Below, in pieces: positions 1 through 38,655 of a DNA stretch of 38,655 nucleotides; the stretch's first letter is position 1, and each line of letters opens with the position of its first letter. The notes below the pieces were generated by a model. The model saw only the letters and a list, made by a program, of their open reading frames with translations. It searched no databases and had not been told where the DNA came from. Position numbers and translations under genes: made by a program. The stretch lies in IMG/VR virus record IMGVR_UViG_3300011145_000002, positions 1 to 38,655 of that record. One strand, given 5' to 3'. The DNA is from a virus.

Positions 1-77
1 GTGCCTTTCTCCCCTGTACCCTTTGGATCTTGACTGTACTCAATTGCCTTAAGTCCAATCTGGTTAAGCCATTCCAA
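1..77. repeat. Terminal direct repeat, copy 1 (circular-assembly overlap)
   Basis: Bases 1..77 (gtgcctttctcccctgtaccc...gccattccaa) are identical to 38579..38655. Confidence 0.95.
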
Positions 78-110
78 ATTTGTCATCTTTTCGCCCACCA
101 TCGCATTCAT
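1..110 (-). CDS. 5' end of the junction-spanning gene whose 3' part is 38152..38655. Putative Q-like late antiterminator, about 178 aa in total.
   Basis: This is the in-frame continuation of ORF 38152..38655 across the overlap. The ATG at 110 is preceded by GAGGGAATAAGG, and the N-terminus reads MNAMVGEKMTN-LEWLNQ... Confidence 0.6.
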   Translation of the reverse strand, partial: MNAMVGEKMTNLEWLNQIGLKAIEYSQDPKGTGEKG

Positions 111-120
111 CCTTATTCCC

Positions 121-561
121 TCAAACCTTCCAAAACCTTTTAAAAACCAACATTGCTGCATCACGTGCATGCTCATTTGTGCGGCCAGTCCAACCGGTTA
201 TCTTCTTAAATAGATCCGCTTTGGTTTTAGTAGCATTTGCTTTTGGGTGAACCATGATGTAATTGAACTCTTGTTCTATAAACCAGTCCTCCCAGATCTG
301 CGCATCACGCTTTACCGACCCCACGCCTTGAGCTTTTTCTTTACCGCCAGTAAACCAAGTACGTTTACGTGCATCTTCGATATACAGCTTTAAATTATCT
401 TTCCCATGAATCGCTTTTATTTCCTGGACAGCCTGCATTGCCTTGGTGATGCTTAAGCACTCCACCTGGTGCAACTCCCCACCGGTGCCATGGTCCATTG
501 CCACGGCGTAACCGGTTTTAACTCCTGTATCGATGCCGATAAGAATTTTAGTCACTGGCAC
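121..561 (-). CDS. RuvC-like Holliday junction resolvase
   Basis: N-terminal ILIGIDTGVKTGYAV (catalytic Asp), LYIEDA (Glu) and C-terminal NEHARDAAML (H..D) match the RuvC-fold motif pattern. GTG start. Confidence 0.75.
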   Translation of the reverse strand: MPVTKILIGIDTGVKTGYAVAMDHGTGGELHQVECLSITKAMQAVQEIKAIHGKDNLKLYIEDARKRTWFTGGKEKAQGVGSVKRDAQIWEDWFIEQEFNYIMVHPKANATKTKADLFKKITGWTGRTNEHARDAAMLVFKRFWKV

Positions 562-653
562 CCCGTAATAATCACTTTGGTAATTGCATCCTCAAAGATA
601 AAAGCTAGAATTAAAATTGTTCCGCAAATGTAAAACACCGAGTCGCTACTCAT
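552..653 (-). CDS. Possible 33-aa hydrophobic peptide (MSSDSVFYICGTILILAFIFEDAITKVIITGCQ)
   Basis: A small ORF below the track cutoff fills the gap between two genes. Its ATG overlaps the upstream stop and its TGA overlaps the resolvase start. Confidence 0.25.
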   Translation of the reverse strand: MSSDSVFYICGTILILAFIFEDAITKVIITGCQ

Positions 654-1017
654 GCTCACCTCGCAACACAAACTCCTTATCCCCTTTGCACCAACATACA
701 AATGCAATTTGTACGGTTAAATTGCGATACCCAATCCCTTGGTCAAAATCAAATAAACGCTCGCCGTAGATAAATCTAAGCTGAAGGTAAAATGGTTGGG
801 CAGCAAAAAAGGTTTCAAATTCTTTGCGCTTATCTTGTTGTTTAATGATGGTCACATCAGCTATGGCACACATAAACGGAATGCCTGTATCTAAACGGCC
901 AAATACACGACCATCTTCAATACGATCAATAATTCCTTCACCAGTGAATTGCTTTCCTGAAAAATCAGTACTCGATTCAGAAATAAAATTAACTTTTACG
1001 CGGTCATGAATTTTCAT
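646..1017 (-). CDS. Hypothetical early protein (123 aa)
   Basis: ORF with an ATGA overlap to the upstream gene. No motif recognised. Confidence 0.6.
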   Translation of the reverse strand: MKIHDRVKVNFISESSTDFSGKQFTGEGIIDRIEDGRVFGRLDTGIPFMCAIADVTIIKQQDKRKEFETFFAAQPFYLQLRFIYGERLFDFDQGIGYRNLTVQIAFVCWCKGDKEFVLRGEHE

Positions 1018-1259
1018 TGATTGATTACTACCGTATTCGGGCTAATGTGGTTTTTGATATCACTACACGTATCAATACGGTCGTGATCGGCTAGAGCTAG
1101 ACGCACAGGTTTGAGTTCATCGCAACATGAAAGCAAATCATCAGCACTTGAGATATCGTAGTAAGCTTTAGTCTCTGCACAATAGGCCTTCGCCCAGTCA
1201 GGTGCCCCATCCACAATCTGCCTACACTTTTCCAATCCCAGTTTTTCGATTAAATTCAT
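1014..1259 (-). CDS. Hypothetical early protein (81 aa, Cys-rich)
   Basis: ORF with ATGA overlaps on both sides. Confidence 0.6.
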   Translation of the reverse strand: MNLIEKLGLEKCRQIVDGAPDWAKAYCAETKAYYDISSADDLLSCCDELKPVRLALADHDRIDTCSDIKNHISPNTVVINQ

Positions 1260-1792
1260 ACAGCACCTACCGATTTAAAAGTTTTCACAGCCTTCTTAAC
1301 CAATTCCCATCGATCAACAGCAAGTTTCGTATGGCCTCTCGCAGCATCACGCAAATGTCGAGTTTGATAACCCGCTATTTCAGAAAGTCGCTTAAAGTCT
1401 TCCTTGGTTGGGTACTTACTAACAAACCGACCTAGCACCTCAGCCTGTTCTTTCATTTGAGCCGCAACCTTTTGTTTTGATGCTAATCGGCGTTGCTCTT
1501 TAAGGGCCGCCTTATGCTTTCGAATTTCTTCATTCTTCGCTTCAATGGCCTTTTCGCGATCAATCCGATCCTGCTCACTTCTCACAGCATTTGCAGCGCC
1601 TGCTGGAAGAATGCCATTTTTAAAATGAGTAAAACCGCGATCTAATTTCTTAACCTCACCACCACGTGTAAAGAATTCCTCCAAGTCACGCTCCAGCTGG
1701 TCACGCAAACTACGTTTAGCTTCCATCTGGGCATGAGTAACGTTTTTGCCCATCTGTATTGATGTGATGCGCTGTTCTAGGATCTCGTTCAT
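1256..1792 (-). CDS. Hypothetical early protein (178 aa, charged, helical)
   Basis: ORF with ATGA overlaps on both sides. No motif recognised. Confidence 0.6.
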   Translation of the reverse strand: MNEILEQRITSIQMGKNVTHAQMEAKRSLRDQLERDLEEFFTRGGEVKKLDRGFTHFKNGILPAGAANAVRSEQDRIDREKAIEAKNEEIRKHKAALKEQRRLASKQKVAAQMKEQAEVLGRFVSKYPTKEDFKRLSEIAGYQTRHLRDAARGHTKLAVDRWELVKKAVKTFKSVGAV

Positions 1793-2403
1793 GCTGCACT
1801 CCCTGTACGTTTAAAAGCACCTTTCACTTTTTCCGCCAACTCAGGCGGACAAGGCACACCTTTACGATTGCGCTCGTCATAATTTAAAGACTTGGCTTTT
1901 TCAGTCTTGCCTTCTTTCTTCCACATTTCCTGCACACGGCCTTTTTCCTTCGCCCGTGCAAGGTAGTCCTGATAAATCGCATTAAAGGCATAATGCGCTG
2001 CTTTCTGCCCCTCTACGTTGAGGATATGGCGCACTTCATCCAAGCTACGTTTCGCAAGTGTTGTAATTTCCGATTTTTTATCATTTTCAAACTGCAACGC
2101 TTTGGCCCATGCCATATCTGCAGTCCACCAGTCACCACCCTGCTCACACCAGCTGCGGAACTTCGGAAGGTTTGGACACCACTCTTCAGAATTCATACGC
2201 AAGATGCCACGAGTGATATCAGCTGGAGTGAGGCCACTCAAAACAGTGCATGCCAATTGAACAAGCTCTTCATCTGAATAACCTGCGTATTTTTTACTGA
2301 ACTCAGCGCCGTAGACATCACCAATGCGGTTTAAAACCAGTTCTGCCACTTCAACTGGAAAGTTCACAGCAAAAGCGCTTTCGAATAATTGAATATTGCT
2401 CAT
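1789..2403 (-). CDS. Lambda P-like replication protein (helicase loader)
   Basis: The segment GLTPADITRGILRMNSEEWCPNLPKFRSWCEQ parallels lambda P GITTMEQVNAGMRVARRQNRPFLPSPGQFVAWCREE. The gene sits directly after the O-like gene. Confidence 0.55.
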   Translation of the reverse strand: MSNIQLFESAFAVNFPVEVAELVLNRIGDVYGAEFSKKYAGYSDEELVQLACTVLSGLTPADITRGILRMNSEEWCPNLPKFRSWCEQGGDWWTADMAWAKALQFENDKKSEITTLAKRSLDEVRHILNVEGQKAAHYAFNAIYQDYLARAKEKGRVQEMWKKEGKTEKAKSLNYDERNRKGVPCPPELAEKVKGAFKRTGSAA

Positions 2404-3197
2404 TAGTTTGACTCTCCCACTGTGCGCATTTGATTTGGATCTGCCTGGTTGCCAAAGCGACGGCGTTGCATTGGCTGTTGGTTTTGAGCTGGAGTTTGTT
2501 GTTTAGGTGGGTAAACACTCTGGTAGCTACCAATGATTGATGCTTCCAGTGACTGATTTGCCAATTCACCAAAGCCAACCAATTTTTTAATCAAAAGATT
2601 TACGGCGTTTTCAGTAAGTGGTTTTCTGATGCTGTTGCGCATATCAACAAATTGAATCCATAGATCACGATTTACGTTCACTGGTAACTCAATTGCTTTT
2701 GCATCGAATGCATTTGGTTTTTCAGCCTTAGGTTTCTCAGACTCACTCTTACTTTTTTTATTTATTTTTTTATTTTGTAGAGTGTCTTTTGATAGTGTCT
2801 TTTGTGTGTAAAGATTTTTTACTAGCACTAGTAAAGATTTTTTACTAGCGTGGTTAAATTTCTTTACTAGTAAAGATTTTTTACTAGGCACTTTTAGCAT
2901 CCAACCAACGGCGCAATCGTCATTCAATTTGAATGAGTTTCCATGCACAGTAGACTCGCACTCAATAACCAGACCAACCTGAATTAACTCAGCAAGTGCC
3001 TTGGTAATTGTGGGTCGGCTTTTACCAGAAATCTTTTGAAATTGACTCAAGGAAATTGAATCAACCTCTTTGTACCAGCCACGTGTTTTACGGCAGATAA
3101 TCAGGTACAACTTTGCAGCAACGTCACCGATCTGGCACAGCACTTCATCAACAAATGCATTCGGCACCTGGAAGCTGTTAGGAATAAAACTGCTCAT
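2403..3197 (-). CDS. Lambda O-like replication initiator
   Basis: The N-terminal winged-helix region (AKLYLIICRKTRGWYKEVDSISLSQFQKISGKSRPTITKALAELIQVGLV) parallels lambda O (FKVLLAILRKTYGWNKPMDRITDSQLSEITKL...). Iterons lie inside the gene, as in lambda. Confidence 0.75.
   Translation of the reverse strand: MSSFIPNSFQVPNAFVDEVLCQIGDVAAKLYLIICRKTRGWYKEVDSISLSQFQKISGKSRPTITKALAELIQVGLVIECESTVHGNSFKLNDDCAVGWMLKVPSKKSLLVKKFNHASKKSLLVLVKNLYTQKTLSKDTLQNKKINKKSKSESEKPKAEKPNAFDAKAIELPVNVNRDLWIQFVDMRNSIRKPLTENAVNLLIKKLVGFGELANQSLEASIIGSYQSVYPPKQQTPAQNQQPMQRRRFGNQADPNQMRTVGESN
2745..2887. repeat. Phage replication origin: three 18-bp iterons plus an adjacent AT-rich tract, inside the O-like gene
   Basis: GTAAAGATTTTTTACTAG occurs at 2808..2825, 2831..2848 and 2870..2887, with a partial CTTTACTAG at 2862..2870. 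AGTGTCTTTTG occurs twice at 2781..2803, next to a T-rich run at 2750..2775. The repeats encode the repeated peptide SKKSLLV. Confidence 0.75.
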
Positions 3198-3964
3198 GCT
3201 GCCACTCCTTCTACCAAACCGGCATCACGAACCATAGCTGCTAAACGCGTAAGACCTTTTGAGGTAATGCGAGCCTGAGTGAAAACTTGTGGACCTTTTG
3301 ACGTTTCAATAACGCGAGTTACTTTCTCGATCATGACTTTTTGAGCAAGGCGTTTGCTGTAAGCGCACAGGGTGTTGCTGCCATCTTTGGCACGATAGAT
3401 CCAGTTCTGATTCATCAAAAACTGAATAAACTTTTTCTCTGGCACGCCTACAGTCTTTGCAGCATCACGAATACAGAAAGAGCTTGATGTTTCAGCAATC
3501 TGGTCAAGCGCATTAGCTTTTGGCTCCAATACCGCTACCCTTTCACTTAGCTCAATATTGAGTTTTGCCTGCACTTCGATTGCTTGAAGGAGATGTGTTG
3601 GGTTTGTAATATCGAAACTATTTTTAGCCTTAAGTGCTTCTTCCATCGCCGTCATGCGATCAAAGACTCGAGCTTGTAATTCATAGCTATATGACATGGC
3701 CATGAGGCAGGCTTCGCGTTTTGGAAAGTTATAGATATGGCGTGTGTTATTGTTGCCATAGTTTTGCGTTCCGATAAATTTCGGAGCGTGCTCTTCACCC
3801 AAAACACTTAAAACTTTACGCATAAAGTCATCATGGCGAAGTTCTTTGTATGGCTTCTCGACAGTGGCAGTTTCTTTGCGAAAATTGTTAATAAAACCAA
3901 CAATATCGGGTGATGACATTGTCACTTCGTTTATGTTAAAATTTCCTTGTGTTAACATATTCAT
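3194..3964 (-). CDS. Rha-family regulatory protein / antirepressor (Rha N-terminal domain plus KilA-C/ANT-like C-terminal domain)
   Basis: NFPKREACLMAMSYSYELQARVFDRMTAMEE is Rha-like. The C-terminal FCIRDAAKTVGVPEKKFIQFLMNQNWIYR is KilAC/ANT-like. The RBS is GAGGA. Confidence 0.6.
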   Translation of the reverse strand: MNMLTQGNFNINEVTMSSPDIVGFINNFRKETATVEKPYKELRHDDFMRKVLSVLGEEHAPKFIGTQNYGNNNTRHIYNFPKREACLMAMSYSYELQARVFDRMTAMEEALKAKNSFDITNPTHLLQAIEVQAKLNIELSERVAVLEPKANALDQIAETSSSFCIRDAAKTVGVPEKKFIQFLMNQNWIYRAKDGSNTLCAYSKRLAQKVMIEKVTRVIETSKGPQVFTQARITSKGLTRLAAMVRDAGLVEGVAA

Positions 3965-3999
3965 GTTTACTTTCCTCAGACGTTAGTGAACAACCGGAA

Positions 4000-4024
4000 A
4001 AGCCTGACCTCGCACGTCAGGCTT
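4000..4024. terminator. 9-bp stem hairpin overlapping the stop codon of the CII-like gene (tR1-like attenuator?)
   Basis: aagcctgac-ctcgcac-gtcaggctt. T-rich sequence follows on the plus strand, but only 4 U follow on the minus strand. Confidence 0.4.
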
Positions 4025-4481
4025 TTTCTGTTTCTGGGTTATCAATACAAGCTTGAATTTGTTTATCCAGCTCAGCCAAAGCAACATGCATCTGGTGGAT
4101 CACCTTTGACATGTCCTGCACTTCACCTTGTGTAATACGGCCATCTGCCATAATTTCTCGGAATAGGCTCATCACATCGCCACCTTTCATACCAATGCAC
4201 AGCACTTTGTCTGTCAGAGACATATCGCGGCATTCAGGAATTTCAGGAAGATCGATTGCAACCTTTTCATGCTCAGCAGCCAAAGCTTGCAAAATTCGAT
4301 AATCACCAGTCATTGCCATCATTTTTGAGGCTTCTGATAGTGTTAAGTGATGGGTATCTGTGTTTGGATTTACCTTACTGTTTAAGACAGCTGGACTTTT
4401 GATTCCCATCCTTGGGGCTAATGCATTTGCCCCACCTGGGTAGTCATGCACTGTGCTGTATGCTGCATCCGTTATGTTCAT
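4017..4481 (-). CDS. Phage 186 CII / CP76-family transcriptional activator-like protein
   Basis: LAPRMGIKSPAVLNSKVNPNTDTHHLTLSEASKMMAMTGDYRILQALA parallels 186 CII LAERAGMNVQTLRNKLNPEQPHQFTPPELWLLTDLTEDSTLVDGFLA. The gene sits directly after cro. Confidence 0.55.
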   Translation of the reverse strand: MNITDAAYSTVHDYPGGANALAPRMGIKSPAVLNSKVNPNTDTHHLTLSEASKMMAMTGDYRILQALAAEHEKVAIDLPEIPECRDMSLTDKVLCIGMKGGDVMSLFREIMADGRITQGEVQDMSKVIHQMHVALAELDKQIQACIDNPETEKA

Positions 4482-4542
4482 TTAGCCTTCCTAAAAACGT
4501 ATTTATTGAAAATCAAATGTTTAATAATTGGTTTAAGCAGTA

Positions 4543-4740
4543 TTAAGCTGCATTATTTTTTGGGGGAGTTGGTTGTGGTTTTAAAAATAGTTCAGGGTAT
4601 TCAAGCTTTACCTTTGCCGGAATGCCGCGAACCGTCCAGTTTTGAACTCGCTGAATGCTATAACCAAGTGAATCGGCTACCTTTGCAGGACCGCCTAGAT
4701 TCGCGATGGTTTGCTTATCAGCTTTTACTGAGATAGCCAT
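4543..4740 (-). CDS. cro: Cro-like HTH repressor (YdaS/Cro family)
   Basis: 65-aa protein with the HTH GGPAKVADSLGYSIQRVQNW, divergent from the cI-like gene. Confidence 0.7.
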   Translation of the reverse strand: MAISVKADKQTIANLGGPAKVADSLGYSIQRVQNWTVRGIPAKVKLEYPELFLKPQPTPPKNNAA

Positions 4741-4871
4741 AATCTTATTCTCAACATCACGTTAAGTATATGGTAAACACAACGTTAAGTATTGTCAATT
4801 TTTCTGTTTAACACAAGTTGTTTACTTTTTTAGATAATAAAAGGGCTTTTACACACCGGGTTAACACGAGC
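4741..4871. promoter_or_regulatory. Immunity switch region with divergent PR-like and PRM-like promoters and candidate operators
   Basis: On the minus strand, TTGACA-17-TACCAT precedes cro. The exact 11-bp direct repeat ACGTTAAGTAT at 4759..4769 and 4782..4792 flanks the -10. The heptamers GTAAACA (4773..4779) and TGTTTAC (4819..4825) are also present. Confidence 0.6.
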
Positions 4872-5552
4872 ATGCATCCTTCATTAGAAAGAATTTTAAA
4901 AATAAGCGGCTTGAATCAAGAAGAGCTGGCTAAGAAAATTGATGAATCTCCACAAACTGTTAGCAACTGGAAGAGACGTGGAGTATCTAAATCAGGTGCG
5001 ATTAAGGCATCTGCTCAATTTGGTGTGTCGGTCAACTGGATCTTGCAAGGTGATGAGAAGGGTCAAAATGTTGAAGTTACAAAAGTTCAAGGATGGGATA
5101 ATCAAACGCCGCTAGATGATGATGAGGTTGAAATACCGTTTTATAAGGAATTCTTAGTGTCTTGCGGCTCTGGTACAGCTGCAGAAATTATTGGTGAAGC
5201 AACAAGGAAGTTGCGCCTAAGTAAGGCAACACTCAATAAATACGGCGTTTATGAAGGAAATGCTTATGCTCTAACAGCATTTGGTAACTCTATGGCACCA
5301 GTAATTAATAATGGCGCGACTGTGTATGTGGATACCGGTAGAACACAGATTATTGATGGAAAGATTTACGCCATAAATCATGGTGGATTATTCAAATTCA
5401 AGTACTTATATCGCATGCCTAAAGGTGGGGTGCGAATTGTTAGCGCCAATTCTGAAGAGTATCCAGAAGAGGTACTGACTATCGAAGATATTATGGAGCA
5501 GGAATTTTGCGTAGTAGCTTACGCATTCAATGTACAAAACCCTCTGCCGTAA
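4872..5552 (+). CDS. cI: CI-type prophage repressor (XRE HTH plus LexA-like S24 autopeptidase domain)
   Basis: The HTH is LNQEELAKKIDESPQTVSNWKRRG. The S24 serine motif is AFGNSMAP, followed by a downstream KFKY lysine. The ATG at 4872 is preferred over the TTG at 4818. Confidence 0.85.
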   Translation: MHPSLERILKISGLNQEELAKKIDESPQTVSNWKRRGVSKSGAIKASAQFGVSVNWILQGDEKGQNVEVTKVQGWDNQTPLDDDEVEIPFYKEFLVSCGSGTAAEIIGEATRKLRLSKATLNKYGVYEGNAYALTAFGNSMAPVINNGATVYVDTGRTQIIDGKIYAINHGGLFKFKYLYRMPKGGVRIVSANSEEYPEEVLTIEDIMEQEFCVVAYAFNVQNPLP

Positions 5553-5570
5553 CCACTTAAAAATTATATG

Positions 5571-5594
5571 ACCGCCCACTGAGGCGGTTTTTTA
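5571..5594 (+). terminator. Intrinsic terminator after cI
   Basis: accgcc-cactga-ggcggt followed by TTTTTTA. Confidence 0.8.
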
Positions 5595-5659
5595 TCGCCT
5601 CTATAAAAGTTCACAAAAATAGTAAACAAAAATAACCCACATAAAGTTAACAAAATTAC

Positions 5660-5688
5660 TTGACGATAGTACACGTCATGTTTACTAT
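5660..5688 (+). promoter_or_regulatory. PL-like early-left promoter
   Basis: TTGACG-17 nt-TACTAT. TGTTTAC (5679..5685) overlaps the -10 and GTAAACA sits at 5622..5628; these are the same heptamers seen in the cro/cI intergenic region. Confidence 0.6.
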
Positions 5689-5771
5689 TAATTCACAGGA
5701 AACAAAAAGCCCCAGCGTTGCAACGAACAACCTGAGGCCTGACCCACACTCTCTTTGTGAGTAAAGAAATT

Positions 5772-6107
5772 ATGAATAAAAAACCAATTCTAATCAAGAC
5801 AGCCTTTATTGCCTTTGCTGCAATTTTGTCAGGCTGCTTCGCCCAAGCTGAATCTATCGAAGATCAGCCGCAAGTCGATATCACTGCAAAGCATTACGAA
5901 GTTGAGAGCATGCATTGCAATCAAGTGTGTATCGCTACAGTCAAAGCTGACGATTACAGCATTTATGTTGAATATGCCCTGGACGATGCCTCAGTTGAGT
6001 TTCTGGACATTCTGAATGTGGTTCATTTTGACAAGACGATTAATGCTTATGTTGATCGTTATGAGATTGAAAAGATTAATGCTGCGATTGCTGGGGGTGT
6101 GAAGTGA
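5772..6107 (+). CDS. Lipoprotein, first gene of the early-left operon
   Basis: The signal peptide plus lipobox reads MNKKPILIKTAFIAFAAILSG|C. The ATG at 5772 is preferred over the GTG at 5757. Confidence 0.7.
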   Translation: MNKKPILIKTAFIAFAAILSGCFAQAESIEDQPQVDITAKHYEVESMHCNQVCIATVKADDYSIYVEYALDDASVEFLDILNVVHFDKTINAYVDRYEIEKINAAIAGGVK

Positions 6108-6724
6108 GTCATCCAACTTTAGATCAATTCTTGAAAGATGTTGCCCACCATCAACTGACTGTGAACCTAGATCAAGGTGTATTCCGCGATATTACGATTG
6201 CGAACCCTAACACTATGGAGATGCATTACAACATCACTACTCGCCCTGGCTATCTAATGATTACTGGCGATATGGGTGATTTCATTTTTCAACGCACAAA
6301 TGACATGTTTGGATTTTTCCGCCCCCAGTCTGGTTATTACATCAATCCGGGTTACTGGGGAGAAAAAGTAGAAGCTGGTGTTATTCGTGAGTTTGATATT
6401 GATACAGCAAATTCGTCTGTACAAGGCTATTTAACCAATTTTCTGGAAGATTTAGATCTGTCCGATCCTGAGGATAGAGAAAAATCCAAGCAAGCACTGG
6501 AGGCTGTCACCAGTTTCATAAGTGGAACTCAAGGATCAGGTGAGTTTGATTTCTGGAATGAAATCAATTCTTGGGATGCAGATGAAGCAGGTGGCATGGA
6601 TTTAACAGATTTTTTTGAAGCCCCAACCACCAAAGCTACTTTTCACTATATCTGGTGCTGCTACGCCATTGTTCACGCAATCAAGCTTTATGACGAATAC
6701 AAATCTAATGAGGTGACCGCATGA
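6104..6724 (+). CDS. Hypothetical acidic early protein (206 aa)
   Basis: The GTG start overlaps the upstream TGA (GTGA). No motif recognised. Confidence 0.65.
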   Translation: MSHPTLDQFLKDVAHHQLTVNLDQGVFRDITIANPNTMEMHYNITTRPGYLMITGDMGDFIFQRTNDMFGFFRPQSGYYINPGYWGEKVEAGVIREFDIDTANSSVQGYLTNFLEDLDLSDPEDREKSKQALEAVTSFISGTQGSGEFDFWNEINSWDADEAGGMDLTDFFEAPTTKATFHYIWCCYAIVHAIKLYDEYKSNEVTA

Positions 6725-7017
6725 ATTACCCACCCATTGAACCCAAAGGCTCCAAGAAAATTCATTTTAGCCTGGCTGCACCTTTTGAAAACTGGCTATT
6801 GAATGACGGGTATCAACCAAAACCGGTCAAGCATGCAGCCTTGGTTCGATACAGCAAATCAAATAAACCTACGCTTGAAATTGATAGCACTGGAAAGATG
6901 AGCGAAGCCACTCAAAAGCGCTACGCCATTTTTCTTAAGCAGTATTTGAAAGTTGGTAAGCCCTTACTGGTTTCTTTACGAGCTCAAGCACCAAAAGTAT
7001 TAAGGATGGCAGCGTGA
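6721..7017 (+). CDS. Hypothetical basic early protein (98 aa)
   Basis: ATGA overlap with the upstream gene. Confidence 0.6.
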   Translation: MNYPPIEPKGSKKIHFSLAAPFENWLLNDGYQPKPVKHAALVRYSKSNKPTLEIDSTGKMSEATQKRYAIFLKQYLKVGKPLLVSLRAQAPKVLRMAA

Positions 7018-7403
7018 TGGAAGATAACAAATTGTGGTGCGTAGGAATCTGCCCTGAAGATGATAGTCCGCATGAGCAATCACCTGCTGCATCAAAAGAA
7101 ATTGCTGAACGTGCTTTGGCTCGCTACAGAGCTATGACTAAAGCTGAAGGTAATCAGTTCATGATCGAATCATTTGATGAATACTTTCAGGTTCAAGAAT
7201 GGGAAGGCACAGCTGAAGAACACCAGGAACAAATGTTTTATACAGAAGACTGGTTTAAAGAGCCGATGTACCAGTGCTTTGACCTGCCAACAGCATGCAA
7301 AGTTTTTGAATATGGTGAGATTGTTAAATGCTACAAAAAAGGCTCATCACCACTTACCACATCAAATTTTGAAGAAGCCAAGCGCTTCTATGAGGTGGCG
7401 TGA
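7017..7403 (+). CDS. Hypothetical acidic early protein (128 aa)
   Basis: TGATG overlap at the junction sequence GCGTGATGGA. Confidence 0.6.
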   Translation: MEDNKLWCVGICPEDDSPHEQSPAASKEIAERALARYRAMTKAEGNQFMIESFDEYFQVQEWEGTAEEHQEQMFYTEDWFKEPMYQCFDLPTACKVFEYGEIVKCYKKGSSPLTTSNFEEAKRFYEVA

Positions 7404-7756
7404 TGGATATTGAAAAATTAAAAGCTGAATTTGAGCAGTCTGAATGCTTTAAACGCCTTGAGCATGTTGCGCAATACACCTTCTTTGAATTTGGAGCATA
7501 CATCAAACGTACTGATGTTCCTGCTGATATTGAAAAGAAGTGTGGAAAATTAATCACATCCCTTCTTTTTAGTTGGTCAGCATGGAAGGAGGCAAAAGCC
7601 CAGGCGGTGCCGGAAGTAATCAGTATTGGCAATGAGTTGCAATCATGGGTAGCAGTAAATTCATTCGGTGCTGAGGATGTGGTGGGTGATCTGGTGATTA
7701 TTGATGCGAACGAGTTGGCTGAGGTAATTGAAAAACTAACTGGGGCGAATGCGTGA
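7403..7756 (+). CDS. Ead/Ea22-like early protein (117 aa)
   Basis: Carries KLKAEFE and AWKEAKAQAVPE motifs, typical of lambdoid ea-region proteins. TGATG overlap at the junction sequence GCGTGATGGA. Confidence 0.5.
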   Translation: MDIEKLKAEFEQSECFKRLEHVAQYTFFEFGAYIKRTDVPADIEKKCGKLITSLLFSWSAWKEAKAQAVPEVISIGNELQSWVAVNSFGAEDVVGDLVIIDANELAEVIEKLTGANA

Positions 7757-8139
7757 TGGAAAATCCAGAAAAGATAGAAATCGAAGGCTTAAAAACGATT
7801 CACAAGCTCTGTAAATTTGGTGCAGATCACAATATGGAAGGCTGCTCATTTACTGAAATCGTAGAGCGGATGTTTAGCAAGATCGAGCAAATGAAAACTC
7901 AGGTAGATACGCTTGATGAAATGCTTTTAAATCAAGGTGAAGTATTGGCGCAAGCCAAACTCCAAGTGGTGCCGGAAGGTTTTGTTTTAGTACCGAAAGA
8001 GCCAACTGAAGCAATGATCCAAAGAGGCACTAAAGCCAATTCTGAATGCCTTAATGAAAATGCACCACTGGGAGAGAGGCTATTCCGACACCCTGCTCTT
8101 CAAGTTTACCAAGCTATGGTAAATGGATCGGGAGAATAA
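7756..8139 (+). CDS. Ead/Ea22-like early protein (127 aa)
   Basis: Carries the VPEGFVLVPKEPTEAM motif characteristic of Ea22-like proteins. TGATG overlap at the junction sequence GCGTGATGGA. Confidence 0.55.
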   Translation: MENPEKIEIEGLKTIHKLCKFGADHNMEGCSFTEIVERMFSKIEQMKTQVDTLDEMLLNQGEVLAQAKLQVVPEGFVLVPKEPTEAMIQRGTKANSECLNENAPLGERLFRHPALQVYQAMVNGSGE

Positions 8140-8141
8140 AG

Positions 8142-8306
8142 TTGAATGATATTCAAAAACCACTTGAGCCTTATGAAGACGGCGATATCGATAAACAAGT
8201 CAATCTGATGGATCAATTCATTGAAAGCGGTGAATTCAATAAAACTATAAATGATTTTTTCGGGTTACCTGAATCTGTGGTGCAGAGTTTAAAGGAGGTG
8301 TCTTAA
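8142..8306 (+). CDS. Possible 54-aa acidic protein (TTG start)
   Basis: Not in the ORF track. GGAGAA lies 5 nt upstream of the TTG, and the stop directly abuts the next ATG. Reads LNDIQKPLEPYEDGDIDKQVNLMDQFIESGEF... Confidence 0.4.
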   Translation: MNDIQKPLEPYEDGDIDKQVNLMDQFIESGEFNKTINDFFGLPESVVQSLKEVS

Positions 8307-8588
8307 ATGGGAATTTTTCAAATCACCGTACAAGGTGAAGCACCTCAATTATTCGTAGGCTCTGAAGTTGGCGGTGCAAAGATCGTATCGATCAAGGATG
8401 TAAGCCCAAAACTAGTATCAGCTGCTGAACTGGCTCAGTACTACGGTATAAGTGTAGATGCCGTCCGTGACCGCTGTGCAGAGATCAACAAAGGTACTCG
8501 CGGTAAATGCCTTTATGATCCAGAACAGGCAAACTTAATTTTGACTGCCAAACCTGTGACCAAACGTGGTCGCCAACGAAAGAACTAA
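8307..8588 (+). CDS. Small DNA-binding-like protein; possible excisionase, judged by position
   Basis: HTH-like SAAELAQYYGISVDAVRDR and a basic tail KRGRQRKN. It is the last gene of the early-left operon and converges on int. Confidence 0.4.
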   Translation: MGIFQITVQGEAPQLFVGSEVGGAKIVSIKDVSPKLVSAAELAQYYGISVDAVRDRCAEINKGTRGKCLYDPEQANLILTAKPVTKRGRQRKN

Positions 8589-8619
8589 TTAAGGTCCCAT
8601 TTTATGGGACCTTAATTAG
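8585..8619. terminator. Perfect 15-bp stem hairpin between convergent transcription units
   Basis: ctaattaaggtccca-tttta-tgggaccttaattag. There is no long U tract on either side. Confidence 0.5.
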
Positions 8620-8662
8620 TTGAAAGCCATAATTTCATATAGCTTTAGATGGTAAGAAATAG

Positions 8663-8935
8663 CTAAATATCTTTTTTTATAATTTCCCAGTGACCACAAT
8701 CCTTACACAATAAACATGAAGGATTATTCTTTTCTTTTTCAGTTAAGTAATCGAAAACTTTGGATGCTAGAGAGAGCAAAATTCCTAATATATTAAGAAT
8801 ATCCTTATTTGTTAAATTCATTTTTCCAGAAGTTGCTCCAGGCTCTCTCCGTATTCCTTTTTCACTTAATATCTTATCTATCTGATCTAATCTTACGGGT
8901 GTAGTATTCTTGCTATTACATTCCGAACATTGCAT
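8663..8935 (-). CDS. Small zinc-ribbon-like protein with a central hydrophobic helix (90 aa), in an AT-rich moron
   Basis: CSEC near the N-terminus, CKDC near the C-terminus, and a hydrophobic ILNILGILLSLASKVF segment. The ATG at 8935 is preferred over the TTG at 8950. Confidence 0.6.
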   Translation of the reverse strand: MQCSECNSKNTTPVRLDQIDKILSEKGIRREPGATSGKMNLTNKDILNILGILLSLASKVFDYLTEKEKNNPSCLLCKDCGHWEIIKKDI

Positions 8936-8952
8936 GAATAATTGTCTCAATA

Positions 8953-8981
8953 ATTTTATTTTTTAATTATATCCAATTCAA
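8953..8981 (-). promoter_or_regulatory. Sigma70-like promoter for the zinc-ribbon moron
   Basis: The minus strand reads TTGAAT-17 nt-TAAAAT, ending about 18 nt upstream of the ATG. Confidence 0.5.
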
Positions 8982-9035
8982 ACGCACGGCTGTTAAAGTT
9001 ATGCTCTTAACATAGAGAATTACTGGATATTTTGA

Positions 9036-10046
9036 TTAGCGATCCATCATATCCGCAATATCTTCCACATCCGGGTTGTAATAAGTATTCACCAAGACTT
9101 TGATGTTCTTATGCCCTGTCACCTTGGCCAGCACTTCTACCGGTAATTTCTGGTTATTTACAAACCGAGTAATGGCCTCATGGCGCGTATCATGGAAATG
9201 AATATCCGCTAATCCTACTTTTGCCTTGCGACGCTCCCACATTAACCGGAAGGCATTTTCATTTTGTGGAATCAACTTATCCCCTTCATGATCGATTAGA
9301 TCCAGGAGTGCCAGAGCCTTTTTAGTAAGTGGCACATTACGAGCATCACCGTTTTTGGTTTTAGGTAAGTGCACATGCCGATCATAAATTTCCGACATGG
9401 TAATACCGAGAATTTCACCACGGCGCATTGCTGTTTCCAATGCAAAGAGAAAAGCCCATGCAACATAGTGCTCTGGTAATGTCGGTGTCTGCCCTTCACG
9501 ATAATTCAATCCCTCTAAAATGAGCTGAATTTCTTCATCACGAATACGGCGATTACGCGCTTTAGGTTTGGCTGGTTTTTTAATACCCATCCATGGATTG
9601 GTTTCCAATAAGAAAAGTTCTTTGACTGCATAGCTAAAAACCGATGAGTACAGCGCAATTTCTCGCAGCACTGTATTTGCCCCAACCTCTCTTAAGCGTT
9701 TATTACGCCAGGCGGTTAAATGCTTTGGTGTGATGTCATGAATCGACATATCTGCCAGTGCACCAAACTTTTCATCAAACGGCGCTAATTGTTCTTTGAC
9801 GTATTTGGAGCCGCGAAGCTTCCGCCCATGCTCATCATAATATTTATGAAAAAGTGTTTTGAATGGATAGTGCTGTTTTACGCCCAGATCTTCAGAAAGT
9901 TTATTTGCCTTTGCCTCAAGCATCTTTTGCGCAGCCCATTGCTCGCATTCTTTTACGGTATCTCTGGTTGCTGAATATGTTGTTCCAGCAATCATTATTT
10001 TAATTCTGTAGCTTTCACCGCGCTTGACTGCTTTAGGCATTTTCAT
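9036..10046 (-). CDS. int: Tyrosine recombinase / phage integrase
   Basis: Catalytic pattern ETAMRRGEI (Arg), HFHDTRHEA (H-x-x-R), TGHKN and NTYYNP (Tyr). The gene is adjacent to attP. Confidence 0.9.
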   Translation of the reverse strand: MKMPKAVKRGESYRIKIMIAGTTYSATRDTVKECEQWAAQKMLEAKANKLSEDLGVKQHYPFKTLFHKYYDEHGRKLRGSKYVKEQLAPFDEKFGALADMSIHDITPKHLTAWRNKRLREVGANTVLREIALYSSVFSYAVKELFLLETNPWMGIKKPAKPKARNRRIRDEEIQLILEGLNYREGQTPTLPEHYVAWAFLFALETAMRRGEILGITMSEIYDRHVHLPKTKNGDARNVPLTKKALALLDLIDHEGDKLIPQNENAFRLMWERRKAKVGLADIHFHDTRHEAITRFVNNQKLPVEVLAKVTGHKNIKVLVNTYYNPDVEDIADMMDR

Positions 10047-10063
10047 GATCTATAACTCTATAT

Positions 10064-10085
10064 TCTTGGTCTAATCTTGGTCTAA
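10064..10085. repeat. Tandem arm-type integrase binding repeats (P arm)
   Basis: TCTTGGTCTAA at 10064..10074 and 10075..10085. A third exact copy lies at 10315..10325, on the other side of the core. Confidence 0.55.
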
Positions 10086-10221
10086 ATTTAACTGCATTAT
10101 CGGCAAAAAGTAACGATTTTACGGATAGTGCCGCTAAGCGTCGACTTTATTCAAGACAACAAAAAAGGGTTTTAAGCTATTGTTTTCGCTTAAAACCCTT
10201 ATAACATAACGTTTAGAATCT

Positions 10222-10271
10222 TGGTAGGTATAAGCAGACTCGAACTGCTGACCTCTACGATGTCAACGTAG
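10222..10271 (-). tRNA. 3' fragment (anticodon stem to CCA) of a tRNA-Val(GAC); this is the attP core
   Basis: The minus strand reads CTACG-TTGACAT-CGTAG-AGGTC-AGCAG-TTCGAGT-CTGCT-TATACCT-A-CCA. No matching 5' acceptor or D arm lies upstream, so this is a partial gene carried to rebuild the host tRNA after integration. Confidence 0.7.
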
Positions 10272-10314
10272 TATCTTTATAGTAAAAACAATAGGTTGCT
10301 TTAATATGGGACAA

Positions 10315-10325
10315 TCTTGGTCTAA
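10315..10325. repeat. Arm-type repeat (P' arm)
   Basis: An exact TCTTGGTCTAA copy; a degenerate AATCTTGGTAGG also abuts the core at 10217..10228. Confidence 0.5.
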
Positions 10326-10510
10326 ACGTGACTTTATCCACAAGTCTTTGAATCCTTGTGTAAGTTGATTATATCATCTATTTTGAAATAAAAAGAGTGA
10401 GAGATAAAAATGAAAACATGGACCTACTTTTACATAGAGCACACGATAAAGAATGGAAGGATTTTCAGGAAGGAATCTGGGTGGGGTTTGAGGAATTATT
10501 TATTAAAGTA

Positions 10511-10535
10511 AAAAACAAAGCCCTCATTTGAGGGC
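10511..10535 (-). terminator. Intrinsic terminator ending the late operon
   Basis: gccctc-attt-gagggc, followed on the minus strand by TTTGTTTTT. Confidence 0.8.
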
Positions 10536-10541
10536 ATTTAT

Positions 10542-11117
10542 CTATTTTAAGAATAAAGTCCTTTCTGCAGCCCGGCGGTTCACCAGACCTTGCATGCGCT
10601 TGCCACCAGCATTGACCCAAACATTAAATTGATTGGCAGCAGCTTTATAATTTCCTTCATTTAGTTGCCTAACCAAAGTGGAATTTTTGAATGCAGTTGA
10701 TCCAATGTTGTAGGCCAGTGAAACTAAAGCATCGAACTGATTCTGATTGAGTGGAACTTTGACCGTATTATTCACAGTCTGCTCAAACGCTTTCAGATCG
10801 TTCTGCATATAAGCTTTGGCTTGCTCTAATGTGCAGGTATCTCCTTTTTTAACACGTATACCATTCGGATACTTTGTGGTGCCATAACCAATGGTCCATA
10901 CACCCACGCCATCATCGTAGGCATTGAGCCGTAAGCTTTCAAAATTACGGATCAGATCAATACCACTTGGGCTGATGTGCATTTCATCTGTGGCGATACC
11001 CAGCATATCATTCAGGTCATCATAGGCGGTTGCAATTAACTTATCTGCAGCATCAACCTGCTTTTGGGTGAGTTTGCCACCACTGATTTTGCGTAAGAAT
11101 TCAAAAATGTGTTTCAT
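10542..11117 (-). CDS. Endolysin, GH24 (T4-type) lysozyme
   Basis: NFESLRLNAYDDGVGVWTIGYGTT carries the E-D-T catalytic triad pattern. There is no N-terminal hydrophobic segment. Confidence 0.85.
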   Translation of the reverse strand: MKHIFEFLRKISGGKLTQKQVDAADKLIATAYDDLNDMLGIATDEMHISPSGIDLIRNFESLRLNAYDDGVGVWTIGYGTTKYPNGIRVKKGDTCTLEQAKAYMQNDLKAFEQTVNNTVKVPLNQNQFDALVSLAYNIGSTAFKNSTLVRQLNEGNYKAAANQFNVWVNAGGKRMQGLVNRRAAERTLFLK

Positions 11118-11335
11118 TATGAACCACCCTTAACTTTAGGCTGTGCAATCTTACGGCCAATGTAGGCCAGTGCCGGTAAAACAAAAGAAAGCAAAATAGC
11201 ATGGTATTCAGCAGGAATGAGTTGTGTATTGATGCCTTCTTGAATTAAAACAGGAAGAACACCCAATAAAAAAGCTCCGATAATTGGGAGCTTTACAGAT
11301 AAATATTTCCAGACGTTTTCGGGGATGAATTTCAT
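11117..11335 (-). CDS. Holin-like protein (72 aa, two transmembrane helices)
   Basis: Two hydrophobic helices and a charged C-terminus (RKIAQPKVKGGS). TAATG overlap with the endolysin gene. Confidence 0.6.
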   Translation of the reverse strand: MKFIPENVWKYLSVKLPIIGAFLLGVLPVLIQEGINTQLIPAEYHAILLSFVLPALAYIGRKIAQPKVKGGS

Positions 11336-11889
11336 TTTTCCTCTCTCATATTTCGTTCATAAAGCTTGTTGCGGATTTCTTCAACTGTTCTTAAAAGTTG
11401 GTCAGATTGTTTTTCAAGAACTTGGATGGACTGGCTATTTGTCATAGTCTGAGTATTTACCGTGTCGGTCTTGCTCGTTTGAGTATTCCAAGCGACTACA
11501 AATAGGCCAGCTAAGAAAATGCCACCAAAGCGCACAAGACTTGTGGTGTTATCAATCTTGGTTTTGCTCTCACTTAGCACCCTAATCTGCATATCCATTT
11601 CTTTAAACTTCGGATCAATCTCATTTCGGACTTGCTTGATCTCACTTTTAAAGTTTGACTTGGCTCGATCTAAGTCATCTTGCAGATTGTCACGAGTCTG
11701 AGTTAAGTCATTCCGGGTTTGCTGATGTTCTTTATTGAGCTGCTCTAACTGCATATTCATGCGGTCAAGTTTTTGGGGCATTTCAGCTAACTTATCCATG
11801 CTTTTAGATATGTCATTAATCTTGTCTGATATGGCAAGAAGTTGCCCTGCTGTCGCTACTGGTGGATCAGATGAATAGTCATTTGACAT
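11332..11889 (-). CDS. Coiled-coil protein with a single transmembrane helix (185 aa), first gene of the lysis cassette
   Basis: Long heptad-like Q/K/D/E-rich region and a transmembrane segment FGGIFLAGLFVVAW near residue 130. The ATG at 11889 follows GGGGG, and there is an ATGA overlap with the holin gene. Confidence 0.6.
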   Translation of the reverse strand: MSNDYSSDPPVATAGQLLAISDKINDISKSMDKLAEMPQKLDRMNMQLEQLNKEHQQTRNDLTQTRDNLQDDLDRAKSNFKSEIKQVRNEIDPKFKEMDMQIRVLSESKTKIDNTTSLVRFGGIFLAGLFVVAWNTQTSKTDTVNTQTMTNSQSIQVLEKQSDQLLRTVEEIRNKLYERNMREEK

Positions 11890-11912
11890 TGTGCCCCCTA
11901 AATTTTGGTAAT

Positions 11913-11933
11913 AAAAAAGCACCTAAAGGTGCT
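11913..11933 (-). terminator. Intrinsic terminator between the tail and lysis genes
   Basis: agcacc-taaa-ggtgct with a 6-nt U run on the minus strand. Confidence 0.7.
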
Positions 11934-12474
11934 ATAACTGGACTGCTTCAACCTGTTCTTTGGTTTCAGCATCAAAGATGAGTTGTCTAGCAATACGCCC
12001 CCTTTCGTGAACGCTTGCAATGTAGGTTTGTAGTGCTGCATAGAGTTGCTGTAACTGTGATGCGCTTAACTCAACTGTAGTGTTGTCAGCTAAAGTCCAG
12101 ACTTGATCTATGCTCGCAGCAGCCGCGCCCATAATTCGACCTTGAGATACTTGATCAGAATCATAAATACCGCCATCAAATTCAAAACCACCAAACTCAA
12201 GTCGATCACGCTCAGATTTAATCTCAGCCCATCTCTGGGCTTTGATTTCATCCAAGGTGCGCGGATCAATCCAATCCTTTAGATCGTAATTAAATATGTG
12301 GTACGAGGTTGGTTGAGCGGGCATTGCTACCCAGCCATCCTGATAATACATATTTGGTTCAGGAGGGTCTTCAACCGCCATGTAACCTTCAGGAGTGTTT
12401 AGCTCTACCACCTCAATACTACCCTGCACACTAAAGGAAAATTCTCCTGTTTTTATACTTACTATAGCTGTCAT
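11932..12474 (-). CDS. Tail-fibre-associated protein / assembly chaperone-like (DUF4376-like C-terminus)
   Basis: Lies immediately downstream of J and overlaps it. The C-terminal pattern QVWTLADNTTVELSASQLQQLYAAL resembles fibre-adjacent DUF4376 proteins. Confidence 0.45.
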   Translation of the reverse strand: MTAIVSIKTGEFSFSVQGSIEVVELNTPEGYMAVEDPPEPNMYYQDGWVAMPAQPTSYHIFNYDLKDWIDPRTLDEIKAQRWAEIKSERDRLEFGGFEFDGGIYDSDQVSQGRIMGAAAASIDQVWTLADNTTVELSASQLQQLYAALQTYIASVHERGRIARQLIFDAETKEQVEAVQL

Positions 12475-15400
12475 TTTTTAATCTCCAGAGCAGATACGGT
12501 CATTTGCTCAATAGATAAGGTTCCAGCAAATGGTGTTACGGTAATGCTGTTAGAAATACTACCAATATAACCAAAACTAATTTTGCCCGTATAGACCGCA
12601 TTACCAGCCATTGGCGCATCATCAAGCGCCATCAAGGATACGTTTCCAATAAACCCTACGGTTGATCCTGAAAATGTTGTTGGGGGCATGGATGTTCTGC
12701 CAATTAAGGTGCCTCCCCTATAGAGTGAGATAAGCATGCGAATATCTTTTAATACAGACTCTGGTTGGTTGCCGGGACCAATACCCACGTATGTTCCACC
12801 CCACACGCCTCTGTCGATACTTGTGCTTAGGCTTAAATCTATTCGGCACTTCCCCCCTGCCCTTGGTACGGTAATATTAAATAATGCAGGCGTGGCGGCC
12901 TCCCATACTGTAATAGCCCCTTGCAGATTGGTTGGAAATTGCCATGCTCCTGTATTTGGGTCGCGCCAGCCCTGAGCCCCAGCGTAGTCATTCATAGCGT
13001 TCCTAACAGCGTCTGTGCTAATTATTAACGTGTTGTACCTAACTCCCACAGGAACCGTAACAGCATTGTCTTTAATCTTCAGTGTATCGACCTGTAAATC
13101 GCCAATCTTCGCAGTAGTAATAGCTGCATTATCAATCTTTGCAGTCTTAACTGCTAAATCCTCAATATGCGAAGTTTTGACAGACTGATAGTCCATCATT
13201 GCCGATTTCAAGTAAGCGGACACAGGAAACACTGTATTCGTCACCGGATCAGTGAATGGCGTATTGCGGAAAATGAATGGGTAATACGGTGTACTTCCTG
13301 CGCTTGCTGGTCCCGCCAACGCAAACGAGTTAGCACGAATAACAAAGTTACTGTAATTCGTACCTCCGCTTTCCTCAATCGCTAAGCCGTAAGACGAAAT
13401 CACTCCACCAGAATCAAGCTTGATTGTGTGCTGCGCTTTAATCTTGCTTTCAGTCAGAACAAGTGAGTTTAGCTTCGCTTTATCTGCTGTGATTTGTGCA
13501 ACTTGCGAAGAAATAGCGGCTTTCTGTGCATTTGCATCAATTTTTGCAGCATTTAGCTCTGCAATTTGGCTTGTATAAAGATCAATTAATTCCTGATTTT
13601 TATCAGGCTTCGCCGCCTCCTGTGTGCGTTTGCTAGTTATTTCAGCAATTCTTGCATCATAACTATTTACTGCTGAAGTGAGTGCAGCGGCCTGCCCCTG
13701 CAATTTGGTGATGTCCTCATCAAGTCGGGCTTTCGCAATTTCATTCTTGAGTTTGTTTAAATCACCAACAGCACTTACAACATCAATGCTTGTCTGCTGA
13801 CCATCCACATAACCCTGAATCGTCTTGATCTCACCGCCGATTGCATCAAGCTTGTCAGTAAAAACACCCTGCTCAAGCTCAATGGTTGCGATGTTCTCAG
13901 TTGCAGTATCCGCCTTATCAAGCGCTTCGTCTGCTGTGTCTTTCGCAGTCTTTGTGGACGCTTGAAGTGTATCGAACCGACCAGCAAAGGATTCATTGTC
14001 AGTCGCTCGCGCTGTTTCCAGTGTTACGATTGCAGCCCTATTCCCCTCAACATCAACTTTTAGCGTGTTGATGCGAGATGATAGTGCCTCATCCTCCTGC
14101 GCTCTTGCATAAGCCTCAGTCTGAACCAGTGCTTTTGCGTTACTGATTTCAGCAACAGTGGTATCAATGCGCTGACTTAAAGCCATGTCATTTTCAATCA
14201 CTGCTGATTGTAAAGTCCATGTCCCCGCAAGACCTGTTGACCCAATAAAACTCTCTGTCGAGCCGATCAGCTCTGGGTACACTTGCGCATACACACCGTC
14301 AAGACGAGTGGTGTTTGCCTTAACCTTGTCGTCAACTTCAGCAATACTAGCGTTGGTTTGAGTCAATGCTCCCGTGCTGGCTTTGGTTCCAAGTTCAGCA
14401 GTAATTTCCTCAATCTTATCTGCATTCGCGTCTGACTTTGATGCTGAAGCGGTTGCTTTTTCGAGCGCACTTGCTGCCCCCGCTGCTGCTATGTCTGCTG
14501 TATCTGCTGATTGCTCCGCAACTGCTTTAACTTCAGTCACAAGACTTGATAATGCACTTGTGTCATCAACTGCAATTTCGGCTTTCTGTAAAGCACTTGC
14601 TGAGTTAAACAAGGCATTGCCAGCTTTATCTTCTGCGGCTTTCACTCGGCCATCTAACGCTTGAGTTCTTTCAATCGCCAAAGATGAGTCCGTTAATGCA
14701 ACATCTAGACTATCCTGAAAACTAGCAAGCGCATTATTATTACTGAGCTTGTAAGTGTTCACATAGTCATAGATTGCAGTTTCGCCATTTTTACGATCCA
14801 AAACTTCTTGCGTTAAACCATCGTCTAAGTCTTGAATTGCTGTAACTCGTTGCTGACGCTCCAAAGCAAGCTCATCGCTGATTTGATCTGCCTGAGTTTG
14901 AACAGCACTAATATTTTCAATCAAATTACCAACATCACCATCAAGACCCGCAATTGTGTCGATCTTATCAATCTTGGTTTGCAGGTTTTGGTGTAATTGC
15001 GACTCAGTGATTTTGCCCAACAAAATATCAAGTACCGCGCTTGCGTCTGCTGACGTTGTAGCACTGACCCAATTTGACCACGGACCAATATTCCCAATAC
15101 GATCAATCAAGCGACCACGAAAATAACGAGTCAGGTTTGGCTGCATTCCCTGAATATCATGCGTTGTTGTCGGATATGCAAACAAGCCAAGCGGCGCAGC
15201 ATTGGCACCATTTGACGTGGTTGCAATCTGGATTTCAGTGTGAGCTGTGTCGAGCGCTCCGACCGCAGGGAAAGACCAGTTCAGGCGATAACCAAACAAG
15301 ATCCCAGTCGCTGTAATATTTGCCAAAGCAGGCGGCAATCCTTGCTTGCCTGACAACGTAGTCAGCATGGAATATGTTGGTAGTGACGCAACATCAAACG

Positions 15401-17492
15401 CTGAAATCGCAGTGACGCGAGCTTCATAATTACCTGCATAAATGCCTGACACTTCAGCTGAGTTATTTCCCGTGATTGGCAATTTAATCCAGGTGCCATC
15501 ATCTTTACGCCATTCCACCTGGTACTTGGTTGCACCTTGCGCTTGAGGCCATGAGATAACCATGGTTTCAACAGATAGGCCTTGCTGTACCATAGTTTCA
15601 GAGGTAATTGATACAGACTCTACGGGTGCCTGAATTGTTGGATTGATAATAGAAATCGGACGCTCATCGATGAAAGCTCCGAAATCAATAGCATCATATT
15701 TCGCTGACTCATATTGCAAGCCAGTGATTGAAAACTGATGCTTTTCATCTTGAGTAATACTCATGACGCGAAACTTCATGGTTTTTAAATCTTGCGCATC
15801 AACGACCCAGACATTTTCCGCTGCAACAGAGTCAAACGCCACTGTGACTGTGACTTTGCGCCCAATTTTTGACGACACAATACGCGCTTGCGCTTTACCA
15901 TCTTCACCATTTACAACCAGTCGATCACCTGCACGGCATACCACATCATCACGATCCAGAGTAATGACTTTGCGATCAGCGCTGACAGCAGAAATACGAC
16001 CGCCATTGGCACGACCTGCAAATAACTCGTCTGCAATTTCAATTACACGGCCCGGCTGTGGAATATAGCCATCAAGACCGACCTTAAAAGATACGGTTCG
16101 GGTTTCTAATTGCTCAGATTTTAATGCCCAAAGACCCGCTCGTTGTGCTTGGCCTTCCGATGTGCAGCCCCATGCATCAATCTCGGCAATGCGTACACCG
16201 AGCTTTGCAATAGCTGCTTCATCACGCACATAGACATACTCTGTCTTATAGTGATTTGCAGGATTATCCCAAGCCACTTTAGCAACAGTGTGTCGATCAC
16301 GCGCACGTGTGCCCGAATATTCAAACATGCCATCAATGACATTGGCGCGTGTGTAGGTGAAATAAGTGTCCTGTGGAATATCAGCATCACAGACAATTGA
16401 ATTGCCATCCCAATAACTGATTGCACGGAATACACCAGCCAATTTACTCAAAATGGTATAAGCATCTTCGGTAGATTGCAGGTAGACGTTACAAGTAAAA
16501 CGCGGCTCCTGACCGCCTTTGCCATCATTCACCATTTGGTCGCAATACTGTGCAAGGCGGTACAAAGACCACTTATCCAACATTGCAGACGTTAATCGAT
16601 CACCCAGAGCATAGCGCTTTGCGGTGCAGATATCGTAATAAATCCACGCGGGGTTATTAGTATAAGCGCGTTTAAAAGTGCCATCCCACATGCCTGTATA
16701 AGTACGCGCAACAGGATCGTAGTTTGATGGAACCTGAAGCTTAATCCCTTTTAAATCAACTGCGACTTTTGCGACATTAGAAAAAGTTTCAGCATCATAT
16801 TGCAGACCAAGCAAAGCGGTATTCGGGTAGCTGAGCTTTAGATCAATCACTTCAGTCAATGCATCAACATACATCTTATCGCTGATATATTCTGATGTTG
16901 AGTTCGGCGTGATTCTGCGGACACGGATCGTCCAGCCGGTATCGGCCTTTGGTAAATCAATCCGGTGTGAACGCTCATAGTTTGCGGAAGTTTTATCAGC
17001 GATCTGAGTATTTAAAACCTCAGTCCATGTGCCTCCATCAGTTTGCAGATCGATTGCATACTGAATAACGATACCTTTCACATCGCCATTTTCAGCATTC
17101 TGCTGACGCAATGGCCCCCACTTGAAGCGTAAACGGATTGCATCCAGATCAGTATTGGTAATTGAGCGAACCCAAGGTGAATCAGACTTCAGCTCAACAT
17201 TGATTGCTGTTTCGGAAGAAATATCTGGAAAGCCTTCGATATGTGCCTGGTCATTGGTGCCGTGACGAAAATCAGCCTGTACATCTTCAAAGTTCCAGCC
17301 ACCTGCCGGATTTTGTAGCGGGGTTTCTTCCAGGTAAACCGATTGCAGACCATTGGCTAGACCCTCGACCTCACCTTCAGATAAACCATATAGAATTTTA
17401 ATATAGGTCTTAGATTGGGCTGAATCTGGTGCAATCACCGCTTTTCTTGCTTTGCCTTGCCCTGCTTTTGCGCCTTTAATTACTGCGTTCAT
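12471..17492 (-). CDS. Central tail fibre / host specificity protein (lambda J-like N-terminal part fused to a long coiled-coil shaft and a C-terminal receptor-binding region), 1673 aa
   Basis: The N-terminus APDSAQSKTYIKILYGLSEGEVEGL...LEETPL is J-like, and an FN3-like segment is present (YQVEWRKDDGTWIKL). It follows the I homologue. The RBS is AAGGAAAAGT. Confidence 0.85.
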   Translation of the reverse strand: MNAVIKGAKAGQGKARKAVIAPDSAQSKTYIKILYGLSEGEVEGLANGLQSVYLEETPLQNPAGGWNFEDVQADFRHGTNDQAHIEGFPDISSETAINVELKSDSPWVRSITNTDLDAIRLRFKWGPLRQQNAENGDVKGIVIQYAIDLQTDGGTWTEVLNTQIADKTSANYERSHRIDLPKADTGWTIRVRRITPNSTSEYISDKMYVDALTEVIDLKLSYPNTALLGLQYDAETFSNVAKVAVDLKGIKLQVPSNYDPVARTYTGMWDGTFKRAYTNNPAWIYYDICTAKRYALGDRLTSAMLDKWSLYRLAQYCDQMVNDGKGGQEPRFTCNVYLQSTEDAYTILSKLAGVFRAISYWDGNSIVCDADIPQDTYFTYTRANVIDGMFEYSGTRARDRHTVAKVAWDNPANHYKTEYVYVRDEAAIAKLGVRIAEIDAWGCTSEGQAQRAGLWALKSEQLETRTVSFKVGLDGYIPQPGRVIEIADELFAGRANGGRISAVSADRKVITLDRDDVVCRAGDRLVVNGEDGKAQARIVSSKIGRKVTVTVAFDSVAAENVWVVDAQDLKTMKFRVMSITQDEKHQFSITGLQYESAKYDAIDFGAFIDERPISIINPTIQAPVESVSITSETMVQQGLSVETMVISWPQAQGATKYQVEWRKDDGTWIKLPITGNNSAEVSGIYAGNYEARVTAISAFDVASLPTYSMLTTLSGKQGLPPALANITATGILFGYRLNWSFPAVGALDTAHTEIQIATTSNGANAAPLGLFAYPTTTHDIQGMQPNLTRYFRGRLIDRIGNIGPWSNWVSATTSADASAVLDILLGKITESQLHQNLQTKIDKIDTIAGLDGDVGNLIENISAVQTQADQISDELALERQQRVTAIQDLDDGLTQEVLDRKNGETAIYDYVNTYKLSNNNALASFQDSLDVALTDSSLAIERTQALDGRVKAAEDKAGNALFNSASALQKAEIAVDDTSALSSLVTEVKAVAEQSADTADIAAAGAASALEKATASASKSDANADKIEEITAELGTKASTGALTQTNASIAEVDDKVKANTTRLDGVYAQVYPELIGSTESFIGSTGLAGTWTLQSAVIENDMALSQRIDTTVAEISNAKALVQTEAYARAQEDEALSSRINTLKVDVEGNRAAIVTLETARATDNESFAGRFDTLQASTKTAKDTADEALDKADTATENIATIELEQGVFTDKLDAIGGEIKTIQGYVDGQQTSIDVVSAVGDLNKLKNEIAKARLDEDITKLQGQAAALTSAVNSYDARIAEITSKRTQEAAKPDKNQELIDLYTSQIAELNAAKIDANAQKAAISSQVAQITADKAKLNSLVLTESKIKAQHTIKLDSGGVISSYGLAIEESGGTNYSNFVIRANSFALAGPASAGSTPYYPFIFRNTPFTDPVTNTVFPVSAYLKSAMMDYQSVKTSHIEDLAVKTAKIDNAAITTAKIGDLQVDTLKIKDNAVTVPVGVRYNTLIISTDAVRNAMNDYAGAQGWRDPNTGAWQFPTNLQGAITVWEAATPALFNITVPRAGGKCRIDLSLSTSIDRGVWGGTYVGIGPGNQPESVLKDIRMLISLYRGGTLIGRTSMPPTTFSGSTVGFIGNVSLMALDDAPMAGNAVYTGKISFGYIGSISNSITVTPFAGTLSIEQMTVSALEIKK

Positions 17493-17508
17493 ACTTTTCC
17501 TTAGACAA

Positions 17509-17540
17509 TAAAAAAGGCGCTATATGCGCCTGTGTTTTTT
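17509..17540. terminator. Bidirectional intrinsic terminator between the I and J genes
   Basis: aggcgc-tatat-gcgcct, flanked by an A run and a T run. Confidence 0.7.
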
Positions 17541-17546
17541 AAATAT

Positions 17547-18128
17547 TTACATTAAATCTTCTGGATATTGTCCAGCACTTGCGATAAATCCGCCAACCTC
17601 ACGCTGGCCATAAAGCACTGGCACTGGATTGCCTTGCGCTACCGTGGTGACTGCACCGCCAAAGCCTTTGTTAGCCTTGTTTCCGTCTTGGTTTTGGTCT
17701 TGGTTATCAATTTTTGGCATCAGCATCATCGCAATACCACCGACCATCATGCCGGCACCAGCACCGATCAGGCCTGCACCCAATGCTGCACCCCCACCAA
17801 GCGTCCCCACTGTCACAAGTACACCCACCACCACGAGCACAGCACCGAGAATTGTCTGAACTGCGCCACCCGCACCCTTCACTTTAGGTACAACCTTAAT
17901 CACTTTAGCGCTGGTACTCATGTCGAGTTCAGTTTCTGAGATATTTTGCTTATCCTGAAAAACTGCGAACTCTAAGCCTTGCTCATGTGCATGTAGCATG
18001 AAGTGTTCAAAGCCCGGCACCTGCACGCATAAAGCACGCATTGCTTCACGGGTATTTTCCACATCAAGCCGAAATTCTTTACCGAACTTCTTGGCTAGAA
18101 TGCCGTACAACTTAATTGTTTTGAGCAT
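17547..18128 (-). CDS. Tail assembly protein, lambda I-like
   Basis: MLKTIKLYGILAKKFGKEFRLDVENTREAMRALCVQVPGF matches the lambda I family pattern, and a Gly/Ala-rich hydrophobic C-terminal half is present. The start was trimmed to the ATG at 18128. Confidence 0.75.
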   Translation of the reverse strand: MLKTIKLYGILAKKFGKEFRLDVENTREAMRALCVQVPGFEHFMLHAHEQGLEFAVFQDKQNISETELDMSTSAKVIKVVPKVKGAGGAVQTILGAVLVVVGVLVTVGTLGGGAALGAGLIGAGAGMMVGGIAMMLMPKIDNQDQNQDGNKANKGFGGAVTTVAQGNPVPVLYGQREVGGFIASAGQYPEDLM

Positions 18129-18861
18129 ATCGAACCACCTTTGCAACTCGTTCCTGCCACTGTGGACCAAAGATTTCTCGTACTGATTTACGGCCATACG
18201 GATGATGCAAAATAAGTGCTGACCCAATGCATGGCTCGGTTTGCTCAGATTTCAGCATGCCATTGTCACCCAACCAAATTACCGCATGATTCACATGCTC
18301 AGTACGCCCGACACGGCACAGCAGTACATCACCATATTCAGGCTGATCTACTTCAACAAAGCCTTCTTTCTCAAAGTTATCAAGATAAAGCGAAGGGCTG
18401 TCCTTAGACTCCCACCATAAATCTTGACGCTCATAGTCTGGAATATAAATATCCAACTCGCGCTGATAAAAATCACGGACAATGGCATAACAGTCTTGAA
18501 TACCATGAATATAGTTGCGACCAACAAGCGGTGCTTTATATCCGCGCGGTTCATACACCTGAAATTCAATATCTGGATAAGCGCAAATCACCCAAGGCTT
18601 TTCATGCAGTTCAATTTGAATTAAATCAATCTCAGAGGCGCGAGCGGATGCATTCGGATGTGAATGTACATAGGCCTGAATTTCACCCAGATCTTCAGCT
18701 TTGGCTAAATCCTCGTGATGAATTTCAAACTGATCTTTATTGTCTGAGATATTGCGGCATGGGATGTATTCTTTATTCACAATCACGCCACAGCATTCAT
18801 CTGGATAAGCCTTAGCAGCATGCGCCTGAATTGCTTTTTTAAGTTTTGCGGTTAGTTTCAT
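18112..18861 (-). CDS. Tail tip assembly protein, lambda K-like (JAB/MPN plus NlpC/P60 domains)
   Basis: PDECCGVI and HSHP are JAMM-type motifs, and a downstream GIQDCYAIVRDFY is an NlpC/P60-type Cys motif. The start was trimmed to the ATG at 18861, which follows AGGTGG. Confidence 0.8.
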   Translation of the reverse strand: MKLTAKLKKAIQAHAAKAYPDECCGVIVNKEYIPCRNISDNKDQFEIHHEDLAKAEDLGEIQAYVHSHPNASARASEIDLIQIELHEKPWVICAYPDIEFQVYEPRGYKAPLVGRNYIHGIQDCYAIVRDFYQRELDIYIPDYERQDLWWESKDSPSLYLDNFEKEGFVEVDQPEYGDVLLCRVGRTEHVNHAVIWLGDNGMLKSEQTEPCIGSALILHHPYGRKSVREIFGPQWQERVAKVVRYAQNN

Positions 18862-18868
18862 ATACCAC

Positions 18869-19663
18869 CTAAAATAATGAACTTGCAGGGAAAGCACCAA
18901 TGCGTAGGACATTGCCTTTGCCGAAATGACATTCACAACCCCTTGTTCTCTTTGAGCATTTATCCAGAGCGGGGTTATCAGTAGGCTCATCCCTGTCCGT
19001 AAACATGGCTGCGCCTGTATAGCCGCATTGTTCGCTACGATATTCCCATGCGCAATAACTGGAAATCTGCCGGACTGGTATTTTCAGACCTTCAAAATCA
19101 ATTGGGTTTGAAAGCTCAAAAGTAACGGCTTGAGCATTTTCAGAGGTCTTTTGCTCGATGTACCAAAGCTGCTCTTTGGCTTCATTTGATGCAGTCGAAT
19201 TGCCAGTGCTAAAGTTTTCAGCGTCCAGATATTTAGCCAGTGTGGTAATGACTTTAAGCTTTGCTCCTGCAAAGTCACCAAACTGCAAGCAGTAAGCCGA
19301 TACAGCGCCTTGAATACCGCCAATATTGTTTGCCATGCTGAATGTTGGTGCAGATGCTTTACCATCGGATCGCATCTCCAAACCTGATACTTCAAGCGCC
19401 ATCGGCTCAAAAGTCTCACCTTGCCAGATGATGTTCTTGAACCATGCTTTCTGGTCACTATTCTGGAATGCTTCACCAATAAGTTTACTGGTATCGCCCA
19501 TTAACTCATTAGAGCCAATTGAACTGTAAATACGCTCCCAGTCTTCATAAGAGATATGGCCATGAAAACGCAAAATGCCCGCACCTAAAGCACGAGCATC
19601 TAATTCAAATAGTGTGATCAGTCCATCTACATAGAGTTTCTGAAAATCACTGTTCAGGGTCAT
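18869..19663 (-). CDS. Minor tail protein, lambda L-like
   Basis: LITLFELD N-terminal motif and a C-terminal Cys cluster (CAWEY..C..., CSKRTRGCECHF), as in the Fe-S-binding gpL. Confidence 0.8.
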   Translation of the reverse strand: MTLNSDFQKLYVDGLITLFELDARALGAGILRFHGHISYEDWERIYSSIGSNELMGDTSKLIGEAFQNSDQKAWFKNIIWQGETFEPMALEVSGLEMRSDGKASAPTFSMANNIGGIQGAVSAYCLQFGDFAGAKLKVITTLAKYLDAENFSTGNSTASNEAKEQLWYIEQKTSENAQAVTFELSNPIDFEGLKIPVRQISSYCAWEYRSEQCGYTGAAMFTDRDEPTDNPALDKCSKRTRGCECHFGKGNVLRIGAFPASSLF

Positions 19664-20501
19664 CTGTCACCTCAATTTCAGGCTGTGGTAACTCTTGTAA
19701 GCGCAAGTCAATCCATCGTGTTTCAGGGATGTCTAAAGGTGTTTCAGTATCAGCTACAATGCGTCCTTTTTTATTGAGCATATAATCATACGTCTTAACA
19801 CTAATGTCGCCATTTTCAAGTTGCTCATAGACCACTGCGACAAGCAGATTACCGTTTGCGTCTTTAGGTGTTTCAACGTACCAACCCTCCTGCGCAAAAC
19901 CGCTCGATCCTTTAATGAGATAGTTGCCAACATCTAGCTTTTCAAAAGAAATATTCTGCTGCCCAGCTTCATCATTCAGCTCAACTTTGTCTGCAAATAG
20001 CTTAACAATCGGTGAAGCGTTTTTAATAAAACCATTTCCGTCAACCGTTGTGTTTGTTGTTGTTCTTGCAATTGACCATTGAATCTGATTGGTTGGCGAC
20101 GATCTTCTCCCGAAATAGACATCATTATTAGCCACTTCATGCATTAAGTATACTTGCCACTCGTCTGCGCCATTAAGTTGATAGCCCAGAGCATACGCCC
20201 CCGGATAGCCAGGGGTATTTGGCTGCGCTGCTACAAAGCAGTTTCTTCTATAGGTCTCAAAACCTCCTGTTGCTGCAGAGTTGTTGCCACCAAAACCGAA
20301 ATCACCGACACCAATCACGTTACCAGGCGACTCACCAGTGTTTTTAAAAGCAGCAGTACCCAGTTTATTTAAGTTTGTACCATCGCCAAGATAGTTATAA
20401 ATCTCATCATCATTTGCCTGAAGTTTTGCCGAACCTGAACGGAACGTATCACCGCCTGCGCCTGTAGGTGCTGTTCCCGGATTAATTGTTTGCTTAGCCA
20501 T
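19647..20501 (-). CDS. Fibre-like protein inserted between the M and L homologues (284 aa)
   Basis: The N-terminus MAKQTINPGTAPTGAGGDTFRSGSAKLQANDDEIY is the motif common at tail-fibre N-termini. The protein is Gly/Asn-rich. Confidence 0.55.
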   Translation of the reverse strand: MAKQTINPGTAPTGAGGDTFRSGSAKLQANDDEIYNYLGDGTNLNKLGTAAFKNTGESPGNVIGVGDFGFGGNNSAATGGFETYRRNCFVAAQPNTPGYPGAYALGYQLNGADEWQVYLMHEVANNDVYFGRRSSPTNQIQWSIARTTTNTTVDGNGFIKNASPIVKLFADKVELNDEAGQQNISFEKLDVGNYLIKGSSGFAQEGWYVETPKDANGNLLVAVVYEQLENGDISVKTYDYMLNKKGRIVADTETPLDIPETRWIDLRLQELPQPEIEVTDDPEQ

Positions 20502-20514
20502 AATTTACGCCCAC

Positions 20515-20536
20515 AAAAAAGCCCTCGATTGAGGGC
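20515..20536 (-). terminator. Intrinsic terminator after the M homologue
   Basis: gccctc-gatt-gagggc with a 6-nt U run on the minus strand. Confidence 0.75.
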
Positions 20537-20552
20537 ATAAAATTGATTGAAT

Positions 20553-20894
20553 TTAAGGTTTAAAGTCCTGGGTGAAGGTGGTGGAGATGGACCACATACC
20601 ACCACCCAAACTGATCGGCATATAATCCCCTGCGACTACACGAACTTCACCATCTAAAGGCGAATCCCAAAGGAATGAATCAGCGCCTTTATGTGCATCA
20701 AAAAAGGCCTTGATCTCTTGTATCAAAGCCTTCTTGCCAGTCTTTTTATACGCCCAAGTAGATGACCTATTATTAATCCCGACGCTCGTTCGCTGTGTAT
20801 ATCCATCACCAAAACTGGATTGAAGGACTTTAAAGCTTGAAGTTTGGGAGTTTCCATCTAGGTCATTGCACCAGGTGAATTTTTGATTGCTCAT
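20553..20894 (-). CDS. Minor tail protein, lambda M-like
   Basis: FKVLQSSFGDGYTQRTSVGINNRSSTW matches the gpM family (FGDGY.QR...G.N). Confidence 0.8.
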   Translation of the reverse strand: MSNQKFTWCNDLDGNSQTSSFKVLQSSFGDGYTQRTSVGINNRSSTWAYKKTGKKALIQEIKAFFDAHKGADSFLWDSPLDGEVRVVAGDYMPISLGGGMWSISTTFTQDFKP

Positions 20895-20908
20895 GAATTT
20901 TTTCCAAT

Positions 20909-20930
20909 AAAAAACCTCCCGAAGGAGGTT
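20909..20930 (-). terminator. Intrinsic terminator (UUCG tetraloop) after the 88-aa insert gene
   Basis: aacctcc-cgaa-ggaggtt with a 6-nt U run on the minus strand. Confidence 0.75.
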
Positions 20931-20945
20931 ATTAAATAAGATTGG

Positions 20946-21212
20946 TTATTCAGGCTTTTGAAAATCATTGATATGAAGATCAAACGTAGTCTTAATCATA
21001 TCGATTTTAGCTTCATCATCTAATTCAACACCATTACTTAAAAAATCTCTCGTTTCCTTTACATACTCAAGATATTCATCGCGATTGATAATATTCTTGC
21101 TGGCTAAAAAATTAACAAGATTACCAACCAGTAGGCGTGTTGCAGAATCACCATCGAGTGACACTTTAATCAACTCAGACCCAATAACCTCAATTTCTTT
21201 ATCTAATGACAT
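20946..21212 (-). CDS. Hypothetical acidic 88-aa protein, an AT-rich insert between the tape measure and M genes
   Basis: The ATG at 21212 follows GAGGA, one nt after the tape-measure stop. The DNA is very AT-rich. Confidence 0.6.
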   Translation of the reverse strand: MSLDKEIEVIGSELIKVSLDGDSATRLLVGNLVNFLASKNIINRDEYLEYVKETRDFLSNGVELDDEAKIDMIKTTFDLHINDFQKPE

Positions 21213-21213
21213 T

Positions 21214-24200
21214 TTATCCTCTGCTAATTGCTTTCTTAATCGCGCCACCCTGTCTTAACTCTCTGTTAATAACAGAAACAACAGCTGTTTCGATCATGCT
21301 TCCGAATTGCTTCATATCACCTTGATTATCAGTTTTGGTGGAGCCATCAGACTGTATCACAATTGTTTGCGTGAAATTTATACCACCACTATTCTGATTA
21401 GCCAAATAGTTCTTCAAATCAGCATTGGTTCTACTATCAACAACACGTTCACCTTTATCCAAAAGCCATGTACCTTCTTTCGGGATATTGTCGATACCGT
21501 CGTGGGCCATGCCGGCAATGGTTTGGCCGGCGATTAGGCCGACGTTAGCGTAGCCCATTGCTAGCATTGCTTTAGAAGCTGCAATTTTGGCACCAAAGAA
21601 AGGGATTGTTGCATCAGCGGCCACCTGTGTGGCGGCTAAATGTGTGCTTACCAAAGCCGAACCAATGGCAAACATTTGCTGCATTAAGAACATGGCCTTA
21701 TAAGCACCTGATTGCTCTCCCGCACTGTCCTTAACCGCCTGAGTCATCTGCGACCAAGTATTTTGTGCTTGGCCTAAAAGATTACCCCATAAACTCAACT
21801 GACTTTCGTACTGAGTTTTTGCTAGATCTTGCTCCTGTTTGCTGTACGCCTCAGATAGTGCAGCCTTATTTTGCAGATAAACTTCATAAGCCTGTTCGAG
21901 CTGTTGATACTTTTCAGTATCGGTAGTGTATTCATCATTCTGAATACCCTCCCGCGCAGAATAAAGGTTGTCTGCAAGTTGAGAATAACCATCTTGCTGC
22001 TCATTACCCAGCTGCCATCTTTGATACTCCTCTGGTTTCATGGACGCCCTAGCGCTGGCTTCCACCCCCATCTGAACCATGGCACCCAAAGGCCCATTCA
22101 TCATGGAAAAAGCATTTTGACGAGCTAGAATAATTTGCTGATTTGCCTCATTCTCAGCTTTTACACGATCATCCTGAGCCTTAATCCAATTAGCCACATC
22201 ATCTTCATAGGCCTTCTGTTGAAGTCCTAAAAGACGGTCGCGCTCTGTTGGATCAGTAGCAAAAGCCTTTTCGATCTCCTTGATTCTTTCTTGGTTATCG
22301 TATTCAAGATTTTGCCATTCGTTGTAGTAACTGACTTGAATGGCTTTTCTGGTTTCGGTCAACTCCTTTTCGAGTTTTTCCTGCTCAGCAATGGTCTGCT
22401 CGAATTCCTTCAACCAGTCATCAAAAGAATAATCTTCTGTGAATGAAACACCGCTTGAGCCACCTAAATAACCCTTGATGTTTTTCACATATTGGCGATT
22501 TACTGGGCCAATATTCGTACCACGCTGAACATTGCCCTCACCAGCATGGTAGGCGCTCACAGCCTTATCGAGATCCCCTTTGAATAAATCAAGAAGATAG
22601 GCCATGTACTTGCCAGCACCCTCGGCTGATTGCGCTAAATTATAGCGATCCTTCACGCCATACTGCTTTGCTGTGCCTTCAAGAAACTGGAATCCGCCGG
22701 CAGCACCAGAGCTTTTATTGTAAGCATTTGGGTTTCCTCTAGATTCCTGCATATGAATAGCAGATAACAACCCAGAAGGAAGTTTGTTTTTAGCTTCAAT
22801 TGCAGCAAAGTTATACTTGGCCGCATTGGCTGCAACTTTGGCATTCACCTTCATAGCATTGCCAGTAGCTTCAAGTAATTTTTTGCTCTTTTCCTCCGCC
22901 TTGTTGCGCTCATCGACAGCATTTTTAGAACGCATGATGGCTTGATATTCTTCGCGAAGCTTGGCCTTCAATTCATCCTTTAAAACCTTTTGACCTTTCG
23001 CATTGGTAACAATCGCACCCTCAACATTAAGGTACTTTTTAGCCAGCTCGATCATGGTGTCGTTATAGCCGCGACTTGCTAGAGCAGAAGTAATTGCTGA
23101 GTCTTTGATTGTTTGGTTTGCTTCACTAAGAAGTTTTCTAATCTCTGCGCTGAGATTTGCAGTTTCAATAGCGGTCTGCTTAGCCTGATCCCCCACACCC
23201 TTGACAGCTGGGGCCATCTGATCCACAAAAGATTTTTGGTTTTTAAATTCATTACCAGCATCTTTTACAGACCCACCTAAAGTATTGAATCGATCCTTAG
23301 AAGTCTGGCTAATAAAGTTTAATGCGTTAATTTTTCCTGAGAATTGATCAATATCACCGGTTTTCTTATATTCAGAAATTAAGGCATTCACCTGCTTTGA
23401 TTGCTCAGATGTCATGTCATTGTGACGACTGAATGAGTAGGTGGCGGTGATTAGTTTTGAATTAACTTCATCGTATTCCTTGGCTAGATCCTGAAGAGTA
23501 TTCTTTTCAGAAACAAGCTGCGCACGACGTTTGACCTCATCAAGCTCCTTATATTTCTTGATTGCATCGTCAACAGACTCATTATTTTCTCTTAATGATT
23601 TAGTGGACTCATCAGCACCATCTCTCATCATTAAGTAGCCAGCCGCTACAGAAGCCACAGTAATGCCTAGCCCCACCCATCCGCCTGTCAATCCAAGCAA
23701 GAGCGCCTTAGCTGCTGCAAGTCGGCTTGTGGCTACAGTTGCTGCACCTGTAGCTGCCGTATAGGCAGTTGTTGCCATAGAAGCTTGTTTTTCAGAAATA
23801 GCTAAAGCAATGTTTGCTGCTGTTAATCGCTGTGTTGCTGCCGCGCGAGCTGCTGCTGTAGTGGCATTATTAAAGTCTGCACGAGCTAGATTCACCTCGG
23901 TTAAAGCTAAGGCCACGTTTTGGCGCGCTCTTTGCGCCTGAACGCCAAGTAGTTTTACGCTTTCAGCCTGCTCAGCTACTAAAGCCTGCTTTTGCTCTAT
24001 GCTTGCAGCAACTGTTTTTTGAATACTACTAATCATGCTGGATGCATATCTTCCAGCAAATATAGCGCCTACCACCAAAGCTATATCGCCAACCGTATCT
24101 AGGTTATCCCCTAGGGTTTCCAGTGACTCACTAGCTCCATCAACACCGGCTTTAATCGCATCACCAATTCCTGATTGTGATACTTTTAGAAATAATCCAT

Positions 24201-24903
24201 CAATTGTATCTTCAAGGTTCGCAATAGACCCATCTAGGGTTTTCATGCGGTTTTCCATAGCACCAACGAAGTCCACATTGCCTAGATCAAGAAGGTATTT
24301 TTCAATCTCTTTGGCATTATTTCTAATGGTGGTGGTTTGGCCCTTAAACGTCAGCGACACTTTGCCATTTTCTTGACTGGCCTTGATTCCAAATTCTTTT
24401 AATCGCTCAAACTCACCCGTAGTGGCATCAGCAACCGCCTCAATCATTTGATCGAGATCTTTACCCATGGCAGCAGCAGTATTGCCGTATGACATTAGTG
24501 CGGCTTCAGATGGTTTTAACCCCAAGTTTGTAAGCTTAATAAAGGCACCTACAGACTGCTCAAGCCCATAAGGGGTTTCTTTAGCGAATTTCTGCAAAGA
24601 ATCAAATGCTGCTGCCGCGCCTTCTGCTGACCCGGTTGCTGTTATTAACCCTGCATTCAGCTTATCAAAAGTGCGTTGAGTATTGATCAGTCGGTCGATA
24701 GAGACATAGGATGCAGCAACCCCTGCCAATGAAAGCCCAATATTCTTTGCTGACATGGAAATACCTTTATCAGCCTCCTCGAAATCGCGCGCCATATTGC
24801 TTGCTGAAGTCTTAGTCTGTCTTTCGGCATTCTTCATTGGCTCAACAAATTGGCCGATACGAGCAATTAAATCCAATGTTAAAACACCTAACTTGCCAGC
24901 CAT
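21214..24903 (-). CDS. Tail tape measure protein with an embedded lytic transglycosylase (SLT) domain
   Basis: 1229 aa, Ala-rich and helical, with transmembrane-like GLTGGWVGLGITVASVAAGYL. The SLT motif LLSAIHMQESRGNPNAYNKSSGAAGGFQF lies at about 22504..22821. Confidence 0.9.
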   Translation of the reverse strand: MAGKLGVLTLDLIARIGQFVEPMKNAERQTKTSASNMARDFEEADKGISMSAKNIGLSLAGVAASYVSIDRLINTQRTFDKLNAGLITATGSAEGAAAAFDSLQKFAKETPYGLEQSVGAFIKLTNLGLKPSEAALMSYGNTAAAMGKDLDQMIEAVADATTGEFERLKEFGIKASQENGKVSLTFKGQTTTIRNNAKEIEKYLLDLGNVDFVGAMENRMKTLDGSIANLEDTIDGLFLKVSQSGIGDAIKAGVDGASESLETLGDNLDTVGDIALVVGAIFAGRYASSMISSIQKTVAASIEQKQALVAEQAESVKLLGVQAQRARQNVALALTEVNLARADFNNATTAAARAAATQRLTAANIALAISEKQASMATTAYTAATGAATVATSRLAAAKALLLGLTGGWVGLGITVASVAAGYLMMRDGADESTKSLRENNESVDDAIKKYKELDEVKRRAQLVSEKNTLQDLAKEYDEVNSKLITATYSFSRHNDMTSEQSKQVNALISEYKKTGDIDQFSGKINALNFISQTSKDRFNTLGGSVKDAGNEFKNQKSFVDQMAPAVKGVGDQAKQTAIETANLSAEIRKLLSEANQTIKDSAITSALASRGYNDTMIELAKKYLNVEGAIVTNAKGQKVLKDELKAKLREEYQAIMRSKNAVDERNKAEEKSKKLLEATGNAMKVNAKVAANAAKYNFAAIEAKNKLPSGLLSAIHMQESRGNPNAYNKSSGAAGGFQFLEGTAKQYGVKDRYNLAQSAEGAGKYMAYLLDLFKGDLDKAVSAYHAGEGNVQRGTNIGPVNRQYVKNIKGYLGGSSGVSFTEDYSFDDWLKEFEQTIAEQEKLEKELTETRKAIQVSYYNEWQNLEYDNQERIKEIEKAFATDPTERDRLLGLQQKAYEDDVANWIKAQDDRVKAENEANQQIILARQNAFSMMNGPLGAMVQMGVEASARASMKPEEYQRWQLGNEQQDGYSQLADNLYSAREGIQNDEYTTDTEKYQQLEQAYEVYLQNKAALSEAYSKQEQDLAKTQYESQLSLWGNLLGQAQNTWSQMTQAVKDSAGEQSGAYKAMFLMQQMFAIGSALVSTHLAATQVAADATIPFFGAKIAASKAMLAMGYANVGLIAGQTIAGMAHDGIDNIPKEGTWLLDKGERVVDSRTNADLKNYLANQNSGGINFTQTIVIQSDGSTKTDNQGDMKQFGSMIETAVVSVINRELRQGGAIKKAISRG

Positions 24904-24921
24904 AACTTTTCCTCTAGGCGT

Positions 24922-24944
24922 AAAAAAACCGCCTAGTGGCGGTT
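24922..24944 (-). terminator. Strong intrinsic terminator closing the exonuclease-lipoprotein cassette, just upstream of the tape-measure start
   Basis: aaccgcc-tagt-ggcggtt followed on the minus strand by 7 U. Confidence 0.8.
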
Positions 24945-24959
24945 ATTGATTTTGAGACT

Positions 24960-25280
24960 TTACGAGCAATTTGCTTGCCCTAAATCTATCCATTTGTTTG
25001 TAGAGACAAGTGCCTGAATGTCTATAACCTTGACTGTAACCTTGTAAATATTCAGCGCATTTAATTCTTGGCAAACATATTGTGCCAATCCATCTCTACC
25101 TGATCCATTGTCTACAACTCCAACCTTAAACATGGAGCTGGACGTCCAAACAGCATCTTTTATTGTCTTATCAACTTTGAAATGGGCTACAGCTTGCTGT
25201 TTTTTTTCTTCAGATATTTTTGGTTGATTAGAGCATCCAGCTACCCCTGCCACCAAAGCAAATAAAATAAATTTTTTCAT
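24960..25280 (-). CDS. Lipoprotein (106 aa)
   Basis: MKKFILFALVAGVAG|CSN is a signal peptide plus lipobox. The ATG at 25280 follows GAGGGA, one nt after the upstream stop. Confidence 0.75.
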   Translation of the reverse strand: MKKFILFALVAGVAGCSNQPKISEEKKQQAVAHFKVDKTIKDAVWTSSSMFKVGVVDNGSGRDGLAQYVCQELNALNIYKVTVKVIDIQALVSTNKWIDLGQANCS

Positions 25281-25281
25281 T

Positions 25282-26157
25282 TTAATTTCCCTCAACCATA
25301 TAAAAGAAATCTTCCTCAGAAATGACTACAATATCCTGGCCTTTTTTAATCAAAGCTAATGCTTTTTCTTCTTTCGCACTAATGCTTTTCCCTTTTAATT
25401 TTGTGAGATCTTGGAGTCCAGTTACCAAATAATTTGTTTTCTTAGTAACACCCTTTCCAACATCAAACCCAAGCTGGGATGCCTTTATGCTCGCCTCAAC
25501 ACGCGGCATTTTTAACTCACCCGTAAAACAAAGAACATCACCAAACCACTCACCATCAGGATTGCCACCCTCAATAACCACATGGGCAGGATTTGGGTTT
25601 TCCGACATCTCCCCATATGCAATTAATGTTGATATTTTTCTGCGTATTAAAGATCGACAGTCATCCAATTTTAATTGCTTGGCGTTTAGGGCACATATTA
25701 GAACCCTGCCAGCAGCAATAGCATCCGCCAAAGCATCATGATGTTTGTCAATTTTTATATCATTCAATCTGCATACATTTGCAAGCCCATATCCACTATA
25801 CGCAACCTGCTCCCATGTTCGTCTAACAACCTTGGTAATGTCTAACCAGCTATAATCAATTTGAGGGAAATTCTTTTCAAGAGCCACTTTATCGAAGCCT
25901 GAATAAATAGCAACAACGTTGACGCCAATAAGCTGATCTAATCTTGACTTAACTTCAGCTATTACTGGGGCACCTCGAACATCTTCTTCCGTAATTCCAT
26001 GTATCGCGCTATTCATAAAGTCAAAATGTGACTGAGGGTTTATCAAGGAGCTCCATGTTTCAATCAGATCGCCACCCTTAAAAACAGCTATCCCAATCTG
26101 ACATATTGACTTTGGGTCTGAATTTGCAGTTTCCACATCCAAGGCTACAAAATCCAT
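25282..26157 (-). CDS. DnaQ-like DEDDh 3'-5' exonuclease fused to a C-terminal BRCT-like domain (291 aa)
   Basis: ExoI is FVALDVETAN, ExoII is YSGFDKVAL and ExoIII is HHDALADAIAAG. The C-terminus GDVLCFTGELKMPRVEASIKASQLGFDVGKGVTKKTNYLVTG resembles the ligase-type BRCT domain. Confidence 0.8.
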   Translation of the reverse strand: MDFVALDVETANSDPKSICQIGIAVFKGGDLIETWSSLINPQSHFDFMNSAIHGITEEDVRGAPVIAEVKSRLDQLIGVNVVAIYSGFDKVALEKNFPQIDYSWLDITKVVRRTWEQVAYSGYGLANVCRLNDIKIDKHHDALADAIAAGRVLICALNAKQLKLDDCRSLIRRKISTLIAYGEMSENPNPAHVVIEGGNPDGEWFGDVLCFTGELKMPRVEASIKASQLGFDVGKGVTKKTNYLVTGLQDLTKLKGKSISAKEEKALALIKKGQDIVVISEEDFFYMVEGN

Positions 26158-26233
26158 TTCTCTATCCTAGTTTTATAATCTAGGACAAGATACTAATTAT
26201 TAGGTGAAAAAGAAACCAATCTAAATTGATTTC

Positions 26234-26850
26234 TTATTTCCCAAAATTCTCCACCAGATAATCCTCAAGATTCTTTTCTACTGGTTTTTCTTCATGAGTC
26301 ATCAAGTCATGCAACTTCACATTTTTAACGCCTTTCAGCATTAAAATAGACTGGTGAATTCTTGCTAGCTCTTGCTCGAATCTTCTTCCGAGGTTGAGGC
26401 TTCCGTATTTTCGGATGTAGGCGGTGTACTTTTTGATTTCCCTGTATGGGAGGTCTGCGATTTCGCTGTATGTTTTGCCGAGCGCGATACTGATTTCGAT
26501 GAGGATTTCGTCGTCTTGGTTGAGTTCAATTGCTTTCCCAATACGTTAATATCCACAATTTTTGACCAAAGCGCATCTACTAAGGCTTGGTTAAAATGGG
26601 TGCGGATTTCATCTTCAGTGAATGCGAGTTGTCCTTTCTCATCACAAATAACGCTTGCCAAAACACCAGCTAAAGCCTCTTTGTTTTCGCCATAGGCCTT
26701 CATTTGGGCTACTGCTGTGCTGTAGCTGAATGGCAGAATATAGGTGTCAAACTCCGCGTCTTCACCACTTACTTTAATTTGAACTGTCACATGCTCCGGC
26801 TTACCCATTAGTGCGCCAGACTTAATGTCTTTTAAAGTTAATTTTTTCAT
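26234..26850 (-). CDS. Tail assembly chaperone -1 frameshift fusion (lambda GT analogue, about 205 aa)
   Basis: The -1 frame is open from 26545 to the stop at 26234..26236. After the slip it reads ...LGK/AIELNQDDEILIEISIALGKTYSEIADLPYREIKKYTAYIRKYGSLN..., which is T-domain-like. Confidence 0.7.
26365..26850 (-). CDS. Tail assembly chaperone (lambda G analogue), zero-frame product
   Basis: Lies between the tube and tape-measure genes and contains the slippery heptamer. The zero-frame tail is Ser/Lys/Thr-rich. Confidence 0.75.
   Translation of the reverse strand: MKKLTLKDIKSGALMGKPEHVTVQIKVSGEDAEFDTYILPFSYSTAVAQMKAYGENKEALAGVLASVICDEKGQLAFTEDEIRTHFNQALVDALWSKIVDINVLGKQLNSTKTTKSSSKSVSRSAKHTAKSQTSHTGKSKSTPPTSENTEASTSEEDSSKS
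26533..26539 (-). promoter_or_regulatory. Programmed -1 ribosomal frameshift slippery heptamer G_GGA_AAG
   Basis: The minus strand reads TTG GGA AAG CAA in the G frame. This heptamer is identical to the lambda G/GT slip site. Confidence 0.7.
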
Positions 26851-26860
26851 GATTCACCAG

Positions 26861-26888
26861 AAAGAATAAAGCCCCAATACAGGGGCTT
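26861..26888 (-). terminator. Intrinsic terminator after the tail tube gene
   Basis: aagcccc-aataca-ggggctt followed on the minus strand by TTTATTCTTT. Confidence 0.7.
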
Positions 26889-26892
26889 TGGA

Positions 26893-27357
26893 TTAAACAG
26901 TTGCTGGAGTTAGAGTCACACCAGTTGAACGCTGTAAAGTGAACTGGTAGCCCACAATGGAATCCGCTTCAAATGTTGGCACTGCTGGAGTTAATGCGCC
27001 TTTAAATGACCAGAATGAACGGCCAGTTGGTAGAGCTACAGCATTTGTAGCTACTGTTGGCGGAGCCACTGAATCACTCGCACCAATATAAAATTCAAGT
27101 TCGGTGCGATTTTCTGCCCATTGAATAAGCTTTAGGTGTGAGTCGTTTTCTGGATCAAGTCGAATTGAAAGTGAGCCATCACCCGGATCAGATAGCCCCG
27201 GCATATAGGATTTGGATTTCGTTTCTTCAAGACAGGTTGTTTCAATTTTTGAAGTACTGTCACTTCCCAAGTCGATACCGGTTACACAGACAAGTTGCGT
27301 AATGTCGGTACCATCAAAAGCAAAGACGTTTGTCCCTTGCGTGCGTAATTCTGCCAT
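26893..27357 (-). CDS. Major tail (tube) protein
   Basis: Assigned by position (after the tail terminator and before the chaperone) and size. The ATG at 27357 has GAGGAG 9 nt upstream, whereas the longer ORF start at 27384 abuts a terminator U tract. Confidence 0.7.
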   Translation of the reverse strand: MAELRTQGTNVFAFDGTDITQLVCVTGIDLGSDSTSKIETTCLEETKSKSYMPGLSDPGDGSLSIRLDPENDSHLKLIQWAENRTELEFYIGASDSVAPPTVATNAVALPTGRSFWSFKGALTPAVPTFEADSIVGYQFTLQRSTGVTLTPATV

Positions 27358-27384
27358 TTGCGAGTGCTCCTCAATTTTAGGCAT

Positions 27385-27408
27385 AAAAAAAGCACCCGGT
27401 TGGGTGCT
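27385..27408 (-). terminator. Hairpin plus U tract immediately upstream of the tube gene
   Basis: agcaccc-ggtt-gggtgct followed on the minus strand by 6 U. Confidence 0.6.
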
Positions 27409-27424
27409 ATGTGGAAAATTCTAT

Positions 27425-27799
27425 TTATCGATCTACAAACCAATTCGAATCAAAACCGGTTCGATACATCTTGCTGTCTGGATCACGCTCATTACCTCGC
27501 AGACCAGTTACAGTGCAAGAGTTATCAAGCTCAAAAGCTCTACGAACCGCTTCACGAATATTTCGCAGGTCATCCGCTTTTGTTGTGTAAATATCAACTT
27601 GGATTGTGATGTGATCTATATTTGCCGGACAATCTAAATGATTTTGCGGAATACCAGAGATATCCTGCCAGACCAGGTACGGCGGCTTTGGTTTATCTGG
27701 TGCAAGACCAAATTCAAATGCACGTAAAATCCCGCCAGATTCCAGATAAGACTTAACTTCATCACTCGCATTAAGTAATGGGAAAATAGGTGCTGTCAT
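27425..27799 (-). CDS. Tail terminator / tail completion protein (DUF3168-like)
   Basis: Position directly upstream of the tube gene, and the N-terminus MTAPIFPLLNASDEVKSYL is typical of this family. Confidence 0.55.
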   Translation of the reverse strand: MTAPIFPLLNASDEVKSYLESGGILRAFEFGLAPDKPKPPYLVWQDISGIPQNHLDCPANIDHITIQVDIYTTKADDLRNIREAVRRAFELDNSCTVTGLRGNERDPDSKMYRTGFDSNWFVDR

Positions 27800-28266
27800 A
27801 TAGCCTCACGTAATGCTTTGGTGATTTCAGAATCAAATACCTGGACAAACTTGGTTGTGACCTTATCAACATTATTAGCTAAAGCAGGTCTTAAAAATGG
27901 AGTGGCTGGAATCTTGCTGGTACCAAACTCAATAAATCTAAAGTGCCGAGTATCTCCACCACTTAAGCCAGCCGTGCTGACAGAGTATTGATTCCGACCT
28001 GCTCCACCTTTCACCCCCACTCGAATCTTAATCTCATTAGGATTACGGCTCTTACCACCTTGGGTCACAATATTCTTATGAATCTTTTCCCGTGTTTCAG
28101 GATCATCAATTGCCTTTGCATTGCTACGTGCAGCATCGCGAACAAGATTCATCGCTTGGCGCCCGGCTTTTCGTGCAATTTGCTTGGCTTTTTTAGGATT
28201 TGAAAGTTGCTTGAGTTTTTTATTCAGCTCATCCAAGCCTTCAATATTTAACTCGACTGCTGCCAT
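27796..28266 (-). CDS. HK97 gp10-family neck/tail-attachment protein
   Basis: The N-terminus VELNIEGLDELNKKLKQL, the FIEFGT motif, and the position in the head-tail joining block. Confidence 0.6.
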   Translation of the reverse strand: MAAVELNIEGLDELNKKLKQLSNPKKAKQIARKAGRQAMNLVRDAARSNAKAIDDPETREKIHKNIVTQGGKSRNPNEIKIRVGVKGGAGRNQYSVSTAGLSGGDTRHFRFIEFGTSKIPATPFLRPALANNVDKVTTKFVQVFDSEITKALREAI

Positions 28267-28604
28267 TCTGATTCACCTTCTGCAAGGTTGAGCGTCAACC
28301 ACTCAAGACCACTTTCATTATCTGGCACCGGATCACCATCAACCTTCCAGTACTTATCCCGAAAATATAGACGCATGGTTGAATCAATCTGACTTGCTTT
28401 TGAGCTGTAACGAATGCGACAACGTGCAGTCATTTTTGAATCAATTGCCTGGGCTTGCAGCTGATCACGCGTAGATAAGGCCTCGTGTTTTCCCCAAACT
28501 GTACAAAACTCTGTCCAGGCTTGAGTAATACGGCCTGTGGTTTTGTCTTGAGTTTCGGTAAAGGCTTCAATACGGATGCGATGTCTTAAAGGACCTGCTC
28601 TCAT
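28248..28604 (-). CDS. Head-tail adaptor / head closure protein
   Basis: MRAGPLRHRIRIE is the characteristic N-terminus of the head-tail joining family. Confidence 0.65.
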   Translation of the reverse strand: MRAGPLRHRIRIEAFTETQDKTTGRITQAWTEFCTVWGKHEALSTRDQLQAQAIDSKMTARCRIRYSSKASQIDSTMRLYFRDKYWKVDGDPVPDNESGLEWLTLNLAEGESEWQQSS

Positions 28605-29078
28605 CTATACCCCCAGATCTAAACGGTATGGGTCGAGCAACCACAAAGCGCCTTTCGGCAACTCATTTACCGTGGTACTGGTTTCATCTTCCCGATTTTC
28701 ATAAAGACTGCCCAAGATCAGTAAAACAGCCGCTTCAATAGATGGATTGATAACAATACCCTGCATGGCCATTTTGGTATTGCGCTGAGCTTCTTTTTTA
28801 AGGTTTTCAGCCGCAGATAACAGCATATTTCTTGAGACTGGATCTGTAACCAGATTAGCTGCATCGCAACTCTCTTTGTATTTCACAAGCTCATAATTTA
28901 GCTGGTCCAAAGTTAGAGAGATCGCCTCTGTCCATGCAGCTGCTGTGGCATAAAAAAAACGGTTCAAATATTGAGCCGCTTTATCTTCTGCCGAATTCAA
29001 CTTTGCCAGGACATCACCGCCAGTATCTTCATCTACTCGCAAATGAACCATAGCTTTTTCAATGTTAATAACTGGCAT
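28605..29078 (-). CDS. gp6-like head-tail connector protein
   Basis: IEKAMVHLRVDEDTGGDVLAKLNSAEDKAAQYL is typical of the gp6-like connector family. Confidence 0.65.
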   Translation of the reverse strand: MPVINIEKAMVHLRVDEDTGGDVLAKLNSAEDKAAQYLNRFFYATAAAWTEAISLTLDQLNYELVKYKESCDAANLVTDPVSRNMLLSAAENLKKEAQRNTKMAMQGIVINPSIEAAVLLILGSLYENREDETSTTVNELPKGALWLLDPYRLDLGV

Positions 29079-29087
29079 GATATGACC

Positions 29088-29396
29088 TTACTTTGTTTTA
29101 GTTTCTTTAGCTTTTTCTTCTGCAGCAGCCTTGGCTTTCGCCTCTTCTTCTGCCTTTAACTTTTCCTCTTCAGCTTTCGTCTCAGCCTCGGCTTTTGCCT
29201 TAGCCTCTTTATCGGCTGCGGCTTTGGCTTTCTTTTCCGCATCAGCTTTGGCTTTATCAGCTGCCACTTGTTCAGGATCAATCGCCAATTTTTTCTTGAT
29301 GAGTTCACCGGCCGTAATATCTGGAATCTCGGCCTCATCACCTTTGACGTAAACCTTATTTCCAAGCATTGCAGCATCTAAGAATTTAATTTTCAT
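29088..29396 (-). CDS. Lys/Ala/Glu-rich low-complexity head-module protein (102 aa)
   Basis: A roughly 45-aa N-terminal segment is followed by KAKADAEKKAKAAADKEAKAKAEAETKAEEEKLKAEEEAKAKAAAEEKAKE. It lies between the capsid and connector genes. Confidence 0.6.
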   Translation of the reverse strand: MKIKFLDAAMLGNKVYVKGDEAEIPDITAGELIKKKLAIDPEQVAADKAKADAEKKAKAAADKEAKAKAEAETKAEEEKLKAEEEAKAKAAAEEKAKETKTK

Positions 29397-29417
29397 GTTC
29401 TAAACTCCAAGGTGAAA

Positions 29418-29431
29418 GGGCCGACTGGCCC
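29418..29431 (-). terminator. Short GC hairpin after the capsid gene
   Basis: gggcc-gact-ggccc, with a weak U tract. Confidence 0.35.
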
Positions 29432-29445
29432 CTTCGGGATTTTAA

Positions 29446-30654
29446 TTAAGCTGGAAATTCACCTTTTACGAATGCTTCTGGGCGATACACAGCCAATGCC
29501 AGGCGCTCTTCACAACGAACAGAGATCATGTTCTTTTCAAAGTCATCAGCATTTTCGGTTGAGATCACCACGTTTGCATCTTCACGGTCAAAGATTTGAG
29601 CAGCCTCAGCAAAGCTACCAGTCAAAAATTTACTAGCCATTGCTGCATGATTGGTTTCAGCAACAGGCAACCCCCAAAGACTTGGCGTATTAGGTGAGAA
29701 CGGGTTGGTAAACAAGTATGCACCGGTAGTGTCTTTCAGTAATTCAATTGCAGTCCAATCATGCATGTGTAGCACATGACCTGTTGCAAACACATCCGCC
29801 AAAGCAGCTTGCAGCATGGCCAAACGCATAGTATCTACGCGAGTCGGTGATGCAATCGTAATTGGAGCTGAATAGGCGGTTGCCTGAGTATAAATACCAT
29901 GCAGGTTGTTACCAGTGCCTGAACCAAATAACAGTTGCGCATCTTCAACACGCTTAAGGCCATTAAGCAAACGACCATTGATAAAGCTTTGTAACTGAGG
30001 CAAGTCATCAAGGATCTGCTTAGATGCTTTCAGCATGTGAGCAATCGTTTTCACACCTTCCAGCACTTCTTCGAATGTTAATTCTGAATATGGCTTGGTG
30101 GTGTTTTCAGCTACTGGTGCAGCGTTATTGGTAAATCCAGTTTCACGTAAGTAAGCAATCGCATTACTGGCCGTTTGACCTGGAGCTAATAGGTCACGGA
30201 TGGTCACGCGCTGATTTGGCGCAGTCACAATACGAGTCGAACCATCAACAGGGTTTACTGCAAATGATGTCAGTGCATTACGGGGAACGGCTACACTGAT
30301 ACGTTTTCCAGAAGTTGCATTGCTTGCAAATGAAATAATCTGCTCATCTTTTACAGCAAGATTACCAGCACGAGCATCCACTTGTGTACCTGGATTACCA
30401 GTGCCACCACGTGCAAATAATTGCTCAGCTTCACCCAACTTCACCTGTAGGTCATTCTGGGCTTGGCGCAGATTATTTAGGTCTGTAAGTGCTTGATCCA
30501 CTGCTGCTTTAGTTTCAGTAGACAATTCACCAGCTTTTTTTGCTTCATTCAAAGCATTTTCAGCCATAGGTTGAACTTTTTCAGTCAGATTCTTTAAGCC
30601 TGTGTTTACGTCTTTAAGGGCCTGAGCTGTTTGGTCTTTAGTTTGATCAGTCAT
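29446..30654 (-). CDS. Major capsid protein, HK97 fold, with an N-terminal coiled-coil (delta-like) region
   Basis: Size, position after the protease gene, and typical family segments (NLHGIYTQA, LWGLPV). Confidence 0.85.
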   Translation of the reverse strand: MTDQTKDQTAQALKDVNTGLKNLTEKVQPMAENALNEAKKAGELSTETKAAVDQALTDLNNLRQAQNDLQVKLGEAEQLFARGGTGNPGTQVDARAGNLAVKDEQIISFASNATSGKRISVAVPRNALTSFAVNPVDGSTRIVTAPNQRVTIRDLLAPGQTASNAIAYLRETGFTNNAAPVAENTTKPYSELTFEEVLEGVKTIAHMLKASKQILDDLPQLQSFINGRLLNGLKRVEDAQLLFGSGTGNNLHGIYTQATAYSAPITIASPTRVDTMRLAMLQAALADVFATGHVLHMHDWTAIELLKDTTGAYLFTNPFSPNTPSLWGLPVAETNHAAMASKFLTGSFAEAAQIFDREDANVVISTENADDFEKNMISVRCEERLALAVYRPEAFVKGEFPA

Positions 30655-30670
30655 GATTTTTCATCTCTCA

Positions 30671-30698
30671 AAAATAAGAAAACCGCCATAGAGGCGGT
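30671..30698 (-). terminator. Hairpin plus U-rich tract between the protease and capsid genes
   Basis: accgcc-ataga-ggcggt followed on the minus strand by TTCTTATTTT. Confidence 0.6.
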
Positions 30699-30718
30699 CA
30701 TAAAATTGCTATCAGGTT

Positions 30719-31564
30719 TTAAGTGCTAAATTTCTCAGTAGCGTTACGCATACTTTGAAGAACACTTTCGAGTACATTATTGCTAGCGCTTGGCTTAGCT
30801 TGGTTGGTAGCGCCAGGCGTACCCTTTAAATCTTGAATAAGTTCCCGTCGTGAGCTTCGAGACATTCCCGCTTTGGCAAGCAAGATATCTGCCTTATGAG
30901 CAGCGACTTTTTCTTTAGTGAAGTTCTTTGTATCTTCAACAACCACGTCAGATGGCAGGAAAGCATCAGCAAAGCCACTATCAATAGCATCACGCCCATT
31001 GATCCAGCGCTCTTTATCCATATCGGCTTTAAGCTCATCCATGCTCAGTCCGGATCGCACGTGATAAATATCAGCAATCGTGTCATCGATCTGCTCAAGG
31101 AAATCTGCAGTTTCACGCAAGTCGTTGCGATTCCCCCAAAGTCCGGTCCAGGCATTGTGAATCATAAAGAATCCAGCACGGGCAATTTGAATCTCATCAG
31201 CAGCCATGGCAATAAATGATGCTGCTGAAGCTGCTACCCCTAAAACACGTACAGTCACATGACCTTTGTATTCGCGAAGCAGGTTATAAATAGCCAGACC
31301 TTCAAATACATCACCACCTGGAGAGTTGATATTGACCACAACATCAGCCCCATCGAGTGAACGCAATGCAGCACTGATCCGCTTAGCCGTCACACCAGAA
31401 TCATCCCAGTAGTCATAACCAATCGGATCATAAATACCAATCGTATTTTCATTTTCATCTGATGCTTTAATTGCAGGATTCCAACGATCAAAAGCTAACG
31501 GCGAAACACCACCTTTTTCTTTTGCATTAAAATTAGCGACTGGCAGCAGGTTTCGTTTGCTCAT
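30719..31564 (-). CDS. Prohead maturation protease (ClpP/S49-like)
   Basis: VNINSPGGDVFEGLAIYNLL, GVAASAASFIAMA (Ser) and FMIHNAW (His). The start was trimmed to the ATG at 31564 (MSKRNLL). Confidence 0.85.
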   Translation of the reverse strand: MSKRNLLPVANFNAKEKGGVSPLAFDRWNPAIKASDENENTIGIYDPIGYDYWDDSGVTAKRISAALRSLDGADVVVNINSPGGDVFEGLAIYNLLREYKGHVTVRVLGVAASAASFIAMAADEIQIARAGFFMIHNAWTGLWGNRNDLRETADFLEQIDDTIADIYHVRSGLSMDELKADMDKERWINGRDAIDSGFADAFLPSDVVVEDTKNFTKEKVAAHKADILLAKAGMSRSSRRELIQDLKGTPGATNQAKPSASNNVLESVLQSMRNATEKFST

Positions 31565-32798
31565 TATTATCACCTTTGTAATTGGTCCCGACTTTATCAA
31601 GCGGAATTAATGCCGATTGAATTGTATAAATATCCCCACCCGGAATAGGTGCTTCATTTTCTTTACGTCTGACTTCATTACGGTTATACCAACCATGATC
31701 AAGTGCAGATGCATAGTATTCAGCACGGCCTTTTGAATCTGCTCGAAGTAGACCTTCCACACTAAATTCAACATAGTAAGTTTCAAACTCTGCCGCACCA
31801 ATCAGACACCGTGCAATTTCTTGCTCAATATTGACCAGTAAAGGGCGTAAGGTATTGGTGAGGAATTGCATGTTCATGCCTTCTGTACTTGAAGCCCATG
31901 AACTTTGTTTATCTAAATGCCCAACCATGAATGGCGGTACTCGGAACCAGCGACAAATTTCCTCAATCTCAAAAGTTCGAGTTTCTAACATTTGAGCTGC
32001 TTCAGGATTCATGGTGATGCCGTGGTATTCCATACCGTTTTCAAGCACCATCATTTTTCCAGCATTCTTAGATCCCATGAATTTGGTCATGTTCTCTCTG
32101 AGTGATTCACGCTGATCCGGCGTTAATTTCCCCTGGGCAGATAAAAGACCTGATGTTTGCAACCCGTTTTCAAAGAACTTTGCTGCAGCTTCTTCAGCAG
32201 CCTGTGCAGCTCCAATAGTTTCACGCGCCTTCTGGACCTTAAATAAGCCCATCACTCCATCGATACCAAAACCACGAATATGCATCATGTTTTTTTCAGT
32301 GATTTCACGATTAACACCGCTTTCGGTGTAAGTGTATTTCAGCATTCCATTGGTCTTGTTTCTGGTCACCACCATGTTTTGAGGTAACAATGGGTTCAAT
32401 GAAATAATCCGGCCTGATGCACTGCGAATAATTTCAATATATGAGTTTCCCCATAAACAGATACTGGCCACAATCATCAGCATGAACCGGCTGGGTGTCA
32501 TCTCGTAGTTTGGTGACCGGCACAAAAGATTGTAGAGCGGATGCTTAACTGCAACATCCCGACTACCGTCCGCTTTTCGCTGGTAAATCTTAAGAGGCAG
32601 CGTTGATACAGTTTCTGAAATCAAACTCACACATGAAAAAACGGCGCTCAATTGAAGCGCCGAATCTACAGTTACATGCTTGCCACTCGATGTGGCCAAT
32701 AGCGCCCTTAGTAATTCAGGCTCCAGACTCAGATGCCCATCAAGCCCAAGGAAGCGCAAAGCTGCTTGAGCAAACCGACCCGGCTTCTTTGTACTCAT
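31533..32798 (-). CDS. Portal protein (HK97 family)
   Basis: 421 aa, between TerL and the protease gene. TAATG overlap with TerL. Confidence 0.85.
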   Translation of the reverse strand: MSTKKPGRFAQAALRFLGLDGHLSLEPELLRALLATSSGKHVTVDSALQLSAVFSCVSLISETVSTLPLKIYQRKADGSRDVAVKHPLYNLLCRSPNYEMTPSRFMLMIVASICLWGNSYIEIIRSASGRIISLNPLLPQNMVVTRNKTNGMLKYTYTESGVNREITEKNMMHIRGFGIDGVMGLFKVQKARETIGAAQAAEEAAAKFFENGLQTSGLLSAQGKLTPDQRESLRENMTKFMGSKNAGKMMVLENGMEYHGITMNPEAAQMLETRTFEIEEICRWFRVPPFMVGHLDKQSSWASSTEGMNMQFLTNTLRPLLVNIEQEIARCLIGAAEFETYYVEFSVEGLLRADSKGRAEYYASALDHGWYNRNEVRRKENEAPIPGGDIYTIQSALIPLDKVGTNYKGDNNEQTKPAASR

Positions 32799-34513
32799 TA
32801 AACACCTACCATAATTGGATCATCATAAAATTCATCACCTGTAGGTTCCCCTGCAAGCGCCATTGCCCGACTGATGCCCATTAACAACGCTACAGCACCA
32901 TCGATTTTCTTAAACTTCTTTTCCTTATCCGGGAACTCGGTTTCATTTTTTCCTGTTTTAGAAATAACATTACCGATCATCCAGCTAAGAATTGGATTTC
33001 CATCATGATGAAAACGACCTGCAGCAATAGCAGCTTCAAGCTCCTTCATTGCTGGTGAGAATGTCTTTGTAGTTTTGGGCATCTTGATTGAGGTATATCC
33101 GGCATCATCCACAGTTTTAGCAATCTGGAATCCACCCCACTCATCGTAAGGAACCTCAGTCAAAGACACTCGCTGAGCATCTTCGATTAATTCCTTTGCA
33201 ATTTGATTCAGGTCATTCTCATAGCCATCACACACATTCAGCAGACCTTTGTTGAACCATTTCTGGTATCGCTCAACCACCTGCTTTTCATCACCGCTAT
33301 AAACCGTGTCTTCAGGTAGATAGAACTGAGGATCTATACAGTAGTAATGCAGTCGGCCATCATCTTCTATTCGATAGAACAGGTTAATACGTGCTGCAAT
33401 ATCAATTTTTGATGATAGATCCACACACATCATGCAAGGTGTTGCTTCAAAGTCATCAATGTTCAGGTTTGGATTACCGCAAGCCTTCCACCTTTCCATG
33501 TTGAAAAATGCAGATTTTGCAGATACCCAGACGTTTAGGTGCTTAGTTTTAAAAGCACCTTGCTTTGATGCATTCTGAATTGCCCGGCGTTGCTGAGATT
33601 CCAGATAGTCTGAATAAACAGAAACCCCATAATTGGGGTTTGCTTTGGCCAATACTGCCGGATCTGTCCAGTCATCTCCCTCATCAATGGTCCATATCCA
33701 GCCAAACAGCTCATCATCTGGTACGGTATCCAGGAGCATTTCCTGAACACGTGCACGTAAATCATAACAAGGGCCTTCAATATTAAAGCCGGCTGTTGTG
33801 ATTGTGAAAATCATAGGCTGTCGACGTGCACCCATACCGGTCTGCATGGTGTCATACAGCGCAGATGTTGGATGCTCATGGAATTCATCGACTACAGCAC
33901 AATGCGGTGACTGACCATCAGGTGGATCACCAATGATAGGCTCAAAGATAGAACCTTCATCTGGAATCTCTAGGCTCCCTGCATTAATCAGTACGCCAGC
34001 TGCTTCAATGAAGTCTGGCGAACGTACCGCCATTAAGCGTGCAGGTTTAAAAACTTCCCAAGCCTGCTTCTCGGTAGTAGCACCAGCATAAACTTCTGAA
34101 CCAAACTCGCCATCATTGGCAAACATGTTAAGAGCCACACCAGCAGCGATTGCAGACTTACCGTTTTTACGCGGCACCTCCCAATAGCTCTCACGGAAGC
34201 GGCGGTACCCATCTTTCTTACGAACCCAACCAAATGTGCAGCCAATACCAAACTTTTGCCAGGGCTCAAGCGTGATACTTAGGCGCTTCATTGCCCACTC
34301 ACCCTTTGTATGAGGCAGCAACTCAATAAAAGCGATCTTCTTTTCTGCTAGTTTTGGCTCAAATTTATAAGGAAAATCTTTATTTTTTGACTTAATTAAG
34401 TCATCTAAGTGGCGTTTACAAGCAAGTTTCACCCACTTACATGCAGGTATTTTTCCTGAAACAACCTGCTTTGCCCATCTATTTGCAATGCCAACGTTTG
34501 GGAAAGCTGTCAT
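32798..34513 (-). CDS. terL: Terminase large subunit
   Basis: 571 aa. Walker A-like VPRKNGKS, Walker B-like AVVDEFHE, and a C-terminal nuclease region. Confidence 0.9.
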   Translation of the reverse strand: MTAFPNVGIANRWAKQVVSGKIPACKWVKLACKRHLDDLIKSKNKDFPYKFEPKLAEKKIAFIELLPHTKGEWAMKRLSITLEPWQKFGIGCTFGWVRKKDGYRRFRESYWEVPRKNGKSAIAAGVALNMFANDGEFGSEVYAGATTEKQAWEVFKPARLMAVRSPDFIEAAGVLINAGSLEIPDEGSIFEPIIGDPPDGQSPHCAVVDEFHEHPTSALYDTMQTGMGARRQPMIFTITTAGFNIEGPCYDLRARVQEMLLDTVPDDELFGWIWTIDEGDDWTDPAVLAKANPNYGVSVYSDYLESQQRRAIQNASKQGAFKTKHLNVWVSAKSAFFNMERWKACGNPNLNIDDFEATPCMMCVDLSSKIDIAARINLFYRIEDDGRLHYYCIDPQFYLPEDTVYSGDEKQVVERYQKWFNKGLLNVCDGYENDLNQIAKELIEDAQRVSLTEVPYDEWGGFQIAKTVDDAGYTSIKMPKTTKTFSPAMKELEAAIAAGRFHHDGNPILSWMIGNVISKTGKNETEFPDKEKKFKKIDGAVALLMGISRAMALAGEPTGDEFYDDPIMVGV

Positions 34514-34523
34514 TTCGGCCTCG

Positions 34524-35015
34524 CTACATATTCAGCACCTGCGCAAATTTATTTGTTTTAGGTTTATTACCCCCACCACCTAACCGCCCCCGGGAAGATG
34601 GATCCAGACCCAGCATTGCCCCAAAAGAAGCCATCTGTTTTGATGCTTCATTCACTGCAGTCAAGGCTGGATTTTTAATCGTACTGCCTTGCGCTGTTTC
34701 CAGTGTCGGTCCTTTTTGGACTACTTCTTTTTGGGCTACGCGCAAGTTGTGGTAAGCCATGCAGAACATTTCCACGTTGTGCATATCTGTAATTTTAAGA
34801 ACTTTGTTTTTTAACAGCTCTGGAATAACCGAACGCCACATCATGTCCGCGTACTCCATTGTCGAGAGATATTCCGGCACATCAATATCAACGACATCTG
34901 CGAATTCAGGCACATTGGTATTGAGAGGGCGTCTGCCCGGGTTGCCAGCTGCCCGTTTTTCTTCCTGCGGTTTTGGCTTTCGGCCACGACCAGGAACTGA
35001 AGAAACTCCACCCAT
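34524..35015 (-). CDS. terS: Terminase small subunit (P27 family)
   Basis: GRGRKPKPQEEKRAAGNPGRRPLN is the characteristic P27-family N-terminus. Confidence 0.8.
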   Translation of the reverse strand: MGGVSSVPGRGRKPKPQEEKRAAGNPGRRPLNTNVPEFADVVDIDVPEYLSTMEYADMMWRSVIPELLKNKVLKITDMHNVEMFCMAYHNLRVAQKEVVQKGPTLETAQGSTIKNPALTAVNEASKQMASFGAMLGLDPSSRGRLGGGGNKPKTNKFAQVLNM

Positions 35016-35060
35016 TTGTCAACACCCTGAATTTTTAATTTCGCGCACGTAAAAATGAAC

Positions 35061-35115
35061 GGAGGGGGGCGGTCATTTAGGCAAAGGCCCTGAACTTTCT
35101 ACCCACCCCCTCCCC
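35061..35115. promoter_or_regulatory. Candidate cos / terminase recognition region
   Basis: A G-run GGAGGGGGGCGG (35061..35072) and a C-run CCCACCCCCTCCCC (35102..35115) form an imperfect inverted repeat. It lies in the 100-bp gap between the HNH block and terS, the usual place for cos in HNH-dependent HK97-like packaging. Confidence 0.45.
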
Positions 35116-35286
35116 TTAATCAGTAATTTCTTCTGCGGTCCAGCTGCTCTCCAAATAGAATTTACGATCTGGCTTGGACTCATCGGATAGATTGCTGGCA
35201 ATTTCCATTGCATGATCGCGGTCATCAGCTTCAATGATGCGTTCTGTACCACTTACATGGGTGATTTCTACTTTAAATTTAGGCAT
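35116..35286 (-). CDS. Hypothetical 56-aa acidic protein
   Basis: The ATG at 35286 follows AAGGAAAATAAA, one nt after the HNH stop. The longer ORF-track version overlaps the HNH gene out of frame. Confidence 0.55.
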   Translation of the reverse strand: MPKFKVEITHVSGTERIIEADDRDHAMEIASNLSDESKPDRKFYLESSWTAEEITD

Positions 35287-35287
35287 T

Positions 35288-35644
35288 TTATTTTCCTTCG
35301 TTTGCTGTTTTCTCTCTATGACACGGCGCACACAATGACTGTAGGTTGTCTGGATCATCTGTACCACCATGAGCCTTAGCCTTGATGTGATCGACGTCTG
35401 TAGCCTCAGCCACACGCCCAGCAACGGCGCATTTCACACAGAGATAGTTATCACGCTTCATGATGCTTTCACGCAGTACTCGCCATGCATAGCCATAGCC
35501 ACGCGCCGTAGTTGATCCTGATCTATCTTGGCGTGCTGTCCAGTTGTTGCGCTTATGTGCATGCTTATCACAATAGCCTTGTTCTTTTGGTGATTTGGTT
35601 AGGTTTGGACAGCGAAACTCACGGCATGGTCTGCTCATATCCAT
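35288..35644 (-). CDS. HNH endonuclease (packaging-associated)
   Basis: VDHIKAKAHGGTDDPDNLQSLCAPCHREKT is the HNH motif, with CxxC pairs. The gene is adjacent to the cos/terminase region. Confidence 0.85.
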   Translation of the reverse strand: MDMSRPCREFRCPNLTKSPKEQGYCDKHAHKRNNWTARQDRSGSTTARGYGYAWRVLRESIMKRDNYLCVKCAVAGRVAEATDVDHIKAKAHGGTDDPDNLQSLCAPCHREKTANEGK

Positions 35645-35865
35645 TAATCCAAATAAGGTGACTTAGGTTCATCTTCGTCATCTTCGGTCTGCATCATCGC
35701 CATCAGCTCATTGTTCTGATCAACGATACGAGCCATGACTTTATTTTGTTCTGCCAGTAGATTGTTTTGAGCTGTCGTCGCCTGGCTTTGGTTGTTCATT
35801 GCTTGAAGCATCTCGACCAGTAAGGCGTTCGATACACAGCCGCATTCTTTCTTTTGCTCGTTCAC
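35644..35865 (-). CDS. Hypothetical 73-aa protein
   Basis: The GTG start follows AAGGAAGCAAA. TAATG overlap with the HNH gene. Confidence 0.55.
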   Translation of the reverse strand: MNEQKKECGCVSNALLVEMLQAMNNQSQATTAQNNLLAEQNKVMARIVDQNNELMAMMQTEDDEDEPKSPYLD

Positions 35866-35894
35866 TTTGCTTCCTTATCCATTCACGGTTTCTT

Positions 35895-36113
35895 TCACAC
35901 GATGCACATGTCATCTGAATCACCCAAGGTCACATTGATTTCGTTAAGCAGGTATTGATTCACTTGATCTACAGTGGAGACATTCACAAATACCAACTCA
36001 ACATCTTTGATTGCCAAACCAGTCTCAACCTCAAACAATCGTTTGCGATTAGCTATGTCCTGGTATAGATCCCGCTTAAAGGCATCGAGTCGTTCTTGAT
36101 CACTTGTACCCAC
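35895..36113 (-). CDS. Hypothetical 72-aa protein
   Basis: The GTG start follows GGAGATAGCGCC. Confidence 0.55.
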   Translation of the reverse strand: MGTSDQERLDAFKRDLYQDIANRKRLFEVETGLAIKDVELVFVNVSTVDQVNQYLLNEINVTLGDSDDMCIV

Positions 36114-36117
36114 GGCG

Positions 36118-36291
36118 CTATCTCCGACTTAAATTGATTTGAATATTCTTCATGCGAGTACGGATGTTTGCCATTACTTCATCAATAGCCATCATCTGTT
36201 TGCTACTCATGAATGCTCGACTTAGGTTCTGGTACTTCACCAGTTCATCATGCAATTCATTTAGATTCTTTCGGGCTTCTTTGACATCCAT
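36118..36291 (-). CDS. Hypothetical 57-aa protein, first gene of the late operon
   Basis: The ATG at 36291 (MDVKEARKN...) is preferred over the TTG at 36303. Confidence 0.5.
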   Translation of the reverse strand: MDVKEARKNLNELHDELVKYQNLSRAFMSSKQMMAIDEVMANIRTRMKNIQINLSRR

Positions 36292-36304
36292 ACGCACCAC
36301 CAAT

Positions 36305-36345
36305 AAGAAAAGAAAAACCCCTCAACATCTAGAATGCGAGGGGTT
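36305..36345 (-). terminator. Intrinsic terminator upstream of the late operon (second of a tandem pair)
   Basis: aacccctc-14 nt-gaggggtt, with U-rich runs on both strands. Confidence 0.65.
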
Positions 36346-36381
36346 TTGTTTGCCGTAATACGTCCGGCGAATTTTAAGAAT

Positions 36382-36421
36382 AAAAAAGCCTGTTTAACTC
36401 TCTCTCCAATTAAACAGGCTT
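36382..36421 (-). terminator. Intrinsic terminator upstream of the late operon (first of a tandem pair; tR'-like)
   Basis: A perfect 12-bp stem aagcctgtttaa / ttaaacaggctt with a 12-nt CT-rich loop, followed on the minus strand by TTTTTTATTC. Confidence 0.7.
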
Positions 36422-36512
36422 GACTTGCGCTACAACTTATTTCTTATTTGCAGATCAAACATATAACTTAAATATTTCATTCTAATGACATAGATATTTG
36501 CTTGAGTGATTG

Positions 36513-36626
36513 TTATTCAACTTCTTTCAAACAATCCCGACACACCTTGATTTCTTCATAATCAACCATGTAATCAATCTCGGTCACACCATGCAGGCCG
36601 AATAAACAGAATATAAATTGGAGCAT
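36513..36626 (-). CDS. Possible 37-aa peptide (MLQFIFCLFGLHGVTEIDYMVDYEEIKVCRDCLKEVE)
   Basis: Not in the ORF track. GGAGAA lies 6 nt upstream of the ATG. Confidence 0.3.
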   Translation of the reverse strand: MLQFIFCLFGLHGVTEIDYMVDYEEIKVCRDCLKEVE

Positions 36627-36643
36627 ACTTTTCTCCAGGCAAT

Positions 36644-36665
36644 AAAAAAGAGCGCCGAAGCACTC
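36644..36665 (-). terminator. Intrinsic terminator (UUCG tetraloop) after the 66-aa gene
   Basis: On the minus strand, GAGUGC-UUCG-GCGCUC is followed by UUUUUU. Confidence 0.7.
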
Positions 36666-36679
36666 CTTATCAGATAGTT

Positions 36680-36880
36680 TTAAGCTTTAAGCGAGAGAAG
36701 AGTTTTGAGAGTGCAATTTATCAACTCTACTATTTCATGATCTGCCAAATCTTCAAGCTGTTTACCTTCATAGAATGAGTTAAAAACACGATCAATAGCA
36801 TCCAGATGCTCAAGCAACTCGCTTAATAGAACCAGATCTTCATAAGTGTCTAGCAGAGTTTCGCGTGGATTATTTTGCAT
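36680..36880 (-). CDS. Hypothetical acidic 66-aa protein, divergent from the FRG gene
   Basis: AGGAAAACTA RBS. The gene has its own terminator. Confidence 0.6.
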   Translation of the reverse strand: MQNNPRETLLDTYEDLVLLSELLEHLDAIDRVFNSFYEGKQLEDLADHEIVELINCTLKTLLSLKA

Positions 36881-36995
36881 TAGTTTTCCTAGAATGGCTT
36901 CAATAGGATAAATAATACACTACCCAGAACTAATAATGCTTAGTGCCAAAAAAAGCCCCCCATTTGGCGAGCTTCTTAACTTGGGTCTTTTACTT

Positions 36996-37013
36996 TACAG
37001 TACGACCACTGTA
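36996..37013. promoter_or_regulatory. Palindrome TACAGT-N6-ACTGTA in the divergent intergenic region (candidate operator)
   Basis: Perfect 6-N6-6 inverted repeat, immediately followed by TATAAA and about 120 nt upstream of the FRG start. Confidence 0.35.
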
Positions 37014-37130
37014 TAAAAACTATATCTTAGCGACGTTTAGGTGTCAATCATATATATTTTAACTCAAACACTATTAAGTCAAAATCATCATATCCACTTT
37101 ATTCGATAGAAAAAACCAAAGAGACGAACT

Positions 37131-38135
37131 ATGAACAACCCTACTAATATACTCACCCCAAGACTCATGCTTAAGACGGGTTATTATGAAGTTGCTCTAG
37201 AACTTGATGAAACTGATTTACTTTTTGGCTTATTCCACCCAGCGAAAAACCATCTAGCCACCCTATTTAATGACATGCTTTTACATTATGTTGATGAAAC
37301 CTCAAATCTTCCATCTAGATGCGAACATAATTTCAGCAAATTCTTATTTCGAGGGCAAGAATCCTCAGTTTGGAGCCTCACGCCTTCACTTTTCCGAGAA
37401 CTAAATGATGAGAATGCTTGGATAAAACGGGAAATAAATTCCTTAATTGATTTCACCCAAATTGCTGATTTATGCAATATTCAAATACCATCAGATTCTT
37501 GTACTTTAAGAGAAACTCTTCATTCCCAACTAGAACTTAAATCATTATTAAATACTACTAACTGGGTTACCTCGGATATTTATGAAATCATGGGATTTGC
37601 TCAGCACTATGGCTTGTCTACACGACTTTTAGATTGGTCTCATCACCCACTTGTCGCACTATATTTCGCAAGCATTAGTTTATTGCTACCCCAGTCAAAA
37701 CAACATGCATTGCCATCCCAACCACAGCAAGATGGCTATTTTTCATTATGGATACTAAATCAAGATCATTTAATTGATTACTCTATAGATATCACTATTA
37801 TAGAAACCCCTAAGTCTTTAAATAAAAATATATCCAATCAATATGGATGCTTCTCAAGTGTTAAGCAATTTCCTACTGAAAATACACCAAGAACTCAAAG
37901 CATATATCAAAAAATAAATAAACCTTTTACTCCCCAAAAGAGACTAATAACTGATGAGTTAAATCAAAAGAAAAAGGACTTTTTATTATTAAAAATCAAC
38001 ATCCCCTACAAGTCTGCTATAGATGTTTTTAGATACTGTGACTTTATGGGATTTAATGCTGCCAAACTATTCAACAATGAATATGGTCTGCAAAAATACA
38101 TAAAAGAGTACTCTCTTCTAAAAAAAAGCCCTTAA
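37131..38135 (+). CDS. FRG-domain protein (334 aa), an AT-rich opposite-strand moron
   Basis: KFLFRGQESSVWSLTPSLFRE (the FRG motif) and TRLLDWSHHPLVALYFAS (the second conserved FRG-domain block). Confidence 0.75.
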   Translation: MNNPTNILTPRLMLKTGYYEVALELDETDLLFGLFHPAKNHLATLFNDMLLHYVDETSNLPSRCEHNFSKFLFRGQESSVWSLTPSLFRELNDENAWIKREINSLIDFTQIADLCNIQIPSDSCTLRETLHSQLELKSLLNTTNWVTSDIYEIMGFAQHYGLSTRLLDWSHHPLVALYFASISLLLPQSKQHALPSQPQQDGYFSLWILNQDHLIDYSIDITIIETPKSLNKNISNQYGCFSSVKQFPTENTPRTQSIYQKINKPFTPQKRLITDELNQKKKDFLLLKINIPYKSAIDVFRYCDFMGFNAAKLFNNEYGLQKYIKEYSLLKKSP

Positions 38136-38144
38136 TTCAAGGGC
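38121..38144 (-). terminator. Intrinsic terminator after the Q-like gene, overlapping the FRG stop codon
   Basis: gccctt-aattc-aagggc followed on the minus strand by 7 U. Confidence 0.7.
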
Positions 38145-38151
38145 CTTAAAC

Positions 38152-38655
38152 TTATACATTTTTTAAATTTCTCCGGTATTCATCAACATAATAATCAATC
38201 TCTTCATGAAAACCATCTAAGATATTTTCAACCATGAATGATAGGTACTTATGGCGCTTTGCAAATCCATCAGCATTTACCTCAGTAATACCAAAGAAAT
38301 TCAATTGCCCCTGAAGTGTTCTTTCTTCTTTCAATTTTGGTCGTAAATTATAGAATACGCCCATTTTTGCAACCTTGAAGCAAAATAACCGCAAATCAAA
38401 CTTTTGACGATTTACTTTTTCACCTGCTGTGGCATACAGGATTTTTGCAATGTATTCACAAACCTCAGTGAATGCCTGTGTATTATCTCGATAGTCACCC
38501 CATACGAGTAATTCACAATATGCCTTGCATGCAGGACATTCAATTGAAGCAATAGCACCACATCGATCTTCCCAAGACGTGCCTTTCTCCCCTGTACCCT
38601 TTGGATCTTGACTGTACTCAATTGCCTTAAGTCCAATCTGGTTAAGCCATTCCAA
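38152..38655 (-). CDS. 3' part of the junction-spanning gene; putative Q-like late antiterminator
   Basis: It is the last gene of the early-right operon after the resolvase, which is the lambdoid Q position. It has a Cys cluster CGAIASIECPACKAYC. Terminators follow it and precede the late genes. No confident family match could be made by eye. Confidence 0.35.
   Translation of the reverse strand: MEWLNQIGLKAIEYSQDPKGTGEKGTSWEDRCGAIASIECPACKAYCELLVWGDYRDNTQAFTEVCEYIAKILYATAGEKVNRQKFDLRLFCFKVAKMGVFYNLRPKLKEERTLQGQLNFFGITEVNADGFAKRHKYLSFMVENILDGFHEEIDYYVDEYRRNLKNV
38579..38655. repeat. Terminal direct repeat, copy 2 (circular-assembly overlap)
   Basis: Identical to 1..77. It lies inside a coding region, so it is not a biological terminal repeat. 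Confidence 0.95.

What the first reader, a model, noticed from the sequence alone, without database searches (positions are those of the whole stretch)
24922..26233. AT-rich two-gene cassette (DEDDh exonuclease-BRCT fusion plus lipoprotein) inserted between the GT tail chaperone and the tape-measure gene
In lambda-like tail modules, the frameshifted chaperone genes are followed directly by the tape-measure gene. Here about 1.3 kb is inserted.

- Gene 25282..26157 carries all three DnaQ/DEDDh motifs (ALDVETAN, YSGFDKVAL, HHDALADAIAAG), fused to a BRCT-like C-terminus.
- One nt after its stop starts a 106-aa lipoprotein (LVAGVAG|C).
- The insert is visibly AT-richer than the flanking tail genes.
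- It is preceded by a 76-bp spacer holding a promoter-like TTAGAT-16-TAATAA (26197..26224) and a 6-bp inverted repeat.
- It ends in a strong terminator (24922..24944) right before the tape-measure start.

This is the signature of a moron expressed on its own, probably in the lysogen, rather than a virion part. A lipoprotein in a tail module recalls the Cor/Llp receptor-masking exclusion proteins. A BRCT-bearing exonuclease coupled to it matches no named defence or anti-defence system that I can recall. I consider it the best candidate here for a new prophage-encoded exclusion/defence pair, or alternatively an enzyme that degrades nucleic acids or signalling nucleotides for anti-defence.
Basis: partly seen in the sequence, partly recalled or inferred. 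Interest (0 to 1): 0.75.

Follow-up and report, generated by a model that had tools for sequence, protein, structure and literature searches.

The report
Prophage cargo cassette before tape-measure gene
A temperate Acinetobacter phage carries two swappable accessory genes, a DNA-end-directed exonuclease and a small exported lipoprotein, at the classic "moron" site between its tail chaperone and tape-measure genes; they most likely protect the lysogen from other phages, but they are separate modules and not a proven pair.

Summary
A 1.3-kb, AT-richer cassette lies between the frameshifted GT tail chaperone and the tape-measure gene. It encodes a DEDDh exonuclease fused to a LigA/RFC1-type BRCT domain, then a 106-aa lipoprotein one nucleotide later, then a strong terminator.

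Sixteen relatives whose chaperone is 83-97% identical all carry different cargo here, and none has the exonuclease. The site is a cargo hotspot, and it is the position of the first moron ever described (HK97 gene 15).

The two genes are separable:
- The same lipoprotein follows a membrane-anchored HIRAN protein in close relatives.
- The exonuclease is followed by four other exported or membrane proteins in other phages.
- Elsewhere the exonuclease sits directly after the CI repressor (Moraxella, S. aureus phiNM3) or after the repressor module (pneumococcal prophage).

The exonuclease is not unnamed. It belongs to PHROG 192. It also matches both ends of PADLOC's untested candidate PDC-S48, but lacks that profile's central part.

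Lysogen expression and an anti-phage role are inferred from position, not shown. This is a new variant of a known kind, of moderate interest.

The parts
26365..26850 (-). Tail assembly chaperone G. It is the upstream anchor of the hotspot.
   Evidence: Pfam Phage_TAC_13 6.5e-23. Sixteen IMG/VR relatives are 83-97% identical.
26533..26539 (-). Slippery heptamer GGGAAAG for the -1 frameshift that makes GT. The T frame runs on to the TAA at 26236-26234.
   Evidence: Reading of the sequence and three-frame translation.
26207..26233 (-). Conserved hairpin (9-bp stem 26233-26225 / 26220-26212, loop TTAG) plus a T run 26211-26207, directly after the GT stop. It looks like a terminator or attenuator and belongs to the conserved backbone, not to the cargo.
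   Evidence: 100% of cells paired in 9 relatives, 3 pairs with compensatory changes, 0 of 500 shuffles reach the score. Energy -11.8 kcal/mol.
26196..26225 (-). Promoter-like site (TTTAGA-18-AATAAT). It mostly lies in backbone sequence shared with relatives that carry other cargo.
   Evidence: 9 of 12 matches, not above chance: 3 sites found against 5.2 expected. Conservation of this stretch is shown.
26165..26185 (-). 6-bp inverted repeat TCCTAG / CTAGGA. It lies at the start of the cargo-specific sequence and overlaps the ribosome-binding site of the exonuclease gene.
   Evidence: Sequence. Homology with several relatives ends at 26171-26187.
25633..26157 (-). Slot A cargo, N-terminal part: DEDDh (DnaQ/ExoX-like) 3'-5' exonuclease domain, residues 1 to about 175.
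   Evidence: Pfam RNase_T 9.3e-16. D7, E9, D89, H140 and D145 invariant. AlphaFold2 pLDDT 90. Foldseek match to ExoX 4fzx, E 1.4e-10, TM 0.87.
25282..25545 (-). Slot A cargo, C-terminal part: LigA/RFC1-type BRCT domain, residues about 205-291, plus the stop codon.
   Evidence: Pfam BRCT in 22 of 28 homologues, best 6.1e-7, but only 0.057 in this sequence. LigA BRCT 1l7b 1.5e-3. RFC1 BRCT 2ebu and 2k7f at 28-31% identity. PDC-S48 profile positions 335-402, E 5.5e-8.
24960..25280 (-). Slot B cargo: 106-aa lipoprotein. It has a lipobox VAG|C with Cys16 and a mature alpha/beta domain with two invariant cysteines, C70 and C105.
   Evidence: Sequence. PHROG 7191 6e-21. Alignment A2. AlphaFold2 pLDDT 93-98 for the mature part. 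661 cluster representatives in the 1.84-billion-protein library and no Pfam family.
24920..24944 (-). Intrinsic terminator AACCGCC-ACTA-GGCGGTT plus a T run. It is the right-hand conserved flank of the hotspot, 17-41 nt before the tape-measure start.
   Evidence: Terminator scan. It is conserved in relatives with other cargo, and L028 and L037 have a different stem with the same T tract. Homology resumes at 24930-24955.
21214..24903 (-). Tape-measure protein, 1229 aa, with an internal SLT lytic transglycosylase domain. It is the downstream anchor of the hotspot.
   Evidence: Pfam TMP_3 2.6e-11 and SLT 8.1e-17.

Best explanation
The region is a moron-type cargo cassette in a recombination hotspot of a temperate Acinetobacter siphophage. 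The hotspot lies between the GT tail chaperone and the tape-measure gene and has conserved flanks. On the left is the GT stop with a hairpin and a T run. On the right is a GC-rich terminator and the tape-measure ribosome-binding site.

Between the flanks there are two independent slots.

- Slot B, next to the tape-measure gene, almost always holds a small exported protein of one of many families. Here it is a 106-aa lipoprotein, probably anchored in the outer membrane.
- Slot A is optional. Here it holds a catalytically intact DEDDh 3'-5' exonuclease tethered to a LigA/RFC1-type BRCT domain.

Shown: the anatomy, the domain identities, the presence/absence polymorphism and the modularity.

Inferred:
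1. The cassette is transcribed in the lysogen.
2. The BRCT domain brings the exonuclease to 5'-phosphorylated DNA ends, nicks or gaps, where it degrades the adjacent 3' strand.
3. The targets are the free ends or replication intermediates of incoming phage DNA, so the enzyme acts as a cytoplasmic superinfection-exclusion or defence factor.
4. The lipoprotein acts separately at the envelope.
For: Hotspot:
- In 16 relatives with 83-97% identical chaperones, the gap between chaperone and tape-measure gene is 646-2736 bp where both genes lie on the contig (12 loci) and holds cargo in all 16. None holds the exonuclease.
- All 16 end with a protein bearing a lipobox or signal peptide.
- Homology breaks sharply at 26171-26235 and resumes at 24930-24955.
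- HK97 gene 15, the first moron, occupies the same position and is a prophage-expressed exclusion protein (PMC3594210).

Modularity:
- The lipoprotein module starts exactly at its ATG, 25280, in L026 and L029, where a TM-HIRAN protein precedes it.
- The A. radioresistens copy keeps the exonuclease but swaps the exported protein after position 25255.
- All five protein families found after the exonuclease also occur after TM-HIRAN proteins.

Lysogen link:
- Exonuclease-BRCT homologues lie -1 to 16 nt downstream of CI (HTH plus S24) repressors in Moraxella Mcat9 and M. bovis prophages, S. aureus phiNM3 and several IMG/VR lineages.
- In a pneumococcal prophage the gene follows the repressor and ImmA-like protease, just before the integrase.
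- 24 of 80 IMG/VR loci have a CI-like gene within 150 nt, and 32 of 80 within 1.5 kb.
- Members of the exported family also sit directly after a CI repressor (L060), after a short CI-like HTH protein (L069), or after other HTH regulators (L062, L074).
- The window itself encodes an integrase, CI and CII.

Enzyme:
- The DEDDh residues are invariant.
- The fold is ExoX-like.
- The BRCT domain resembles the DNA-binding BRCT domains of LigA and RFC1.

Defence link:
- Both ends match PADLOC candidate PDC-S48.
- One homologue lies in an island beside TerB, a BrxC-like ATPase and a helicase.
- Prophage DEDDh exonucleases with variable auxiliary domains have been shown to defend against phages (TONDO preprint).
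Against: - There is no expression or phenotype evidence of any kind.
- The promoter call is no better than chance.
- PDC-S48 is an untested candidate, and this protein lacks about 160 central profile positions.
- The validated TONDO enzymes act on RNA phages. The two Acinetobacter candidates in that study did not protect E. coli from MS2. Their relation to this protein is unknown because the accessions are masked.
- The substrate, DNA or RNA, is inferred only from fold and BRCT type.
- Some homologues lie in chromosomal contexts with no phage or defence signature.
- Linkage to CI fits a role in induction or repair just as well.
Confidence: 0.5

Rival explanations
1. The exonuclease-BRCT protein and the lipoprotein form one obligate two-gene exclusion or defence system. 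In a modified form, a cytoplasmic DNA-end binder works together with a periplasmic partner at the site of DNA injection.
For: - The genes are 1 nt apart. Equally tight spacing (-4 to +2 nt) to an exported protein recurs in other exonuclease lineages: L106/L107, L108, L145, L146.
- The exported family follows DNA-end-binding proteins of three architectures. These are DEDDh-BRCT here, TM-HIRAN in L026, L029 and L085, and BRCT proteins in Pasteurellaceae prophages (PHL101 ORF34, L098, and L089 with TM and WYL).
- One TONDO exonuclease needs an adjacent small ORF to work.
Against: - Each gene occurs mostly without the other. No other locus among 53 with the exported family has a DEDDh neighbour.
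- Only 4 of 80 loci with ORF34-like BRCT proteins, and 4 of 30 with TM-HIRAN proteins, carry the exported family.
- Moraxella copies of the exonuclease have no partner from this family.
- Slot B is filled even when slot A is empty.
- A lipoprotein with Ser at +2 should sit in the outer membrane, which is an inference, so it cannot touch a cytoplasmic enzyme.
- About a quarter of exonuclease lineages have an exported neighbour. I estimate that this is roughly the chance expectation for two neighbouring genes.
Confidence: 0.15
2. The exonuclease-BRCT protein is a lysogeny, induction or DNA-repair factor and not an anti-phage factor. Expressed with the repressor, it processes nicks or 3' ends. 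It would either trim the ssDNA that activates RecA, or widen nicks into gaps. Either way it would tune prophage induction or improve host survival of DNA damage.
For: - It is repeatedly placed in or beside CI operons of the RecA-cleavable S24 type, in both Gram-negative and Gram-positive phages.
- Its closest solved structure is ExoX, a repair exonuclease.
- NCBIfam's nearest model is a Pol III epsilon-like family, at 144 bits and below the cut-off of 373.
- Homologues occur in chromosomal, non-prophage contexts.
Against: - In Acinetobacter phages the gene lies in the tail-operon hotspot, far from cI. There it alternates with a membrane-anchored HIRAN protein and shares that protein's downstream partners. 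A repair or induction role does not explain this easily.
- It is absent from close relatives, so it is dispensable for lysogeny.
Confidence: 0.2
3. It is a TONDO-like RNA exonuclease that protects the lysogen from RNA phages or trims phage transcripts. The BRCT domain would be its 'auxiliary domain'.
For: TONDOs are prophage- and plasmid-borne DEDDh enzymes with variable auxiliary domains or adjacent genes. Pfam also gives a weaker match to a 3'-5' exoribonuclease family, Rv2179c-like, at 1.7e-6.
Against: - Similarity to the one TONDO I could retrieve, vB_VpaM_MAR gp09, is only 34% over 86 residues.
- The best fold matches are DNA exonucleases.
- The BRCT domain is of the DNA-binding LigA/RFC1 type.
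- The Acinetobacter candidates in that study did not protect E. coli.
Confidence: 0.1
4. It is an anti-defence enzyme made during infection. It would degrade signalling oligonucleotides, or the cDNA products of retrons or defence reverse transcriptases.
For: DEDD enzymes can degrade short linear oligonucleotides, and a DEDD dinuclease family is associated with genomic islands and defence systems. The gene lies in a late operon, so it would also be made during lytic growth.
Against: - A DEDDh exonuclease needs a free 3' end, so it cannot open cyclic signals. This rests on established enzymology.
- Its recurrent co-orientation with, and position directly after, repressor genes points to expression in the lysogen and not early in infection.
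- It is flanked by a hairpin and a terminator, like a moron.
Confidence: 0.06

Closest known systems
HK97 gene 15 moron (Juhala et al. 2000; Cumby et al. 2012; reviewed in PMC3594210)
   Same: [quoted passage not shown] Morons as a class are described as additions absent from relatives, with a different G+C content and their own promoter and terminator; gene 15 was the first. HK97 gp15 is expressed from the prophage and excludes superinfecting phages at DNA entry.
   Different: gp15 is a single small inner-membrane protein of the YebO family. Here there are two unrelated genes, a cytoplasmic exonuclease-BRCT protein and an exported lipoprotein, in a two-slot hotspot. No function has been tested.
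PADLOC phage defence candidate PDC-S48 (model PDLC05027)
   Same: It has an N-terminal DEDDh domain (profile positions 6-171, whole-protein E 4.7e-30) and a C-terminal BRCT domain (positions 335-402, E 5.5e-8) in the same order.
   Different: About 160 central profile positions are missing: 291 aa against a 411-position profile. PDC systems are untested candidates found by 'guilt by embedding'. No paper in the library mentions PDC-S48.
PHROG 192 and S. aureus phiNM3 gp05 ('DNA polymerase exonuclease subunit', EXOIII plus LIG domains)
   Same: It is a full-length match, PHROG 192 at 4e-43 over residues 1-288. S. aureus phage homologues are 26-30% identical; those of the phage 47/PVL group align over the full length and phiNM3 gp05 over residues 2-250. 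In phiNM3 the gene follows the CI-like repressor by 16 nt, and a lipoprotein gene lies further down the same operon before the integrase gene.
   Different: It is in a different host phylum and a different genomic slot, the tail operon instead of the immunity operon. I found no experimental function for the staphylococcal gene either.
TONDO exonucleases (ISG20-like bacterial DEDDh defence enzymes; bioRxiv 10.64898/2026.06.30.735675)
   Same: They are DEDDh exonucleases carried by prophages and other mobile elements, with a variable auxiliary domain or an adjacent small gene.
   Different: Validated TONDOs trim the 3' UTRs of RNA phages. The sequence relation is weak, 34% over 86 aa to vB_VpaM_MAR gp09. 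No BRCT domain is described in that study.
E. coli exonuclease X (PDB 4fzx)
   Same: It is the best structural match of the nuclease domain (E 1.4e-10, target TM 0.87) and it has the DEDDh catalytic set.
   Different: ExoX is a housekeeping repair enzyme. My own knowledge is that its C-terminal part is not a BRCT domain. Here the tail is a LigA/RFC1-type BRCT domain and the gene is phage cargo.
Cor, T5 Llp and TP-J34 Ltp exclusion lipoproteins
   Same: They are small phage-encoded lipoproteins. Llp and Cor mask receptors. From my own knowledge, the Ltp literature reports the tape-measure protein of the incoming phage as Ltp's target.
   Different: There is no sequence or fold similarity. The lipoprotein does not co-vary with the tape-measure or distal tail modules. 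Its function is unknown.

Membership tests
Moron (Hendrix/Juhala sense) | Extra DNA that is present in one phage and absent from the same position in close relatives | tested here: met
   None of 16 relatives with 83-97% identical chaperones has the exonuclease, and 2 of 16 have the lipoprotein. The breakpoints are sharp.
Moron (Hendrix/Juhala sense) | Base composition different from the flanking genes | tested here: met
   38.0% against 44% G+C, the 5th percentile of sliding windows.
Moron (Hendrix/Juhala sense) | Own terminator | tested here: met
   A 7-bp GC-rich stem plus a T run at 24944-24920. It belongs to the conserved flank shared by relatives with other cargo.
Moron (Hendrix/Juhala sense) | Own promoter | tested here: inconclusive
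   There is a 9-of-12 sigma-70-like site, but 3 sites were found against 5.2 expected by chance. Its -35 overlaps a conserved hairpin.
Moron (Hendrix/Juhala sense) | Expression from the repressed prophage | not testable with these tools
   This is inferred only from homologues placed directly after repressor genes.
DEDDh (DnaQ-like) 3'-5' exonucleases | Exo I (DxE), Exo II (D) and Exo III (H-x4-D) motifs | tested here: met
   D7, E9, D89, H140 and D145 are invariant in 28 homologues. Pfam RNase_T 9.3e-16.
DEDDh (DnaQ-like) 3'-5' exonucleases | RNase H-like exonuclease fold | tested here: met
   AlphaFold2 pLDDT 90. Matches to ExoX, S. aureus DinG, Pol III epsilon and the CRISPR-associated DnaQ domain at E 1e-10 to 1e-7.
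DEDDh (DnaQ-like) 3'-5' exonucleases | 3'-5' exonuclease activity and substrate | not testable with these tools
   This needs purified protein.
BRCT domain (LigA/RFC1 DNA-binding type) | A significant profile match | tested here: met
   This sequence scores only E 0.057. However, 22 of 28 family members match Pfam BRCT, best 6.1e-7. The LigA BRCT 1l7b scores 1.5e-3.
BRCT domain (LigA/RFC1 DNA-binding type) | The fold, and the T/S-G ... K phosphate-pocket residues | tested here: met
   Foldseek matches RFC1 BRCT 2ebu, 2k7f and 7u19 at 28-31% identity. T212, G213, K240 and T241 are invariant. That they form a phosphate pocket is an inference from known BRCT structures.
PADLOC PDC-S48 | A match along the whole profile (same architecture) | tested here: not met
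   Only positions 6-171 and 335-402 of 411 are matched, and the central part is absent.
PADLOC PDC-S48 | Embedded in, or next to, known defence systems | tested here: inconclusive
   One homologue lies beside TerB, a BrxC-like ATPase and a helicase in a mobile island. Two others lie in neutral chromosomal contexts. The window has no such neighbours.
TONDO defence exonucleases | A close sequence relation to a validated member | tested here: inconclusive
   Only vB_VpaM_MAR gp09 could be retrieved: 34% over 86 aa, E 7e-8. The accessions of the other members are masked in the held supplement.
TONDO defence exonucleases | Nuclease-dependent protection against RNA phages | not testable with these tools
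   Candidates N and O from Acinetobacter did not protect E. coli. Whether they are the same protein family as this one is unknown.
Cor/Llp-type receptor-masking lipoproteins | Lipoprotein signal peptide | tested here: met
   LVAGVAG|C with Cys16.
Cor/Llp-type receptor-masking lipoproteins | Sequence or fold similarity to Cor, Llp or Ltp | tested here: not met
   No Pfam family matches. The best PDB match is an uncharacterised Parabacteroides protein, E 7e-3. The best viral match is an unnamed lipoprotein.
Cor/Llp-type receptor-masking lipoproteins | Linkage to the phage's own receptor-binding module | tested here: not met
   An identical lipoprotein occurs with different tape-measure and distal tail genes in L005/L016 and L015. 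The receptor-binding gene itself was not identified.

The most novel reading that the evidence does not exclude
Exonuclease-BRCT and membrane-anchored HIRAN proteins are alternative effectors of one unrecognised class of prophage superinfection-exclusion module. The module would recognise the free ends of incoming linear phage DNA: the 5'-phosphate through BRCT, or the 3'-OH through HIRAN. It would destroy or trap that DNA at, or just after, injection. A rapidly exchanged small periplasmic partner, encoded immediately downstream, would supply an envelope-level layer or specificity. Such a module would be spread across Gram-negative and Gram-positive temperate phages, usually in the repressor operon.
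Probability: 0.2. Interest if true: 0.75.

Novelty: new variant of a known kind. Interest (0 to 1): 0.5.

Why it matters
The exonuclease-BRCT gene is not a curiosity of a single phage. Homologues occur in at least 133 IMG/VR contigs and 69 GenBank phage records. These include S. aureus phiNM3, phi12 and PVL phages, pneumococcal prophages, Moraxella and Pasteurella elements, and phage satellites. The gene typically sits beside the repressor, yet I found no experimental function for it.

If it proves to be a defence gene, it would explain a conserved 'mystery gene' in the immunity regions of clinically important prophages. It would also add a DNA-end-recognition principle, through BRCT and HIRAN domains, to the ways cells tell invading DNA from their own.

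Independently of function, the chaperone/tape-measure junction of these Acinetobacter phages is a well-delimited two-slot hotspot with conserved flanks. That makes it a practical place to mine for new exclusion genes and to insert cargo.

If the cassette has no anti-phage effect, it remains an ordinary moron at the textbook moron site.

Tried and rejected
- A DNA-level search of GenBank phages with 24000-27500 found only tape-measure similarity of 66-70%, so there are no close relatives there. Relatives had to be found through proteins.
- Literature searches for 'PDC-S48' and for 'BRCT domain' plus 'anti-phage' returned nothing. 'BRCT, exonuclease, prophage, defense' gave only irrelevant mentions. 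The Cumby 2012 paper is not held, so I used its review instead.
- Fold searches for the lipoprotein against the PDB and against viral models gave nothing informative. I therefore dropped Cor, Llp and Ltp homology.
- I considered that the lipoprotein might inhibit the SLT lysozyme domain of the adjacent tape-measure protein, by analogy with T4 Sp. I did not adopt this, because the identical lipoprotein occurs before a tape-measure protein for which no SLT domain is recorded (L005/L016).
- I tested whether the exported family is generally paired with DEDDh, BRCT or HIRAN proteins. There were no DEDDh neighbours in 53 loci. In the reverse direction only 4 of 80 and 4 of 30 loci were positive. An obligate pair is rejected, and only a weaker association remains.
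- A count of exported neighbours of exonuclease homologues was not clearly above my rough estimate of the chance rate.
- Rfam found no RNA family anywhere in the window.
- The virion-part reading is rejected because the cassette is absent from close relatives.
Full report
**1. What is in the sequence**

All genes here are on the minus strand. The order is as follows:
- tail tube gene, 26893-27384
- tail chaperone G, 26365-26850
- a 291-aa ORF, 25282-26157
- a 106-aa ORF, 24960-25280
- the 1229-aa tape-measure gene, 21214-24903, which contains an SLT domain

The chaperone has the lambda-type slippery heptamer GGGAAAG at 26539-26533. The -1 frame stays open to the TAA at 26236-26234, so GT is real and the insert begins at 26233.

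The exonuclease stop (TAA, 25284-25282) and the lipoprotein ATG (25280) are separated by one base. The lipoprotein begins MKKFILFALVAGVAG|C.

A 7-bp GC-rich hairpin with a T run lies at 24944-24920, 17 nt before the tape-measure ATG.

The cassette is 38.0% G+C and the flanking structural genes are 44%. That puts it in the 5th percentile of equal-sized windows.

The window is a complete temperate phage. It encodes an integrase, a CI repressor (HTH plus S24), CII, an antirepressor and a lysozyme. The host is probably Acinetobacter, because the nearest named homologues come from A. radioresistens and A. lwoffii.

**2. Identity of the two proteins**

The first protein is a DEDDh exonuclease.
- Pfam RNase_T scores 9.3e-16.
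- D7, E9, D89, H140 and D145 are invariant across 28 homologues of 46-100% identity.
- The AlphaFold2 model is confident, with pLDDT 90.
- Its nuclease domain superposes best on E. coli ExoX (E 1.4e-10, TM 0.87). S. aureus DinG, Pol III epsilon and PolC follow.

Its C-terminus is a BRCT domain.
- In this sequence alone Pfam gives only E 0.057.
- However, 22 of 28 homologues match, the best at 6.1e-7.
- The LigA BRCT domain is found by sequence, and the RFC1 BRCT domain by fold at 28-31% identity.
- The conserved string FTG...R...KKT.YLV.G is, from my own knowledge of NAD-dependent ligases, the LigA-type signature.
- T212, G213 and K240 correspond to the phosphate pocket of BRCT domains. This last point is an inference.

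The second protein has a lipobox and a confidently modelled alpha/beta domain of about 80 residues with two invariant cysteines. It has no Pfam family and no informative structural neighbour. Its domain family has 661 cluster representatives in a library of 1.84 billion proteins.

**3. The junction is a cargo hotspot**

Sixteen IMG/VR contigs encode a chaperone 83-97% identical to this one.
- Where both genes lie on the contig (12 loci), the distance from chaperone to tape-measure gene is 646-2736 bp. The stretch holds cargo in all 16.
- None has the exonuclease.
- In all 16 the last gene before the tape-measure gene encodes a small protein with a lipobox or signal peptide. These proteins belong to many unrelated families.
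- Some also carry an Arc-like repressor on the opposite strand together with KilA-N or antirepressor-like genes.

Homology with the window stops between 26171 and 26235 and resumes between 24930 and 24955. The GT stop region and the terminator are therefore conserved flanks, and the cargo is exchanged between them.

This is the position of HK97 gene 15. That was the first element ever called a moron, and it encodes a prophage-expressed superinfection-exclusion protein (PMC3594210).

**4. The left flank and the 'promoter'**

Directly after the GT stop lies a 9-bp hairpin (26233-26212) followed by TTTTT.
- In nine relatives every cell pairs.
- Three pairs carry compensatory changes.
- None of 500 shuffles reaches the observed score.

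The sigma-70-like site is no better than chance: 3 sites were found against 5.2 expected. Most of it lies in backbone sequence shared by relatives with other cargo. A promoter may still lie between the T run and the cargo, but I cannot show one.

Late transcription must pass this hairpin and the strong terminator to reach the tape-measure gene. That fits antiterminated late transcription, which is an inference.

**5. The two genes are separable modules**

- The identical pair occurs on 13-14 contigs, always at this site. On some of them the tape-measure and distal tail genes differ.
- In L026 and L029 the lipoprotein (82% identical) starts at the same ATG. There it is preceded by a 205-aa protein with an N-terminal membrane helix and a HIRAN domain. 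In L085 the partner is a 170-aa homologue, with HIRAN at 8.2e-7, above Pfam's cut-off.
- The A. radioresistens copy of the exonuclease (88%) is followed by an unrelated 150-aa secreted protein. The A. baumannii copy (56%) is followed by a 183-aa secreted protein.
- All five protein families that follow the exonuclease somewhere also follow TM-HIRAN proteins. Four are exported (the 106-aa family, the 150-aa family, the 183-aa family and a 123-aa lipoprotein). The fifth, of 136 aa, ends in a predicted membrane helix. Identities range from 34% to 98%.
- Almost every TM-HIRAN gene sits after a tail chaperone and 0-13 nt before a small exported protein.

I therefore describe the hotspot as two slots. 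Slot A is optional and holds the exonuclease-BRCT protein, a TM-HIRAN protein or other genes. Slot B holds an exported protein and is nearly always filled.

**6. Where else the exonuclease-BRCT gene is found**

The family is large.
- 944 proteins score E<=1e-5.
- 69 GenBank phage records contain it.
- 133 IMG/VR stretches encode it.

In several phages it lies directly after the CI repressor on the same strand, with a gap of -1 to 16 nt:
- Moraxella phage Mcat9
- M. bovis prophages
- S. aureus phiNM3, where gp06 (CI) is followed by gp05, and a lipoprotein gene and the integrase gene lie further downstream
- several metagenomic lineages

In a pneumococcal prophage it follows the repressor and an ImmA-like protease, just before the integrase gene.

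With a CI profile that I built from 11 sequences, 24 of 80 IMG/VR loci have a CI-like gene within 150 nt. Seven of these are upstream and co-directional, and 17 are convergent. Eight more loci have one within 1.5 kb.

Other lineages, in other genera, carry the gene at the chaperone/tape-measure site (L138, L145/L146, L153/L155/L156). It also occurs in satellites (Pasteurella Pmp8, Streptococcus Javan542).

Among chromosomal copies, one lies in an island beside TerB, a BrxC-like ATPase and a helicase. Two lie in uninformative contexts.

**7. Where else the exported protein is found**

- Directly after a CI repressor with HTH and S24 domains (L060), after a short CI-like HTH protein (L069), or after other HTH regulators (L062, L074).
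- Directly before a tape-measure gene (L085, L086).
- In Pasteurellaceae prophages, directly after BRCT proteins. In PHL101 this is ORF34, which is annotated 'DNA ligase' and follows CI. In L098 it is a homologue 40% identical to ORF34. In L089 it is a protein with a membrane segment, a WYL domain and a BRCT domain.

This recurrence next to DNA-end-binding domains is more than I would expect by chance. It is still a minority pattern. Only 4 of 80 loci with ORF34-like BRCT proteins, and 4 of 30 loci with TM-HIRAN proteins, carry this family. No other locus has a DEDDh neighbour.

**8. Most likely mechanism**

Shown: a catalytically intact DEDDh nuclease is fused to a LigA/RFC1-type BRCT domain. 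It lies in an exchangeable cassette bounded by a hairpin and a terminator. Its homologues lie in immunity operons.

Inferred:
- The cassette is transcribed in the lysogen.
- The BRCT domain anchors the enzyme at 5'-phosphorylated ends, nicks or gaps. This is based on what is known of the RFC1 and LigA BRCT domains.
- The nuclease degrades the neighbouring 3' strand.
- The natural target is the DNA of superinfecting phages, which enters as a linear molecule with free ends.

The alternation with a membrane-anchored HIRAN domain supports a role at or near DNA entry. In eukaryotic HLTF, the HIRAN domain binds 3'-OH DNA ends; this is my own knowledge.

The lipoprotein has Ser at position +2. By the E. 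coli sorting rule it should therefore sit in the outer membrane, which is an inference. It would act separately at the envelope.

I put about 0.5 on this whole picture. Taken apart:
- about 0.9 on the anatomy and the hotspot
- about 0.4-0.5 on an anti-phage role for the exonuclease
- about 0.15 on an obligate pair

**9. Comparison with what is known**

- The site and the logic are those of HK97 gp15.
- The protein belongs to PHROG 192.
- It matches both ends of PADLOC's PDC-S48 model but lacks about 160 central positions. PDC entries are untested candidates.
- NCBIfam's PRK06195 ('Pol III epsilon') is matched below its cut-off, at 144 against 373 bits.
- A 2026 preprint shows that prophage DEDDh exonucleases with variable auxiliary parts (TONDOs) defend against RNA phages. 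The one member I could compare is only distantly related, and the Acinetobacter candidates in that study were inactive in E. coli.
- I found no paper that assigns a function to this family.

**10. Verdict**

The 'moron' reading is well supported by comparison with relatives. The 'novel coupled pair with no catalogued relative' reading is not supported.

This is a new variant of a known kind: a moron cassette at the textbook moron site. It carries a widespread but uncharacterised exonuclease-BRCT gene that a defence catalogue has already flagged as a candidate in a longer form.

What is new from this analysis:
- the two-slot structure of the hotspot
- the interchange of exonuclease-BRCT and TM-HIRAN proteins
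- the cross-phylum linkage of the exonuclease to repressor genes

Interest is moderate, at 0.5.

Noticed in passing
window 26207-26233 (minus strand): A conserved 9-bp hairpin plus a T run lies directly after the GT stop codon. It has compensatory base changes across relatives (100% paired, 3 covarying pairs, 0 of 500 shuffles). It is probably an attenuator or terminator inside the tail operon.
   Followed up: yes
L026:6689-7306, L029:1534-2151, L085:3480-3992, and about 25 further lineages in L267-L296: A family of small proteins with an N-terminal membrane helix and a HIRAN domain occupies the same slot as the exonuclease in related phages. These genes lie after a tail chaperone and 0-13 nt before a small exported protein. 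I know of no described phage function for membrane-anchored HIRAN proteins.
   Followed up: partly
L027, L030, L031, L034, L036 (hotspot); L019:5363-6948: In other relatives the same hotspot carries an Arc-like ribbon-helix-helix gene on the opposite strand. Beside it are KilA-N or antirepressor-like genes, and in A. baumannii also a HicB-like gene. This is reminiscent of the P22 immI region. The KilA-N protein weakly matches PADLOC PDC-S22.
   Followed up: partly
window 37131-38135 (plus strand): A 334-aa FRG-domain protein (Pfam 9.8e-19) is encoded on the strand opposite to the neighbouring genes near one end of the window. It may be another accessory gene.
   Followed up: no
window 26868-26889 (minus strand): A terminator-like hairpin (8 pairs, 5 of them GC) lies between the tail tube gene and the chaperone gene. 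It may set the ratio of tube protein to chaperone.
   Followed up: no
L003:3264-3782 (Mannheimia phage PHL101 ORF34); L205-L266: PHL101 ORF34 is annotated 'DNA ligase', but it is a 172-aa protein with only a BRCT domain (Pfam 1.2e-7) and an N-terminal part that aligns with a WYL-domain region of L089. Homologues about 34% identical are very common in P2-like prophages, next to an Ogr-like zinc-finger gene.
   Followed up: partly
P0034 and P0047: NCBI names two exonuclease-BRCT homologues, from A. baumannii and Moraxella bovoculi, 'transposase'. This looks like a misannotation.
   Followed up: no
window 21214-24903, residues 699-794: The tape-measure protein contains an SLT lytic transglycosylase domain. 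The tape-measure protein that follows the same cassette in L005/L016 has no SLT domain on record.
   Followed up: partly
slot-B proteins in L039, L271, L277, L283, L286, L288, L294 and L279, and after the exonuclease in L106: Many of the small exported proteins in this hotspot share a loose N-terminal motif: a Cys, then about 6-8 residues, then A-x3-(M/V)-x2-(R/K)-Q. They may form one divergent periplasmic superfamily.
   Followed up: no
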